Shown here: piece after piece, positions 1 through 23,374 of the stretch | How the letters are laid out: each line of letters opens with the position of its first letter | Numbering within the stretch: the first letter of the stretch is position 1 | From: a virus | Strand: one strand, 5' to 3' | UHGV virus genome: UHGV-0281963 | Length of the DNA stretch: 23,374 bases | Program-made: the position numbers and the translations under genes | The notes under the pieces: generated by a model | Database searches by the model: none | Seen by the model: the letters and a program-made list of their open reading frames with translations, nothing else | Told to the model about the DNA's origin: nothing

Positions 1-8853: not shown

Positions 8854-8975
8854 CTCTGTCGCGGTTTCTATCCGGGGTTCCTAATCCCGACGCCAGATTT
8901 TGCTGGCGTGCGATGAATATAATCCCGGATACGCGACGTTGTCAAACTGATGGCATTGCAGATCCCTACGCAATG

Positions 8976-8990
8976 TAACACTATGTGTTA
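8976..8990. promoter_or_regulatory. 15-bp perfect palindrome TAACACTATGTGTTA, candidate operator of the RelE-like/HTH module
   Basis: Perfect inverted repeat just upstream of toxin ATG 9013; a consensus -10 TATAAT lies at 8918-8923. Confidence 0.4.
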
Positions 8991-9012
8991 TACATTAATA
9001 ACGGAACAAAAA

Positions 9013-9327
9013 ATGCGCATTTTTAAAAACGCCTGGTTTGAGCGATTTGCACGCAAAAACAAAATATCCGACCAGTCACTGCGCGAAATTGTTAAACAGG
9101 CTGATAACGGGCTTATCTCAGCAAACCTGGGTAACGGCGTTATCAAGCAACGTCTGCCACGAGTCGGTGGCGGCAAATCTGGCGGTTATCGCACAATCAT
9201 TTTCTATCGCGTCGGCACAAGGGCCTTTTTCGTATATGCATACGCAAAAAATGAACGTGAAAATATAACCGCTACTGAGGAAGTGCATTTCGGAAGGGGC
9301 TCCTCACGTACTCAATCTAACAGATGA
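9013..9327 (+). CDS. RelE/ParE-superfamily toxin (Gp49/HigB-like)
   Basis: MRIFKNAWFERFARKNKISDQSLREIVKQADNGL...GGGKSGGYRTIIFYRVGTRAFFVYAYAKNERENITATE fits the RelE/ParE-like killer-protein pattern; toxin-first order with a downstream HTH antitoxin is the HigBA-type arrangement. The ORF track offers an upstream start at 8950; I prefer ATG 9013. Confidence 0.7.
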   Translation: MRIFKNAWFERFARKNKISDQSLREIVKQADNGLISANLGNGVIKQRLPRVGGGKSGGYRTIIFYRVGTRAFFVYAYAKNERENITATEEVHFGRGSSRTQSNR

Positions 9328-9374
9328 ACAACTGGCACAACTGATTCTACAGGGTCAGTTTACGGAGGTACCCA

Positions 9375-9692
9375 ATGAGTAAAAATTACCGCAGTGATGC
9401 GCTTGCATCCGTACATGAAATGATGGAATCGCTTCATGATATCGGCGCAGTAACGAAACAGACTATGCGAGAATTCGATGAAACTTGTCTCCAGCCAGCG
9501 CCGGTAATGTCTCCGGAAAGGATCCGTGCACTGCGCGAACGAGAGCATCTGTCTCAACCTGTTTTTGCCAGATACCTCAACGTCAGTAAAAACCTGATAT
9601 CAGACTGGGAACGTGGTGTAAAACGGCCGGGAGGTGCCGCTCTTCGCCTTCTTTCAGTCGTAGAGAAAAACGGAATCCAGGTAATATCATGA
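9375..9692 (+). CDS. HTH (XRE-like) antitoxin/transcriptional regulator, partner of the upstream toxin
   Basis: 105 aa; RBS GGAGG before ATG 9375; helix-turn-helix-like segment LSQPVFARYLNVSKNLISDWERG; 47-bp gap from the toxin stop. Confidence 0.7.
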   Translation: MSKNYRSDALASVHEMMESLHDIGAVTKQTMREFDETCLQPAPVMSPERIRALREREHLSQPVFARYLNVSKNLISDWERGVKRPGGAALRLLSVVEKNGIQVIS

Positions 9693-9706
9693 TACTCCAA
9701 TACAAC

Positions 9707-9728
9707 AAAACCCGCCGAAGCGGGTTTT
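9707..9728. terminator. bidirectional rho-independent terminator between convergent toxin operons
   Basis: aaaacccgc-cgaa-gcgggtttt: GC stem flanked by A-run on one side and T-run on the other; lies between the plus operon (ends 9692) and the minus operon (ends 9743). Confidence 0.6.
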
Positions 9729-9742
9729 CATTAGAAGCACCT

Positions 9743-10228
9743 TTAGTTTTGCTGTTCTATTTTAAGCTTGATAGTTTCATACAAAACAATAGTTGCGCCT
9801 GTTTTACATAATTCCCGGCTGTCATACGCACGAGACCAATAACACAACCAGTTCTCGAGATCTTCTCGAGTATAGGTTTTGCAGGCCAGTCCCTCTGCCA
9901 TTTCCACGATTTCATCGCCTGGTGCTGTTAACTCATAGCCATTCAACAACAAGAAGACATAACCAGCCATCATAGCTGTTCGTTTGTTTGCATTAGCAAA
10001 TGGATGATTCTGAATCAGACTTTCAATCAATACTGATGCCAGTACAAACATGTCATTAGTCTGTTCATACCATCGAACCATGCTGGGACGAGACTGAGAA
10101 GAACTTAAATTATCAACACTCAGCACACTAACAGGTTCATCTGGTGTTTGAAGCTCAATTAAAAGGCGATTAATTTCGGTAAGATCATCAAACGAAAGGT
10201 AGTGCACTCCTTCAACAATCTCAGCCAT
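9743..10228 (-). CDS. doc: Doc-family toxin (Fic/Doc fold)
   Basis: Motif HPFANANKRTA matches the Doc-type Fic motif (HxFx[D/N][A/G]NKR). ATG at 10228-10226 (MAEIVEG...); the ORF-track start at 10237 is a TTG. Confidence 0.75.
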   Translation of the reverse strand: MAEIVEGVHYLSFDDLTEINRLLIELQTPDEPVSVLSVDNLSSSQSRPSMVRWYEQTNDMFVLASVLIESLIQNHPFANANKRTAMMAGYVFLLLNGYELTAPGDEIVEMAEGLACKTYTREDLENWLCYWSRAYDSRELCKTGATIVLYETIKLKIEQQN

Positions 10229-10246
10229 AGAGCACAATACCCATCA

Positions 10247-10426
10247 TTACACTTTTGAAAGTTCTTCCATTGCCTTCTCGTAACGAGAAAAACCGAAATC
10301 GAAAGCATTTTTCACCTGCTCACGATGAGTGCAATTTTCATCGATAGCCGGGCGCGGAGCTGCCACAACGCTTTTATCGCGAGGGGGAATAGTCAATCGC
10401 GGGTGTTTTTTTAGTGCGTAGCTCAT
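10247..10426 (-). CDS. putative antitoxin of the Doc module (small ORF immediately upstream)
   Basis: 59-74 aa ORF ending 18 nt before the Doc ATG; RBS AAGGG before ATG 10426; imperfect palindrome aggctaatg...catagcct (10490-10513) in its upstream region. No recognisable Phd similarity; role inferred from position. Confidence 0.45.
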   Translation of the reverse strand: MSYALKKHPRLTIPPRDKSVVAAPRPAIDENCTHREQVKNAFDFGFSRYEKAMEELSKV

Positions 10427-10544
10427 TGGGTGTACCCTTACTTCTCCGTCCTGTTCTTTAACAAAAATCAAGTCAATACAAAATTAGTCAGGCTAATGTT
10501 GTTAGCATAGCCTAATACCGATCGTATTCACAACCACAGTACGT

Positions 10545-10567
10545 GAAAAAACCCGCCGAAGCGGGTT
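10545..10567 (-). terminator. rho-independent terminator (minus-strand orientation) downstream of hok
   Basis: aaaaaacccgc-cgaa-gcgggtt; same 18-bp core as the 9707-9728 hairpin. Confidence 0.5.
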
Positions 10568-10635
10568 AAGTGCGGGTGCGTTGAGGATGCCTGACACATC
10601 AGAGGTGGCGAGGGATTTCTCCCTCGCCTGGTCTC

Positions 10636-10791
10636 TTACTCCTCAGGTTCGTAAGCTGTGAAGACAGTGACCTCCGTCTGGCCGGTTCGGATTCGTACCT
10701 CGCAGAGGTCTTTCCTCGTTACCAGTGCCGTCACAATGACGGTAATACAGATGACGATCAGGGCGACTAACATCGCCTTTTGCTGCTTCAT
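10636..10791 (-). CDS. hokD: Hok/Gef-family type I toxin (HokD/RelF-like)
   Basis: MKQQKAMLVALIVICITVIVTALVTRKDLCEVRIRTGQTEVTVFTAYEPEE (51 aa) is near-identical to HokD/RelF as I recall it; RBS AGGAGA before ATG 10791. An in-frame upstream ATG at 10848 would add 19 residues (70 aa total). Confidence 0.8.
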   Translation of the reverse strand: MKQQKAMLVALIVICITVIVTALVTRKDLCEVRIRTGQTEVTVFTAYEPEE

Positions 10792-11036
10792 AGCCTGCTT
10801 CTCCTTGCCTTTCGGCGCGTAAGAGGCTAACCTACATGTGTCTAGCATGAAATTGGCCTCAGATTAATGTTAGGCGTCTTGCAGGACGCGTAATGTTAAC
10901 TGGGGCTTTTCTCTGTCTGCCTTACGGTGGCATGCCCGAGGCAGACAGCCTCAAGCACCCGCAGCAATTCTACTTAACTCTCGCTTTACCGCAAACCGTT
11001 TTTACCCGATATGGGAATTCCCATATCGTAATGAAT

Positions 11037-11141
11037 TCAGTTCCCTAGTCGATCCATCAAAAACACAACCAGGCAGTAAACGCCCACAACAGCAATAACA
11101 GCCAGCGCACCTTCCATTGCCAGTGATATATCATCCGACAT
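11037..11141 (-). CDS. small hydrophobic peptide (34 aa)
   Basis: Below the ORF-track size cutoff; found by reading the minus strand: strong RBS GGAGGG (rc of 11145-11150) then ATG 11141; MSDDISLAMEGALAVIAVVGVYCLVVFLMDRLGN. Confidence 0.35.
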   Translation of the reverse strand: MSDDISLAMEGALAVIAVVGVYCLVVFLMDRLGN

Positions 11142-11176
11142 ATTCCCTCCTTTGGTGTTAATCCCGGCGAACGTTT

Positions 11177-11260
11177 TTACCCCCACCGACAAATAACATA
11201 TACTAAAAAAGTGATAGCCATAGCAACGCCTGTAATTGCAAATGCTTCAGGCCAGTTCAT
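11177..11260 (-). CDS. small hydrophobic peptide (27 aa), translationally coupled to the upstream gene
   Basis: ATG 11260-11258 overlaps the stop of the DUF551 gene (ATGA), preceded by GGAGG; MNWPEAFAITGVAMAITFLVYVICRWG. Confidence 0.4.
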   Translation of the reverse strand: MNWPEAFAITGVAMAITFLVYVICRWG

Positions 11261-11841
11261 TGGCGCACCTCCTGCGGCGGTTCTGGTAGCGGCATCCAGT
11301 CGGTTACATTGCGGCTCTGTGTTTCGAAAAATTCATCACCATCACGGACTACATCAAAAAACTCACCGTCTCGATATTGCGCATAAAGAACGAATGCGCC
11401 ATCACATAAAATAATTACGTGCTGACCGTCATCCGGCATTCGCTCACTACAGCTTATCCAACCATCCAGAGTTACCGGATGGTTGGTTGACGTTTCCGAG
11501 ATTTCCCGAAAATTATTGGTTGACGAACCCTTCTTTTCCCGAAAGTTTCCAGCCTGAAGCATGGCGGCGCTGTCTGGCGGGGCAGCATATAGCGGCACGT
11601 ATATTTCCGGTTCCTTATCAGCACCGGGTTGCTCTTCCAGTGAGAATGTCTTTCCGGTAAATCGATTCATATAAAGCACGGGCTCTGCTTCCAGCGAAGC
11701 CTGAGCAACAAGGGCCAGTGCTAAATCCAACTCAATTGCCTCGAGAGAATTTTTGAATGCTGTCTGTTTTACTGCAAATTTCATCGCCTTTACATTTTCA
11801 CTAACATGACTGATTAACTGCTCTTTTGTAAAAGTGGTCAT
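11257..11841 (-). CDS. DUF551-domain phage protein
   Basis: C-terminal region ...HVIILCDGAFVLYAQYRDGEFFDVVRDGDEFFETQSRNVTDWMPLPEPP matches the DUF551 pattern common in lambdoid early regions (family from memory); preferred start ATG 11841 with AAGGAG 6 nt upstream. Confidence 0.65.
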   Translation of the reverse strand: MTTFTKEQLISHVSENVKAMKFAVKQTAFKNSLEAIELDLALALVAQASLEAEPVLYMNRFTGKTFSLEEQPGADKEPEIYVPLYAAPPDSAAMLQAGNFREKKGSSTNNFREISETSTNHPVTLDGWISCSERMPDDGQHVIILCDGAFVLYAQYRDGEFFDVVRDGDEFFETQSRNVTDWMPLPEPPQEVRQ

Positions 11842-11897
11842 CTCATTCTCCTTTGATGCGAATGCCAGCGACAATTGAAGCCTGATAGCTAATTTAC

Positions 11898-12293
11898 TCA
11901 CAGTACCGCCTCCTGAAAATTCCCCTGATAGAAAGCCAGCACGCGCTGCATAACTTCACTATTCCGGCACTCGCGACAGATTATGTTCAGGCGTCTATCG
12001 TAGCGGCGAATTTCTCCGTCTGGTAACTTTCGAATCAATGTCTGGTCAGTTGTTTTCTCCGGTGTCTTACGCCATACGCGATACACCTGTTCTGATGCAA
12101 AAACACCGTATTTACCGGACATGTATAAATCGCCACAAGCCAGTACATCCACAAGGCAACGTCTGACTGAATGCCAGCCTGCTCCCGTCGCTCTCTCCAG
12201 TTGCGATATCGTCATGCGTTCATTTTTGCGTACCAATCCGATAATTCGTGCCTTCAGTTCTTCCCGCTGTTCGTGTGTAAAAGGTTTCGCCAT
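11898..12293 (-). CDS. hypothetical protein (131 aa), possible winged-helix DNA-binding protein
   Basis: ATG 12293 with RBS GGAGG; the ORF-track start at 12308 is a TTG; operon position directly after the upstream gene. Confidence 0.5.
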   Translation of the reverse strand: MAKPFTHEQREELKARIIGLVRKNERMTISQLERATGAGWHSVRRCLVDVLACGDLYMSGKYGVFASEQVYRVWRKTPEKTTDQTLIRKLPDGEIRRYDRRLNIICRECRNSEVMQRVLAFYQGNFQEAVL

Positions 12294-12308
12294 AAGCGCC
12301 TCCGGCAA

Positions 12309-13079
12309 TCACTTTTCCGACACAATACGACCGGATGAATCGACAATCTGTCGAACAATATCCCGGTGCTTGTTCAGCTCCCGCAGCGCGGCGCAGACTC
12401 GCTCCCACTTCTGGACCTGTTTTTTGGCGCGACGAAGTTCTCGACTGGCAGCATGCAGCGATGGAAGCATCACCGAACTGGCAGATTTTTCGGTGAATGA
12501 TGGAACTTCTCGGATAAACTCATCTGTACTGGCCTTTGCCGTGCTCTCTGATGCCAACGGAAAACGATTCATTTCATCGCCTGCCGCGCTGTTTTCTGCG
12601 TCATGGTGTGATTGCTTATTCTGCGATGATAAAGCGCTCAAATCGCCGTTTTCGACATCAGGCATTTTGTAACGGAATTTTCTGTTGCTGATCTCGCGTA
12701 CCAGGCGTCTCGTTGCTGTTACCACCGCCAACGTGGAAGCAACCTTACGAGTGCTGACACCGAACTTCCCCGCCAGTTCCTCACACGTTTTAGCCCCATC
12801 CTGATCGATAAACTCAATCATCATGTCTGCGGTAACTTTTGGAGCGACCTCTTCGGTTACCACATCCGGCGCTTCAGGTTGTAGTGCCTGCCCTTCGGTT
12901 ACCCCGGCTTCACCTTCGACAGCCAGAAACCAGGTGTGACCCGTTTTATCAACAACGCCATTTTTTTTGAGCTCCCACAGTTCGTTGAGAACTTCTTCAC
13001 GGCTGATATCAAGCCGCGCCGCCAGTTCAACAGAATTGGCTTTTCCCATCGCTTTCAGTGCATGCAATACGGTTTCCAT
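12309..13079 (-). CDS. hypothetical phage protein (256 aa) with winged-helix-like segments
   Basis: ORF with ATG 13079, 25 nt downstream of the DnaC-like stop; conserved-looking N-terminal helices (…NSVELAARLDISREEVLNELWELKKNGVV…). Confidence 0.55.
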   Translation of the reverse strand: METVLHALKAMGKANSVELAARLDISREEVLNELWELKKNGVVDKTGHTWFLAVEGEAGVTEGQALQPEAPDVVTEEVAPKVTADMMIEFIDQDGAKTCEELAGKFGVSTRKVASTLAVVTATRRLVREISNRKFRYKMPDVENGDLSALSSQNKQSHHDAENSAAGDEMNRFPLASESTAKASTDEFIREVPSFTEKSASSVMLPSLHAASRELRRAKKQVQKWERVCAALRELNKHRDIVRQIVDSSGRIVSEK

Positions 13080-13104
13080 CGAAAATTTACCTCGTCAAAA
13101 ATTC

Positions 13105-13845
13105 TCACATACCCTGACGTCCAACGTTTGACCGCCAGCTCTCCCAGTTAAAATTCACCCAACGACCACCGTTCATGGTCATCCGGTCCATAATCCTCTC
13201 ACCAAGAAGCGTGCTCATTGCGGCATGATTCAGGTTTGTCAGCATCCCGACACTGCGCAGTGATGCCGTCCGGCGGTCAACAATCTGGTGCAGTACCACC
13301 TGCTCGTTTTTCGTCTCACGCTGGATGCCAATTTCGTCAAGAACCAGGAGGTCCACTTCGCACAGTTCACGCAAAAATTTTTCCCCTGACAGTCCGTCGT
13401 CATAGCTGGCATGTAACGCGCTCATCACATCCGCCACGGTGACCACTATCACGGATTTACCGGCCTTCAGCAGACGATTACCCACAGCCGCCGCCAGATG
13501 ATTTTTTCCGGTTCCCGGATTCCCGCTGAACACGAAGTTTGTATAACCGGTCATCAATTCATCGACAATGGATTTCGCCTGGCTCAGAGCATGGCGCTGA
13601 CCGTCGTTCTGCACCCGGTAGTTCCCGAATGAGCACTTCCTGTGAAGCGGCTGGATGCCCGCACGGTTCAGGATTTTTTCAACCCGCGCCTGATGATTCA
13701 GGCGGTTAATTTCCTCGCTGCGCTTACGGCCCTCAGCCAGTTGCCATTCCCGCCATTCGTCGGTCGTCCGGAACGGTGCTGCCACGTGCGGTGGTGCCAG
13801 ACGGCGCACCCGTTCAAGAATCCCTCCAGTCGAAATGTTTTTCAT
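13105..13845 (-). CDS. DnaC-like replicative helicase loader (IstB-like AAA+ ATPase), YdaV-like
   Basis: Walker A GNPGTGKNHLAAA, Walker B DLLVLDEIG, and overall co-linearity with E. coli DnaC (…CSFGNYRVQNDGQ…MLTNLNHAAMSTLLGERIMDRM…). Confidence 0.85.
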   Translation of the reverse strand: MKNISTGGILERVRRLAPPHVAAPFRTTDEWREWQLAEGRKRSEEINRLNHQARVEKILNRAGIQPLHRKCSFGNYRVQNDGQRHALSQAKSIVDELMTGYTNFVFSGNPGTGKNHLAAAVGNRLLKAGKSVIVVTVADVMSALHASYDDGLSGEKFLRELCEVDLLVLDEIGIQRETKNEQVVLHQIVDRRTASLRSVGMLTNLNHAAMSTLLGERIMDRMTMNGGRWVNFNWESWRSNVGRQGM

Positions 13846-13851
13846 GGCTGA

Positions 13852-14934
13852 TTACCCCCTGAAACCCGGCGGAATTTCGGTGTCCGGTTCAGAAATGTGA
13901 TTCACGCAACGCAGGCTGACTGCGCCAGCCTTCGGCAGCGACCACGGATTTTCGAAATTCCTGTTCGGGCCAAAAAACGTCGATGCCTGCTGAACAAATT
14001 CAGTTCCCGCTTTCCCGGTAGCCTCCAGGTATCTTGCGTAACGCCTCACGCCATCCAGCACGACATCCGGTGACACCCCTTCGCGTAATCTGGCCCTCCA
14101 GGCATTGAACGCGGATTTCTTCGGGTTTGACCCTGCCCGATGCGGATATTCACGCCAGACCCGTTCGAACACGTCAGGATAATCAACTCGTCCCGCAGAC
14201 GGTCCCGGCATCGCCCGGGTTAACCCAATCGGCTTCCCGCTCATCGCGGAATCGGCTTCAGGCTGCTGCGGTTGGCGTTGTTGCTCCGGTTCGACGATCA
14301 GCACCTGCTGCACACAACGCCCGGAATCTGCTTCCGGTGTCGTGCCAGCTGGTCCTGGACGTTCAGTCAGAACAGGACAAAAATCCCCCTGTGGGTCCGT
14401 GGCGATTTTTTCGCCATGGACCAGAAGGGTTTTATCCCTTTCCTGTTCTTGTTCCTGTTCCTGTTCTTGGCTTGAAAGGGGCTCTGAAGGGGCTTCAATT
14501 TTCCGACATGATTCACGTCTGACATCCAGGTGGAAATCATCCTTATATCTATCATAAAAGGATGATAAAAAAGGATTTTCCAGCAACGCGGAATATTCAT
14601 TTCTTACCCCAGCACAACGGTTATCGCCAGGTTTCAGCGATTCACCAACCTGCCATGCTGCCATTTCATGCACCCATACAACCTCAGAATCATGGTCATA
14701 GCTGCAAAAACCAGCCTCGCAAGCCATTTGAAGCCCCTTAGAAGCCCCTTCAGGATCAAGTCCGGTTTCGTGAGCAATGTACAAAACAGGCAGGTAATAA
14801 AGGCCCAGCATATTGGAATGAGGCGAGGTCATCATATACAACGCCACTACCATACTTTCCGGACCAGACTTCCTTAGTTTTCGCCCTGTATCGCCTAACC
14901 AGAACTGAGGTGAAATTGTTGCGTAATTACGCAT
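13852..14934 (-). CDS. phage replication initiation/organiser protein (YdaU-like), with internal QEQEQEQEQE repeat
   Basis: 360-aa ORF immediately upstream of the DnaC-like gene (Rac ydaU-ydaV-like order); RBS GAGGGG before ATG 14934; contains an internal copy of the iteron-like repeat. Confidence 0.7.
   Translation of the reverse strand: MRNYATISPQFWLGDTGRKLRKSGPESMVVALYMMTSPHSNMLGLYYLPVLYIAHETGLDPEGASKGLQMACEAGFCSYDHDSEVVWVHEMAAWQVGESLKPGDNRCAGVRNEYSALLENPFLSSFYDRYKDDFHLDVRRESCRKIEAPSEPLSSQEQEQEQEQERDKTLLVHGEKIATDPQGDFCPVLTERPGPAGTTPEADSGRCVQQVLIVEPEQQRQPQQPEADSAMSGKPIGLTRAMPGPSAGRVDYPDVFERVWREYPHRAGSNPKKSAFNAWRARLREGVSPDVVLDGVRRYARYLEATGKAGTEFVQQASTFFGPNRNFENPWSLPKAGAVSLRCVNHISEPDTEIPPGFRG
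14194..14283. repeat. iteron-like direct repeat, copy A (inside the replication gene)
   Basis: cgcagacggtcccggcatcgcccgggttaacccaatcggcttc...aggctgctgcggttggcgtt recurs at 14966-15027 and 15058-15117. Confidence 0.6.
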
Positions 14935-14965
14935 AGTCCCCTCGCATACAAGATTTACTCCATAC

Positions 14966-15117
14966 CGCAGACGGTCCCGGTATCTCCCGGGTTAACCCAA
15001 TCGGCTTCAGGCTGCTGCGGTTGGTGTGACTGCACATTGGTGTGACTGCACATCTTCACAGACGGTCCCGGTATCTCCGGGTTAACCCAATCGGCTTCAG
15101 GCTGCTGCGGTTGGTGT
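14966..15117. repeat. iteron-like direct repeats, copies B and C, separated by a tandem 16-bp duplication (ttggtgtgactgcaca x2 at 15021-15052)
   Basis: Two near-identical ~60-bp units (gacggtcccggtatctc(c)cgggttaacccaatcggcttcaggctgctgcggttggtgt) upstream of the replication gene start; seen directly in sequence. Confidence 0.6.
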
Positions 15118-15187
15118 TGTTGCTGGCGAAATTCTTCCAGATGTGGCAGAATTATTCCCGTGTATTGCTCCATGCCCTGCCTGAATA

Positions 15188-15484
15188 TCAGATGTTCATC
15201 AGGATTTGCTCAGAACGTCCGGCCCCAACCGGACGTTTTTTATTTGCATGAACGTTAATGGCATGCTGGAAAGCCCGGCTGATCGGACTGATATCAGATG
15301 CCATCTGGAACGCGCATAAAATCGCCGCGATGTATCGCCAGTCGGTACGACTGACCTTCGATTCATGGCAGCCAATCATCTTCGCCAGTCCCCTTTGCGT
15401 CAGAGCTGACAGGTTGATAAGTAAATCCGTTTCAGCGCGATCGATATCGCGCTGTGACAGTTTGCTGTAACTTGTTTGTGACAT
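15188..15484 (-). CDS. cII: CII-like transcriptional activator
   Basis: C-terminus ...NKKRPVGAGRSEQILMNI parallels lambda CII ...NKKRPAATERSEQIQMEF; HTH-like segment LAKMIGCHESKVSRTDWR; located downstream of cro on the same strand. Confidence 0.7.
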   Translation of the reverse strand: MSQTSYSKLSQRDIDRAETDLLINLSALTQRGLAKMIGCHESKVSRTDWRYIAAILCAFQMASDISPISRAFQHAINVHANKKRPVGAGRSEQILMNI

Positions 15485-15550
15485 TTGTTAATTTTCCTAT
15501 ATTGATATGGGGTTAAGCGGCAATCCCCAATGGGTTTGCCACTGATGTTT

Positions 15551-15594
15551 GCTCACCCTGTTAGAGGTGAACGACCAGCAATGTTAAAGAGCGG
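15551..15594 (-). promoter_or_regulatory. nutR-like site (boxA plus candidate boxB) on the minus strand
   Basis: Minus-strand sequence ccGCTCTTTAAcattg (rc of 15579-15594) matches lambda boxA CGCTCTTA; followed by hairpin tcacc-tctaacag-ggtga (rc of 15555-15572). boxB assignment tentative. Confidence 0.5.
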
Positions 15595-15600
15595 TGTTAC

Positions 15601-15825
15601 TTATTCAGCCTGGTTCGGATGAGGAAACAGGTGCGGTAAGTCCGGGCGAATTTCGTAAGCCTTAACCTGACCATTGGTGGCATTAACGATAGCGAAAACT
15701 TTTTCAGGAGAAACTTTTCCGCCTCGCAACCATTTATGAACAGCGGGCTGTGATACGCCGCAATCAGCTGCAAGTCGTTTTTGACTGCCAACAATATTCA
15801 AGGCTCGCTGAATCACTAAATTCAT
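15601..15825 (-). CDS. cro: Cro-like HTH repressor
   Basis: MNLVIQRALNIVGSQKRLAADCGVSQPAVHKWLRGGKVSPEKVFAIVNATNGQV: small HTH protein divergent from cI across the operator region; GAGG 7 nt before ATG 15825. The ORF-track start at 15879 is rejected as a hydrophobic upstream extension. Confidence 0.7.
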   Translation of the reverse strand: MNLVIQRALNIVGSQKRLAADCGVSQPAVHKWLRGGKVSPEKVFAIVNATNGQVKAYEIRPDLPHLFPHPNQAE

Positions 15826-15852
15826 GAGCATACCTCTACAGCAAATAAAGCA

Positions 15853-15924
15853 TAACCAAAAATAACATGAGTTATACACCAGGGCAATAACAATTGTTGT
15901 TTTACTTTTGATAACCGTGGTTAT
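15853..15924. promoter_or_regulatory. OR operator region between cro and cI: ATAAC-N4-GTTAT palindromes
   Basis: ataacatgagttat (15862-15875) and ataaccgtggttat (15911-15924), plus ataaccaaaaataac and palindrome aacaattgtt (15889-15898). Confidence 0.55.
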
Positions 15925-15935
15925 AGATTACAGGT

Positions 15936-16643
15936 ATGAAAACATTCGCAGAAAGACTAAATGCCGCCATGAGTTCAGCCGGGTTGTCACAAGCACAACT
16001 TGCAGACATGGTGGGGGTATCACAACCAGCCATACAAAAGATGTCATCTGGTAAAACAACCGGATCACGTAAAATGGTCGAATTAGCCAACGCGTTAAGA
16101 GTTCGCCCTGAATGGCTAAGCTCTGGTATAGGGTCAATGAGACCACAGAGCGCAGAAGAGCCATCTAATGCTCGGGAATCATCTTTAAAAGCTATCGCCT
16201 GGGATGATCATCAAAATGATAATGAAGAATTTGTTGCGCTCCCCCTTCTAAATATTTCACTTTCAGCTGGCGGAGGAAGTTGTGCATTGGAGGAGTCCGC
16301 AGAATTCTCTCTAGTTTTTAGGCGCTATTACCTGAAAAAAATGGGAGTTCCAGAAAAAGCGGCAAAGTTGGTCAGGGTTGTTGGGCAAAGCATGGAGCCA
16401 ACACTCCATGATGGTGATGTGGTGGGGGTAAACACGCAAGATACGAGCATCAGGGATGGTAAAACATATGCAATTTGCCAAGCTGATTTGTTAAGGGTAA
16501 AAACGCTCATAGCCACGCCAACATCGGTAATTATCAGATCGATAAACCGCGAAGAGTATCCTGATGAAGTAATGAACAGAGAAGAATTCTACAAAAACGT
16601 AAGAATCATAGGGCGAGTGTTCTGGTCATCACATAGCTGGTAA
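15936..16643 (+). CDS. cI: CI-type prophage repressor (N-terminal HTH, C-terminal S24 LexA-like autopeptidase)
   Basis: HTH segment LSQAQLADMVGVSQPAIQKM; S24 motif VVGQSMEPTL (Ser nucleophile) and downstream Lys (RVK); divergent from cro. Confidence 0.85.
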   Translation: MKTFAERLNAAMSSAGLSQAQLADMVGVSQPAIQKMSSGKTTGSRKMVELANALRVRPEWLSSGIGSMRPQSAEEPSNARESSLKAIAWDDHQNDNEEFVALPLLNISLSAGGGSCALEESAEFSLVFRRYYLKKMGVPEKAAKLVRVVGQSMEPTLHDGDVVGVNTQDTSIRDGKTYAICQADLLRVKTLIATPTSVIIRSINREEYPDEVMNREEFYKNVRIIGRVFWSSHSW

Positions 16644-16768
16644 TCAGACTCCAACTGAACTTTTGCTATAAGAACACTCACGAAGAACGGCCTTTTATTG
16701 TGCTCAATACCACCGATGGTAAACCATTCGCCAAGTAGCCAATTCATAAAATGCCATTTCTAAATCCC

Positions 16769-16794
16769 CCCGGCTCCAGTGCCGGGTTTTATTT
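16769..16794 (+). terminator. rho-independent terminator downstream of cI
   Basis: Stem cccggc (16769-16774) / gccggg (16781-16786) followed by ttttattt. Confidence 0.55.
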
Positions 16795-16796
16795 AC

Positions 16797-17018
16797 TTAA
16801 TTACACAGTCGCATATCCTGAAGTAACACATCTATAGCTAACTTCACAGCGAGATCATCCAATTCATCATGGTGAAGCACTCGGATCATTCCCGCAATAG
16901 CATCTGCTGAAATAGCTTCCCCAGTAGCAATAACCTCAAGCAACGACACCCCTAGAATTTCGACTACCCGCTGGTGCAACACACCAAATTCCCCTTCGAT
17001 TAACATGCAATCACCCAT
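16797..17018 (-). CDS. hypothetical small acidic protein (about 73 aa) between cI and pL/OL (rex-equivalent position, opposite orientation)
   Basis: ORF-track ORF (88 aa from 17063); preferred start ATG 17018 with AAAGG/AAGGGGG upstream; no family recognised. Confidence 0.4.
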   Translation of the reverse strand: MGDCMLIEGEFGVLHQRVVEILGVSLLEVIATGEAISADAIAGMIRVLHHDELDDLAVKLAIDVLLQDMRLCN

Positions 17019-17113
17019 AACAATCAGCCTTTCCCCCTTGAAAATATCACGCGGATACCACAAAAAATAAAATATTTTTGTTATCAGTCATTTATAACGT
17101 TTTTCATAAAATG

Positions 17114-17154
17114 ATAAATATAGTTATTGCACAACCAGATAACTTAGGTTATCT
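17114..17154. promoter_or_regulatory. OL operator region: 18-bp perfect palindrome agATAACttagGTTATct plus ataaatatagttat
   Basis: agataacttaggttatct at 17137-17154 shares the ATAAC-N4-GTTAT half-sites of OR; second imperfect site at 17114-17127. Confidence 0.5.
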
Positions 17155-17202
17155 TCAATTCAACAGCAGGACGCTGGAAGCCAAACGGAACAGATTGGCC
17201 GG

Positions 17203-17240
17203 CTCTTTAACATTGATGGACTCTCAACCTAACCGTTGAG
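17203..17240 (+). promoter_or_regulatory. nutL-like site (boxA GCTCTTTAA plus boxB-like hairpin)
   Basis: gGCTCTTTAAcattg (17202-17215), same 14-mer as in nutR; hairpin ctcaac-ctaacc-gttgag at 17223-17240; upstream of the N-like gene. Confidence 0.55.
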
Positions 17241-17351
17241 ACCAAAATCTAAGTGGTTTTGGGGATGACGCGAATTTCAGTTGCAAGGCCGCGATCGAGA
17301 AGAAAAACACCTCGACGCGTCATACACCAAAGCCACTTAAAGGAGACCATC

Positions 17352-17657
17352 ATGGTAACCATAATCTGGAAAGAATCCAAAGGTACGGCAAAAAGCCGCT
17401 ATAAAGCTCGCAGGGAAGAACTTATTGCAGAGCGGCGCAGTAGTGAAAGACTGACACGGAAGATTGCGCTAAAGATCTCTGGTTGCGTCGGAGCAGACAA
17501 AGCAGTATCACTCGGAAGCCTTCGCTGCAAGAAGGCAGAAGAAGTCGAGAGTAAACAGAACCGTATTTACTACCGCAAACCACGCAGTGAAATGGGTGTG
17601 ACTTGCTCAGGCCGCCAGAAACAACGCGGAAAATCAATTCCGGCTTATTACGATTGA
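17352..17657 (+). CDS. N-like antitermination protein (basic, Arg/Lys-rich N-terminus)
   Basis: First gene after nutL; RBS AAGGAG 6 nt before ATG 17352; MVTIIWKESKGTAKSRYKARREELIAERRSSERLTRK is basic like an arginine-rich motif. Assigned by position and composition; no sequence similarity to lambda N claimed. Confidence 0.5.
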   Translation: MVTIIWKESKGTAKSRYKARREELIAERRSSERLTRKIALKISGCVGADKAVSLGSLRCKKAEEVESKQNRIYYRKPRSEMGVTCSGRQKQRGKSIPAYYD

Positions 17658-17662
17658 GGTTA

Positions 17663-17947
17663 ATGATGAAGTTCAAATTGAACGATGAAGTTAAATGGTC
17701 AAGCTCATCAAACGGTGTAACGAAGGTAAAAATCGGGTTTATCGTCGAGGTGATTCCTCCTGGTGTCAACGTAAAAAAATTCGAACTAGGCCGTCTGCTA
17801 GATGCACCTGGCCTTCCGAGGAAAGAAGAGAGCTATATAGTTTGTGTAGGTTCAAGACCCGGATCTCGTGCCAAGCCAAAATATTACTGGCCGCGAGTTA
17901 ATAACCTGCGTCGATTACAACAAAAAACTTGCGCCCTTAAAACTTGA
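17663..17947 (+). CDS. hypothetical protein (94 aa)
   Basis: GAGG then ATGATG at 17663; its 3' part overlaps another open frame (17868-18053) with a more protein-like C-terminus. Confidence 0.45.
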   Translation: MMKFKLNDEVKWSSSSNGVTKVKIGFIVEVIPPGVNVKKFELGRLLDAPGLPRKEESYIVCVGSRPGSRAKPKYYWPRVNNLRRLQQKTCALKT

Positions 17948-18084
17948 AATTCTTCAGGCCGCCGGAAAAATGCAGCTTAAACTGGACGAATTCATCGACT
18001 GTATGGATGAAATGAATAAAGCAGTTCAGAAGCTTAAAGAGCTGACCGCCTGATATTAATAAATTGCAACTACCGGAGTTAACT

Positions 18085-18444
18085 ATGAATGAAACAGAAC
18101 TGAAGCACATTATCGCCCTGCTTCTGGAAGATGCCAGACAGGTTTATCGACTTAGCCCAAATTCCGCAACGCAGGAACGCATCCGGATAGCGGAAACAGC
18201 ACTGAAACAGGACAATGGAAACGGCATATCCAAATTTAGCGCCGCCAGTGAAAATGAAGTAATAGAAATAAACAGCAATATCAGCGACAGTTGCGTCGCT
18301 TACAGCCACCAAATAATTCGTGTAAGTGCAAGAATAATGGAAGTGATGGCAAGTGAGCTTGAAAAGAACAACATCAAGCCCACTGATTGTTGTTTAAGAA
18401 CCGTAATGAACGTTATTTATTACTCGATGTTCCGAAGTCGCTAA
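18085..18444 (+). CDS. hypothetical protein (119 aa)
   Basis: RBS GGAG 8 nt before ATG 18085 (MNETELKHIIALLLEDARQ...); the ORF-track start at 18064 is a TTG. Confidence 0.5.
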   Translation: MNETELKHIIALLLEDARQVYRLSPNSATQERIRIAETALKQDNGNGISKFSAASENEVIEINSNISDSCVAYSHQIIRVSARIMEVMASELEKNNIKPTDCCLRTVMNVIYYSMFRSR

Positions 18445-18622
18445 CAGCGTCGAGTTTTTCATTAAAAAATGATTCAAATGCATCGTAAAATACGGCAATA
18501 GCACCGCCCTTATCTACCGCGGCAGGAACTGCCTTTTGAGGTATATCTTTCTCCGTAAATTGTGTGTTGTAAGTATCGACAGCCAGCCGCATCAGAAACA
18601 TCACTTTTTCTTCTTGTGTCAT
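18413..18622 (-). CDS. hypothetical protein (69 aa), antisense-oriented within the early-left operon
   Basis: Strong RBS AAGGAGA 9 nt before ATG 18622; its 3' end overlaps the 3' end of the convergent 18085-18444 ORF by 32 bp. Confidence 0.45.
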   Translation of the reverse strand: MTQEEKVMFLMRLAVDTYNTQFTEKDIPQKAVPAAVDKGGAIAVFYDAFESFFNEKLDAVSDFGTSSNK

Positions 18623-18844
18623 AAATTCACTCTCCTTACGGGGTTTGTAGTTGAGGAGTTCTCCACGGGTGAGGTGGAGATCGTGCGCCGGACACGGGTG
18701 AGTTCCTGCACTCTCAGTTTACTGAACAGACATTACCCTGAAAGCCAGGGTACTACACGAAAGCGCGAGGCGAAGACTCTTTCCCATAGAAGGATTGTCG
18801 TTAGATTTCTTCGACCGTGCGCTTCCGGTTGTGAATAACAACAT

Positions 18845-18901
18845 TGCTGTGTGTAACCCTTGGCGGATATCGGTTTGCCGATTGCTGATGTCCGCCCTTT
18901 T
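18845..18901 (+). ncRNA. dicF: DicF-like sRNA candidate with intrinsic terminator
   Basis: ttGGCGGatatcggtttgccgattgctgatgtCCGCCcttttt resembles my recollection of E. coli DicF (…ttGGCGGtatcagttttactccgtgactgctctgCCGCCcttttt) and is followed by aaagtgaattttgtgatg as downstream of dicF. Stem ggcgga (18861-18866) / tccgcc (18890-18895), then cttttt. 5' end not defined. Confidence 0.4.
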
Positions 18902-19078
18902 TAAAGTGAATTTTGTGATGCGGTGAATGCGGCTATGCGCACGCGGAACAGTTAAACCGACAGGATGTCACGGAAAGTCATCGTCCCCTGACCCGGCGTT
19001 AGTTGTTAACTGGTTAACGTCACCTGGAGGCACCAGGCACCGCATCAACAAAGTTCATTTGTGAAAATGGAGATAATT

Positions 19079-19300
19079 ATGATTGCTCATCACTTCGGAA
19101 CTGATGAAATACCACGTCAGTGCGTGACGCCTGGCGATTATGTTCTTCATGAAGGTCGGACATATATCGCTTCAGCAAACAATATTGAAAAGAGAAAACT
19201 CTATATTCGTAACTTCACAACAAAAACATGCATTACCGACTGCATGATTAAAGTTTTCATCGGGCGCGATGGCTTACCCGTAAAAGCAGCGTCGTTGTGA
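19079..19300 (+). CDS. hypothetical protein (73 aa)
   Basis: GGAG then ATG 19079 ([14 protein letters not shown]...); the ORF-track start at 19061 is a GTG; no similarity to DicB recognised. Confidence 0.45.
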
Positions 19301-19383
19301 CGAGTAATAAAATACACCTTCCATATCTGTAACAGACAAGCCGAAATAAAACCGCATTAATTATCAATCACGGAAAAATCAAA

Positions 19384-19770
19384 ATGAAAGAACTTGCGCA
19401 AAATGAAATATTTTCCAAAACCAGTCCTGATGCAATAAATGAACTCAAAGAAATTGCAGAACGCATCAGTAAAATATGCAAAGAATACAAAATCGACTTT
19501 GTATTTTCTTTTTCAGTGCTTACAGAAGTTGGAAATAACGAATATAAGGACAGTCGTTTTGTTTTATGTGGGTTAAATGGCAAAACACCAAGCCCATATA
19601 TTCATGCTGCACGTGAAGTTGTCAGAAGCAACATTGGAGTACAACAAATCCATACACTTGCACAGGCTCTTGAGTTTGCAAGAGAAAATTCTGAGTGCGA
19701 CTGCCCTGAATGCCAGCACGAAAAGGGAAAAACAACTCACAAAACAGCAAACCAGGCAACCTTCCACTGA
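19384..19770 (+). CDS. hypothetical protein (128 aa) with C-terminal Cys cluster (ECDCPECQHEKG)
   Basis: ORF-track ORF with ATG 19384; AT-rich; weak hairpin aaatccgg...ccggattt (19776-19803) downstream. Confidence 0.5.
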   Translation: MKELAQNEIFSKTSPDAINELKEIAERISKICKEYKIDFVFSFSVLTEVGNNEYKDSRFVLCGLNGKTPSPYIHAAREVVRSNIGVQQIHTLAQALEFARENSECDCPECQHEKGKTTHKTANQATFH

Positions 19771-19877
19771 AATAAAAATCCGGCAGCGCAGGCTACCGGA
19801 TTTCTCCCTGCGTCACCGTATTCGGAGAAATCAGACAAAGGGCCGCTAATTCTAATCCAGCCAGAGGTTTAAATACA

Positions 19878-21950
19878 ATGAGCGCTGATAAACAGACTTT
19901 TGCACTACACTGCGAAGCAAAAAACGATAAAGTCAGAAAACGCCTTGGCATCAAAGGCGGTTTTTTCTGGACCGAGGCCAGAAAACTTTCTGTCGCAGTT
20001 TCCCGCTGCATTGCAGCCATGGACGATGCAGGCTACGACGAGGATGATTTCAAAAAACCCGTTCGCGTAAATTTCCCCGTCGTGAATGACCTTCCACCGG
20101 AAGGCGTGTTTGATACTGAATTCTGCAACCGCTATGAAAAAGGCGGTAACGATGGCATCACCATGATGGCTATCCCCTTCGATGACAACATCAACGGTGA
20201 AGATGCCACAACTGCTGGCGATGACAACGATAACCTGGACGGAACTATTCCGGATGATGTGGAGAAAAGCGAATCCCCGGACAGCGACGATGACTGTTCT
20301 GAGTGTGAAATTCCCGTCGCCACTCTGAGCCTTACTCATCGCTTCCTTCACCTCTTCTTATTCAGCAAAGATGAAGATGGAAAATACCGGCATCATGCCA
20401 CACCAGAACAACGCAATAACGTGATCCGTATGGAGATGGACACAGAGGACAGTTACCTTCAGAGCCTGCTTACTGCTGTGCGCGCCGCGCATCATGAACT
20501 GGATAAACTGACGAACTATCACCTTAGTCGCCTGGCTGAATCTGTAGGGAAAGCATTCCCCCACTCTGCAAATCATCGCATCAGCCCGGCTGAATTCGAC
20601 AAGTTCATTTCCACCTGGATGAAAACTGACTACCTTGATCAGGGCCTGCTGACAAAAGAATGGCAGAACGGAAATTATGTTTCAGGCATTACCCGTACGC
20701 CTTCCGGTGCTAACGCTGGCGGCGGAAATATTACCGATCGTGGTGAAGGATTCAAACATGATAAGACATCACTCGCACGAGATGTAGCCACCGGCGTTCT
20801 GGCCCGTTCAATGGATGTGGATATTTATAACCTGCACCCAGCACACGCAAAACGCGTTGAAGAAATCGTGTCAGAGAATAAGCCGCCCTTTTCTGTTTTT
20901 CGCGACAAATTTATCGCCATGCCCGGTGGGCTGGATTATTCCCGCGCCATTGTGGTGGCTTCCGTGAAAGAAGCACCAATCGGCATTGAGGCCATCCCGG
21001 CACGCGTGACTGAATATCTCAACAAAGTGTTGACCGAAACCGATCACGCTAACCCGGATCCGGAAATCGTGGAAATTGCCTGCGGTCGCTCATCAGCACC
21101 GATGCCGCAGCGCGGAACAGCAGAAGGAAAACATGGCGATGAAGAAAAGCAACAAACATCGGACACAATGGCTAATGAACAGGCAGCGCCTGAATCAGTG
21201 GAAGAAATTCCAGTTAAACATAATGAGGACACGCAATCACTGGAAAATGTCTCATCTGTAGAAACGAAATACCAGGAACTGAGGGAGGAACTCAATAAAG
21301 CCAGGGAAAACATCCCCCCAAAAAATCCAGTCGATGCCGACAAATTACTGGCTGCCTCGCGTGGAGAATTCGTTGAAGGCATCAGTAACCCTGCTGATCC
21401 GAAGTGGGTGAAGGGGATCCAGACTCGCGACACTGAGGACCAGAATCAGCCCAAAGTGGAACAAATTGCCCCAGAAGCGGGACAAAACAGCCCGGATACG
21501 CAACAAAACGGGCCAGAAGAGCAACAGCCAGGGCCAGTAATGCAACAGGAAGTGGAAAAGGTTTGCACCACATGCAGTCAGAACGGTGGCGGCCATTGCC
21601 CTGACTGTGGTCCAGTAATGGGAGATGAAACTTACGCTGAAACTTTTGGAGAAAATGACGCCGCTGATGGAGAAGACTCAGCACAAACTGAGGAGAAGAT
21701 CATTCAGGAAAACTCTGTTGATGCCGCTCAGGAGGGCGAAACCGTTGTTCAGAACGAGCCAGGCAGTGATACGTCCGGCGATGACGCCAATTCTGAGCCA
21801 GTAACTCTCGACTGGAAAAGACAGCTCGTGATTGCCGCCGTCTATGGTTTGTGCGCCAACCCCGCATGTATAGCCACAGCGCCAGCAATCCCTGATATCG
21901 CCATCATGATTGCCAACAGGCTTGAAAATTTCGAAGGTGATAAATCATGA
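19878..21950 (+). CDS. large acidic hypothetical protein (690 aa) with Cys motifs ([24 protein letters not shown]) immediately upstream of gam
   Basis: RBS AGAGG before ATG 19878; stop overlaps the gam start (ATGA); long Asp/Glu-rich stretches; no family recognised. Confidence 0.7.
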
Positions 21951-22243
21951 ATGCCTGGCTTATCCCCGATCGCATTGAAGAGCAGTCATGGGCACGACAC
22001 TACCAGCAAATTGCCCGTGAAGAAACTGAAGCTGAGCTGGCAGACGACCTGGAAAAAGGTCTGCCCCAACACCTGTTTGAATCGCTATGCATCGATAATC
22101 TGCAACGTCACGGGGCCAGCAAAAAAGCTATTTCCCGTGCATTTGATGACGATGTCGATTTTCAGGAACGCATGGCAGAACACATCCGCTACATGGCTGA
22201 AACCATCGCCCGTCACCAAATTAATATTGATTCAGAGGTATAA
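21947..22243 (+). CDS. gam: Gam (RecBCD inhibitor)
   Basis: …[50 protein letters not shown]…[27 protein letters not shown] is collinear with lambda Gam as I recall it. Confidence 0.9.
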
Positions 22244-22248
22244 AACGG

Positions 22249-23034
22249 ATGAGTACAGCACTCGCAACGCTGGCAGGGAAGCTGGCTGAACGTGTCGGCA
22301 TGGATTCTGTCGACCCACAGGAACTAATCACCACTCTTCGCCAGACGGCATTTAAAGGTGATGCCAGCGATGCGCAATTTATCGCATTGTTGATCGTCGC
22401 CAACCAGTACGGCCTTAATCCCTGGACGAAAGAAATTTACGCCTTCCCTGACAAGCAGAACGGCATCGTTCCGGTGGTTGGCGTTGATGGCTGGTCCCGC
22501 ATTATCAATGAAAACCAGCAGTTTGATGGCATGGACTTTGAGCAGGACAATGAGTCCTGTACATGCCGGATTTACCGCAAAGATCGCAATCACCCGATCT
22601 GCGTTACCGAGTGGATGGATGAATGTCGCCGCGCACCATTCAAAACCCGCGAAGGCAGAGAAATCACCGGACCGTGGCAGTCGCATCCCAAACGGATGTT
22701 ACGGCACAAAGCCATGATTCAGTGTGCTCGCCTGGCCTTCGGATTTGCTGGCATCTATGACAAGGATGAAGCCGAGCGTATTGTCGAAAATACTGCATAT
22801 ACTACAGAACGTCAGCCGGAACGCGACATCACCCCGGTTAACGAAGAAACCATGTCGGAAATTAACGCCCTTCTTACTTCCATGGAAAAAACGTGGGATG
22901 ACGACCTGTTGCCGCTCTGTTCCCAGATTTTTCGCCGCAACATTTACACATCTTCAGAACTAACACAGGCTGAAGCTGTGAAGGTTCTTGGATTCCTGAA
23001 ACAGAAAGTCACAGAGCAGAAGGTAGCAGCATGA
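22249..23034 (+). CDS. bet: Bet (Red-beta single-strand annealing protein)
   Basis: [128 protein letters not shown]... is near-identical to lambda Bet as I recall it. Confidence 0.95.
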
Positions 23035-23374
23035 CACCGGACATTATCCTGCAACGTACAGGGATCGACGTGAGAGCTGTCGAACAGGGGGATGATGCGT
23101 GGCACAAATTACGGCTCGGCGTCATCACCGCTTCAGAAGTTCACAACGTGATAGCAAAACCCCGCTCAGGAAAGAAATGGCCTGACATGAAAATGTCCTA
23201 CTTCCACACCCTGCTGGCTGAGGTTTGCACCGGTGTGGCTCCGGAAGTTAACGCTAAAGCGCTGGCCTGGGGAAAACAGTACGAGAACGACGCCAGAGCC
23301 CTCTTTGAGTTCACTTCCGGCGTGAATGTTACTGAATCCCCGATCATCTATCGCGACGAAAGTATGCGCACCGC
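23031..23374 (+). CDS. exo: Exo (Red-alpha 5'-3' exonuclease), N-terminal part; 3' end beyond the window
   Basis: [87 protein letters not shown]... matches lambda Exo; ATG overlaps the bet stop (ATGA). Confidence 0.95.

What the first reader, a model, noticed from the sequence alone, without database searches (positions are those of the whole stretch)
8950..10848. Island of three adjacent toxin modules of different types
Within 1.9 kb lie a RelE/ParE-like toxin with a downstream HTH antitoxin (plus strand), a convergent antitoxin-Doc pair (minus strand) sharing a bidirectional terminator, and a Hok-family type I toxin. This insertion sits between the ORF6N gene and the replication-side genes. 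The density suggests a stabilisation or abortive-infection hotspot rather than chance.
Basis: partly seen in the sequence, partly recalled or inferred. Interest (0 to 1): 0.6.

Follow-up and report, generated by a model that had tools for sequence, protein, structure and literature searches.

The report
Three toxin-antitoxin cassettes in a prophage
A variable slot in an E. coli lambda-like prophage holds three separately mobile toxin-antitoxin cassettes of known kinds; one toxin gene is broken by frameshifts, and the Doc toxin is paired with a small, uncharacterised partner protein.

Summary
Profile searches support all three family assignments: a RelE-superfamily toxin (PF06296, closest solved relative V. 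cholerae HigB2) followed by a HigA2-like HTH antitoxin; a Doc kinase-type toxin (TIGR01550, motif HPFANANKR) preceded by a 59-aa gene; and a complete hok/mok/sok locus.

Three corrections:
- **The RelE-like toxin is frameshifted.** Two 1-nt deletions leave native residues 1-90 of 123. All 31 listed E. coli genomes carrying the three-module island have a frameshift-length allele (6 checked by sequence). An intact allele differing only at those two sites exists in a sister prophage that lacks Doc.
- **This is not one insertion.** hok, Doc and RelE-HTH occur independently at this slot. The 821-bp Doc cassette is bracketed by two exact copies of a 20-nt terminator, and sister prophages have one copy and no Doc.
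- **The Doc partner is not Phd.** It belongs to a small family with no Pfam, PDB or Phd similarity. It is predicted to be disordered with one C-terminal helix. A Doc gene lies immediately downstream in 16 of 17 informative non-E. coli contexts.

The locus extends to 10960 (hok mRNA 5' end). A stabilisation or abortive-infection role is untested. Overall this is ordinary, with a modestly new Doc partner family.

The parts
8950..9012 (+). Upstream control region of the relE-like/HTH operon. Candidate promoter TTGCAG(8956-8961)-17-CACTAT(8979-8984), overlapped by the imperfect inverted repeat GTAACAC-TAT-GTGTTAT (8975-8991), a candidate operator.
   Evidence: Sequence read directly. Homologues start at MRIFKNAW. 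Promoter and operator are inferred, not tested.
9013..9327 (+). RelE-superfamily (PF06296, HigB2-like) toxin gene, frameshifted. The product is 104 codons: native residues 1-90 followed by 14 out-of-frame residues. The remaining C-terminal coding sequence continues in another frame to 9384.
   Evidence: Pfam 1.4e-37 over profile positions 1-95/120. Nearest PDB relative is VcHigB2. There are two 1-nt deletions relative to the intact 123-aa allele of L018 and L015. Residues R47, R60, Y77 and K79, which align with the VcHigB2 catalytic residues, are retained (and PMC5416850).
9375..9692 (+). HigA2-like antitoxin and repressor, 105 aa. The N-terminal half has no domain match. The C-terminal half is an HTH_3 domain (residues 50-94). 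The ORF is intact.
   Evidence: Pfam HTH_3 1e-7. phrog_2104 3e-43. Best PDB hit is V. cholerae HigA-2, 7.9e-8, with the same length and layout. The protein is identical (WP_000042397.1) in the six fetched island carriers (L001, L002, L012-L014, L020) and in L018.
9707..9728 (.). Bidirectional intrinsic terminator shared by the HTH gene (+) and doc (-). This is copy 1 of the exact 20-nt repeat AAAACCCGCCGAAGCGGGTT (9707-9726).
   Evidence: Terminator scan, repeat D2 and sequence.
9743..10228 (-). doc: a death-on-curing (Fic-fold) toxin of 161 aa with the motif H-P-F-A-N-A-N-K-R. Its C-terminal 31 residues lie beyond the P1-Doc profile.
   Evidence: TIGR01550 1.3e-35, 122 bits. PF02661. phrog_577 1e-50. 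PDB hits are E. faecalis Doc 9vzc at 1e-12 and P1 Doc 3k33 at 1e-4. pN/pS is about 0.1 against other alleles.
10247..10426 (-). 59-aa partner of Doc and its presumed antitoxin. Residues 1-33 are predicted disordered and contain a conserved IPxRDK motif. Residues 34-57 form one confident helix (…QVKNAFDFGFSRYEKAMEELSKV).
   Evidence: Only match is phrog_2208, function unknown. No Pfam, NCBIfam, PADLOC or PDB match. hhalign against P1 Phd gives probability 1%. AlphaFold2 model. A Doc homologue lies immediately downstream in 16 of 17 informative non-E. coli contexts. pN/pS is about 0.1.
10504..10533 (-). Candidate promoter of the 59-aa/doc operon: TTGTGA(10533-10528)-18-TATGCT(10509-10504). The palindrome AGGCTA-N12-TAGCCT (10513-10490) overlaps the -10 element.
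   Evidence: Read from the sequence. In L008 the two hexamers keep their positions while the spacer differs. Inferred only.
10548..10567 (-). Copy 2 of the 20-nt repeat. This is the terminator hairpin of hok mRNA and the left boundary of the hok module in thousands of E. coli genomes.
   Evidence: Repeat D2. Alignments of hok-only prophages start at 10547/10548. Sister loci L018, L003 and L004 have a single terminator copy here (20/20 identical in L018 and L004, diverged in L003).
10545..10960 (-). Full-length hok mRNA. The 5' end GGGUGCUUGAGG (10960-) pairs with the 3' fold-back element CCUCAACGCACCC (about 10585-10573).
   Evidence: Rfam RF01794 at 116.9 bits over the full model, 10786-10960, on the hok-sense strand. 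The MFE fold pairs the 5' and 3' ends.
10636..10848 (-). mok (70 codons, ATG at 10848) overlapping hok (51 codons, 10636-10791).
   Evidence: ORF list. PF01848 2.9e-22. phrog_251 'MokW-like' 5e-32. Colinear with the annotated mokW/hokW of phage 933W.
10840..10910 (+). Sok antisense RNA. Coordinates are transferred from the annotated sokW of phage 933W. Candidate promoter TTGCCT(10805-10810)-17-TAACCT(10828-10833). A strong hairpin is followed by GGGGCUUUUCUCU.
   Evidence: The gap-free alignment to 933W (94% mean column identity) gives an offset of +9063. Fold of the candidate. Not tested experimentally.

Best explanation
The region is a variable accessory ('moron') slot in the nin region of a lambdoid E. 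coli prophage. It lies between the replication-side genes (DUF1627-DUF977-DUF551) and an isrK/C4-controlled antirepressor followed by ninB. The slot has accumulated three independently mobile, self-contained toxin-antitoxin cassettes, each with its own promoter and terminator.

1. **hok/mok/sok (type I).** The full-length hok mRNA is kept inert by 5'-3' fold-back pairing. Sok antisense RNA blocks mok-coupled translation. When Sok is no longer supplied, Hok damages the inner membrane.
2. **59-aa protein plus Doc (type II).** Doc is a Fic-fold kinase expected to phosphorylate EF-Tu and stop translation. The upstream 59-aa protein, which is disordered apart from one C-terminal helix and has no DNA-binding domain, is inferred to neutralise Doc by binding it.
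3. **HigB2/HigA2-type module, toxin gene first.** Here the ribosome-dependent mRNase gene is frameshifted. It loses helix alpha3 and the C-terminal tail, and it loses the stop/start overlap with the antitoxin gene. The antitoxin/repressor gene is intact. This module is most likely a decaying TA locus that now supplies mainly antitoxin.

Cassettes are gained and lost by recombination at shared sequences. The Doc cassette sits between two exact copies of the hok terminator.

Shown here: the anatomy, the family membership, the frameshifts, the cassette boundaries and the conserved gene pairing. Inferred: toxicity, neutralisation, the promoters and the biological role (prophage retention, competition or possibly phage exclusion).
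For: **Families**
- Profile and structure-database matches support all three assignments.

**hok locus**
- The Rfam model is matched over its full length.
- The 5' and 3' ends pair in the MFE fold.
- sokW coordinates transfer from phage 933W through a gap-free alignment.
- E. coli K-12-type hokD matches only 10547-10805, so it lacks the leader region that is present here.

**Independent distribution in 5426 E. coli genomes**
- About 4700 genomes match the region, most through the hok part only; the Doc cassette is in 125 and RelE-HTH in 217. All three are adjacent in about 31-34.
- Doc lies immediately downstream of hok in every locus fetched, with different downstream nin genes.

**Cassette boundaries**
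- The window equals L018 plus 841 bp (the 821-bp Doc cassette and a second 20-mer). L018, L003 and L004 have one copy. The Doc-only loci L005 and L008 also have two.

**Toxin decay**
- Intact 123-aa alleles exist in L018, L015, L019 and L003.
- The window allele, identical in strains 23CRST047/049, has two 3' deletions.
- The O104:H4 and ML35 groups carry a deletion in the 5' A-run, with or without the 3' C deletion.
- The same alleles recur in independent assemblies.

**Doc partner**
- An exhaustive HMMER search found only 39 representative proteins, nearly all small (38-95 aa; the two long hits match only locally).
- A Doc homologue follows 4-17 nt downstream in 9 of 9 species-representative genomes, from Serratia to Yersinia, Xenorhabdus and Orbaceae.
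- The same pairing is seen in an Ewingella myovirus tail module, in two Pseudomonas phages and in metagenome contigs.
- Both genes are under purifying selection.
Against: - No experiment or expression data are available here, so toxicity, neutralisation and the promoters are inferred.
- The truncated RelE-like protein keeps all four residues that align with the VcHigB2 catalytic residues. In VcHigB2, helix alpha3 carries no catalytic residue. Residual activity therefore cannot be excluded.
- The 59-aa protein has no DNA-binding domain, so the usual antitoxin-mediated autoregulation is unexplained.
- One family member (L011) is not followed by Doc.
- Whether the Doc-less state is ancestral (insertion) or derived (deletion between the repeats) is not resolved.
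Confidence: 0.75

Rival explanations
1. The slot is a dedicated anti-phage defence (abortive-infection) hotspot. The TA cassettes are retained because an infecting phage shuts off host transcription, the labile antitoxins (Sok RNA, the 59-aa protein, HigA2) decay, and Hok and Doc kill or arrest the cell before phage release.
For: - The slot has variable content in related prophages.
- A SIR2-family gene lies next to hok in another prophage (L024).
- From my own knowledge, not tested here: hok/sok has been reported to exclude T4, and several type II and III TA systems act as abortive-infection systems.
Against: - No protein matches a specific PADLOC defence-system model. The only hits are generic HTH models and two weak Doc hits to the candidate family PDC-S23 (E 0.002-0.0045).
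- One of the three toxins is being lost by frameshifts in every listed island.
- hok is present in about 87% of E. coli genomes regardless of context, which fits a selfish or maintenance element equally well.
- No phenotypic data are available.
Confidence: 0.3
2. The cassettes are purely selfish addiction modules that pile up at a permissive, non-essential site of the prophage. They give no benefit to phage or host, and they decay once redundant.
For: - The RelE-like toxin has been frameshifted repeatedly and in different ways while the antitoxin is retained.
- Each cassette has a patchy, independent distribution.
- The same Doc pair is inserted as a moron in unrelated phage contexts.
Against: - doc and the 59-aa gene are under purifying selection (pN/pS about 0.1) and are intact in all loci fetched.
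- The hok locus keeps all of its regulatory elements here.
Confidence: 0.35
3. The 59-aa gene is not the Doc antitoxin. It could be a regulator, a chaperone or an unrelated small phage protein. Doc would then be controlled some other way, for example by its own C-terminal extension.
For: - The protein has no similarity to Phd or to any known antitoxin family.
- It has no DNA-binding domain.
- This Doc subfamily has a conserved extra C-terminal motif, WLxxWSRxYDSRxLC.
Against: - The gene order and the tight spacing (4-18 nt) upstream of Doc are conserved in 16 of 17 informative non-E. coli contexts, from Enterobacterales to Pseudomonas phages.
- This is the standard signature of a type II antitoxin.
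- A disordered protein with a C-terminal binding helix resembles the Doc-binding part of Phd (established knowledge of Phd-Doc).
Confidence: 0.15
4. The frameshifts in the RelE-like gene are homopolymer sequencing errors, and the toxin is in fact intact.
For: All three indels lie in or next to short runs (A5, A3, G/C).
Against: - The window allele is identical in two other assemblies.
- The O104:H4 allele is the same in 17 genomes from different laboratories and sequencing platforms.
- The ML35-type allele is found in 10 genomes.
- PGAP annotates correspondingly shortened ORFs.
Confidence: 0.05

Closest known systems
hok/sok of plasmid R1 and hokW/mokW/sokW of Stx phage 933W (type I toxin-antitoxin)
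   Same: - A 51-aa Hok peptide with PF01848.
- An overlapping mok frame.
- A leader matched by Rfam RF01794 over its full length.
- 5'-3' fold-back pairing.
- An antisense Sok with a conserved promoter and hairpin.
- 91-94% nucleotide identity to the 933W locus.
   Different: Nothing essential differs. The position in the phage genome is different: the nin region here, near the right end in 933W. PGAP names the gene hokD, but the K-12 hokD/relF locus matches only 10547-10805 and lacks the leader that is present here.
Phd-Doc of phage P1 (type II TA; Doc is an EF-Tu kinase)
   Same: - Doc matches TIGR01550 end to end and carries the Doc-type motif HxFx(D/N)(A/G)NKR.
- A small gene lies just upstream on the same strand.
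- The module is carried by a temperate phage.
   Different: - The partner is not a Phd/YefM-family protein. It has no N-terminal DNA-binding domain and no sequence similarity (hhalign probability 1%).
- The partner is predicted to be disordered with a single helix.
- Doc is 161 aa rather than 126 aa, with a conserved extra C-terminal motif.
HigB2-HigA2 of Vibrio cholerae (RelE-superfamily mRNase, toxin gene first)
   Same: - The nearest solved relatives of both proteins are VcHigB2 and VcHigA2.
- The toxin gene comes before the antitoxin gene.
- The antitoxin is about 105 aa with a C-terminal HTH.
- Residues aligned to the catalytic R51, R64, Y82 and K84 are conserved (PMC5416850).
   Different: - The relationship is distant (E about 3e-3 for the toxin).
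- The toxin belongs to Pfam PF06296, which has a longer C-terminal tail.
- In this window the toxin gene is frameshifted after residue 90 and loses helix alpha3.
Morons and accessory slots of lambdoid prophages (nin region)
   Same: - Self-contained promoter-gene-terminator units sit inside the early-right operon.
- Their content is mosaic and variable between related prophages.
   Different: The slot is occupied only by TA cassettes. The junctions of the Doc cassette are an exact 20-nt duplicated terminator.

Membership tests
Hok/Sok type I TA | Hok/Gef family peptide (about 50 aa, one transmembrane helix, PF01848) | tested here: met
   PF01848 E 2.9e-22 over profile positions 1-42/42. phrog_251 5e-32.
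Hok/Sok type I TA | Overlapping mok reading frame that couples hok translation | tested here: met
   The 70-codon ORF 10636-10848 contains hok in the same frame. It is colinear with the annotated mokW.
Hok/Sok type I TA | Structured mRNA leader, Sok antisense RNA and 5'-3' fold-back inhibition | tested here: met
   Rfam RF01794 at 116.9 bits, model positions 1-157. The MFE fold pairs GGGUGCUUGAGG with CCUCAACGCACCC. The Sok promoter and hairpin are conserved with the annotated sokW. Transcripts were not observed.
Hok/Sok type I TA | Membrane toxicity of Hok and relief by Sok | not testable with these tools
   Requires expression experiments.
Doc (death-on-curing) toxins | Fic-fold domain matching the DOC_P1 profile | tested here: met
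   TIGR01550 at 122.2 bits (cut-off 38.65), residues 11-130 against profile positions 2-122/122. PDB Doc hits.
Doc (death-on-curing) toxins | Doc-type active-site motif HxFx(D/N)(A/G)NKR, with K in place of the second G of the Fic motif | tested here: met
   H-P-F-A-N-A-N-K-R, read in the translation and aligned to the same motif in 9vzc and P1 Doc.
Phd-Doc module | Upstream antitoxin of the Phd/YefM family, with an N-terminal DNA-binding domain and a C-terminal Doc-binding helix | tested here: not met
   No Pfam, NCBIfam or PDB match. hhalign against P1 Phd gives probability 1%. The model shows only one helix, residues 34-57.
Type II TA module (generic) | A small gene conserved immediately upstream of the toxin across taxa and genomic contexts | tested here: met
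   9 of 9 species-representative genomes, 5 of 6 informative metagenome or isolate contexts, 2 of 2 Pseudomonas phages and all E. coli loci fetched.
FicA/VbhA-type (class I Fic) antitoxins | Inhibitory helix motif (S/T)xxxE(G/N) | tested here: not met
   No such motif is present in the 59-aa sequence or in the family consensus. The motif definition is from my own knowledge.
RelE/ParE superfamily, PF06296 (HigB2-like) | Match to the family profile and conserved catalytic residues | tested here: met
   PF06296 at 129 bits. R47, R60, Y77 and K79 align with VcHigB2 R51, R64, Y82 and K84 (PMC5416850).
RelE/ParE superfamily, PF06296 (HigB2-like) | Complete open reading frame (123 aa) whose stop overlaps the antitoxin start | tested here: not met
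   Two 1-nt deletions give a stop at 9325-9327, 48 nt before the antitoxin ATG. Only profile positions 1-95/120 are covered. Intact alleles L018 and L015 are 372 nt.
HigA2-type antitoxin | About 100-aa protein with a C-terminal HTH, encoded downstream of the toxin | tested here: met
   HTH_3 at residues 50-94. Best PDB hit is VcHigA-2, 7.9e-8, residues 45-99 against 39-93.
Known anti-phage defence systems (PADLOC-DB v2) | A match to a system-specific protein model | tested here: not met
   The only hits are generic HTH models for the antitoxin and two weak Doc hits to the candidate family PDC-S23 (E 0.002 and 0.0045, 44-46 residues). The RelE-like protein, the 59-aa protein and Hok have none.

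The most novel reading that the evidence does not exclude
The 59-aa protein defines a previously uncharacterised class of Doc antitoxin. It would be a minimal, mostly disordered inhibitor with one C-terminal helix and no DNA-binding domain. It is co-inherited with a Doc subfamily that carries an extra conserved C-terminal motif. The pair spreads as a two-gene moron among temperate phages of Enterobacterales and Pseudomonas. Regulation of this module would then have to differ from the Phd-Doc conditional-cooperativity paradigm.
Probability: 0.55. Interest if true: 0.45.

Novelty: new member of a known kind. Interest (0 to 1): 0.3.

Why it matters
As a whole the island is ordinary: known TA families in a known kind of prophage accessory slot, already auto-annotated in E. 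coli O104:H4 genomes. Three points are worth keeping.

- **A natural before-and-after pair.** L018 and this window differ by the Doc cassette, which is bounded by a duplicated 20-nt terminator. This shows concretely how morons are swapped in lambdoid phages.
- **Toxin decay caught in progress.** A series of independent frameshift alleles affects one toxin while its antitoxin stays intact.
- **A possible new Doc antitoxin family.** This small, unnamed protein family (phrog_2208) is faithfully linked to Doc and is a cheap, testable candidate for a new antitoxin class.

Tried and rejected
- **Modelling the Doc complex.** I tried to fold a fused 59-aa-linker-Doc chain. The tool refuses sequences that are not exact window or search sequences.
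- **Scanning species genomes with the wide alignment.** A3 had no stretch conserved enough to search with. The narrower A2 worked.
- **Linking the 59-aa family to known antitoxins.** There were no Pfam hits for any of 41 members, no PDB hit by profile and no Phd relation by hhalign. I rejected 'Phd-like'.
- **A conserved operator upstream of the doc operon.** None was found across distant members. Only the promoter hexamer positions are shared within E. coli.
- **Doc insertion as the cause of relE decay.** All listed Doc-bearing islands have frameshift-length relE alleles (6 confirmed by sequence). However, phage PhiR12_3, which lacks both Doc and hok, has the same A-run frameshift. The link may simply reflect shared ancestry.
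- **Literature.** Searches found no paper describing this island or the 59-aa family.
- **A note on the Rfam 'sok' hit.** It lies on the hok-sense strand and ends at the hok AUG. It therefore marks the hok leader, which is the Sok target, and not Sok itself.


Full report
**Context.** The window is a lambdoid E. coli prophage whose early-right operon runs on the minus strand. A 99.7%-identical copy in E. coli O104:H4 2011C-3493 is annotated in this order: cI(LexA-like)/cro/cII, replication genes, DUF1627, DUF977, DUF551, a 34-aa ORF, hokD, a hypothetical 59-aa protein, a Doc toxin. These are followed, on the opposite strand, by an HTH protein and a RelE/ParE toxin. The order then continues with an ORF6N antirepressor, ninB, ninE, DUF1364, rusA, ninH, Q and the lysis genes. 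The finding therefore lies in the nin region. Rfam also places two sRNA genes between the ORF6N gene and the island: isrK (8832-8909, -) and C4 (8722-8806, -).

**Checking the observation.** All three family assignments pass profile searches.
- The plus-strand ORF is PF06296 'RelE' (E 1.4e-37).
- The next ORF (9375-9692) is an HTH_3 protein.
- The minus-strand 161-aa ORF is a Doc toxin (TIGR01550, 122 bits against a cut-off of 38.65; phrog_577 'Doc-like toxin') with the Doc motif HPFANANKR.
- The 51-aa ORF is Hok (PF01848, E 2.9e-22), nested in a 70-codon mok frame.
- The hairpin at 9707-9728 between the convergent HTH and doc genes is a symmetric, terminator-like element.

The toxin starts at 9013, not 8950. 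The hok locus reaches about 10960.

**Module 1 is HigB2/HigA2-like, and its toxin is frameshifted.**
- The nearest solved structures are V. cholerae HigB-2 for the toxin and HigA-2 for the antitoxin (E 7.9e-8, same length and layout). The toxin-first gene order agrees.
- The Pfam match covers only profile positions 1-95 of 120.
- Alignment with related prophages explains why. Strain HCP4S3_I4 (L018) has a 372-nt gene encoding 123 aa that ends 8 nt inside the antitoxin gene. The window gene differs from it only by two single-base deletions near the 3' end. These give native residues 1-90, then 14 out-of-frame residues, then a stop 48 nt before the antitoxin ATG.
- Other island carriers are damaged differently. 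The O104:H4 clone has a deletion in an A5 run at codons 15/16 plus one of the 3' deletions. The ML35/FORC group has the A-run deletion alone.
- Of 37 genomes with a relE-like gene at least 96% identical, the 31 that also carry Doc have frameshift-length alleles. Six of these were verified by sequence. The six genomes without Doc have intact-length alleles.
- The ML35-type and window-type alleles share no lesion, so there were at least two independent inactivations.
- The antitoxin protein is identical in every carrier fetched (the six island loci and L018).
- The same alleles recur in many independent assemblies, so sequencing error is unlikely.
- Two caveats apply. First, the residues aligned with the VcHigB2 catalytic residues R51, R64, Y82 and K84 (window R47, R60, Y77, K79) are upstream of the frameshift. 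In VcHigB2 the lost helix alpha3 carries no catalytic residue (PMC5416850). Residual activity is therefore possible. Second, phage PhiR12_3, which has neither Doc nor hok, also has the A-run frameshift. The association with Doc may reflect ancestry rather than cause.

**Module 2 is Doc with an unrecognised partner.**
- The 59-aa ORF upstream of doc matches only phrog_2208, which has no known function. It has no Pfam, NCBIfam, PADLOC or PDB relative, either as a single sequence or as a 41-member family.
- Profile comparison with P1 Phd gives 1% probability.
- An exhaustive HMMER search of 1.8 billion representative proteins found only 39 relatives, nearly all small (38-95 aa). The two long hits (2917 and 1274 aa) match only locally.
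- The family shares an IPxRDK motif and a C-terminal segment, QVxNAFxxGFxRYEKAxExLSKV.
- AlphaFold2 predicts a disordered N-terminal half and one confident helix at residues 34-57.
- Gene linkage is the main evidence that this is the Doc antitoxin. A Doc homologue starts 4-17 nt downstream in 9 of 9 species-representative genomes: Serratia, Kluyvera, Citrobacter, Hafnia, Rosenbergiella, Yersinia pestis, two Xenorhabdus species and an Orbaceae bacterium.
- The same pairing is seen inside a myovirus tail/baseplate module in Ewingella, in four further metagenome contigs and next to the integrase end of two Pseudomonas phages.
- One contig (L011) is an exception.
- Both genes evolve under purifying selection, with pN/pS about 0.1.
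- This Doc subfamily is about 160 aa long and carries a conserved motif, WLxxWSRxYDSRxLC, beyond the end of the P1-Doc profile.
- Neutralisation by the C-terminal helix, in the manner of the Doc-binding end of Phd, is an inference. How the operon is regulated without a DNA-binding antitoxin is open.

**Module 3 is a complete hok/mok/sok locus.**
- Rfam RF01794 matches 10786-10960 over the whole model at 116.9 bits. The match is on the hok-sense strand and ends at the hok AUG, so it marks the mRNA leader.
- The 420-nt stretch folded (10960 down to 10541, spanning the roughly 415-nt transcript) folds with its 5' end (GGGUGCUUGAGG) paired to a 3' element (CCUCAACGCACCC). This pairing sits just before a terminator hairpin and is the classical fold-back arrangement.
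- A gap-free alignment to phage 933W, where sokW is annotated, places Sok at about 10840-10910 on the plus strand. The candidate promoter (TTGCCT-17-TAACCT) and the hairpin are conserved.
- The K-12 hokD/relF locus matches only 10547-10805 and lacks this leader.

**The region is three cassettes, not one island.**
- In 5426 complete E. coli genomes, about 4700 match the region (most through the hok part only), the Doc cassette is in 125 and the RelE-HTH cassette in 217. All three are adjacent in 31-34.
- At the same slot, related prophages carry hok alone (O157:H7, L004), hok+Doc (L005-L008), hok+RelE-HTH (L003, L018) or all three. The downstream nin genes differ among them.
- The boundaries are sharp. 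The 20-mer AAAACCCGCCGAAGCGGGTT occurs exactly twice in the window, at 9707 and 10548, on either side of the 821-bp Doc cassette.
- L018, L003 and L004 have one copy at the corresponding place. The window equals L018 plus 841 bp.
- Thousands of hok-only alignments begin at 10547/10548.
- The Doc cassette therefore carries, or has duplicated, the hok terminator. It can be gained or lost by recombination between the two copies. The direction of the event is not resolved.

**Function.** The anatomy fits self-contained promoter-gene-terminator morons embedded in the early operon. Candidate promoters are listed under parts, but they are consensus matches only. Nothing here tests stabilisation against abortive infection. 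There is no specific PADLOC defence match; the only hits are generic HTH models and two weak Doc hits to the candidate family PDC-S23. I found no paper on this locus. A SIR2-family gene lies beside hok in one other prophage, which hints that defence genes can use the neighbourhood. The decay of one toxin argues against strong selection on all three.

**Verdict.** The families are correct. The hotspot idea is supported as cassette turnover, but not as a demonstrated function. One of the three toxins is defective. Novelty is low overall. The Doc partner family is the one element that may be a new variant.

Noticed in passing
window 8722-8909 (-) and 7997-8668 (-): The isrK (69 bits) and C4 antisense RNA (66 bits) genes sit directly upstream of the ORF6N/P22_AR_C antirepressor on the same strand. 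A near-consensus promoter, TTGACA-18-TATATT, lies at 8945-8916. The arrangement resembles the P1 immI (c4-ant) unit and the Gifsy-1 isrK-anrP antirepressor control unit. The segment 8315-8931 is itself a repeated module: ML35-type prophages have a second copy in front of another ant gene.
   Followed up: partly
window 4767-4973 (-): There is a strong Rfam match to the sRNA STnc100 (164 bits, full model) in the late-operon leader region.
   Followed up: no
window 9743-10426 vs L006/L007: The 59-aa gene is identical at synonymous sites to the O121:H19 and APEC O1 copies (pS = 0). The adjacent doc gene differs at pS 0.21-0.29. This implies a recombination breakpoint between the two genes of the cassette.
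   Followed up: partly
L003 (E. coli 7_12_30A) 2500-4600: The modules are permuted relative to the window. RelE-HTH, then hok, then the isrK/C4/ORF6N unit lie on the far side of hok. The blocks therefore shuffle independently.
   Followed up: partly
L024 (E. coli ETEC4075) 3091-5679; other prophages: An IS481 element and a SIR2-family gene lie next to hok in one prophage. In other prophages QueH or DUF4406/ead genes replace DUF551 on the other side of hok. Both flanks of hok are therefore variable.
   Followed up: no
L029-L037, residues about 125-145 of the Doc homologues: The Doc proteins paired with the 59-aa family share a conserved C-terminal motif, W-L-x-x-W-S-R-x-Y-D-S-R-x-L-C, which lies outside the P1-Doc profile. 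Its role is unknown.
   Followed up: no
L019 (E. coli SCU-104) 2501-3501: In this prophage an intact RelE-HTH pair is followed by an extra 'HigA family addiction module antitoxin' gene and a BRO-N gene in place of hok. This is another variant of the slot's content.
   Followed up: no
window 11037-11192 (-): A small conserved ORF (34 aa in RefSeq, WP_001278450.1; up to 51 aa from an upstream TTG start) lies between hok and DUF551. It travels with the hok module in many prophages and has no family match.
   Followed up: no

Follow-up and report, generated by a model that had tools for sequence, protein, structure and literature searches.

Enterobacterial inner-membrane regulators such as MgrB, AcrZ, MgtS, KdpF, CydX and PmrR are 25 to 50 amino acids long, contain a single hydrophobic helix and are translated from strong Shine-Dalgarno (SD) sequences. 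Small proteins of the MgrB type often escape annotation, and they bind to a larger membrane protein. The two short genes described here, pep1 and pep2, resemble these regulators in size, in their single predicted helix and in their strong SD sequences. This likeness concerns a possible mode of action and not membership in a family: unlike the MgrB-type regulators, the two genes are carried by a prophage, and none of the libraries searched revealed any sequence similarity. The type I toxins (Hok/Gef, TisB, DinQ, ShoB, Ldr and Ibs) are also short and hydrophobic. However, no antisense RNA, translation-blocking leader or sign of toxicity was found for pep1 or pep2, and inspection of the sequences revealed no homology to Hok. 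The two genes are also similar to the “moron”-like accessory genes of lambdoid phages (nin, exo-xis/b regions) in lying within the mosaic, dispensable parts of early operons, and, like those genes, they shift between pL-distal and pR-distal positions across phages. In contrast to “moron”-like genes, pep1 lacks its own promoter and terminator and is overlap-coupled to the preceding gene in every case, and lambda carries neither peptide (region after ea22), nor does K-12 CPS-53 around its DUF551 gene yfdS. The closest described sequence is XECs145 (ECs_5710) of the Sakai prophage Sp6, which is identical to pep2 and occupies the same position (DUF551 gene, pep1, pep2, mok/hok) but is listed as 54 rather than 34 amino acids. 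Pep1 and pep2 do not represent a new kind of system; small hydrophobic accessory genes are expected in the early regions of phages.

The window analysed is the whole 23,374-nt stretch of UHGV virus genome UHGV-0281963, and it corresponds to the early-right operon of a lambdoid prophage from E. coli. The AST198 prophage of E. coli is 100% identical to the window across the stretch tested. On the minus strand, the gene order is cII, an O-like gene, a DnaC-like ATPase gene, DUF1627, DUF977, DUF551, pep1 and pep2, followed downstream by hokD/mok/sok, a phd/doc-like pair, a divergent relE/HTH pair and ORF6N, and further downstream by Bro, ninB-ninH, Q and the lysis genes. Within this order, pep1 and pep2 come last in the replication-gene block, farthest from the promoter, and the separately promoted hok/sok locus is next. 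The DUF551-domain gene (Pfam PF04448, E = 1.1e-20) extends over positions 11257..11841 on the minus strand in the PGAP annotation of the 100%-identical AST198 locus, and its open frame (11257..11901) reaches beyond the PGAP start at 11841. After applying the offset between the records, the lysis cassette (holin, lysozyme and Rz) lies at about positions 278-1825 of the window, approximately 8 to 10 kb from the peptides. Holins and pinholins are encoded in the lysis cassette beside the endolysin gene, and they are usually 60 to 150 amino acids long with at least one transmembrane domain. An identity of this kind was considered and rejected for the two peptides, which are 27 and 34 amino acids long and lie in the early operon at that distance from the cassette.

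An earlier, sequence-only reading of this DNA had reported two ORFs of 27 and 34 codons, and both are present on the minus strand where it had placed them. The first, pep1 (11177..11260, minus strand), reads ATG AAC TGG ... TGG GGG TAA and encodes 27 amino acids (MNWPEAFAITGVAMAITFLVYVICRWG). Its SD sequence, GGAGG, is located at 11268..11272 (minus strand), 7 nt 5' of the ATG, and is embedded in the Q-E-V codons of the DUF551 C-terminus. The tetranucleotide ATGA contains both the pep1 ATG and the stop codon of the DUF551 gene (TGA, 11257-11259, minus strand), as the same reading had noticed. An ATGA overlap behind a GGAGG is the classic arrangement for termination-reinitiation coupling to an upstream gene.

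The second gene, pep2 (11037..11141, minus strand), encodes 34 amino acids (MSDDISLAMEGALAVIAVVGVYCLVVFLMDRLGN). Its GGAGG is located at 11146..11150 (minus strand), 4 nt 5' of the ATG, with AAGGAG 5 nt 5' of it; the string AAAGGAGGG ends 4 nt 5' of the same ATG. Thus, both genes do have the GGAGG-type ribosome-binding sites that had been claimed for them; of the spacings, which had been called “ideal”, that of pep2 is a little below the optimum, although inside the usual range. As pep2 starts 35 nt beyond the pep1 stop, it is not overlap-coupled. The proposed coupling to the DUF551 gene has to be qualified: pep1 is coupled to whichever gene precedes it (at least four kinds of gene end; see below) and not to DUF551 in particular. 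In the predicted minimum free energy fold, pairing covers only part of the pep2 SD, and the AUG lies in a weak AU-rich hairpin. A longer reading of pep2 from a TTG (51 amino acids, 11037-11192) was rejected: it has no SD, it would start inside pep1, and the diverged homologues begin at the helix.

Start signals of this quality are rare in the window. GGAGG followed by ATG at a spacing of 4 to 9 nt occurs only 10 times on the two strands of the 23.4 kb, and seven of these sites open ORFs of at least 25 amino acids; five of the seven are at or inside annotated genes, and the other two are pep1 and pep2. Shuffling the window (200 shuffles) gave a mean of 1.29 such GGAGG-started ORFs versus the seven observed.

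Both products were predicted to be single-pass membrane peptides, in agreement with the look that had first been attributed to them. The predicted transmembrane helix of pep1 covers residues 6-24, with a best 19-residue Kyte-Doolittle window of 2.32, and that of pep2 covers residues 11-29 behind an acidic N-tail, with a best window of 2.72; both values are well above the usual transmembrane threshold. An AlphaFold2 model of pep2 likewise predicts one continuous helix from residue 2 to residue 33, with a mean pLDDT of 89.3.

The pep2 protein is already known. It is annotated in RefSeq as WP_001278450.1 (hypothetical protein, PGAP) and as ECs_5710 of Sakai Sp6, is also found in UniRef, and its amino acid sequence is identical to that of the RIBOseq ORF XECs145 of E. 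coli O157:H7 Sakai. Huecker et al. (2017; PMC5597208) reported XECs145 as a RIBOseq-positive intergenic ORF. In LB, its transcriptome RPKM was 79 and its translatome RPKM 346, with a ribosome-coverage value (RCV) of 4.35 and a coverage of 0.99, and in BHI the RCV was 1.14; PredictProtein placed the product in the inner membrane with one helix (PMC5597208). The ribosome profiling that had been suggested as a check on translation was thus already published in the case of pep2. XECs145 was listed as 54 amino acids because the rule of that study takes the farthest upstream non-canonical start (PMC5597208). The SD-backed ATG gives 34 amino acids, as in the current RefSeq annotation. The same study set a minimum of 30 amino acids for intergenic ORFs, a limit that pep1, with its 27, does not reach (PMC5597208), and XECs145 overlaps with only the last 22 nt of pep1.

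What is new is pep1, a conserved 27-codon gene that PGAP left uncalled in every record inspected (for example, the AST198 locus, 933W and O157 Sakai). Submitters have annotated it occasionally (e.g., ASL59204.1). Full-text literature searches found no report on pep1, and searches by RefSeq accession, locus tag or peptide returned nothing relevant; neither peptide is present in the supplements of the Enterobacteriaceae microproteome preprint. The records without a call include two Shiga-toxin phages of medical importance, 933W and Sakai Sp6. A correction of the annotation would be useful.

Relatives of the two genes were gathered from alignments and by using the 51-residue TTG-extended frame as a query. 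A tblastn search found pep1 in 92 phage records, including 933W, VT1-Sakai, VT2-Sakai, BP-4795, Min27 and YYZ-2008. Plasmid records with pep1 numbered 196; most were non-mobilisable plasmids of Escherichia and Salmonella in the phage-plasmid size range, and each of two scans of IMG/VR yielded more than 430 relatives. Among 185,579 species represented by one genome each, pep1 carriers were restricted to Escherichia and Shigella, plus short contigs that resemble contamination. Of 5426 complete E. coli genomes, 672 (approximately 12%) carried the block containing both pep1 and pep2, at 1467 places and with a median of two copies.

The 170 pep1 copies retrieved fall into 43 versions that differ in DNA sequence and 22 that differ in protein sequence; because many of these loci are nearly identical, the effective sample sizes are below these counts. 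The length is 27 codons in every version except for one form of 25 codons, in which W26 is replaced by a stop, and seven loci lack the last two residues. The copy in POCJ13 is damaged, with codon 3 changed from TGG to TAG. Residues M1, W3, P4, A6, G11, I23, C24 and R25 are invariant across the 22 protein versions. Variable sites are concentrated at the third codon position (13, 14 and 23 of 28 for positions 1, 2 and 3, respectively; Fisher p = 0.004), and pN/pS was 0.28 in frame versus 0.99 and 1.77 in the other two forward frames. When columns were permuted in a way that keeps the relatedness of the sequences, the observed pN/pS was attained in none of 500 permutations. For pep2, with 13 distinct DNA versions in the loci gathered, pN/pS was 0.22, and a value that low was obtained in 3 of 500 permutations; four synonymous codons are in use for Arg31, and two loci lack the last two residues. 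The conservation of both frames across prophages, another check that had been proposed, was thereby borne out, and both behave as genuine protein-coding genes. These comparisons strongly support the notion that purifying selection acts on the amino acid sequences of pep1 and pep2 themselves. The codon test alone leaves the strand undecided, as the antisense frame sharing the wobble position also has a lowish pN/pS (0.37 for pep1, where this frame is open in 41 of the 43 variants, and 0.34 for pep2). The strand assignment consequently rests on the architecture of start, SD and stop together with the stranded RIBOseq data and, for pep1, on the architecture.

The surroundings of pep1 were also informative. 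In all 169 copies with enough upstream sequence, the start overlaps the stop of the preceding ORF in the ATGA manner, and a GGAGG is present within 16 nt upstream in 156 of the 169 loci and in 20 of the 25 distinct upstream strings. One phage-plasmid copy has a TAATG overlap in place of ATGA. The genes ending at this overlap are of at least four unrelated kinds, with the C-termini ..PEPPQEV[RN]Q (DUF551), ..IEQ[KE]VN[QR] (933W p77 type), ..S[VA]ED[VI]LR and ..AVWRLE[AV]R. In 933W, WGPS2 and PhiR12, moreover, pep1 lies on the pL side (before xis/int or hokW); the prophage studied here has it on the pR side. Thus, pep1 is a portable, overlap-coupled terminal cistron and not an appendage of the DUF551 gene.

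The pep2 family is much smaller. An exhaustive HMMER search of 1.84 billion protein representatives found only 7 cluster representatives, and all matches from this and the word-indexed searches were E. coli sequences with at least 78% identity. Diverged versions of 29 or 30 amino acids (44 to 50% identity) are present in phages Tritos, mEp460_ev081, Evi and HannyBb. They begin with a GTG behind an AGGAGG and keep the motif ..A.AV.A.YCL..VLMD[RH]LSD; the version in Tritos reads ..AIAAVMAIYCLAVVLMDRLSD. The loci of all except Evi were inspected. In Tritos, mEp460_ev081 and HannyBb, the pep2-like ORF is immediately 5' of the hok promoter and pep1 is absent; a divergent gene flanks the ORF upstream in Tritos and mEp460_ev081 but not in HannyBb.

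The neighbouring hokD/mok/sok type I toxin-antitoxin locus occupies positions 10636..10960 on the minus strand, with hok at 10636-10791 and mok at 10636-10848. The hok leader with the sok target (10786-10960, minus strand) was matched by the Rfam model sok with 116.9 bits, and this match begins at 10960. Reading of the sequence suggests a hok promoter at 10967..10995 (minus strand; TTTGCG, 17 nt, TAGAAT), with the transcript starting near 10960; a promoter scan in phage Tritos picked up the homologous TTGGCG-17-TAGAAT site. The pep2 gene ends 36 nt 5' of the putative hok -35 hexamer and 76 nt 5' of the leader start, and it therefore probably lies outside the hok transcript. The possibility that pep2 is a leader peptide or uORF of hok was rejected, given its position outside the hok leader and the purifying selection on its amino acid sequence.

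The adjacency to hok, pointed out from the letters alone, recurs in relatives. A hok leader follows downstream on the same strand in 113 of the 157 pep1 loci with enough downstream sequence. In 31 of these, the pep1 stop abuts the hok promoter (the 933W/Sp5 arrangement), in 69 the order is pep1-pep2-hok, and in 11 pep1 is followed by a rho-independent terminator and then hok; in the remaining 2, the hok leader begins 280 to 310 nt beyond pep1 with neither pep2 nor such a terminator between. The other 44 loci have no hok nearby, and genes of the xis/int side or others come next instead. Most hok-like places in E. coli are without the peptides (14645 places for the wider region versus 1467 for the peptide block). 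In two loci, hok has been replaced while pep2 and a remnant of the promoter were retained. The linkage of pep1 and pep2 to hok is recurrent and suggestive, not obligatory. Takada et al. (2021; PMC8621323) showed that hokW-sokW of Sp5 aids lysis and phage release after mitomycin C treatment, and the ORF upstream of hokW goes unmentioned in their report (PMC8621323). The recurrent place of the peptides at the hok promoter offers a specific hypothesis that can be tested in the hokW/Sp5 system, and a lead for the biology of Stx phages.

Scans of both peptides against Pfam, PHROGs, NCBIfam and PADLOC gave only sub-threshold matches to hydrophobic stretches. Neither peptide matched a Hok-family profile of Pfam, PHROGs or NCBIfam at E <= 1, and neither the profile libraries nor the exhaustive HMMER search linked the peptides to a characterised small membrane protein. 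At the RNA level, Rfam detected no family over the region apart from hok/sok at 10786-10960. No plus-strand terminator was found at the peptides, and plus-strand promoter-like matches were at the level of shuffled sequence (3 found versus 1.9). An explanation of the region by RNA structure was rejected, as the fold z-score was only -2.2.

Most likely, with a probability that we put at about 0.62, pep1 and pep2 are real small genes of lambdoid prophages, each encoding a single-helix inner-membrane microprotein that acts on a partner. Both peptides would be made from the early operon, pep1 by termination-reinitiation and pep2 from its own SD. Each would then span the membrane once, as a helix that probably has its N-terminus outside and its C-terminus inside, since there is an acidic N-tail and an Arg after the helix. 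Specifically, E5 precedes the helix of pep1 and R25 follows it; in pep2, D3, D4 and E10 precede the helix and D30-R31 follow it. The same orientation is adopted by small phage coat proteins whose N-tails are acidic. Known enterobacterial small membrane regulators work by packing of their helix against a larger membrane protein, and, by analogy, pep1 and pep2 would most likely each pack against such a protein rather than kill the cell. A regulatory role, the other option named in the sequence-only reading, is thus possible. The candidate contact sites are W3, P4, A6, G11, I23, C24 and R25 in pep1 and the face formed by A14, A17 and G/A20 in pep2; the invariant motifs at the helix ends and G11 of pep1, and the A14/A17/G20 face of pep2, fit helix-helix packing with a partner. 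Candidate roles include host modulation during the early lytic/lysogenic phase, superinfection exclusion and cooperation with Hok. The two peptides are concrete additions to the short list of phage membrane microproteins that are worth testing.

That the peptides could be toxin-like was also part of the sequence-only reading, and this idea was not supported. According to it, pep1 and/or pep2 would be membrane-damaging peptides resembling type I toxins, or small lysis helpers, which depolarise or permeabilise the inner membrane once the early operon is switched on. Their sizes and hydrophobicities fit those of type I toxins, and they adjoin hok, with the hok leader downstream in the majority of pep1 loci. 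However, no antisense RNA gene was evident from Rfam or from the scans for plus-strand terminators and promoters, and the strong SDs and coupled translation are unlike the repressed translation that is typical of type I toxins. TisB, DinQ and Hok-type toxins typically have a cationic or amphipathic C-terminal tail, and inspection of the two sequences revealed none; furthermore, the peptides are encoded outside the lysis cassette. The contribution of the prophage HokW to Sp5 lysis does make membrane-active early products plausible here (PMC8621323), but pep2, as XECs145, was heavily translated in exponentially growing, healthy Sakai cells in LB, with no harm to them (RCV 4.35; PMC5597208), and ranks there among the small ORFs that are translated better. 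On balance, we regard a toxin-like function as unlikely.

Alternatively, the peptides might be accessory parts of the prophage hok module, either modulating the insertion or toxicity of Hok or, through their translation, controlling read-through into the hok leader, which would couple hok expression to prophage induction. This is consistent with the occurrence of the linkage in three arrangements (31, 69 and 11 loci), with the finding of pep2 and pep2-like ORFs only directly 5' of the hok promoter, even where pep1 is absent, and with the persistence of pep2 and a promoter remnant in the two loci where hok was replaced. Against it are the 44 of 157 pep1 loci without a nearby hok and the great excess of hok-like places without peptides in E. 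coli. The common descent of a mosaic block may also account for the linkage, and hok has its own promoter and well-described control at the RNA level. We therefore judge a role tied to hok to be improbable.

About the same small chance is assigned to the explanation that the ORFs are translated while the peptides are inert, with the effect exerted in cis (e.g., by ribosomes preventing Rho polarity) or with the ORFs being young and neutral. The very narrow taxonomic range of pep1 (Escherichia/Shigella) and the handful of pep2 cluster representatives would be expected in this case, as would the occasional nonsense and truncated copies and the homopolymer indels that join the pep1 and pep2 ORFs in some assemblies. 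Inert products are, however, difficult to reconcile with purifying selection at the amino acid level in both peptides, with the invariant motifs at both ends of pep1 and its fixed length, and with the retention of pep1 behind several unrelated genes in two operons (pL side and pR side).

A more specific version of the connection to hok, in which pep1 and pep2 are functional partners of Hok that are made from the induced early operon and gate or brake its insertion or activity, is in our opinion very unlikely. If true, a three-part membrane module with hok/sok would time depolarisation and lysis during the induction of Stx phages.

Finally, it is highly improbable that pep1 and pep2 are chance ORFs whose conservation is owed to a plus-strand gene or to an RNA or DNA element: the open antisense frame of pep1 and a 67-codon plus-strand ORF overlapping pep1 (11211-11414) could be taken in its favour, but that ORF has a GTG start and is mostly antisense to the Pfam-supported DUF551 gene and was rejected as an antisense shadow of that gene and pep1. 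Under pep2, plus-strand ORFs of 20 amino acids or more are absent apart from a 12-nt overlap at the end. Conservation of the start, SD and stop is confined to the minus-strand frames, Rfam and the fold z-score reveal no RNA element, the strand given for XECs145 is that of the adjacent Sakai prophage genes, and strand-specific ribosome footprints in the minus-strand frame have already been partly shown for pep2.

A perfect 22-bp palindrome, CGATATGGGAATTCCCATATCG, occupies positions 11007..11028, between the stop codon of pep2 and the -35 hexamer of hok, and travels with pep2. It was considered as a terminator and rejected, as it has no U-tract and carries uncompensated changes in relatives. 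In comparison with 933W, the pep2 cassette, consisting of the SD, the ORF and the palindrome, resembles a 175-nt insertion. An 11-nt direct repeat, GGGTAAAAACG, flanks this cassette at 11172-11182 and 10997-11007.

The predicted membrane-peptide gene pep2 (34 codons) lies between pep1, a 27-codon gene also predicted to encode a membrane peptide, and the hok/sok toxin-antitoxin locus, and it is flanked on both sides by an 11-nt direct repeat, GGGTAAAAACG, found at positions 11172-11182 and 10997-11007 of the window. In the Stx phage 933W, the hok promoter is joined straight to the pep1 stop at this repeat sequence. Because of this junction, pep2 and the palindrome that follows it have the appearance of an indel of 175 nt at a microhomology. 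The palindrome itself, CGATATGGGAATTCCCATATCG, is a perfect one of 22 bp (11007-11028) with a central EcoRI site, and it lies after the stop codon of pep2 and before the -35 hexamer of hok. Relatives carry single uncompensated changes within it. A role as an intrinsic terminator was ruled out, as the palindrome is not accompanied by a U-tract.

Another rearrangement of pep2 is seen in E. coli O55:H7 RM12579 (L177, 608-819), where the gene occurs as a tandem duplication whose repeat unit is 107 nt long. The junction of this duplication falls at GGGAA, a sequence common to the Shine-Dalgarno region and the end of the ORF; the second copy has a TTG start and has lost the GGAGG. In two other loci (L032 and L035), pep2 is shortened to 32 aa.

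The two peptide genes are fused in frame in a few public assemblies, which encode 74-aa proteins (P0024, P0028 and P0029). These fusions are caused by a one-base length change in either of two homopolymer runs within pep1, T6 (about 11203-11208 in the window) or G5 (11180-11184), and this change could be either a sequencing error or real slippage. Copies with damage to pep1 also occur: in Shigella phage POCJ13 (L002, 1501-1590) its third codon is altered from TGG to TAG, and in seven loci (L042 and six others) the peptide is shortened to 25 aa. A common variant, MIWPEAFAITGVAIAIDFLVYVICRWG, present in L052 and 33 other IMG/VR loci, carries Asp at position 17, mid-way along the predicted membrane helix.

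In one class of prophages, represented by L143 (about 1285-1330) and 10 similar loci, pep1 is the final cistron of its operon, because a rho-independent terminator (CCCCGGA...TCCGGGGTTTTT) is situated directly 3' of pep1 and 5' of hok. On pF719-4, a 92-kb non-mobilisable E. coli plasmid (L181, 1685-1807), a different gene precedes pep1, with a TAATG overlap; an unannotated hydrophobic 40-aa ORF is present about 100 nt beyond pep1 on this plasmid. Sequences resembling pep1 were also found on contigs that are very short or derive from MAGs and that carry the labels Segatella copri, Xanthomonas pisi and Pseudobdellovibrionaceae (L089, L090 and L094), and these most likely represent E. coli or phage contamination of the assemblies.

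A sub-threshold match to the Rfam family isrK (10546-10627, minus strand; 31.2 bits versus a gathering score of 50) follows closely after hok, around the 3' end of its mRNA. The nin region holds three adjoining toxin-antitoxin modules, at 9114-10960 of the window: the type I hokD/sok system, a phd/doc-like pair on the minus strand (9743-10426), and a divergent RelE/ParE toxin with an HTH antitoxin on the plus strand (9114-9692).

What the first reader, a model, noticed from the sequence alone, without database searches (positions are those of the whole stretch)
14194..15173. Iteron-like repeats: an internal segment of the replication gene is duplicated twice just upstream of it
A 60-90-bp unit (gacggtcccgg…gttaacccaatcggcttcaggctgctgcggttgg…) occurs once inside the YdaU-like gene (14194-14283) and twice in tandem upstream of its start (14966-15027, 15058-15117), with a 16-bp tandem duplication between the copies. 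The upstream copies create a 72-aa ORF (14955-15173) that repeats the peptide QPQQPEADWVNP. This could be an origin with initiator-binding iterons (as lambda ori lies inside O), or a recombination scar producing a repeat-derived pseudo-ORF.
Basis: seen in the sequence. Interest (0 to 1): 0.5.

Follow-up and report, generated by a model that had tools for sequence, protein, structure and literature searches.

The report
Unstable duplicated DNA beside replication gene
A piece of a Shiga-toxin phage's replication gene has been copied one to three times just upstream of that gene; the copies behave like an unstable recombination by-product rather than a replication origin, and much better origin candidates lie elsewhere in the same gene.

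Summary
The repeat is real. A 93-bp segment of the initiator gene (14193-14285) recurs twice upstream (14965-15026, 15059-15124), with a 16-bp tandem duplication between the copies.

It occurs only in one young clade of E. coli/Shigella Stx prophages (at least 95% identical, including the O104:H4 outbreak phage). It sits at the mosaic junction between the conserved cII-oop-pO block and the replication module.

- Copy number varies: 1, 2 or 3 units of 90 or 113 bp.
- Upstream and internal copies evolve in concert.
- Recombination between them deleted the initiator's N-terminal half in two genomes.
- Relatives with 70% N-terminal identity have no upstream copies.

The 72-aa ORF shows no coding constraint. 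Its reading frame differs between alleles, and all six DNA differences are nonsynonymous, against 9 synonymous and 3 nonsynonymous in cII.

No AT-rich element adjoins the array. Its core (GAAGCCGATT) does not fit the site family that travels with the initiator's winged-helix domain. That family is an 11-bp motif, GAAGCCCCTTC (14475-14496 and, inverted, 14730-14751), flanking an AT-rich core and conserved in position across relatives of 46-98% identity.

Verdict: a lineage-specific minisatellite or duplication scar with a by-product ORF. An iteron role is unsupported but not excluded without binding tests.

The parts
14193..14285 (-). Internal copy of the repeat. It lies in the inter-domain linker of the replication initiator gene (codons about 217-247, QPQQPEADSAMSGKPIGLTRAMPGPSAG). 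It has two AATCGGCTTC cores, at 14227 and 14250.
14325..14334 (-). Third, degenerate core (AATCTGCTTC), encoding the PEADS of 'TTPEADS'. It belongs to the older linker repeat shared with Tritos-type initiators.
14965..15026 (-). Upstream unit 1, with one core at 14999. It lacks the 23-nt segment.
15021..15058 (.). Inter-unit spacer containing the exact 16-bp tandem duplication (15021-15036 and 15037-15052). It is absent from one-unit alleles and has no detectable source elsewhere in the window.
15059..15124 (-). Upstream unit 2, with one core at 15089. Its end abuts the pO -35 hexamer.
14955..15173 (-). 72-aa ORF (phrog_2751, unknown function). It is built from the pO/oop 5' region plus the repeat units. 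Best read as a by-product ORF.
15124..15152 (+). pO-like promoter, TGGCGA-17 nt-CAGAAT with an extended TG. It is positionally homologous to lambda pO (TTGAGT-17-CATAAT).
   Evidence: The hexamers were read from the alignment. The simple promoter scan did not list this site.
15159..15245 (+). oop-like antisense RNA ending in an intrinsic terminator (stem 15212-15239 plus a T run). It overlaps the 3' end of cII.
   Evidence: z = -3.7; phage 21 annotates oopRNA at the homologous place. The 5' end is inferred.
13852..14934 (-). Replication initiator gene (360 aa). It has a winged-helix N-terminal domain (about residues 1-140), a QEQEQE linker, a PEADS linker, and a C-terminal domain whose last 25 residues resemble the DnaT tail.
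14475..14496 (+). Two 11-bp-phased copies of GAAGGGGCT (gene sense AGCCCCTTC). This is the linker-side cluster of the better iteron candidate.
14530..14589 (.). AT-rich stretch (GC 0.33) with a small inverted repeat (14536-14566), lying between the two 11-bp-motif clusters. Candidate unwinding element.
14730..14751 (-). Two 11-bp-phased copies of the same motif in inverted orientation. They fall in the codons of the predicted recognition helix (EGASKGL).
15188..15484 (-). cII gene (Pfam Phage_CII), the conserved block immediately upstream of the array.

Best explanation
The upstream copies are a lineage-specific, recombinationally unstable tandem array (a minisatellite). It arose when part of the initiator gene's repeat-prone linker was duplicated into the mosaic junction between the conserved cII-oop-pO block and the replication module.

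Shown:
- The ancestral upstream unit was about 113 bp and carried two AATCGGCTTC cores.
- Loss of 23 nt between those two cores gave the 90-bp unit seen in the window.
- Unequal exchange between units gives 1-, 2- and 3-unit alleles.
- Gene conversion keeps upstream and internal copies alike.
- Exchange between an upstream unit and the internal copy deletes the initiator's N-terminal half and inactivates the replication gene.

Inferred:
- The 72-aa ORF is a by-product. Its first ~15 codons are the oop promoter region read on the other strand, and the rest is repeat DNA that happens to stay open because 90 is a multiple of 3.
- The array is not the origin. The origin most likely lies inside the 5' half of the initiator gene, where two inverted pairs of an 11-bp motif (GAAGCCCCTTC) flank an AT-rich core.
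For: - Junction position. Homology to lambda and to P22-like UPF_BP1 runs through the cII 3' end, the oop terminator and pO, and stops exactly where the array begins.
- Restricted distribution. In complete E. coli genomes the array region is in 81 genomes and the matching N-terminal module in 78, all at least 95% identical. Homologs of the ORF are E. coli only. Loci at 70-72% identity (L016-L020) and about 60 carriers of the same linker and C-terminal module with other N-termini have no upstream copy.
- Polymorphism. Of 34 clade loci, 26 have two units, 6 have one, 1 has 3x90 bp and 1 has 3x113 bp. The database also holds 42-, 72- and 102-aa ORF forms.
- One-unit alleles lack the spacer, so they are deletions from longer arrays. 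L115 has a different crossover point, so deletion happened at least twice.
- Concerted evolution. In 23CRST047 the internal copy and all three upstream units share AATCGGCATC, and unit 1 differs from the internal copy at 1 of 80 nt. The window's copies all have AATCGGCTTC.
- Deletion product. SW071611 and SW071619 carry a clean internal/upstream recombinant that lacks the N-terminal module and is annotated as a frameshifted pseudogene.
- No coding constraint on the ORF. Alleles end in three different frames (GDTGTVCGME, EIPGPSAVWSKSCMRGDYA, RYRDRL). The 113-bp alleles break the ORF into pieces.
- Substitution pattern. The first 84 nt of the ORF show 0 synonymous and 5 nonsynonymous differences between the window and L009, plus one more nonsynonymous in L118. 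cII over the same pair shows 9 synonymous and 3 nonsynonymous. Hypergeometric p is about 0.009, my calculation from those counts.
- The sense RNA over the array has no special structure (z = -0.16).
- The array is not origin-like. There is no AT-rich stretch beside it (GC 0.52-0.58) and no DnaA box nearby. Its cores score -4.8 to -9.1 bits against the matrix of the conserved 11-bp sites.
Against: - Every clade member keeps at least one upstream unit, and most keep exactly two identical ones. That could reflect selection. However, no simple homologous exchange can remove the last unit without destroying the initiator, and the clade is young.
- The core GAAGCCGATTC resembles the candidate iteron GAAGCCCCTTC at 9 of 11 positions.
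- One internal core keeps the DNA motif although it is read in a different frame (KPIG instead of EAD).
- Among old paralogous cores the motif is invariant while the spacers between them are only about 50% identical. So some DNA-level role for the core cannot be excluded.
- The ORF stays open to within 20 nt of the initiator start in 33 of 34 alleles, which could matter for translational coupling.
- No experimental data exist for binding, replication or expression.
Confidence: 0.62

Rival explanations
1. Accessory iterons. The upstream units and the internal copy are extra binding sites for the phage initiator or a partner protein. They would act as part of the origin or as a cis-acting control region, for example by titration or handcuffing, in the way phage P4's crr repeats duplicate its ori iterons (P4 comparison from memory).
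For: - Five copies of a 10-bp core are clustered within 870 bp in and next to the initiator gene.
- Tritos-type initiators carry 3-4 copies of the core at 24/72/24-nt spacing in the same linker, comparable to lambda's four iterons in O's linker.
- The core matches the 11-bp candidate iteron at 9 of 11 positions.
- One core persists out of frame.
- At least one upstream unit is present in all 34 clade loci.
Against: - The core travels with the linker and C-terminal module, not with the DNA-binding N-terminal domain. It occurs with two unrelated N-terminal domains, each of which has its own repeat family (AGCCCCTTC or CGTGAC).
- The four central Cs of the conserved site are at least 97% invariant. 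The GA substitution gives scores 17-34 bits below the window's true sites.
- Upstream copies are absent outside one young clade.
- No AT-rich element is adjacent.
- Copy number and unit length vary freely.
- In the wider family all cores are in frame and encode (E/K)AD(S/R), so a peptide-level or repeat-history explanation is sufficient.
Confidence: 0.13
2. A real small gene or upstream ORF. The 42/72/102-aa product displays 1-3 copies of the initiator's own linker peptide QPQQPEAD and modulates replication as a mimic. Alternatively, its translation simply carries ribosomes from cII to the initiator start, preventing Rho polarity over 250 nt of inserted DNA.
For: - The ORF is annotated in all phage records and forms its own PHROG family.
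- It starts 15 nt after cII and stops 20 nt before the initiator ATG, or overlaps that ATG in other alleles.
- 90-bp units keep the frame, and 33 of 34 alleles keep one continuous ORF.
- The first 28 residues, including one QPQQP(E/D)AD, are present in every allele.
Against: - All six DNA differences in its first 84 nt are nonsynonymous, against 9 synonymous and 3 nonsynonymous in cII.
- C-terminal halves are read in three different frames among alleles.
- The ORF is fragmented in the 113-bp allele.
- No homolog exists outside this E. coli clade among 5.8 billion proteins.
- Its 5' end coincides with the conserved pO/oop element, which explains that conservation on the other strand.
Confidence: 0.13
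3. A cis-regulatory element for transcription. The array, lying directly upstream of the pO -35 hexamer and inside the pR transcript, would tune oop antisense RNA synthesis or pR read-through into the replication genes according to copy number.
For: The array abuts pO. Copy number is variable, as in contingency loci.
Against: - No promoter-like or terminator-like signals were found in the units.
- No RNA structure signal.
- No known operator or cII-box pattern was seen on reading the sequence.
- Lambda and P22-like phages run the same cII-oop-pO block without any such array.
Confidence: 0.07

Closest known systems
Lambda ori: four 18-19-bp iterons inside gene O, bound by O's N-terminal domain, next to an AT-rich region
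   Same: The gene order is the same (cII, oop/pO, initiator, helicase loader). The repeated DNA lies in the linker-coding part of the initiator gene. The window's internal cores are 23 nt apart, similar to lambda's 20-24 nt iteron spacing.
   Different: - The initiator is unrelated to O in sequence (phrog_1701, no Pfam domain).
- The repeat units are 57-113 bp, with copies outside the gene.
- No AT-rich region adjoins them.
- The repeat core follows the C-terminal module rather than the DNA-binding domain.
- The features that do parallel lambda ori are the 11-bp GAAGCCCCTTC sites and the AT-rich core at 14475-14751, not the reported repeat.
Tandem-repeat (VNTR or minisatellite) polymorphisms and duplication scars at module junctions of mosaic lambdoid phages
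   Same: The array is head-to-tail with 1-3 units. It shows alleles differing by whole units, concerted evolution, recombinational deletion products, and a location exactly where homology between phage modules ends.
   Different: The unit is derived from the coding sequence of the adjacent essential gene. The array and the gene therefore form a 772-bp direct repeat that can excise the initiator's DNA-binding domain. I found no published description of this particular array.
Phage P4 ori/crr and plasmid iteron control regions (recalled from memory, not checked here)
   Same: These are a second, separate set of larger direct repeats that duplicates sequence found at the primary initiator-binding region.
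   Different: In P4 and in plasmids the repeated cores are proven initiator sites and the second region is conserved and required. Here conservation is absent outside one clade and binding is untested.
SPP1 G38P-type 'replisome organizer' initiators, whose origin lies inside their own gene (recalled from memory)
   Same: Tritos-type relatives carry a Phage_rep_org_N-annotated N-terminus with two clusters of CGTGAC repeats 260 bp apart inside the gene. The window's initiator has two clusters of its own 11-bp motif about 255 bp apart.
   Different: The window's N-terminal domain has no Pfam family and a different site sequence. Neither origin has been mapped experimentally.
Lambda oop RNA and pO promoter
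   Same: The terminator hairpin, the position overlapping the 3' end of cII, and the promoter position with 17-nt hexamer spacing are all conserved.
   Different: In lambda, pO lies in the first codons of O. Here it lies in the first codons of the by-product ORF, and the repeat array replaces what would be O coding sequence.

Membership tests
Origin iterons (initiator-binding direct repeats) | Several short (about 11-22 bp) direct repeats, regularly spaced | tested here: inconclusive
   The units are 57-113 bp, which is too long. Their 10-bp core occurs five times at spacings of 23, 75, 674 and 90 nt. The Tritos-type linker has 3-4 cores at 24/72/24 nt.
Origin iterons (initiator-binding direct repeats) | Repeats co-inherited with the initiator's DNA-binding domain across relatives | tested here: not met
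   The core occurs with two unrelated N-terminal domains. Upstream copies are absent from homologs with 70-72% N-terminal identity. A different 11-bp motif is the one that co-varies with this domain.
Origin iterons (initiator-binding direct repeats) | Adjacent AT-rich unwinding element | tested here: not met
   GC is 0.52-0.58 across 14950-15130. The nearest AT-rich stretch (14530-14589, GC 0.33) is about 250 bp from the internal copy and about 380 bp from the array.
Origin iterons (initiator-binding direct repeats) | Specific binding by the cognate initiator, and requirement for replication | not testable with these tools
   This needs EMSA or footprinting and ori-plasmid assays.
Minisatellite / VNTR-type tandem duplication | Head-to-tail units whose number differs between otherwise near-identical genomes | tested here: met
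   1, 2 and 3 units, of 90 or 113 bp, in genomes at least 95% identical.
Minisatellite / VNTR-type tandem duplication | Concerted evolution and recombination products between copies | tested here: met
   A variant is shared by the internal and upstream copies in L009. There are two distinct one-unit junctions. An internal/upstream deletion is seen in L008.
Mosaic-junction scar in lambdoid phages | Located where homology between exchangeable modules ends | tested here: met
   Homology to lambda and to P22-like UPF_BP1 ends at the pO -35 region, the first base of the array.
Conserved protein-coding gene (the 72-aa ORF, phrog_2751) | Reading frame and length conserved among alleles | tested here: not met
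   Lengths are 41-102 aa, there are three different C-terminal frames, and the ORF is fragmented in L009.
Conserved protein-coding gene (the 72-aa ORF, phrog_2751) | Excess of synonymous over nonsynonymous change | tested here: not met
   0 synonymous and 6 nonsynonymous, against 9 synonymous and 3 nonsynonymous in the neighbouring cII. The numbers are small.
   No Pfam family for the whole protein or for residues 1-160 at E<=10. No precomputed Pfam domain on the N-terminal part of 120 listed homologs. A remote structural relationship was not tested against DUF1376 models.
Winged-helix origin-binding initiator (functional class) | N-terminal winged helix-turn-helix fold | tested here: inconclusive
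   The AlphaFold2 model has pLDDT 84 and an H-S-H-H-S-S topology. The best PDB matches are all wHTH proteins (MarR, CAP, BusR) but weak, with E>=0.07 and TM 0.28-0.38.
Lambda-type oop antisense RNA | Promoter just downstream of cII, transcript antisense to the cII 3' end, ending in an intrinsic terminator | tested here: met
   Terminator at 15212-15245. Positional homology of promoter and terminator with lambda and phage 21. Fold z = -3.7. There is no Rfam family for oop; the only hit was a sub-threshold AgvB match on the terminator.

The most novel reading that the evidence does not exclude
The array and the internal copy together form a functional two-part control element. The GAAGCCGATT cores would be low-affinity or partner-protein binding sites that pair the region upstream of the initiator gene with its linker, by looping or handcuffing. 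The variable unit number would then tune replication or initiator expression between Stx-phage lineages, including the O104:H4 outbreak phage. The same direct repeats would also provide a built-in route for prophage 'grounding', by excising the initiator's DNA-binding domain.
Probability: 0.1. Interest if true: 0.6.

Novelty: new member of a known kind. Interest (0 to 1): 0.3.

Why it matters
The repeat itself is an ordinary kind of object, an unstable duplication at a phage mosaic junction. Three points are still useful.

1. The 72-aa 'hypothetical protein' annotated in Stx phages, including the O104:H4 outbreak prophage, is probably not a gene.
2. The 772-bp direct repeat is a natural route by which these prophages lose their initiator and become replication-defective. 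It is also a variable-number marker that could help type closely related Stx prophages.
3. Following the lead exposed a much better origin candidate for a widespread initiator family that has no Pfam domain. It consists of 11-bp GAAGCCCCTTC sites in a fixed architecture inside the gene, conserved across hosts of 36-70% GC. This makes the origin of this Stx-phage replication type directly testable.

Tried and rejected
- Rfam scan of 13500-16200 gave only two sub-threshold chance hits, MIR7532 and AgvB.
- Folding the sense RNA across the array gave no signal (z = -0.16).
- The DnaA-box search found nothing near the locus.
- The source of the 30-nt inter-unit spacer was not found. Local alignment to the gene and to the whole window was no better than for shuffled sequence.
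- I tested the idea that the small ORF is the remnant of a displaced initiator gene starting MEQYTGIILPHLEEF. No longer protein with that N-terminus exists among the hits. That stretch is instead the pO region shared with lambda and P22-like phages in other reading frames.
- I tested whether the core GAAGCCGATT is constrained at the DNA level rather than as the peptide (E/K)AD(S/R). Codons are nearly uniform, but only two lineages are sampled and one synonymous variant (GCA) exists, so this is inconclusive.
- The AT-rich dip between the 11-bp clusters is the deepest mean dip across 41 relatives, but it is present in only about half of them and could reflect amino-acid content. It is supportive only.
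- Sequence search of the PDB matched only the DnaT-like C-terminal tail.
- Literature searches found nothing on the origin of this replication module.
- One paper search and three other calls failed on syntax, coordinates or a file path and were repeated.
Full report
**Setting**

The window is an E. coli Stx-type lambdoid prophage. It is 100% identical to strain FORC_069 over the locus and about 98% identical to Shigella phages POCJ13 and 75/02 Stx, Escherichia phages PhiR5_2 and phiSTEC1589-Stx1c, and the prophage of the O104:H4 outbreak strains.

The genes around the finding are as follows:
- cI (15936-16643, plus strand)
- cro-like (15601-15879, minus strand)
- cII (15188-15484, minus strand; Pfam Phage_CII)
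- a 72-aa ORF (14955-15173, minus strand; phrog_2751, unknown function)
- a 360-aa replication protein (13852-14934, minus strand; phrog_1701 'DnaD-like helicase loader')
- a DnaC-like loader (13105-13845, minus strand)

The replication protein has no Pfam match, even at E<=10, so the 'YdaU-like' label is not supported.

**Observation**

The repeat is real.
- The internal copy is 14193-14285.
- The upstream units are 14965-15026 and 15059-15124, and they form a 90-bp-period tandem array.
- The spacer between them holds an exact 16-bp tandem duplication (15021-15052).
- The internal copy has 23 extra nt because it carries two copies of a 10-bp core, AATCGGCTTC, 23 nt apart. The window's upstream units carry one.

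**Where the array sits**

Alignment with lambda shows that the cII 3' end, the oop terminator and the pO promoter are conserved in position. Lambda has TTGAGT-17-CATAAT. The window has TGGCGA-17-CAGAAT with an extended TG at 15124-15152 on the plus strand.

The predicted oop-like RNA (about 15159-15245) ends in a strong terminator and folds significantly (z = -3.7). Phage 21 annotates oopRNA at the homologous site.

In lambda and in a P22-like Salmonella phage, homology to the window stops right after pO. The array therefore fills the mosaic junction between the cII-oop-pO block and the replication module. The first ~15 codons of the 72-aa ORF are simply the pO region read on the other strand.

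**Distribution and polymorphism**

Among 5,426 complete E. coli genomes, the array region occurs in 81 and the matching N-terminal module of the initiator in 78. All are at least 95% identical. Protein homologs of the ORF are E. coli only: 10 clusters among 5.8 billion proteins.

Alleles differ by whole units. Of 34 clade loci, 26 have two units, six have one, one has three 90-bp units and one has three 113-bp units that retain the 23-nt segment. The database also holds 42-, 72- and 102-aa forms, and forms in which the upstream unit carries the internal-type 'SAMSGKPIGLTR' version.

One-unit alleles lack the inter-unit spacer, so they derive from longer arrays by deletion. Two different crossover points show that this happened at least twice.

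In strain 23CRST047 the internal copy and all three upstream units share the variant AATCGGCATC, and unit 1 differs from the internal copy at 1 of 80 nt. All copies in the window have AATCGGCTTC. This is concerted evolution.

In SW071611 and SW071619, recombination between the internal copy and an upstream unit has removed the initiator's whole N-terminal module, leaving a frameshifted pseudogene.

**Deeper relatives**

I fetched 87 loci encoding homologs of the N-terminal domain (25-98% identity; IMG/VR and GTDB genomes) and 80 loci encoding the linker and C-terminal module.

A long upstream/internal repeat exists only in the relatives that are at least 95% identical. The 70-72% relatives have none.

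Carriers of the same linker with other N-terminal domains (Tritos-type 'replisome organizer') have 3-4 cores, all in frame, encoding (E/K)AD(S/R) at 24/72/24-nt spacing. They never have an upstream copy.

**The small ORF**

- Alleles end in three different reading frames.
- The 113-bp allele breaks the ORF into pieces of 41, 57 and 38 aa.
- Between the window and 23CRST047, the first 84 nt show 0 synonymous and 5 nonsynonymous differences, with one more nonsynonymous in L118. cII shows 9 synonymous and 3 nonsynonymous. Hypergeometric p is about 0.009 by my calculation.
- The sense RNA over the array is not unusually structured.

I read the ORF as a by-product of pO DNA plus in-frame repeat units.

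**Is the repeat an origin?**

No AT-rich element adjoins the array and no DnaA box is nearby.

More importantly, the initiator gene contains a better candidate. It is an 11-bp motif with consensus TTCGAAGCCCCTTCGAAGC, whose four Cs are at least 97% invariant.

In the window it occurs as two phased copies at 14475-14496 and two inverted copies at 14730-14751. These flank an AT-rich stretch with a small inverted repeat (14530-14589, GC 0.33).

The same architecture is kept in nearly all homologs of 46-98% identity, from hosts of 36-70% GC:
- two sites at about +180/+194
- two to four sites at about +438 to +475, spaced 11 bp apart

The linker cluster occurs in either orientation and so encodes different peptides (EAPSEPL or FEGAFKGL). 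Some loci add two or three copies in non-coding DNA just before the ribosome-binding site. These two observations argue for constraint at the DNA level.

The mean GC profile of 41 relatives has its deepest dip between the clusters, though only in about half of the loci.

The N-terminal domain is predicted (pLDDT 84) to be a winged helix. All structural matches are wHTH proteins, but they are weak.

Tritos-type initiators, with a different N-terminal domain, carry their own repeat family: CGTGAC clusters 260 bp apart inside the gene. This fits the lambda rule that iterons travel with the DNA-binding domain.

Scored with a matrix built from 101 linker and upstream sites, the window's four sites score 12.5-25 bits and are among its five top-scoring positions. 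The cores of the reported repeat score -4.8 to -9.1 bits.

**What remains open**

- The core GAAGCCGATTC resembles the 11-bp site at 9 of 11 positions.
- One internal core persists out of frame.
- Old paralogous cores are invariant while their spacers have diverged.
- Codon data are too shallow to separate DNA-level from peptide-level constraint.

A secondary DNA role for the core, and hence for the array, cannot be excluded without binding and replication assays. I found no literature on this module's origin.

**Verdict**

The iteron or origin reading is not supported, and the 'recombination scar with a pseudo-ORF' reading is favoured, with confidence about 0.6.

The object is a new instance of a known kind, an unstable tandem duplication at a phage mosaic junction. 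It has two practical consequences: it provides a route to initiator loss, and it probably explains a spurious annotated gene. The more interesting result is the by-product, a conserved and testable origin architecture inside a widespread initiator gene that has no Pfam family.

Noticed in passing
window 14475-14496, 14530-14589, 14730-14751; loci L016-L095 at about +180/+194 and +438 to +475 from the gene start: An 11-bp motif (GAAGCCCCTTC) occurs in two clusters about 255 bp apart inside the initiator gene, around an AT-rich stretch. Its position is conserved across homologs of 46-98% identity. The linker cluster occurs in either orientation, and some loci have extra non-coding copies just before the RBS. 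This is a likely origin with iterons for an initiator family that has no Pfam domain.
   Followed up: yes
window 15124-15245 (+): A lambda-type pO promoter and an oop-like antisense RNA with a strong terminator overlap the 3' end of cII. The 5' end of the annotated 72-aa ORF coincides with this element.
   Followed up: yes
window 14435-14469: A hexanucleotide microsatellite (CTGTTC)n encodes the QEQEQE linker of the initiator. It differs by 6-bp steps between closely related phages, giving protein lengths of 358-366 aa.
   Followed up: partly
window 13855-13929 (initiator residues 336-360): The last ~25 residues (CVNHISEPDTEIPPGFRG) weakly resemble the C-terminal tail of the host primosomal protein DnaT (PDB 2ru8, 6aep, 9zbt; E about 0.01). 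This hints that the phage initiator mimics DnaT's tail to engage host replication-restart or helicase-loading proteins. The tail is invariant in Tritos-type relatives.
   Followed up: partly
L006 (phage Tritos) 3145-3183 and 3405-3443: Tritos-type 'replisome organizer' genes carry two clusters of four (C)GTGAC repeats 260 bp apart inside the N-terminal-domain coding region. This architecture is analogous to the window's 11-bp motif clusters.
   Followed up: partly
L008 (E. coli SW071611) 2504-2571; also SW071619: The prophage initiator's N-terminal module has been deleted by recombination between the internal and upstream repeat copies. This is a natural replication-defective derivative.
   Followed up: yes
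window 13852-14345 compared with L006/L007: The initiator is a mosaic. Its linker and C-terminal module are about 82% identical at the DNA level to those of more than 2,400 E. coli genomes, where the module is joined to an unrelated N-terminal domain. The exchange boundary lies near codon 190.
   Followed up: partly
window 15886-15901: An overlapping palindrome (AATAACAATTGT / ACAATTGTTGTT) lies in the cro-cI intergenic region. It is probably an operator of the immunity region.
   Followed up: no
window 14364-14457 (+) and 15180-15241 (+): There are sub-threshold Rfam hits to MIR7532 (28 bits against a 100-bit cut-off) and to AgvB (20.5 against 56). The AgvB match covers only the oop-like terminator. 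Both are treated as chance.
   Followed up: partly

What the first reader, a model, noticed from the sequence alone, without database searches (positions are those of the whole stretch)
15551..17240. nutR and nutL share an identical 14-nt boxA segment but have different boxB hairpins
GCTCTTTAACATTG is present in both sites in the transcribed orientation. The downstream hairpins differ (ctcaac-ctaacc-gttgag versus tcacc-tctaacag-ggtga) but share a CTAAC loop core. This supports the N-like assignment and defines a candidate RNA motif for this N family.
Basis: partly seen in the sequence, partly recalled or inferred. Interest (0 to 1): 0.4.

Follow-up and report, generated by a model that had tools for sequence, protein, structure and literature searches.

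The report
Phage-21-type N/nut antitermination sites

Summary
GCTCTTTAACATTG occurs exactly twice: at 15579-15592 (-), downstream of a cro-like gene, and at 17202-17215 (+), upstream of an N-like gene. Each copy is followed 6 to 9 nt later by a hairpin with a six-base loop: CUAACC at nutL and CUAACA at nutR.

Residues 8-29 of the N-like protein match the phage 21 N peptide of PDB 1NYB at 21 of 22 positions. That peptide was solved bound to a boxB RNA with a CUAACC hexaloop.

The imm21 region of lambda DE3 has an identical nutL boxB. Its nutR boxB differs from the window's by one loop base.

Across about 86 related loci, the N-terminal arginine-rich motif and the boxB type change together, in phi21, lambda, P22 and other classes. 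Six of the seven stem pairs show compensatory changes.

The same region is 100% identical in sequenced E. coli chromosomes and 99% identical in phage PA28 and Stx1a phages.

The only small novelty is the CUAACA nutR loop variant, which recurs in this lineage. The finding is ordinary and of low interest.

The parts
15579..15592 (-). nutR boxA (core GCTCTTTAACA at 15592-15582) plus the first 3 spacer bases
   Evidence: Exact match. It lies 9 nt after the cro-like stop codon, in the transcribed orientation.
15551..15572 (-). nutR boxB hairpin: stem GUUCACCU/GGGUGAGC, hexaloop CUAACA (15564-15559)
   Evidence: Predicted fold. One loop base differs from phage 21 nutR in lambda DE3. Covariation count.
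17202..17215 (+). nutL boxA (core GCTCTTTAACA at 17202-17212) plus the first 3 spacer bases
   Evidence: Exact match. It lies about 40 nt downstream of the inferred PL start.
17222..17241 (+). nutL boxB hairpin: stem UCUCAAC/GUUGAGA, hexaloop CUAACC (17229-17234)
   Evidence: Fold z = -4.5. Identical to phage 21 nutL boxB in lambda DE3.
17352..17657 (+). N antiterminator gene (101 aa). ARM residues 8-29 are phi21-type. AAGGAG Shine-Dalgarno at 17340-17345.
   Evidence: PDB 1NYB 21/22 and 6GOV_N E 1.8e-6. PHROG 271 E 7.6e-35. 82% identity to phage 21 N.
15601..15825 (-). cro-like HTH gene, first gene of the PR operon
   Evidence: Pfam YdaS_toxin, HTH_3 and P22_Cro hits. Annotated as Cro in phage PA28.
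15936..16643 (+). CI-like repressor (HTH plus S24 peptidase)
   Evidence: Pfam Peptidase_S24 1.5e-17 and HTH_3.
15188..15484 (-). cII gene, first gene downstream of nutR
   Evidence: Pfam Phage_CII 6.5e-26.
15862..15924 (.). OR: three ATAAC-N4-GTTAT operators (15862-75, 15887-900, 15911-24). They overlap the inferred PR (-35 TTGCCC 15887-15882, -10 TATTTT 15864-15859, - strand).
   Evidence: Pattern search. The promoter was read from the sequence and is inferred.
17094..17155 (.). OL: three operators (17094-107, 17114-27, 17139-52). They overlap the inferred PL (-35 TTGCAC 17127-17132, -10 TATCTT 17150-17155, + strand).
   Evidence: Pattern search. The promoter was read from the sequence and is inferred.

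Best explanation
These are the nutL and nutR sites of a lambdoid E. coli prophage whose N antiterminator belongs to the phage 21 specificity class.

Proposed mechanism:
1. Transcripts start at PL (rightward here) and PR (leftward here).
2. Each transcript carries a consensus, rrn-like boxA (GCUCUUUAACA) that recruits NusB/NusE. A short spacer follows, which in lambda binds NusA.
3. Next comes a boxB hairpin whose CUAAC(C/A) hexaloop and 5' stem side are bound by the arginine-rich helix of N (residues about 8-29).
4. The C-terminal part of N, which is homologous to lambda N, then locks RNA polymerase with the Nus factors into a termination-resistant complex.
5. That complex reads through downstream terminators into the recombination genes (PL side) and the replication and nin-type genes (PR side).

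Shown here: the sequence anatomy, the homology to the phi21 peptide and boxB, the co-variation of N ARM class with boxB class, and stem covariation.

Inferred: the promoter positions, actual binding and actual antitermination.
For: - The boxA 14-mer is exact at both sites, in the transcribed orientation.
- The hairpins fold with 6-nt loops.
- The gene order cII-nutR-cro-OR-cI-OL-nutL-N matches lambda.
- N residues 8-29 are 21/22 identical to the 1NYB phi21 N peptide. N residues 62-98 match the lambda N C-terminus in 6GOV.
- PHROG 271 N-like, E 7.6e-35.
- The imm21 region of lambda DE3 has the same nutL boxB and a nutR boxB with CUAACC instead of CUAACA.
- In 86 loci, ARM class predicts boxB class: phi21 ARM with the CUAAC loop, DNARNRRRARRQ ARM with UCCCG-CCGAAAUG-CGGGA, P22 ARM with GCGC-UGACAAA-GCGC, and lambda ARM with GCCC-UGAARAA-GGGC. 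The rest of N can be about 90% identical across classes.
- For the 7-bp stem, 97% of cells are paired and 6 of 7 pairs carry compensatory changes. Slid controls give 24-51% paired.
- In IMG/VR, every boxA-linked hairpin with these stems has a CUAA(C/U)N loop. Hits without boxA have unrelated loops.
Against: - There are no functional data for this prophage.
- Pfam N_peptide scores below its gathering cut-off (20.3 vs 27.9 bits).
- The sigma-70 consensus scan did not call PL or PR. Both promoters were read by eye as 3/6 plus 4/6 hexamers.
- No convincing intrinsic terminator was found on the + strand downstream of N, so the terminators N must overcome on the PL side are unidentified. They may be Rho-dependent.
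- The nutR loop differs from the solved CUAACC at position 6, which forms a C-C pair with loop position 1 in 1NYB. Binding to nutR is therefore extrapolated.
- The covariation rests on few independent stem types: nutL, nutR, and two sites from one distant genome.
Confidence: 0.93

Rival explanations
1. The shared 14-mer and the hairpins are coincidental similarity with no common function.
For: Arbitrary inverted 14-mer pairs occur about 1-2 times per shuffled window, so the identity alone is weak evidence.
Against: - The 14-mer is the boxA consensus, and it sits at the two canonical nut positions.
- Both copies are followed at the same distance by hairpins with the same loop.
- The arrangement is conserved in phage 21/DE3, in PA28 and in dozens of IMG/VR contigs.
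- The stems covary.
Confidence: 0.01
2. The boxA elements act alone, in an rrn-like Nus-factor antitermination or Rho-modulating mode. The hairpins serve another role, such as RNA stability, RNase processing or part of a Rho-dependent terminator, rather than acting as N-binding sites.
For: The boxA is the rrn-type consensus with the extra U. This form binds Nus factors more strongly than lambda boxA (PMC2724277). In lambda tR1, boxB also contributes to termination (Vieu & Rahmouni 2004, cited in PMC12360218).
Against: - A cognate N gene with a 21/22 phi21 ARM lies immediately downstream of nutL.
- boxB type tracks N ARM type across loci.
- The phi21 peptide-boxB complex is a solved structure.
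Confidence: 0.04
3. The sites are functional phi21-type nut sites, but the nutR CUAACA variant is a weakened or non-binding site, so N acts mainly or only at nutL in this lineage.
For: Loop position 6 pairs with position 1 (C-C) in the solved complex. Here it is A. nutL keeps CUAACC in 35 of 36 distinct contexts, while nutR varies (C, A or U) at that position.
Against: - CUAACA is fixed in 17 of 18 loci that share this N variant, and it recurs in independent contexts. That argues for tolerance, not decay.
- The rest of the site (boxA, spacer, stem, CUAA) is intact.
Confidence: 0.1

Closest known systems
Phage 21 (phi21) N protein with nutL/nutR boxB (NMR complex PDB 1NYB; imm21 region as carried by lambda DE3, EU078592)
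   Same: - The ARM is 21/22 identical to the 1NYB peptide.
- N is 82% identical overall.
- The nutL boxB is identical: UCUCAAC-CUAACC-GUUGAGA.
- The nutR stem is identical.
- The boxA core GCTCTTTAACA and the gene order are the same.
   Different: - The nutR loop is CUAACA instead of CUAACC.
- N has A22E in the ARM and a different C-terminal tail.
- boxA-spacer identity between the two sites is 14 nt here and 11 nt in phage 21.
- The cI/cro immunity genes are a different allele: only the N/nutL part matched DE3 in megablast.
- The replication genes are DnaD-like and DnaC-like rather than O/P.
Escherichia phage PA28 and Stx1a-converting phages (Traversvirus)
   Same: 99% nucleotide identity over cII-nutR-cro-cI-nutL and the first ~75 codons of N. 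Both nut sites are identical.
   Different: The match ends inside N, at window position ~17573, and the C-terminus of PA28 N diverges. The replication module also differs.
Lambda N / nutL, nutR (boxB GCCCUGAARAAGGGC, GNRA-like pentaloop)
   Same: Same operon positions, the same boxA-spacer-boxB order, an N-terminal ARM, and a homologous C-terminal RNAP-binding region (6GOV_N).
   Different: - The ARM sequence differs.
- The boxB differs: hexaloop CUAACC/A here, pentaloop GAARA in lambda.
- boxA here is the rrn-type consensus with an extra U.
P22 gp24 (N) / boxB GCGCUGACAAAGCGC
   Same: The same kind of system. The ARM layout is similar (GNAKTRRHERRRKLAIER vs GTAKSRYKARREELIAERR).
   Different: The boxB loop and stem are different, giving a different specificity class.

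Membership tests
Lambdoid N/nut processive antitermination system | Small basic N protein with an N-terminal arginine-rich RNA-binding motif | tested here: met
   PHROG 271 N-like, E 7.6e-35. Residues 8-29 are 21/22 identical to the 1NYB peptide. Pfam N_peptide is sub-threshold (20.3 vs 27.9 bits).
Lambdoid N/nut processive antitermination system | C-terminal region homologous to the RNAP-binding part of lambda N | tested here: met
   Residues 62-98 align to 6GOV_N residues 74-109, E 1.8e-6.
Lambdoid N/nut processive antitermination system | Two nut sites in the transcribed orientation: one between PL and N, one between cro and cII | tested here: met
   Positions. Gene identities. Operator triplets locate PL and PR.
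Lambdoid N/nut processive antitermination system | Each nut site consists of boxA (CGCTCTT(T)A), a short spacer and a boxB stem-loop | tested here: met
   GCTCTTTAACA, then a 9-nt spacer, then a 7-8 bp hairpin. Stem covariation: 6/7 pairs compensatory, 97% paired.
Lambdoid N/nut processive antitermination system | Terminators downstream of the nut sites that N-modified RNAP reads through | tested here: inconclusive
   There are candidate intrinsic terminators on the - strand in the PR operon at 9728-9707, 7992-7973 and 5266-5247. No convincing one lies on the + strand after N. Rho-dependent terminators cannot be predicted with these tools.
Lambdoid N/nut processive antitermination system | N- and Nus-dependent antitermination activity | not testable with these tools
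   Requires reporter or transcriptome experiments.
Phage 21 specificity class (N21 - boxB21) | ARM sequence of the ESKGTAKSRYKARRAELIAERR type | tested here: met
   21/22 identical. The single change is A to E at N residue 22.
Phage 21 specificity class (N21 - boxB21) | boxB with hexaloop CUAACC (PMC12550061, PDB 1NYB) at nutL | tested here: met
   nutL 17222-17241 is identical to the DE3/phage 21 nutL boxB.
Phage 21 specificity class (N21 - boxB21) | boxB with hexaloop CUAACC at nutR | tested here: inconclusive
   The stem is identical to phage 21 nutR, but the loop is CUAACA, changed at position 6. The variant recurs naturally: 17/18 loci of this N variant and 3 distinct contexts in IMG/VR.
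Phage 21 specificity class (N21 - boxB21) | ARM class and boxB class co-occur across genomes | tested here: met
   All phi21-ARM loci carry CUAA(C/U)N-loop boxB hairpins. Other ARM classes carry other boxB types.
Rfam RNA families | A match of the nut region to any curated covariance model | tested here: not met
   No Rfam hit at 15551-15592 or 17202-17241 at gathering thresholds. At that threshold, none of the 4227 families matched either nut site.

The most novel reading that the evidence does not exclude
The nutR hexaloop variant CUAACA replaces the C1-C6 pair of the solved phi21 boxB with C-A. The A22E substitution in the N arginine-rich helix almost always accompanies it. Together they could be a co-adapted change that tunes N affinity differently at nutR and nutL, a natural micro-shift of RNA-peptide specificity inside the phi21 class. 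The alternative is neutral hitch-hiking within one immunity module.
Probability: 0.1. Interest if true: 0.3.

Novelty: already known. Interest (0 to 1): 0.1.

Why it matters
The practical value is for annotation. RefSeq labels two genes under this match in E. coli chromosomes as 'hypothetical protein', and none as N. The nut sites are not annotated in the closest phage records. Recognising the region as a phi21-class N/nut module lets early-operon regulation in this prophage, and in the closely related Stx1a phages, be predicted from existing phage 21 biochemistry. The tables built here (ARM class vs boxB class, and natural loop variants) are a small, usable catalogue of N-boxB specificity pairs for people who use these peptides as orthogonal RNA tethers. 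Nothing here challenges current understanding.

Tried and rejected
- Rfam gathering scan: nothing at either nut site.
- Pfam N_peptide: below threshold. The assignment rests on PHROGs and PDB hits instead.
- The first Pfam call failed because my N start coordinate was off by one.
- Consensus sigma-70 scan: it called neither PL nor PR. I placed the promoters by eye relative to the operator triplets, so they are inferred only.
- Whole-site MAFFT alignment (A1): it put the nutL and nutR loops one column out of register, so I did not use it for pair counting. I used a loop-anchored 22-nt alignment instead (A2).
- Cilley & Williamson 2003 (PMC1370434) is not held. I relied on a secondary description of 1NYB.
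- Literal boxA strings could not be found in PMC2800207, PMC3177189 or PMC4807359. The prose description in PMC2724277 was used.
- A third boxA-like string, GCTCTTTAAG at 18042 (-), is antisense to the PL operon and has no CUAAC hairpin. I dismissed it as chance.
- The genome-contig scan returned only 4 loci.
- The hairpins are not intrinsic terminators: no U-tract follows either one.

Full report
**Observation.** The 14-mer GCTCTTTAACATTG occurs exactly twice in the window, at 15579-15592 on the - strand and 17202-17215 on the + strand.

Reading the flanks gives these two sites:
- nutR (- strand): ...UAA GUAACACC GCUCUUUAACAUUG CUGGUC GUUCACCU-CUAACA-GGGUGAGC
- nutL (+ strand): ...GGCCG GCUCUUUAACAUUG AUGGAC UCUCAAC-CUAACC-GUUGAGA

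ViennaRNA folds both as simple hairpins with six-base loops. nutR has 8 bp, including U.G pairs. The 23-nt nutR segment folds at -7.2 kcal/mol (z = -2.5), and the 23-nt nutL segment folds with 7 bp at -7.4 kcal/mol (z = -4.5). With that pair counted, the two sites have the same geometry.

The bare 14-nt identity is not statistically remarkable. Shuffled windows contain 0-8 arbitrary inverted 14-mer pairs, typically 1-2. Its meaning comes from what the sequence is and where it lies.

**Context.** Pfam and PHROG scans and operator searches give a lambda-like immunity region in inverted orientation:

| Feature | Coordinates | Strand |
|---|---|---|
| cII | 15188-15484 | - |
| nutR | 15551-15592 | - |
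| cro-like | 15601-15825 | - |
| OR, three ATAAC-N4-GTTAT operators | 15862-15924 | . |
| CI-like S24 repressor | 15936-16643 | + |
| Bidirectional terminator | 16769-16786 | . |
| Small gene of unknown function | 16797-17018 | - |
| OL, three operators | 17094-17152 | . |
| nutL | 17202-17241 | + |
| N | 17352-17657 | + |

I read PL as TTGCAC-17-TATCTT (17127-17155, +) and PR as TTGCCC-17-TATTTT (15887-15859, -). Each overlaps the promoter-proximal operator. These placements are inferred: the consensus scan did not call them. Both nut sites are therefore in the transcribed orientation, at the two canonical positions.

**The protein.** The 101-aa product is MVTIIWKESKGTAKSRYKARREELIAERRSSE....
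- It matches PHROG 271, 'anti-termination protein N-like', at E 7.6e-35.
- Against PDB sequences, residues 8-29 are 21/22 identical to chain A of 1NYB ('Probable regulatory protein N', the phage 21 N peptide).
- Residues 62-98 align to the C-terminus of lambda N in 6GOV, E 1.8e-6.
- It is 82% identical to the N gene of the imm21 region carried by lambda DE3.
- Pfam's N_peptide model is only sub-threshold.

**The RNA motif is the known phi21 boxB.** In lambda DE3 (EU078592, imm21) the nutL site is GCTCTTTAACATCGACGGAC-TCTCAAC-CTAACC-GTTGAGA, so its boxB is identical to the window's. The DE3 nutR site is GCTCTTTAACAGTTCTGGCCT-TTCACCT-CTAACC-GGGTGAG. It has the same stem, and the loop is CUAACC where the window has CUAACA.

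[quoted passage not shown] It cites Cilley & Williamson 2003, which I could not open. The 'candidate RNA motif' has therefore been a solved structure for two decades.

**Comparative evidence generated here.** Using N as the query, I collected 80 IMG/VR loci and 4 genome loci. For each I extracted the N start, the N-terminal sequence and the boxA-linked hairpins on both sides. ARM class and boxB class co-vary cleanly:

| N ARM | boxB |
|---|---|
| GTAKSRYKARR(A/E)ELIAERR (phi21 type) | UCUCAAC-CUAACC-GUUGAGA at nutL; UUCACCU-CUAAC(C/A)-GGGUGAG at nutR |
| DNARNRRRARRQAQREQ | UCCCG-CCGAAAUG-CGGGA at both sites |
| GNAKTRRHERRRKLAIER (P22 type) | GCGC-UGACAAA-GCGC |
| MDAQARRRERRAEKQAQW (lambda type) | GCCC-UGAARAA-GGGC |

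Residues 32-101 of the window's N are about 90% identical to the corresponding part of the DNARN-class proteins. The ARM and boxB therefore swap as a unit on a shared body, which is the expected behaviour of a cognate RNA-peptide pair.

A distant relative from Izhakiella has about 35% identity and the ARM GNSKSRYKERRK. It has a CUAACC loop on a different stem at nutR and a CUCACA loop at nutL.

On a loop-anchored alignment of ten distinct hairpins, 97% of cells are paired. Six of seven pairs show changes on both sides, and partner-slid controls drop to 24-51% paired. The independent stem types are few, so this is supportive rather than overwhelming.

Degenerate-loop scans of IMG/VR counted distinct sequence contexts. 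Every boxA-linked hit has a CUAA(C/U)N loop:
- nutL: CUAACC in 35, CUAAUC in 1.
- nutR: CUAACC in 12, CUAACA in 3, CUAAUC in 1, CUAACU in 1.

Hits without boxA have unrelated loops and are chance matches. The family motif is thus CUAA invariant, position 5 C (rarely U), and position 6 free at nutR.

**boxA.** The core GCUCUUUAACA is the rrn-type boxA with the extra U. PMC2724277 calls this form the consensus site. [quoted passage not shown] The three extra identical bases of the window's 14-mer contain AUU. In phage 21 itself the two sites share only 11 nt, so I attach no weight to the 14-nt length.

**Mechanism.** The inferred mechanism is the standard N/nut one. NusB/E bind boxA, NusA binds the spacer, and the N ARM helix binds the boxB hexaloop and the 5' stem side. 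The N C-terminus then acts on RNAP to give processive read-through.

Candidate intrinsic terminators in the PR operon lie at 9728-9707, 7992-7973 and 5266-5247 on the - strand. None is convincing on the PL side. tR1- and tL1-type Rho-dependent sites cannot be predicted here.

**How common and how known.** The 2.2-kb region is 100% identical in several complete E. coli chromosomes, including FORC_069 and NCCP15648. In those records the features under the match include two 'hypothetical protein' entries and none named N. It is 99% identical in phage PA28 and a dozen Stx1a-converting phages up to codon ~75 of N, where the sequences diverge. HK629 and mEpX1 records even carry 'putative Nut boxA site' features.

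**Verdict.** The finding is already known and of low interest. The only mildly new detail is the CUAACA nutR loop, which travels with the A22E change in N. Both lie in one 2-kb module, so the association is most simply linkage.

Noticed in passing
window 17250-17337 (+): A long imperfect hairpin lies in the N leader, between nutL boxB and the N Shine-Dalgarno. The fold of 17162-17370 has z = -5.2. It is conserved in the phage 21/DE3 leader, z = -3.6. From my own knowledge it resembles the RNase III-processed N-leader stem of lambda, which couples N translation to nutL.
   Followed up: partly
window 15212-15239 (+): A strong intrinsic terminator (11-bp stem followed by TTTTTTATTT) lies antisense to the 3' end of cII. 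Its position and orientation match those of the lambda OOP antisense RNA terminator. No Rfam hit was found there.
   Followed up: no
window 14968-15117: A direct duplication of about 90 nt (41-nt and 30-nt blocks, 100% and 87% identical) and a 16-nt perfect tandem at 15021-15052. Both lie inside the small conserved ORF 14955-15173 (-), PHROG 2751 of unknown function, between cII and the replication initiator. They could be iterons or an origin-related repeat, or a repeat within the protein.
   Followed up: no
window 16797-17018 (-): A 73-aa gene of unknown function (PHROG 3946, E 3e-30) lies between the cI stop and OL. It is convergent with cI and shares the bidirectional terminator at 16769-16786. 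It occupies the slot where lambda has rexAB, but in the opposite orientation. It is not annotated in PA28.
   Followed up: no
window 17352-17657 and loci L002, L017-L080: N is a three-part mosaic. The phi21-type ARM covers residues 1-31. Residues 32-101 are about 90% identical to N proteins with a different ARM (DNARNRRRARRQ). PA28 N is identical up to residue ~75 and then diverges.
   Followed up: partly
L084 3756 (+) and 1532 (-) (Intestinirhabdus alba): An N-like protein with the ARM NAKQRYNARRATEHRE is flanked by two boxA-linked hairpins. They share a UGAUGCA loop on different stems: CCUACC/GGUAGG and GGCUACC/GGGAGCC. I did not pursue this apparently separate N-boxB specificity class.
   Followed up: no
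window 4767-4973 (-), 8722-8806 (-), 8832-8909 (-), 10786-10960 (-): Rfam hits above gathering score: STnc100 sRNA, C4 antisense RNA, isrK Hfq-binding RNA and sok antitoxin RNA (a hok/sok-type module). All lie in the PR-side part of the prophage.
   Followed up: no
window 13105-14934 (-): The replication module is a DnaD-like initiator or helicase loader (360 aa, PHROG 1701) plus a DnaC/IstB-like ATPase (246 aa). The otherwise 99%-identical PA28 immunity region is followed by lambda-type O/P instead. There is a mosaic joint just past cII.
   Followed up: no
window 15862-15924 and 17094-17152: Tripartite operators with the consensus ATAAC-N4-GTTAT occur on both sides of cI. The six sites have 0-2 mismatches. 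This defines the repressor's likely binding site for this immunity type.
   Followed up: partly

What the first reader, a model, noticed from the sequence alone, without database searches (positions are those of the whole stretch)
16797..17100. Small acidic ORF at the rex-equivalent position, oriented against cI
In lambda the cI-to-pL interval carries rexAB, a defence system. Here a 73-88-aa minus-strand ORF sits immediately after the cI terminator, convergent with cI, so it needs its own promoter within or next to the OL region. Small proteins at this hotspot are often exclusion factors.
Basis: inference. Interest (0 to 1): 0.4.

Follow-up and report, generated by a model that had tools for sequence, protein, structure and literature searches.

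The report
Conserved small acidic prophage gene beside pL
The ORF is a real 69-residue acidic protein gene of unknown function, with its own promoter, that sits next to the leftward early promoter in many enterobacterial lambdoid prophages and marks the fixed outer edge of the variable defence-gene slot downstream of the repressor.

Summary
A minus-strand ORF ends 10 nt from the cI terminator hairpin, convergent with cI and divergent from pL/N.

The product is most likely 69 aa (16797-17006, start ATG 17006), not 73-88 aa. Its pI is 4.4. It matches phrog_3946 (unknown function, E=5.6e-30) and about 600 'hypothetical' proteins from Enterobacterales prophages. dN/dS is 0.02-0.3 with saturated synonymous sites, so it is a protein-coding gene.

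A conserved extended -10 promoter-like element (TGn + TATTTT, 17049-17041) lies about 35 nt upstream. It falls outside the three OL operators I identified, so expression in the lysogen is plausible but untested.

The new point concerns position. In relatives, the rex-equivalent cargo (BstA, PD-Lambda-2, P63C proteins and others; 31 architectures in 71 loci) lies between cI and this gene. The small gene is therefore the constant flank of the hotspot, not one of its interchangeable cargoes. In this window the slot is empty.

Best guess: an autonomous accessory gene whose acidic helical product acts by binding another protein. A role in exclusion is possible but unsupported. Interest is moderate.

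The parts
16797..17006 (-). Coding sequence of the small acidic protein: 69 aa plus stop, MLIEGEFGVLHQRVVEILG...RLCN.
   Evidence: ORF listing. The start aligns with family members and with RefSeq WP_024166114.1. phrog_3946 E=5.6e-30. dN/dS 0.02-0.32. pI 4.41.
17007..17063 (-). Upstream in-frame extension: ATG 17018 gives 73 aa and TTG 17063 gives 88 aa. Probably 5' leader rather than coding. SD-like GGGTGA at 17016-17011.
   Evidence: Relatives start at the position equivalent to 17006. TTG 17063 lies upstream of the predicted transcription start (about 17034).
17041..17049 (-). Extended -10 promoter-like element: TG (17049-17048), one base, then TATTTT (17046-17041). Predicted start near 17034.
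   Evidence: Sequence. The same TGnNAnnnT element sits 30-45 nt upstream of the start codon in 45 of 50 distinct upstream sequences, against 6.2 in shuffles. Not verified experimentally.
17062..17075 (-). Conserved T-rich block (ATTTTATTTTTT) at the -35/UP position of the small-gene promoter.
   Evidence: TTTATTTTT (at least 8 of 9 matches) is present at the equivalent position in 45 of 50 distinct upstream sequences.
16769..16796 (+). Hairpin CCCGGC-N6-GCCGGG plus T-run: the intrinsic terminator of the cI transcript. On the minus strand it follows the small gene's stop codon but has no U-run.
   Evidence: Terminator scan. A similar AAAACCCGGC...GCCGGG hairpin follows the stop codon in many relatives.
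16644..16768 (.). 125-bp non-coding spacer between cI and the terminator. This is the cargo slot, empty here, which in relatives holds 1-3 accessory or defence genes.
   Evidence: Comparison with 71 related loci.
17094..17107 (.). OL3 candidate, ATAACGTTTTTCAT (8 of 10 specified bases). Centre about -66 relative to the small-gene transcription start.
   Evidence: Operator scan with ATAACnnnnGTTAT.
17114..17127 (.). OL2 candidate, ATAAATATAGTTAT (9 of 10).
   Evidence: All sites with at least 9 of 10 matches in the window lie in OR or OL.
17139..17152 (.). OL1 candidate, ATAACTTAGGTTAT (10 of 10). It overlaps the pL spacer and -10.
17127..17155 (+). pL candidate: -35 TTGCAC (17127-17132), 17-nt spacer, -10 TATCTT (17150-17155).
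   Evidence: Read from the sequence. Homology to other phages with a 21-type N begins at about 17155-17164, at the pL start.
17200..17241 (+). nutL: boxA-like CGGCTCTTTAA (17200-17210) and a boxB hairpin TCTCAACCTAACCGTTGAGA (17222-17241).
   Evidence: Sequence. 'Putative Nut boxA site' is annotated at the homologous place in mEpX1, HK629 and mEp235.
17352..17657 (+). Antiterminator N (phage-21 type), divergent from the small gene.
   Evidence: phrog_271 E=7.6e-35; Pfam N_peptide below threshold.
15936..16643 (+). cI repressor (HTH_3 + Peptidase_S24), convergent with the small gene.
15862..15924 (.). OR: three operators, ATAACATGAGTTAT (15862), ATAACAATTGTTGT (15887) and ATAACCGTGGTTAT (15911).

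Best explanation
The feature is a self-contained accessory (moron-type) cassette at the pL-proximal edge of the immunity region. It consists of a sigma-70 extended -10 promoter (17049-17041), a leader of about 28 nt with an SD-like sequence, and a 69-aa ORF (17006-16797). It ends at the hairpin that also terminates the convergent cI transcript.

Shown:
- It is a protein-coding gene under strong purifying selection.
- It belongs to a family restricted to Enterobacterales prophages.
- Its position next to OL, divergent from N, stays constant while the repressor type, the N type and the cargo between cI and it all vary.
- The promoter-like element is conserved.
- The strong operators lie at least about 70 bp upstream of the predicted start.

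Inferred:
- Because the core promoter is free of operators, the gene is probably transcribed in the lysogen independently of pL.
- The product is cytoplasmic: no signal peptide or membrane span was evident by reading the sequence.
- It is too acidic to bind DNA and is predicted to be three amphipathic helices. It would therefore act by binding another protein, as a small stoichiometric inhibitor or adaptor, possibly as an oligomer.

My most likely guess for its role is phage-versus-phage conflict (exclusion or counter-defence), by analogy with other lysogen-expressed immunity-region genes. The target is unknown.

Sub-probabilities: real gene about 0.97; own promoter and lysogen expression about 0.6; exclusion or defence-related role about 0.3.
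For: - Family membership and conservation: phrog_3946 E=5.6e-30; 611 profile hits, all 'hypothetical', from Salmonella, Klebsiella, Citrobacter, Enterobacter, Serratia and others.
- The exact 69-aa protein occurs on at least 1000 contigs.
- dN/dS is 0.02-0.32 with saturated dS, so the constraint is on the protein and not on the DNA.
- Synteny N(-) <pL/OL> small gene(+) >< cargo(-) cI(-) cro(+) is seen in phages epsilon34, ST104, S107 and RAH1, in 16 IMG/VR loci inspected by hand, in two metagenome contigs and in E. coli ST540.
- There are 31 cargo/repressor architectures in 71 loci.
- The conserved extended -10 occurs in 45 of 50 distinct upstream sequences, against 6.2 in shuffles.
- Operator-like sequences shared with OR lie at about -72 to -118, with a weaker one at about -50 to -67. 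This includes a locus with lambda-type OL1-3 (L067, OL3 centre about -67).
- A divergent subgroup sits in a different accessory-gene cluster, after the tail-fibre genes and next to DinI genes. The cassette is therefore mobile and does not depend on pL or cI.
- Protein properties: pI 4.05-4.6 across the family; three predicted helices.
Against: - There are no expression data. The promoter is a motif match only: the generic scan missed it because the -35 is poor, and the window's -10 (TATTTT) is weaker than in relatives (CATACT, GATACT).
- No terminator with a U-run exists on the gene's own strand.
- GC content does not differ from the neighbours, unlike many morons.
- There is no hit to any known defence model and no informative structural match.
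- The AlphaFold model has low confidence (pLDDT 63).
- A fixed position next to OL is unusual for interchangeable accessory genes and could instead point to a regulatory role.
- A weak third operator at about -50 to -67 could allow cI to modulate the promoter.
Confidence: 0.42

Rival explanations
1. It is an early lytic gene under repressor control. cI bound at OL, especially at OL3 and through OL-OR looping, keeps the divergent promoter off in the lysogen. The protein is made on induction or infection and acts in host take-over or counter-defence, for example as a DNA mimic that blocks a nuclease or restriction enzyme.
For: The gene sits back to back with pL, and its promoter starts about 25 bp beyond OL3. 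A weak operator-like site lies at about -50 to -67 in several immunity types. The strongly acidic helical composition is typical of DNA-mimic inhibitors; that comparison rests on my own knowledge and was not tested.
Against: No operator overlaps the -35 to +1 core in any immunity type examined. In the tail-fibre-distal context there is no repressor or operator nearby. No similarity to known anti-restriction or anti-defence folds was found.
Confidence: 0.22
2. It is a regulatory component of the lysis-lysogeny switch. The small protein would bind a switch component (cI, RecA, N, cII/cIII, or the proteases Lon or FtsH) and tune prophage stability or induction.
For: It has an invariant location inside the immunity region, next to OL, across at least 5 repressor clusters and several N types. 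It is present even when the cargo slot is empty, as in this window.
Against: Its sequence does not co-vary with repressor or N type: nearly identical alleles occur with different cI and N. Many lambdoid phages lack it, including VT1-Sakai and mEpX1, which have the same N type. A subgroup occurs far from any switch genes.
Confidence: 0.15
3. Its main role is in cis. The promoter and hairpin would insulate pL from the convergent cI/cargo operon, or transcription from it would read through the hairpin as antisense RNA that dampens cI/cargo expression. The conserved block would also serve as a homology arm for cargo exchange. The peptide would be secondary.
For: The hairpin lacks a U-run on the gene's strand, so read-through into the antisense of cI/cargo is possible. 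The gene flanks a variable slot in two different prophage contexts.
Against: Synonymous sites are saturated while the amino-acid sequence is conserved (dN/dS 0.02-0.32). Selection therefore acts on the protein and not on the nucleotide sequence. No Rfam family matches.
Confidence: 0.08
4. It is a chance ORF in the intergenic region, or a decaying remnant.
For: Some phage records leave it unannotated. Occasional copies are damaged: g341c has a premature stop and L066 has no in-frame start.
Against: There is family-wide purifying selection, a conserved length of 66-69 aa, a conserved start and a conserved promoter.
Confidence: 0.02

Closest known systems
Lambda rexAB (lysogen-expressed exclusion genes between cI and pL)
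   Same: Lies in the same interval of the lambdoid immunity region. That interval is a recognised mosaic and moron hotspot (PMC7067206, PMC8585504).
   Different: rexAB is co-transcribed with cI on the same strand and encodes a two-protein system that includes a membrane protein (my own knowledge). This gene is on the opposite strand, is monocistronic, encodes a 69-aa soluble acidic protein and shows no sequence similarity. In relatives it coexists with the rex-position cargo rather than replacing it.
sieB of P22 and lambda (exclusion gene embedded antiparallel in the pL operon)
   Same: A precedent for a gene next to N, on the strand opposite to pL, with its own promoter. The strand is seen in the ST104 and VT1-Sakai annotations.
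   Different: sieB lies on the other side of N and encodes a membrane protein of about 190 aa. There is no similarity.
Morons such as HK97 gp15 (promoter-gene-terminator units expressed from the prophage)
   Same: A compact unit with its own promoter-like element, bounded by a hairpin, inserted between two phage transcription units. A subgroup occurs in the classic tail-fibre-distal moron region.
   Different: Its position is fixed rather than variable. GC content is not atypical. The terminator is weak on its own strand. Expression and phenotype are untested.
BstA, PD-Lambda-2 and other cargo of the cI-pL hotspot
   Same: These are direct neighbours: in related loci they lie between cI and this gene.
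   Different: They are variable, are co-oriented with cI and are recognisable defence families. The small gene is constant, is convergent with them and matches no defence model.
phrog_3946 and RefSeq WP_024166114.1 (catalogued, uncharacterised)
   Same: This gene is a member: a full-length match at E=5.6e-30 and an identical RefSeq protein.
   Different: Nothing differs. The family has no assigned function and I found no paper on it.

Membership tests
phrog_3946 (PHROGs, unknown function) | Significant full-length match to the family profile | tested here: met
   E=5.6e-30, profile positions 2-67 of 67 aligned to residues 21-85 of the 88-aa ORF.
Rex-type exclusion (lambda RexA/RexB) | Sequence similarity to RexA or RexB | tested here: not met
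   No Pfam, NCBIfam or PADLOC hit, even at permissive E-values.
Rex-type exclusion (lambda RexA/RexB) | Co-transcription with cI from pRM on the same strand; two-gene system | tested here: not met
   The gene is on the opposite strand, is a single gene, and is separated from cI by a terminator.
Moron (independent transcription unit expressed from the prophage) | Own promoter | tested here: inconclusive
   A conserved extended -10 motif occurs in 45 of 50 distinct upstream sequences. This is motif evidence only.
Moron (independent transcription unit expressed from the prophage) | Own terminator | tested here: inconclusive
   A hairpin follows directly after the stop codon, but without a U-run on this strand.
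Moron (independent transcription unit expressed from the prophage) | Transcribed while the prophage is repressed | not testable with these tools
   The core promoter is free of operators, which is consistent. RNA data from a lysogen are needed.
Known anti-phage defence systems (PADLOC-DB v2) | Match to a defence protein model | tested here: not met
   No hits for the window protein or for four diverse relatives at E up to 10.
Type II antitoxin or immunity protein of an adjacent toxin | Operon with a cognate toxin gene, conserved as a pair | tested here: not met
   The gene is monocistronic. Neighbours vary (31 architectures in 71 loci) or are absent, as in this window. One recurring pairing with a 347-aa protein occurs in two contexts, but that partner is absent in L079.
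DUF2767 (label carried by one UniRef cluster, P0089) | Match to the Pfam model | tested here: not met
   No such Pfam or NCBIfam hit for P0089 or other members at E up to 10. The label could not be reproduced.
DNA-mimic inhibitors (Ocr/ArdA/Gam-like) | Surface array of carboxylates mimicking B-DNA; structural similarity to known mimics | tested here: inconclusive

The most novel reading that the evidence does not exclude
The small acidic protein is a functional partner of prophage cargo slots in general, not just a passenger. It is the one constant gene flanking a variable defence-gene slot in two unrelated prophage architectures: cI...small gene in lambdoid and P22-like phages, and small gene...DinI in a prophage with a Mu-type baseplate. 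It could be a new kind of helper, for example a counter-silencer that keeps newly acquired cargo expressed, a general self-immunity factor, or a novel small-protein exclusion or anti-defence factor. Its coding block and hairpin could also serve as the homology arm for cargo exchange.
Probability: 0.12. Interest if true: 0.7.

Novelty: new member of a known kind. Interest (0 to 1): 0.4.

Why it matters
The lambdoid immunity region is among the best-studied stretches of DNA in biology. Even so, a small gene under strong purifying selection, with its own conserved promoter, sits directly beside OL in hundreds of enterobacterial prophage variants and has no known function. These include Shiga-toxin phages and a prophage with lambda-type operators.

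Two uses follow. The first is practical. Together with cI, the gene delimits the cargo slot precisely, so the pair can anchor a search for new defence systems; this slot already holds BstA, PD-Lambda-2 and many uncharacterised genes. The second is biological. The gene is a tractable 69-residue candidate for a new lysogen-expressed exclusion, counter-defence or switch-tuning factor.

Tried and rejected
Homology and structure searches that gave nothing useful:
- Pfam, NCBIfam and PADLOC scans of the window protein and diverse relatives gave nothing above noise.
- A profile search of PDB sequences gave nothing (best E 0.15).
- AlphaFold gave pLDDT 55 from the single sequence and pLDDT 63 from a 70-sequence alignment.
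- Foldseek against PDB and BFVD gave no hit below E=1.
- The afdb50 library was unavailable.
- Rfam scan of 16500-17500: one sub-threshold potC hit inside cI, which I dismissed.
- The 'DUF2767' label on one UniRef cluster could not be reproduced.

Regulatory checks:
- I looked by eye for LexA boxes upstream of the gene in several alleles and found none.
- The generic promoter scan missed the promoter because the -35 is poor.

Hypotheses rejected:
- That the gene belongs to the N/pL module. Homology to other phages with a 21-type N starts only at the pL start, and nearly identical alleles occur with different N types.
- That it is an antitoxin or immunity partner of the adjacent cargo. The cargo varies or is absent.
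- That phages lacking the gene carry an unrecognised analogue at the same place. No comparable ORF exists in VT1-Sakai or mEpX1.

Other searches:
- The genome-contig scan found only 3 species representatives, so it was of little use for sampling context.
- Literature searches found no paper on the family. The epsilon34, phage L, BstA and prophage-transcriptome papers do not mention it.

Full report
**Anatomy of the window.**
- The region is a lambdoid immunity region in the orientation cro(-) | cI(+) ... pL(+) N(+).
- cro is 15601-15825, with YdaS/Cro-type HTH matches. cI is 15936-16643, with HTH_3 + Peptidase_S24. N is 17352-17657 and matches phrog_271; it reads as phage-21 type, starting MVTIIWKESKGTAKSRYKARR.
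- A terminator-like hairpin with a T-run on the cI strand lies at 16769-16786.
- The reported ORF runs 16797-17063 on the minus strand. That gives 88 aa from TTG 17063, 73 aa from ATG 17018 or 69 aa from ATG 17006.

**It is a real gene.**
- The ORF matches PHROG family 3946 (unknown function) over the whole profile, E=5.6e-30.
- A single-sequence search found few relatives. A profile built from ten members found 611 proteins, all labelled hypothetical, from Salmonella, Klebsiella, Citrobacter, Enterobacter, Yokenella, Serratia and others.
- The identical 69-aa protein is recorded on at least 1000 contigs from E. coli and Shigella.
- Family members are 66-69 aa, and their first residue aligns with ATG 17006. 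RefSeq calls the same start in E. coli FORC_069, whose sequence is 100% identical here (WP_024166114.1).
- Codon-level comparison of 15 alleles gives dN/dS of 0.02-0.32, with synonymous sites at or beyond saturation. The amino-acid sequence is under purifying selection and the nucleotide sequence as such is not. This also argues against a purely RNA-level or cis role for the coding stretch.
- Occasional copies are damaged. g341c has a premature stop, one IMG/VR copy lacks an in-frame start and one carries an in-frame deletion.

**The protein.**
- pI is 4.41 for this allele and 4.05-4.6 across the family, with 12-16 acidic against 3-7 basic residues. Reading the sequence, I saw no signal peptide and no uncharged stretch long enough to span a membrane.
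- AlphaFold with a 70-sequence alignment predicts three helices (residues 12-28, 34-45 and 52-67) at low confidence, pLDDT 63 and pTM 0.34. This may reflect folding only on oligomerisation or partner binding; that is my inference.
- The most conserved segment is the last helix (DLAVxLAIDVL).
- One UniRef cluster carries the label DUF2767, but I could not reproduce any such match.

**Regulatory signals.**
- A scan with ATAACnnnnGTTAT finds six strong sites in the window. Three are in OR (15862, 15887, 15911) and three are in OL (17139 at 10/10, 17114 at 9/10, 17094 at 8/10). Every site with at least 9 of 10 matches lies in one of these two clusters.
- pL reads TTGCAC-17 nt-TATCTT (17127-17155), overlapped by OL1 and OL2. 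It is followed by a boxA-like sequence and a long boxB hairpin (17200-17241). Homology to other phages with a 21-type N starts at about 17155-17164, which is at the pL start.
- On the minus strand, about 35 nt upstream of ATG 17006, lies TG-a-TATTTT (17049-17041), an extended -10 element. A T-rich block (17075-17062) precedes it.
- Aligning the upstream regions of relatives shows the same layout at the same distance: TGn followed by CATACT, GATACT, TATGCT or TATTTT. It occurs in 45 of 50 distinct upstream sequences, against 6.2 expected from shuffles. The T-rich block is also present in 45 of 50. The sequences are related, so these counts are not independent.
- The predicted start (about 17034) is downstream of TTG 17063. 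That excludes the 88-aa form if this promoter is the one used.
- Sequences shared between OL and OR in each locus lie about 72-118 bp upstream of this predicted start, with a weaker third site at about -50 to -67.
- One IMG/VR locus (L067) carries operators that match my recollection of the lambda OL1-OL2-OL3 sequences. Its repressor is 237 aa and looks close to lambda cI by eye. There OL3 is centred at about -67.
- The core promoter is thus operator-free in every immunity type examined. It follows, by inference only, that the gene can be transcribed in a repressed prophage.
- On the gene's own strand the hairpin after the stop codon lacks a U-run, both here and in most relatives. It is primarily the terminator of the convergent cI transcript.

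**Genomic context across relatives: the main new point.**
- I saw the same order in all of the following: phages epsilon34, ST104, S107 and Klebsiella RAH1, 16 diverse IMG/VR loci inspected by hand, two metagenomic contigs carrying the alleles closest to the window's and E. coli ST540.
- That order is N-like gene (-), pL/OL, small gene (+), then convergent cargo genes (-), repressor (-), cro (+).
- Among 71 loci with enough flanking DNA there are 31 different combinations of cargo and repressor, with at least 5 repressor clusters and roughly 20 cargo clusters.
- The cargo includes BstA (KilA-N), PD-Lambda-2 (HigB-like plus HTH), P63C-domain proteins, ParA-like ATPases and DUF7946/DUF7947 proteins.
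- The literature describes the cI-n interval as a hotspot for accessory genes such as rexAB and bstA (PMC7067206, PMC8585504).
- The small gene is therefore not one of the interchangeable rex-position cargoes. It is the constant gene that bounds the slot on the pL side. In this window the slot is empty, a 125-bp spacer at 16644-16768.
- The gene is not universal. VT1-Sakai and mEpX1 share the N and nutL of this window but have no comparable ORF at the equivalent place.
- It is also rare. Only 50 plus 39 of 5426 complete E. coli genomes carry it, and only 3 of the species-representative genomes.

**A second context.**
- A divergent subgroup (37% identical to the window allele in the alignment) lies at the end of a prophage with a Mu-type baseplate. 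It follows the tail-fibre genes, the tail-fibre assembly gene and a nuclease-like gene, and it is followed by two DinI genes and then chromosomal genes.
- Here too it flanks a variable position. A 347-aa protein lies between it and DinI in L072 and L090 but not in L079.
- That 347-aa protein is 66% identical to the cargo of the lambdoid locus L049.
- So the cassette is mobile and does not need pL, OL, cI or N nearby. This weakens the idea that it is a dedicated part of the switch and favours an autonomous accessory role.

**Interpretation.**
- Best supported is a self-contained accessory cassette encoding a small acidic helical cytoplasmic protein that works by binding another protein. It is probably expressed in the lysogen.
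- A role in exclusion, defence or counter-defence is the most natural guess given the neighbourhood, but nothing tests it.
- Rivals are listed with their evidence:
  - an early gene modulated by cI through OL3;
  - a factor that tunes the switch;
  - a mainly cis or antisense role, disfavoured by the selection pattern;
  - a chance ORF, excluded.

**Comparison and novelty.**
- The family is catalogued (phrog_3946; RefSeq 'hypothetical protein') but uncharacterised, and I found no publication on it.
- As a kind of thing, a small autonomous accessory gene in the lambdoid immunity region, it is a new member of a known kind.
- Interest is moderate. It would be higher only if the protein turns out to have a general function linked to cargo slots or a new exclusion or counter-defence mechanism.

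Noticed in passing
L062 5515-6276; L073 4619-5571; L028 4222-5301; L085 4312-5181; L083 4265-5341; L087 3739-5240: The slot between the repressor and the small gene holds BstA, PD-Lambda-2 (HigB-like plus HTH), P63C-domain proteins, DUF7946/DUF7947 proteins, ParA-like ATPases, a DUF6932 pair and several proteins with no family. There are 31 architectures in 71 loci. The cI...small-gene pair could serve as an anchor for mining new defence genes.
   Followed up: partly
L072 3989-5283; L079 3145-4763; L090 7371-10013: A divergent subgroup of the family lies at the end of a prophage with a Mu-type baseplate. It follows the tail-fibre genes and a PLD-type or endonuclease-like gene, and sits next to two DinI genes. 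A 347-aa protein is present or absent between the small gene and DinI, and is 66% identical to the cargo of lambdoid locus L049.
   Followed up: partly
L067 about 1240-1470 and 2200-2913: An IMG/VR prophage carries operators that match my recollection of lambda OL1-OL2-OL3, and a 237-aa repressor that looks close to lambda cI by eye. In place of rexAB it has the small gene plus a 133-aa cargo gene.
   Followed up: partly
L003 2448-2458 (ST104); equivalent position in most Salmonella-type alleles: A perfect palindrome, TGTTC-T-GAACA, lies immediately downstream of the -10 element of the small-gene promoter, around the predicted transcription start. It could be a regulator binding site. It is absent from the window allele.
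   Followed up: no
L059 (phage g341c), L066, L069: Damaged copies of the small gene: a premature stop in g341c, no in-frame start codon in L066 and an in-frame deletion in L069.
   Followed up: no
window 17071-17084: An operator half-site (AATATTTTTGTTAT, 7 of 10 matches) is centred about 43 bp upstream of the predicted small-gene start and 23 bp from OL3. The geometry recalls OR2 relative to pRM in lambda (my own knowledge). The match is weak and may be chance.
   Followed up: no
window 13852-15173: The 360-aa replication-region ORF contains a QEQEQEQEQE run and a QQPEAD... segment. The adjacent 72-aa ORF (14955-15173) repeats HQPQQPEADWVNP twice. A perfect 16-nt tandem repeat (TTGGTGTGACTGCACA, 2.1 copies) lies at 15021-15053. 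These may be origin or iteron-like repeats.
   Followed up: no
window about 19080-23374 (by alignment to L006 8300-12381): In the 100%-identical E. coli FORC_069 region, RefSeq annotates the pL operon with a Rac-type kil, a 690-aa RecE-family exonuclease, Gam, Bet and a lambda-type exonuclease. That is two recombination systems side by side.
   Followed up: no

What the first reader, a model, noticed from the sequence alone, without database searches (positions are those of the whole stretch)
18085..18622. Convergent, 3'-overlapping gene pair inside the rightward early operon
The minus-strand 69-aa ORF has one of the best RBSs in the window (AAGGAGA) yet points against pL-driven transcription. 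Its last 32 bp overlap the end of the plus-strand 119-aa ORF. This fits a lysogen-expressed gene with built-in antisense interference, or a two-component toxin/immunity-like pair; neither protein is recognisable to me.
Basis: seen in the sequence. Interest (0 to 1): 0.45.

Follow-up and report, generated by a model that had tools for sequence, protein, structure and literature searches.

The report
Conserved convergent prophage gene pair
Two small genes of unknown function that face each other and overlap at their ends inside a prophage's early operon are both real and travel together across distant phages, and they sit at a spot where different prophages carry different backward-facing genes; what they do is still unknown.

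Summary
A 119-aa ORF ("A", 18085-18444, +) and a 69-aa ORF ("B", 18413-18622, -) overlap by 32 bp inside the pL-type operon (cI, N-like, A, B, DicF-like sRNA, kil, recE, gam, bet).

Both are genuine genes. B has dN/dS of about 0.3, and its first 20 codons show pS 0.4-0.9 against pN 0.04-0.12. B always occurs with a conserved ~45-aa C-terminal domain of A, or with a remnant of it. The two are always convergent, with 3' ends overlapping by 12-36 bp, in about 12 lineages including an Edwardsiella phage.

Either partner can decay alone, so this is not an addiction-type toxin-antitoxin pair.

The site is a hot spot. At least six unrelated minus-strand ORFs occupy it in other prophages, and most of the E. 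coli ones share one structured leader whose last hairpin sequesters the Shine-Dalgarno sequence (supported by covariation). Lambda's sieB, set against N, is the closest precedent.

No family, fold or literature match gives a function. Minus-strand transcription is inferred, not shown, and the promoter in this window is weak. This is most likely a prophage-state accessory gene with built-in antisense coupling to pL, plus a cognate early-expressed partner.

The parts
18085..18444 (+). Gene A, 119 aa, co-directional with pL. It has an N-terminal module (about residues 1-54), also found in other prophage genes, followed by the conserved C-terminal domain.
   Evidence: ORF and SD GGAG at 18075-18078. 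PGAP annotates it as WP_001005964.1. phrog_2982 at 8e-78. The AF2 model is four helices, pLDDT 68. The N-terminal module occurs without the C-terminal domain in 38 IMG/VR loci.
18307..18444 (+). A-domain: the conserved ~45-aa C-terminal domain of A (QIIRVSARIMEVMASELEKNNIKPTDCCLRTVMNVIYYSMFRSR). PT of the KPT motif is invariant across the seven lineages aligned.
   Evidence: Alignments. It exists as a stand-alone 57-62-aa gene in other phages. It is present only where B or a B remnant is present.
18413..18622 (-). Gene B, 69 aa. An acidic (pI 4.5), soluble protein predicted as two helices, on the strand opposite to pL.
   Evidence: PGAP annotates it as WP_000189938.1. phrog_2605 at 9e-45. dN/dS about 0.3, N-terminal pS 0.4-0.9 against pN 0.04-0.12. 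AF2 gives helices at 3-21 and 31-65, pLDDT 64. pI.
18413..18444 (.). 32-bp overlap of the 3' ends of A and B. There is no intergenic space for a terminator.
   Evidence: Overlaps of 12-36 bp occur in every lineage that has both genes.
18631..18637 (-). Shine-Dalgarno AAGGAGA of B. Its AGGAG core (18632-18636) is predicted to pair with the anti-SD.
   Evidence: Pairing and covariation.
18654..18658 (-). Anti-SD CUCCU in the B-sense leader, pairing with the SD core.
   Evidence: RNAalifold predicts the helix independently. The flanking pair covaries UA (9 variants) to AU (6 variants). CUCCAU:AUGGAG and CUCCAC:GUGGAG occur in other variants. Other leader types have UCUUGG:CCAAGA, UCCUC:GAGGA and UCCUG:CAGGA.
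18661..18679 (.). Leader hairpin CTCCAC-N7-GTGGAG.
   Evidence: A compensatory variant CCCAAC/GTTGGG and other stems occur in relatives.
18623..18833 (.). Conserved leader block between B and the DicF-like sRNA. On the + strand it corresponds to the part of the polycistronic dicBF transcript upstream of DicF. On the - strand it is the 5' region of B.
   Evidence: Positions 18642-18833 match 3596 of 5426 complete E. coli genomes, including K-12 Qin between ydfC and dicF. The leader is shared by unrelated minus-strand cargo ORFs.
18716..18744 (-). Candidate sigma-70 promoter for B: -35 CTTTCA (18744-18739), 17-nt spacer, -10 TAAACT (18721-18716). The predicted start is about 87 nt upstream of the ATG, at the foot of the first leader helix. 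Inferred only.
   Evidence: PWM scan score 5.3 here and 9.1 in relatives with TTTTCA, against a background median best score of 7.3 per 300 nt. A TAnnnT motif is kept at this column in 14 of 15 leader variants, including L021, which reads TGTTAACAT in an unrelated flank. The consensus scan does not call it.
18848..18903 (+). DicF-like sRNA, downstream of the pair in the pL direction (context, not part of the pair).
   Evidence: Rfam RF00039 scores 29.2 bits, E 3.6e-4, below the gathering score of 48. It aligns with K-12 dicF.
19079..19300 (+). kil (KilR-type cell-division inhibitor), the next pL gene (context).
   Evidence: PGAP annotation. phrog_294 at 1e-37.

Best explanation
A and B are a small cassette carried in the early-left (pL or dicB-type) operon of temperate phages of Enterobacterales. 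A is read with pL, so it would be made early after induction or infection. B lies on the opposite strand. It occupies a slot where different prophages carry different backward-facing small genes, placed like sieB in lambda.

B most likely has its own weak promoter about 95-120 nt upstream. Its structured 5' leader ends in a hairpin that hides the ribosome-binding site.

The two genes overlap at their 3' ends, with no room for a terminator. B's transcript is therefore necessarily antisense to the end of A, and pL transcription runs head-on into B transcription. The expected result is that B is made when pL is silent (in the lysogen or cryptic prophage) and is shut off when pL fires. The A C-terminal domain, which always accompanies B, would then appear.

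Shown here: both genes are real and selected; the pairing and the overlap are conserved; the hot spot exists; the leader structure covaries.

Inferred: the promoter, the timing of expression, the antisense interference, and any protein-level link between A and B. The biochemical activity of both proteins is unknown.
For: Both genes are real:
- PGAP annotation and PHROG families.
- B dN/dS is about 0.3, with a strongly constrained N-terminus.
- Codon-level synonymous changes occur in the A-domain between the window and Edwardsiella phage EPP-1, read directly from the sequences.

The pairing is conserved:
- The convergent 3' overlap is present in the window lineage and in L006, L011 (Qin type), L005 (EPP-1), L018, L019/20, L021/22, L024 and L064-66.
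- 44 of 66 further B loci have an intact convergent A-domain ORF. The other 22 have an A-domain remnant.
- Of 77 loci found with A-family queries (the 119-aa protein and a 57-aa stand-alone A-domain gene), 39 have the A-domain and all of these have B or a truncated B. The 38 that have only the N-terminal module have neither.

The site is a hot spot:
- Unrelated minus-strand ORFs of 77, about 92, 98-111, 76 and about 55 aa sit at the same place. All are convergent with and overlap the plus-strand ORF. The 77-, about 92- and 76-aa cargoes share B's E. coli-type leader and SD; the 98-aa cargo's leader has the same upstream part but a different hairpin.
- K-12 Qin has the leader but no cargo.

The leader is structured:
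- The anti-SD:SD helix is predicted de novo and covaries.

Precedent: lambda sieB is antisense to pL and abuts N, 3' end to 3' end.

Composition: the AT skew flips sign over the B region.
Against: - There are no expression data of any kind.
- No sigma-70 promoter passes the consensus scan upstream of B. The candidate scores below the background median in this window because a 1-nt deletion weakens its -35.
- The conserved leader also lies within the polycistronic dicBF transcript upstream of DicF on the other strand (PMC10448788). Its conservation, and Watson-Crick covariation, do not by themselves say which strand is functional. Folding energies are equal on the two strands, -18.1 against -17.3 kcal/mol.
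- No intrinsic terminator was found for B.
- Ragunathan et al. found no additional promoter inside the K-12 dicBF operon, though they looked at the sense strand.
Confidence: 0.5

Rival explanations
1. The pairing is functional at the protein level. B is an effector made by the prophage (for example an exclusion or host-modulating factor). The A C-terminal domain, made early from pL, binds or counteracts it, or represses its promoter, so that the phage's own lytic growth is spared. This would resemble SieB/Esc in P22 or other self-immunity arrangements. It can be true together with the best explanation.
For: - The association of A-domain and B is exclusive in about 140 loci.
- The domain stays in frame when fused to three unrelated N-terminal regions and also exists as a stand-alone 57-62-aa gene with its own SD.
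- In Qin-type prophages the swapped segment is exactly [A-domain + B coding sequence] against [77-aa ORF].
- Both partners are under purifying selection.
Against: - Tight physical linkage alone would also give co-occurrence.
- Each partner survives without the other. B has pN/pS 0.10-0.15 in the clade where A is frameshifted. A is intact where B is deleted, in Shigella phages 75/02 Stx and POCJ13.
- No structure or family hint of interaction or DNA binding: ribbon-helix-helix idea, hhalign probability 1%, and AF2 models a helix where a strand would be needed.
Confidence: 0.3
2. The RNA is the main product. Minus-strand transcription from the leader serves chiefly as a brake: it collides with, or pairs with, leaky pL or dicB-operon transcripts before they reach the toxic DicF, kil or dicB genes in the lysogen. 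The encoded peptide is secondary.
For: - The slot always lies between the early promoter and the DicF/kil/dicB segment in the E. coli lineages.
- The orientation and the 3' overlap are kept while the cargo coding sequence is interchangeable.
- Lambda OOP RNA against cII is a known lambdoid case of 3'-overlap antisense control (my own knowledge, not tested here).
Against: - B's amino-acid sequence is strongly constrained, with synonymous sites nearly saturated between lineages while the N-terminal helix stays nearly invariant.
- K-12 Qin keeps the leader with no cargo, and the toxic genes are controlled there by DicA.
- In L019 the downstream genes are not division inhibitors.
Confidence: 0.12
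3. A and B form a classical type II toxin-antitoxin (addiction) module.
Against: - The genes are convergent, not co-transcribed.
- No match to toxin, antitoxin or defence families in Pfam, NCBIfam or PADLOC.
- Either gene is found alone, with the survivor intact.
Confidence: 0.04
4. B is a chance ORF on the antisense strand of a conserved non-coding or coding region and makes no protein.
For: It is short, has no known domain, and several phage records leave it unannotated.
Against: - dN/dS is about 0.3 overall. The first 20 codons show 5-11 synonymous against 2-3 non-synonymous changes between the window and other lineages.
- The length, start codon and SD are conserved down to 30-45% identity in 16 cluster representatives.
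- pN/pS is 0.10-0.15 within the B-only clade.
Confidence: 0.02

Closest known systems
sieB of phage lambda (also P22 and the Rac prophage): a superinfection-exclusion gene transcribed against pL
   Same: A gene on the strand opposite to pL, inside the early-left operon, between the N side and the kil side. Its 3' end meets the 3' end of the preceding pL gene (lambda sieB 34482-35036 against N 35037-35438). From my own knowledge, sieB is expressed from the prophage, and in P22 it has a phage-encoded escape function (esc).
   Different: No sequence similarity (no Pfam hit). B is a 69-aa soluble acidic two-helix protein, whereas SieB is a membrane protein of about 190 aa. B overlaps its neighbour by 32 bp and travels with a specific partner domain on the other strand. 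No exclusion phenotype is known for B.
Morons and accessory-gene hot spots of temperate phages (Hendrix-type morons; defence hot spots in P2/P4-like elements)
   Same: Presence/absence and replacement polymorphism at one fixed site between conserved genes. At least six unrelated cargo ORFs occur there, and K-12 Qin has none. The orientation is independent of the surrounding operon.
   Different: No own terminator and no clear GC deviation. In the E. coli-type loci the upstream leader and SD (and the candidate promoter within it) belong to the conserved flank, not to the inserted cargo. The cargo is embedded by 3' overlap in the neighbouring gene.
Cis-antisense control through 3' overlap in lambdoid phages (OOP RNA against cII mRNA)
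   Same: Convergent transcription units whose 3' ends overlap by tens of nucleotides in a lambdoid regulatory region, which would give RNA duplexes and polymerase collisions.
   Different: OOP is a non-coding 77-nt RNA with a mapped promoter and terminator. Here the antisense partner encodes a conserved protein, and no transcript has been mapped.
dicBF operon of the Qin prophage (ydfABC-dicF-dicB)
   Same: The leader next to B is homologous to the region between ydfC and dicF in K-12. A DicF-like sRNA and a division inhibitor follow.
   Different: K-12 Qin lacks both A-domain and B. Published work treats this region only as part of the sense-strand DicF precursor.

Membership tests
SieB superinfection exclusion family | Sequence homology to SieB | tested here: not met
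   No Pfam, NCBIfam or PADLOC hit for B. PHROG assignment is phrog_2605, unknown function.
SieB superinfection exclusion family | Membrane protein of about 160-190 aa | tested here: not met
   B is 69 aa with GRAVY -0.23 and pI 4.5. AF2 gives two helices, and the sequence has no long hydrophobic stretch.
SieB superinfection exclusion family | Placed in the pL operon on the opposite strand, end to end with a pL gene | tested here: met
   compared with lambda.
SieB superinfection exclusion family | Expressed in lysogens and aborts superinfecting phage | not testable with these tools
   Needs RNA or protein data and plating assays.
Type II toxin-antitoxin module | Two co-directional, co-transcribed genes | tested here: not met
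   The genes are convergent.
Type II toxin-antitoxin module | Homology of either protein to known toxin or antitoxin families | tested here: not met
   PDB sequence and fold searches were empty.
Type II toxin-antitoxin module | Partners not lost singly (addiction) | tested here: not met
   A B-only clade exists with a frameshifted A remnant. An A-only clade exists with B deleted.
Moron (independent transcription unit inserted in a phage operon) | Present in some related phages and absent from others at the same site | tested here: met
Moron (independent transcription unit inserted in a phage operon) | Own promoter | tested here: inconclusive
   The candidate CTTTCA-N17-TAAACT is weak in the window but positionally conserved in relatives.
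Moron (independent transcription unit inserted in a phage operon) | Own terminator | tested here: not met
   No terminator-like site lies after B, and the 3' end lies inside A.
Cis-antisense pair with 3' overlap | Coding regions or transcripts overlap at their 3' ends | tested here: met
   32 bp here and 12-36 bp in all lineages, at the level of ORFs. Transcripts were not mapped.
Cis-antisense pair with 3' overlap | Antisense transcript exists and alters the level of the sense transcript | not testable with these tools
   Needs strand-specific RNA-seq and mutants in RNase III or the promoter.
Hha/YmoA family (considered for B) | Sequence or profile similarity to Hha | tested here: not met
   hhalign probability 2.4%. 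No Pfam hit.
Ribbon-helix-helix DNA-binding domain (considered for the A-domain) | Profile similarity and a strand-helix-helix fold | tested here: not met
   hhalign against CopG and Arc gives the expected register but probability about 1%. AF2 models a long helix where the strand should be. No PDB or Pfam hit.

The most novel reading that the evidence does not exclude
The slot next to the DicF leader may be a previously unrecognised cargo or defence island of lambdoid prophages, expressed backwards from a shared leader that is controlled at the RNA level. Under this reading the A-domain/B cassette is a new two-protein module: B acts in the lysogen (for example by excluding other phages or modulating the host), and the early-made A-domain switches it off or neutralises it when the prophage itself goes lytic.
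Probability: 0.15. Interest if true: 0.65.

Novelty: new variant of a known kind. Interest (0 to 1): 0.4.

Why it matters
If B and the other backward-facing cargo genes are made in lysogens, this is a compact and widespread site of prophage accessory functions. The cassette itself is in 81 of 5426 complete E. coli genomes, including the O104:H4 outbreak lineage, and the leader is in 3596 of them. The site lies directly beside the DicF, Kil and DicB cell-division inhibitors.

It would add a second lambda-type example, beside sieB, of genes wired against pL. It would also offer a tractable case of a ribosome-binding site hidden by a covarying hairpin, and of two proteins encoded tail-to-tail on opposite strands that are inherited as a unit.

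If B is not expressed, the finding reduces to two conserved hypothetical genes.

Tried and rejected
- Hha/YmoA similarity of B, suggested by the LMRL and AVFY motifs: hhalign probability 2.4%, rejected.
- Ribbon-helix-helix fold for the A-domain: no statistical or structural support.
- Pfam, NCBIfam, PADLOC, PDB sequence search, and Foldseek against PDB and BFVD for both proteins: nothing significant. The AF2 models have only moderate confidence (pLDDT 64 and 68).
- An "extended -10" promoter TG(G/T)TATC(T/C)T about 38 nt upstream of B in the non-E. coli lineages. Rejected: that element is the 5' arm of the SD-sequestering hairpin and covaries with the SD flank.
- The idea that the RNase III-made 5' end of the 190-nt DicF species coincides with an antisense start site. 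In K-12 it maps about 110 nt away, in a segment this window lacks.
- Strand assignment of the leader structure by folding energy: no difference between strands.
- Literature searches by protein accession and by dicF, antisense and ydfC terms: nothing on these ORFs.
- The GTDB genome scan gave only two loci. An A-domain alignment was too variable for a locus scan.

Full report
**Context.** The window is the immunity and early region of a lambdoid prophage.
- cI (HTH + S24 peptidase) lies at 15936-16643 on the + strand. A Cro-like gene and cII lie on the - strand.
- On the + strand after cI come a weak N_peptide match (17352-17657), the two ORFs of the finding, kil (19079-19300), a 128-aa ORF, recE, gam and bet/recT.
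- The stretch 18000-18750 is 100% identical to a prophage in E. coli FORC_069. It occurs in 81 of 5426 complete E. coli genomes (65 with at least 80% coverage), including O104:H4 outbreak strains at 98.3% identity.

**The observation.** It holds exactly.
- A runs from 18085 to 18444 (119 aa), with SD GGAG at 18075-18078.
- B runs from 18622 down to 18413 (69 aa), with SD AAGGAGA 8 nt before the ATG.
- The overlap is 32 bp.
- PGAP annotates both as hypothetical proteins. Several phage records annotate only A.
- Both match full-length PHROG families of unknown function.

**Are both real genes?** Yes.
- B homologues at 44-96% identity give dN/dS of about 0.3.
- In the first 20 codons there are 5-11 synonymous against 2-3 non-synonymous changes between the window and other lineages. 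That is pS 0.42-0.92 against pN 0.04-0.06.
- A full HMMER pass over 1.8 billion representative proteins finds only 16 representatives. Most are about 58-69 aa. They share a near-invariant N-terminal helix (MT[KQ]EEKVMFLMRLAVDT) and a C-terminal helix (IExxYDKxExFLDKKL).
- A's C-terminal ~45 residues (the "A-domain", with invariant PT of a KPT motif) are conserved down to Edwardsiella phage EPP-1, with synonymous codon changes.

**The pairing.** In every lineage examined, B is convergent with, and overlaps the 3' end of, a pL-strand ORF that ends in the A-domain.

| Lineage | Overlap |
|---|---|
| window | 32 bp |
| L006 | 29 bp |
| L011 (Qin type) | 23 bp |
| EPP-1 (L005) | 33 bp |
| L018 | 18 bp |
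| L019/20 | 21 bp |
| L021/22 | 27 bp |
| L024 (Serratia) | 36 bp |
| L064-66 | 27 bp |

- The part of the partner ORF in front of the A-domain varies. The domain stands alone as a 57-62-aa gene, or follows about 75 aa here, or follows about 150 unrelated aa in two other contexts.
- Of 66 further B loci, 44 have an intact convergent A-domain ORF. The other 22, one clade, have a recognisable but frameshifted remnant of it.
- Of 77 loci found with A-family queries (the 119-aa protein and a 57-aa stand-alone A-domain gene), 34 have A-domain plus full B and 5 have A-domain plus a truncated B. The remaining 38 carry only the N-terminal module and have neither.
- So the A-domain and B are never found without at least a trace of each other.
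- Either one can decay. B stays under strong selection (pN/pS 0.10-0.15) where A is broken. A stays intact where a ~300-bp deletion removed B's 5' half, in Shigella phages 75/02 Stx and POCJ13 and several E. coli prophages.
- This rules out an addiction-type toxin-antitoxin pair. It leaves open a looser functional partnership.

**The site is a hot spot.** In other prophages the same position holds unrelated minus-strand ORFs. The position is after the "MNETELKH..." or "MEFKDLP..." early gene and before the DicF leader.
- 77 aa in O157:H7 (WP_000920491.1, phrog_10348).
- About 92 aa in a RacR-type prophage.
- 98-111 aa (phrog_8894). One member scores just above the gathering score for GhoS.
- 76 aa (phrog_7249).
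- About 55 aa.
- All are convergent and overlap the plus-strand ORF by 4-29 bp.
- The 77-, about 92- and 76-aa cargoes use the same E. coli-type leader and SD as B (...CAGGAGGGTGA-ATG). The 98-aa cargo's leader shares the upstream part but has a different hairpin and SD flank.
- K-12 Qin keeps the leader but has no cargo.
- Lambda itself has sieB at the equivalent place, antisense to pL and abutting N, 3' end to 3' end.

**The leader.** Positions 18642-18833 match 3596 of 5426 E. coli genomes.
- On the + strand this region lies upstream of DicF in the polycistronic dicBF transcript. [quoted passage not shown] A DicF-like sRNA follows at 18848-18903.
- Read in the B sense, 15 distinct leader variants fold into three helices. 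In the last helix an anti-SD (CUCCU, 18658-18654) pairs with the SD core (AGGAG, 18636-18632).
- RNAalifold predicts this helix on its own. The flanking pair covaries, UA in 9 variants and AU in 6, with CUCCAU:AUGGAG and CUCCAC:GUGGAG variants.
- The covariation score is 0.143 against 0.051 in shuffles, with 0 of 500 shuffles reaching it.
- The non-E. coli leader types have the same architecture with different sequences: UCUUGG:CCAAGA, UCCUC:GAGGA and UCCUG:CAGGA.
- Watson-Crick covariation and folding energy (-18.1 against -17.3 kcal/mol) do not tell the strands apart.
- Two points favour a B-sense function: one arm of the helix is the SD itself, and K-12 leaders without cargo lack that arm.

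**The promoter.** This is the weak link.
- The consensus scan finds no minus-strand promoter upstream of B.
- The best candidate is CTTTCA-N17-TAAACT (18744-18716). Relatives have TTTTCA.
- It would start transcription at the foot of the first leader helix. A TAnnnT motif is kept at that column in 14 of 15 variants, including L021, where the upstream flank is unrelated and the motif reads TGTTAACAT.
- In this window it scores below the background median.

**Function.**
- No family, defence-system, solved-structure or fold match was found for either protein.
- B is modelled as two helices and A as four, at moderate confidence.
- Two leads from memory were tested and not supported: Hha for B and ribbon-helix-helix for the A-domain.
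- Literature searches found nothing on these ORFs.

**Verdict.** This is a conserved tail-to-tail cassette sitting in a cargo hot spot of lambdoid early-left operons.
- The "lysogen-expressed gene with antisense interference" reading is the best available. It rests on architecture and precedent, not on expression data.
- The "toxin/immunity" reading survives only in a soft form, as a cognate early-expressed partner. It does not survive as an addiction module.

Noticed in passing
window 18848-18903 (+), and 18899-19093 (+): A DicF-like sRNA lies below Rfam's gathering score (29.2 bits against 48, E 3.6e-4). It is followed, upstream of kil, by a partial sub-threshold match to STnc100 (31 bits against 47).
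   Followed up: partly
L016, L089, L090, L132, L133, L137, L138, L143 (other E. coli prophages), same site as window 18400-18640: At least five other unrelated minus-strand small ORFs occupy the same slot. All are convergent with and overlap the plus-strand early gene. One (98 aa, phrog_8894) scores marginally above the Pfam gathering score for GhoS (21.8 bits against 21).
   Followed up: partly
window 18632-18658 (-), and the homologous leaders: A hairpin pairing an anti-SD with the Shine-Dalgarno sequence of the backward-facing cargo gene. It shows compensatory changes across leader variants and leader types, which suggests translational control.
   Followed up: yes
window 16797-17006 (-): Another minus-strand ORF (69 aa, annotated WP_024166114.1) lies between cI and the N-like gene, also opposite to pL. 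It has no family match.
   Followed up: no
window 17603-18053 (+): The annotated 61-aa ORF (17868-18053) matches only the C-terminal 47 residues of a 229-aa PHROG family (phrog_2539). Related phages have a 237-aa gene there. An unannotated ORF (17603-17947) overlaps it and matches phrog_11941 over its full 88 positions. This is probably a mosaic junction or a mis-annotation.
   Followed up: no
window 4767-4973 (-), 8722-8806 (-), 8832-8909 (-), 10786-10960 (-): Rfam matches above gathering score elsewhere in the prophage: STnc100, C4 antisense RNA, isrK and a sok antitoxin RNA. The sok match implies a hok/sok-type locus.
   Followed up: no
L005 (Edwardsiella phage EPP-1) 2930-4000: About 1 kb with no annotated gene lies between the B homologue and rdgC. 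Read by eye, it contains a GC-rich hairpin plus T-run that resembles the DicF terminator. Rfam does not call it DicF at E <= 0.1.
   Followed up: partly
L067-L088 (IMG/VR contigs): A clade of DicA-type prophages keeps B under strong purifying selection while the convergent A-domain has decayed to a frameshifted remnant.
   Followed up: yes

What the first reader, a model, noticed from the sequence alone, without database searches (positions are those of the whole stretch)
18640..18906. Structured non-coding stretch with a DicF-like sRNA and a boxB-like hairpin
About 420 bp without a credible ORF lies inside the early operon. It contains a repeated cacgggtgag motif (18664-18673, 18693-18702), a hairpin ccctg-aaagc-caggg (18735-18751) that resembles lambda boxB (gccctgaaaaagggc), and a terminator-bearing segment resembling DicF from memory. 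If this is DicF-like, the module could inhibit host cell division (ftsZ targeting) on induction.
Basis: partly seen in the sequence, partly recalled or inferred. Interest (0 to 1): 0.5.

Follow-up and report, generated by a model that had tools for sequence, protein, structure and literature searches.

The report
KilS-type prophage sRNA, not DicF
The non-coding stretch upstream of the prophage's cell-division-inhibitor gene kil holds a variant of the known small RNA KilS, which occupies the same slot as DicF in related prophages but carries the curli-regulator (csgD) pairing sequence shared with the host small RNAs RprA and McaS, not DicF's ftsZ-pairing sequence.

Summary
The described features are all present. 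The window is a lambdoid E. coli prophage, and 18623-19078 is the structured leader of kil in the early-left operon. Its flanks are homologous to the K-12 Qin ydfC-dicF-dicB spacer, but the sRNA body differs.

The body (about 18809-18902) is an allele of KilS, the Hfq-associated, northern-verified sRNA upstream of kilR in K-12 Rac. It is not DicF. The Rfam DicF model gives 29.2 bits (K-12 KilS 39.1, true DicF 76.7, cut-off 48). The score comes from the shared terminator hairpin, and there is no ftsZ complementarity beyond shuffled controls.

The single-stranded seed contains AUUGCUGUGUGUA. This matches the 5' end of processed RprA (nt 60 onward) and a motif in McaS, and forms 14 contiguous pairs with the experimentally defined RprA site Ib in the csgD 5' UTR. 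K-12 KilS has a mapped RNase E site exactly at this junction.

The "boxB-like" hairpin is not a nut site. The prophage has its own nutL and nutR: boxA plus hairpins with CUAAC(C/A) loops.

Across about 136 loci, the slot holds several interchangeable seeds between invariant flanks. Identity as KilS is firm. Regulation of csgD is predicted, not shown.

The parts
18809..18902 (+). KilS-type small RNA, full-length equivalent of K-12 KilS (b4833). The 5' end is set by alignment to the K-12 TSS and is uncertain in this allele. The 3' end is the U-tract of the terminator.
   Evidence: Alignment with K-12 Rac kilS and other alleles. 1666 of 5426 E. coli genomes carry a homologue of the 75-nt body, but only 65 at 95% identity or more. 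KilS is described in PMC8175672.
18826..18861 (+). Single-stranded seed region. The core AUUGCUGUGUGUA (18843-18855) is identical to RprA nt 60-72, and 11 nt of it are shared with McaS.
   Evidence: Longest common substring with RprA is 13 nt in the window, 16 nt in K-12 KilS and 20 nt in allele L007, with 0 of 500 shuffles reaching this. It forms 14 contiguous bp with csgD -96..-83 at -23.6 to -24.6 kcal/mol, with 0 of 100 and 1 of 100 shuffles as good. P(unpaired) is 0.43-0.59, similar to RprA.
18842..18843 (+). Predicted RNase E processing junction (AACAAC|AUUGCUG). Cleavage here would yield a roughly 60-nt processed sRNA with the seed at its 5' end.
   Evidence: By homology. K-12 KilS has a mapped RNase E site at 1418471, which is nt 32 (AACGAC|AUUGCUG) (Suppl. 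Table 6 of PMC8175672; position computed). RprA is cut at the same junction to give RprA60-105. Not shown for this allele.
18862..18902 (+). Intrinsic terminator of the sRNA: 13-bp stem (18862-18874 / 18884-18896), 9-nt loop, then C and UUUUU. This is the only part that resembles DicF.
   Evidence: Fold at about -22 kcal/mol, z = -4.4. Rfam DicF partial match at 18848-18897, 29.2 bits. The 3' arm and U-tract are invariant across the DicF, KilS and other seed types.
18642..18818 (+). Conserved upstream leader shared with the Qin ydfC-dicF spacer. Hairpin 1: CUCCAC-GGGUGAG-GUGGAG (first CACGGGTGAG copy). Hairpin 2: GCCGGA...UCCUGC (second copy, weakened here). Also the 18735-18751 hairpin, and a 16-bp helix (about 18748-18763 / 18802-18818) that ends directly 5' of the seed.
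   Evidence: Alignment with K-12 Qin. Consensus fold of 14 diverse leaders shows nearly invariant helices with almost no covariation, so the structure is plausible but unproven. Variants of the 18735 hairpin include one compensatory change, but the stem is broken in the commonest allele.
18905..19060 (+). kil 5' leader, a sub-threshold relative of STnc100. It is closed by a 21-bp long-range helix (18905-18925 with 19038-19060) that ends about 6 nt upstream of the kil Shine-Dalgarno sequence.
   Evidence: Rfam STnc100 31 bits against a gathering score of 47. The helix is kept in all 22 diverse leaders. The downstream partner scores -28 to -35 kcal/mol in the DicF-, KilS- and other-type loci listed, while no upstream partner is conserved.
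19079..19300 (+). kil, which encodes an FtsZ-inhibiting Kil protein. It is the gene served by this leader.
   Evidence: phrog_294 Kil, E 8.2e-36. RefSeq annotation kil/KilR.
17202..17241 (+). nutL of this prophage: boxA GCTCTTTAACA (17202-17212) plus the boxB hairpin TCTCAAC-CTAACC-GTTGAGA (17222-17241). Used as the comparator for the boxB claim.
   Evidence: A second boxA with the hairpin TCACCT-CTAACA-GGGTGA lies on the minus strand at 15592-15553 (nutR). The N-like protein is at 17352-17657.

Best explanation
The stretch 18623-19078 is the structured 5' leader of kil in the pL (early-left) operon of a lambdoid prophage. It contains an allele of the small RNA KilS.

**How it is made.** Transcription from pL, or possibly from a weak internal promoter as in K-12 Rac, runs through a conserved leader into the sRNA. 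It either stops at the intrinsic terminator (18862-18902), which releases the sRNA, or reads through into kil when N modifies the polymerase. By homology with K-12 KilS and with RprA, RNase E is expected to cut at AACAAC|AUUGCUG (18842/18843). That would leave a roughly 60-nt Hfq-type sRNA made of a single-stranded seed, a terminator hairpin and a U-tail.

**What it targets.** The seed is the csgD-pairing motif of RprA (anti-site Ib) and McaS, not DicF's ftsZ-pairing sequence. The most likely trans target is therefore the csgD 5' UTR (site Ib, -96..-83), which would repress the curli/biofilm master regulator.

**Relation to DicF.** KilS and DicF are alternative cassettes in one conserved slot, with shared flanks and a shared terminator base.

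**Basis.**
- Shown here: homology to KilS, non-membership of DicF, absence of ftsZ complementarity, seed identity with RprA and McaS, complementarity to csgD, and the terminator and leader helices.
- Inferred: expression of this allele, the RNase E cut, Hfq binding, and actual regulation of csgD.
For: - **Context.** Early-left operon with cI-like repressor, N-like gene, kil, RecE-family gene, gam/bet/exo and int.
- **Slot.** Flanks are homologous to Qin ydfC-dicF-dicB while the sRNA body is replaced.
- **Identity.** K-12 annotates ncRNA kilS (b4833) at the same position upstream of kilR. The window aligns to it along the whole sRNA.
- **KilS is a real sRNA.** It was RIL-seq predicted, northern-verified, tested in wild type against a hfq deletion, and has a mapped TSS and RNase E site (PMC8175672).
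- **Rfam DicF scores.** True DicF 76.7, K-12 KilS 39.1, window 29.2, cut-off 48.
- **Seed.** A 13-20 nt exact identity with RprA begins at nt 60, the 5' end of processed RprA. An 11-nt identity with McaS was found.
- **csgD pairing.** 14 contiguous bp at -23.6 kcal/mol with 0 of 100 shuffles as good, at the site proven for RprA by compensatory mutations.
- **Allelic variation.** AUUGCUG and ACUGCUG both pair with csgD, by U.G or C-G.
- **Accessibility.** The seed is as accessible as RprA's.
- **Leader.** The strong terminator is followed by a conserved 21-bp leader helix.
Against: - No expression data exist for this allele. The region holding the K-12 KilS promoter is replaced here by Qin-type leader sequence, and no sigma-70-like promoter was predicted.
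- K-12 KilS had only 3 RIL-seq partners. Only yncL is named, and csgD was not among the reported targets. csgD is poorly expressed under those growth conditions, which is my own knowledge.
- For RprA, site Ib alone is dispensable. Two of the three csgD sites had to be hit to lose regulation. KilS has only the anti-site Ib equivalent.
- The window allele has 2 fewer seed pairs than K-12 KilS (GUAACCC in place of GUAGUC).
- Pairing with dgcM, rpoS and yncL is not significant against shuffles.
- I selected KilS-type alleles by a seed motif, so the invariance of that motif is partly circular.
Confidence: 0.6

Rival explanations
1. One reading: a DicF-like antisense sRNA that pairs with the ftsZ ribosome-binding site and blocks cell division on induction.
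For: It occupies the same genomic slot as dicF, with homologous flanks and a shared terminator 3' arm. There is a sub-threshold DicF covariance-model match, 29.2 bits, E 3e-4 in an 801-nt search. The downstream gene is a division inhibitor.
Against: It scores below the Rfam gathering score, whereas genuine DicF scores 76.7. The match covers only the terminator stem. DicF's 5' seed (UUUCUGGUGAC) and its ftsZ-pairing loop and 3' arm (ACUCCGUGACUGCUCUGCC) are absent. Duplexes with ftsZ -80..+40 are no better than shuffles, while DicF finds the RBS at -27.9 kcal/mol.
Confidence: 0.04
2. A purely cis-acting element. The hairpin is a tL-type terminator or attenuator that keeps kil silent unless N, or loss of Rho/NusG function, allows read-through. 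On this view the released RNA is a by-product with no trans targets.
For: The strong terminator sits directly upstream of a toxic gene. kilR in Rac is known to be silenced by NusG-dependent termination and expressed by read-through (PMC10798246). A conserved 21-bp leader helix abuts the kil RBS. K-12 KilS has few RIL-seq partners and modest sRNA scores.
Against: The seed 5' of the terminator is conserved among KilS alleles while hairpin loops and upstream sequence vary. It matches the functional seeds of two validated sRNAs to a degree not seen in shuffles. K-12 KilS was identified through RIL-seq (Hfq-based) RNA-RNA chimeras and was verified by northern blot. The cis role and a trans role are not mutually exclusive, and the best explanation includes the cis role.
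Confidence: 0.3
3. The 18735-18751 hairpin is a boxB (nut) site bound by the prophage's N-like protein, giving a second antitermination site ahead of the sRNA terminator.
For: An N-like gene is present. The hairpin lies upstream of a terminator that must be read through.
Against: The prophage's own nutL and nutR both have boxA GCTCTTTAACA and hairpins with CUAAC(C/A) hexaloops and different stems. The 18735 hairpin has no boxA within reach, since the only boxA matches are at 10453, 15582 and 17202. Its loop is AAAGC, closed by G-C. Its stem is disrupted in the commonest allele (34 + 8 of 71 anchored loci). The same leader occurs in K-12 Qin, where no N-like gene is annotated in the stretch examined.
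Confidence: 0.03
4. The stretch encodes a small protein on either strand (for example ORFs 18536-18838 +, 18719-18844 -, or 18795-18926 +), and the conservation reflects coding sequence.
For: ORFs of 41-100 codons exist mechanically.
Against: None is annotated in any RefSeq genome. Homologous leaders differ by 1-3-nt indels and block replacements that would break any frame. The 100-codon ORF starts with TTG inside the oppositely oriented phrog_2605 gene.
Confidence: 0.02

Closest known systems
KilS (b4833), the sRNA from the kilR 5' UTR of the E. coli K-12 Rac prophage (Bar et al. 2021, PMC8175672)
   Same: Same position directly upstream of kil/kilR. Alignable over the whole sRNA. Same seed core (ACAUUGCUGUGUGUA), same terminator base and U-tract, and the same downstream leader up to the kil start codon.
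   Different: About 76% identity over the 75-nt body. The 3' end of the seed reads GUAACCCUU instead of GUAGUCCU. The hairpin loop differs (UUGCCGAUU against a roughly 19-nt U-rich loop). The upstream region, where K-12 has its TSS, is replaced by the Qin-type leader, so an own promoter is doubtful. This allele is rare: 65 of 5426 genomes at 95% identity or more.
DicF (RF00039), the sRNA of the dicB operon of the Qin prophage
   Same: Occupies the same slot between the same conserved leader and the same downstream leader. The terminator 3' arm and U-tract are identical (CCGCCCUUUUU). Both precede a division-inhibitor gene. Both are likely made by termination plus RNase processing.
   Different: The seeds are unrelated. 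The window lacks the ftsZ-, pykA- and xylR-pairing nucleotides, scores 29.2 bits against a cut-off of 48, and shows no ftsZ complementarity. Qin also has about 100 extra nt between the leader and the sRNA.
RprA (RF00034), and especially its processed form RprA60-105 (RprAproc)
   Same: AUUGCUGUGUGUA is identical to RprA nt 60-72, with flanking similarity (GUGAA.AACAAC). Both have an RNase E junction immediately 5' of AUUGCUG (mapped in K-12 KilS) and the same architecture of seed, terminator and U-tail. Both are complementary to csgD site Ib.
   Different: It is not an RprA family member: 22.4 bits against a cut-off of 70. It is prophage-borne and not at the core rprA locus. It lacks RprA nt 1-45 (csgD site II and the rpoS-activating stretches) and RprA's terminator (anti-site Ia). 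No significant rpoS pairing was found.
McaS (IsrA), a csgD-repressing core sRNA
   Same: Shares UGCUGUGUGUA. Some KilS alleles carry McaS's exact CACUGCUGUGUGUA. McaS binds csgD immediately upstream of stem-loop SL1, which is the same region (PMC4152358).
   Different: Otherwise unrelated in sequence, structure and locus. McaS also binds CsrA and flhDC.
Lambdoid nut sites (boxA + boxB) bound by N
   Same: The 18735 hairpin shares CCCUGAAA with the lambda boxB 5' half and lies in an N-controlled operon.
   Different: No boxA, a different loop and closing pair, and no resemblance to this prophage's own nutL/nutR hairpins.

Membership tests
DicF (RF00039) | Covariance-model score at or above the Rfam gathering score (48 bits) | tested here: not met
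   No hit at the gathering threshold. 29.2 bits at 18848-18897 in the permissive search. Controls: K-12 DicF 76.7 bits, K-12 KilS 39.1 bits.
DicF (RF00039) | The 3' part of the sRNA is complementary to the ftsZ ribosome-binding region (Balasubramanian 2016) | tested here: not met
   The window seed gives -12.9 kcal/mol (58 of 60 shuffles as good) and the hairpin -21.9 (39 of 60). DicF gives -27.9 at ftsZ -29..0. The role of the DicF 3' end is described in PMC5069750.
DicF (RF00039) | The 5' seed UUUCUGGUGAC used for xylR | tested here: not met
   Absent from the window body. Alignments.
DicF (RF00039) | Location in the early operon between the conserved leader and a division-inhibitor gene, ending in the CCGCCCUUUUU terminator | tested here: met
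   Flank homology with Qin. kil lies downstream. This is a positional homologue only.
KilS (b4833) | Lies in the 5' UTR directly upstream of kil/kilR on the same strand | tested here: met
   18809-18902 (+) with kil at 19079-19300 (+). The K-12 arrangement is shown.
KilS (b4833) | Sequence homology to K-12 KilS over the whole sRNA, including the seed core and terminator | tested here: met
   (about 76% over 75 nt). Intermediate alleles (L007, L008, L131) bridge the two.
KilS (b4833) | A discrete Hfq-dependent transcript, shown by northern blot and RIL-seq | not testable with these tools
   Shown only for K-12 (PMC8175672). No expression data exist for this allele.
KilS (b4833) | Own transcription start at the sRNA 5' end | tested here: inconclusive
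   The K-12 TSS is at 1418502. The corresponding upstream sequence is replaced in the window, and no sigma-70-like site was predicted at 18640-18810.
KilS (b4833) | RNase E cleavage just 5' of AUUGCUG | not testable with these tools
   Mapped in K-12 at 1418471, which is nt 32. The sequence context is conserved in the window (AACAAC|AUUGCUG), but cleavage was not measured.
RprA (RF00034) | Covariance-model score at or above 70 bits, and the full RprA architecture | tested here: not met
   22.4 bits, E 6.9.
RprA (RF00034) | rpoS-leader pairing stretches (UCCCCU ... AACGAAUU) | tested here: not met
   Not conserved. The duplex with the rpoS leader is not better than shuffles.
RprA (RF00034) | Anti-site Ib seed (nt 60-74) complementary to csgD -96..-84 | tested here: met
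   13 nt identical to RprA. 14 contiguous bp with csgD and 0 of 100 shuffles as good. The site is defined in PMC3465796. It works like the RprA seed but is not a family member.
Lambdoid nut site (boxA + boxB) | boxA a few nucleotides upstream of the hairpin | tested here: not met
   boxA matches occur only at 10453, 15582-15592 (-) and 17202-17212 (+).
Lambdoid nut site (boxA + boxB) | A hairpin loop matching the cognate boxB of the resident N | tested here: not met
   The nutL and nutR loops are CUAACC and CUAACA. The 18735 loop is AAAGC.
STnc100 (RF02076), for the kil leader 18899-19093 | Covariance-model score at or above 47 bits | tested here: not met
   31 bits. The K-12 dicB and kilR leaders score 34.4 and 28. 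A genuine copy at 4767-4973 (-) scores 164.

The most novel reading that the evidence does not exclude
The dicF/kilS slot of lambdoid prophages may be a modular small-RNA cassette in which seeds are exchanged between invariant flanks. At least 5-6 seed types were seen.

On this reading, the KilS-type seed is a prophage-borne copy of the csgD-targeting seed of processed RprA (also present in McaS), and it includes the RNase E junction that exposes the seed. Transcription of the prophage early operon would then plug into the host's curli/biofilm (CsgD) network without any Rcs signalling, in parallel with Kil-mediated division arrest.

The library searched holds a single paper that mentions KilS. 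Neither that paper nor the two other papers read that mention both RprA and kilR describes a KilS-RprA/McaS relationship or the cassette organisation.
Probability: 0.35. Interest if true: 0.6.

Novelty: new member of a known kind. Interest (0 to 1): 0.4.

Why it matters
The practical point is a correction. Annotating this element as "DicF-like, ftsZ-targeting" from its position or its terminator would be wrong. RefSeq leaves it unannotated and Rfam has no KilS family, so such elements will keep turning up as weak DicF hits.

The biological point is that about 30% of complete E. coli genomes carry a KilS-type sRNA whose function is essentially unstudied. Its seed matches the experimentally validated csgD-pairing seed of RprA and McaS. 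That gives a concrete, cheaply testable hypothesis: prophage early transcription represses the curli/biofilm master regulator.

The locus also shows alternative seeds sitting on a fixed scaffold of leader, terminator and leader. That makes it a tidy natural system for studying how horizontally transferred sRNAs acquire host targets.

Tried and rejected
- **Full-length RNAduplex of sRNAs against targets.** Uninformative, because huge internal loops were allowed and z-scores were near zero even for known pairs. I replaced it with seed-restricted sliding-window duplexes. An earlier version with a rejection-type dinucleotide shuffle timed out.
- **Long-range inverted repeat I1 (18587-18607 with 18903-18923).** I considered it as an RNase III stem enclosing the sRNA. 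I rejected it because no upstream partner is conserved in relatives (-13 to -19 kcal/mol at scattered positions), whereas the downstream partner is conserved.
- **rpoS activation in the manner of RprA.** No significant pairing was found.
- **dgcM/ydaM pairing.** Weak, with 10 of 100 shuffles as good.
- **yncL, the RIL-seq partner of K-12 KilS.** A 12-bp duplex with 3 G.U pairs exists in the yncL 3' region, but it is not significant against shuffles. The supplement gives no chimera coordinates.
- **The idea that other seeds in the slot mimic other core sRNAs.**
  - DicF against DsrA is at chance level.
  - Type F against OmrA shares 9 nt, with 0.6% of shuffles reaching this, but this was one of 35 comparisons and is therefore marginal.
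- **Covariation support for the upstream leader helices.** Essentially none, because the sequences are too similar.
- **Papenfort et al. 2015 (RprA and ricI).** Not held in the library, so the use of the RprAproc seed on ricI rests on my memory only and is not used as evidence.
- **Pfam scan.** It failed on a coordinate error. PHROGs gave what was needed.
Full report
**1. What the window is**

The 701-nt stretch around the finding is 100% identical to several E. coli chromosomes, for example FORC_069. There it lies in a lambdoid prophage next to ynfG.

On the + strand the early-left operon runs as follows:
- a cI-like XRE repressor
- an N-like antiterminator (17352-17657; phrog_271, E 7.6e-35)
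- two small ORFs
- the non-coding stretch in question
- kil (19079-19300; phrog_294, E 8.2e-36)
- a 128-aa ORF
- a RecE-family gene, then gam, bet, exo and int

A conserved gene on the opposite strand (18413-18622, phrog_2605) ends the coding sequence on the left. The stretch free of credible ORFs is therefore 18623-19078.

**2. The observation**

- CACGGGTGAG occurs twice, at 18664 and 18693.
- The hairpin is at 18735-18751.
- A 13-bp hairpin at 18862-18896 is followed by C and UUUUU (about -22 kcal/mol, z = -4.4).

The region is conserved elsewhere, so these features are not chance.

**3. DicF or not**

At Rfam gathering thresholds the window has STnc100, sok, isrK and C4 elsewhere, but no DicF. 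A permissive search gives DicF at 18848-18897 with 29.2 bits (cut-off 48), and the match is confined to the terminator stem. As controls, genuine K-12 DicF scores 76.7 bits.

I aligned the window with the K-12 Qin ydfC-dicF-dicB spacer.
- The roughly 200-nt upstream leader is conserved, including both CACGGGTGAG copies.
- Everything from CCGCCCTTTTTAAAGTG to the next gene's ribosome-binding site is conserved.
- The sRNA body in between is a different, shorter sequence.

DicF pairs with ftsZ through its 3' part (PMC5069750). With seed-restricted duplex searches, DicF finds the ftsZ RBS at -27.9 kcal/mol. The window's seed gives -12.9 kcal/mol with 58 of 60 shuffles as good, and its hairpin gives -21.9 with 39 of 60 as good, so neither beats shuffled sequence. 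The element is therefore a positional homologue of DicF, but not DicF, and ftsZ targeting is unsupported.

**4. What it is: a KilS allele**

A search with the 75-nt body finds homologues in 1666 of 5426 complete E. coli genomes.
- Only 65 are at 95% identity or more.
- About 1570 are at about 76%, including K-12.

The K-12 copy lies upstream of kilR in the Rac prophage and is annotated as ncRNA kilS (b4833, 1418405-1418502). The window aligns with it over the whole sRNA, and intermediate alleles connect the two.

KilS was predicted from RIL-seq data and verified by northern blot, with total RNA compared between wild type and a hfq deletion. yncL is its named partner (Bar et al. 2021, PMC8175672). 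Its Supplementary Table 6 lists a TSS at 1418502 and an RNase E site at 1418471. No other paper in the library mentions KilS. K-12 KilS itself scores only 39.1 bits on the DicF model.

The window allele differs from K-12 KilS in three ways:
- the last seed nucleotides (GUAACCCUU against GUAGUCCU)
- the hairpin loop
- the upstream sequence, which here is the Qin-type leader and not the Rac sequence that holds the K-12 TSS

No promoter-like site was predicted there. In this prophage the sRNA is therefore most likely made from the pL transcript by termination plus processing, as DicF is. That is an inference.

**5. The seed**

The weak RprA hit led me to compare sequences directly. The exact run shared with RprA is 13 nt in the window (AUUGCUGUGUGUA), 16 nt in K-12 KilS and 20 nt in allele L007. 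It always begins at RprA nt 60, and 0 of 500 seed shuffles reach these lengths.

Several lines tie this run to a known function.
- RprA nt 60 is the 5' end of processed RprA, described as RprA60-105 or "the last 47 nt".
- The RNase E site mapped in K-12 KilS is nt 32, that is AACGAC|AUUGCUG, the same junction.
- Mika et al. 2012 showed by compensatory mutations that RprA from nt 60 (anti-site Ib) pairs with csgD -96..-84, and that RprA60-105 can pair there.

The csgD 5' UTR reads ACUACACACAGCAGUG at that position. K-12 KilS forms 16 contiguous pairs with it, and the window's sRNA forms 14. The processed seed scores -23.6 kcal/mol with 0 of 100 shuffles as good, and the longer seed scores -24.6 with 1 of 100.

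McaS, another validated csgD repressor that binds just upstream of SL1, also contains UGCUGUGUGUA. Some KilS alleles read CACUGCUGUGUGUA as McaS does. This changes a U.G pair with csgD into a C-G pair.

The seed is predicted to be about as accessible as in RprA.

The caveats are these.
- RprA needs two of its three csgD sites for full effect, and KilS has only one of them.
- csgD was not reported as a KilS partner in RIL-seq.
- Pairing with rpoS, dgcM and yncL is not significant.
- My selection of KilS-type alleles used part of the seed motif.

**6. The slot is modular**

I used the invariant post-terminator sequence as an anchor and collected 136 loci from viral and genome collections.
- 86 loci have the DicF body.
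- 34-40 loci have the KilS type.
- The rest carry other seeds, for example ACAACAACCCAUGUUGAUUACC or GUGUAGCCAGUGCAACCUCGUGGUGUACCC.
- Hairpin loops also vary, independently of the seed.
- One allele combines the DicF 5' seed with a non-DicF loop.

The downstream leader precedes kil, dicB and at least two other ORFs.

**7. Leader structures**

- **Downstream of the terminator.** 18905-18925 pairs with 19038-19060 in a 21-bp helix kept in all 22 diverse leaders. My anchor fixed the 5' arm, so the changes seen are one-sided. The helix ends just before the kil Shine-Dalgarno sequence. It lies where DicF's RNase III-generated 72-nt 3' end would fall, so RNase III processing here is an inference. 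This leader is a sub-threshold relative of STnc100.
- **Upstream.** Each CACGGGTGAG copy forms the 5' arm and loop of a hairpin, and a 16-bp helix ends directly 5' of the seed. The helices are nearly invariant and show almost no covariation, so the structure is plausible but unproven.

**8. The boxB claim**

The prophage's real nut sites can be read directly.
- nutL has boxA GCTCTTTAACA (17202-17212) and the hairpin UCUCAAC-CUAACC-GUUGAGA (17222-17241).
- nutR, on the minus strand, has the same boxA (15592-15582) and the hairpin UCACCU-CUAACA-GGGUGA (15570-15553).
- The stems differ while the loops match. From memory, this resembles the phage 21 N/boxB type. I did not verify that.

The 18735 hairpin has no boxA and has an AAAGC loop closed by G-C. 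In relatives it reads CCCUGA-AAAG-UCAGGG, with one compensatory variant (CUCUGA...UCAGAG), but it is broken in the commonest allele. It is a leader hairpin of unknown role, not a nut site.

**9. Verdict**

The finding is a real structured leader that holds a small RNA. The sRNA is a rare allele of the known KilS, not DicF. The ftsZ and boxB readings are not supported.

Two things are new in my analysis and not described in the papers I could search. First, the KilS seed is identical to the seed of processed RprA and McaS at their csgD site, including the RNase E junction. Second, the dicF/kilS slot has a cassette-like organisation. Both are computational results. Regulation of csgD needs the reporter experiment described in the next steps.

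Noticed in passing
window 4767-4973 (-), and 18899-19093 (+): A full-scoring STnc100 (RF02076, 164 bits) lies just upstream of a 632-aa ORF (2647-4545, minus strand) in the late region. The kil leader is a sub-threshold relative (31 bits) that shares only GGUGAAU and the ACCNGGAGGCACCNGGCACC hairpin. The K-12 dicB and kilR leaders behave the same way (34.4 and 28 bits).
   Followed up: partly
window 8722-8806 (-), 8832-8909 (-), 10786-10960 (-): C4 antisense RNA, isrK and sok (with hokD) are all called at Rfam gathering scores in the rightward part of the same prophage.
   Followed up: no
window 17202-17241 (+) and 15553-15592 (-): These are the prophage's nutL and nutR. Both have the identical boxA GCTCTTTAACA, followed by hairpins with different stems but CUAAC(C/A) hexaloops. 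The N-like protein (17352-17657) has an arginine-rich N-terminus, KSRYKARREELIAERR. From memory this looks like the phage 21 type; not verified.
   Followed up: partly
loci L013-L145 (anchor CCGCCCTTTTTAAAGTGAATTTTGTGATG); window 18826-18902: The dicF/kilS slot carries at least 5-6 unrelated seed segments and several hairpin-loop types between invariant flanks. One allele joins the DicF 5' seed to a non-DicF loop (GGCGGCATCTGTTTGCCCATGAACTGATGTCCGCC), so it would lack the ftsZ-pairing part. A 'type F' seed shares 9 nt (UUGAUUGGU) with the OmrA seed. This is marginal after 35 comparisons.
   Followed up: partly
loci (e.g. L134, L123, L120): The same STnc100-like leader, with its 21-bp closing helix, precedes at least four different first genes: kil (MIAHHFG...), dicB (METLLPNVN...), an ORF starting MLNVAIENQNGWN..., and one starting MIPVITPRSDW.... 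The leader therefore behaves as a mobile module.
   Followed up: no
window 18413-18622 (-) and 18085-18444 (+): A conserved 69-aa gene on the opposite strand (phrog_2605) sits inside the leftward operon, where sieB sits in Rac. It overlaps the 3' end of the convergent 119-aa gene (phrog_2982) by 32 nt. Its promoter must lie inside the leader at 18640-18800.
   Followed up: no
window 19878-21950 (+) and downstream (L001 12548-14309): The prophage encodes both a 690-aa RecE-family exonuclease and a complete gam-bet-exo (Red-type) set. That is two recombination modules in one early operon.
   Followed up: no
window 18587-18607 and 18903-18923: A 21-nt, 86% complementary inverted repeat would enclose the leader plus the sRNA. 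It competes with the conserved downstream pairing of 18905-18925. It is specific to this allele, since no conserved upstream partner exists in relatives. It could be chance or an allele-specific alternative structure.
   Followed up: yes
L139 and L143 (genome contigs): Two metagenome-assembled genomes, labelled Proteobacteria bacterium and Candidatus Nanosynbacter, carry the E. coli-type dicF/kilS locus on short contigs. This is probably mis-binned enterobacterial prophage DNA.
   Followed up: no
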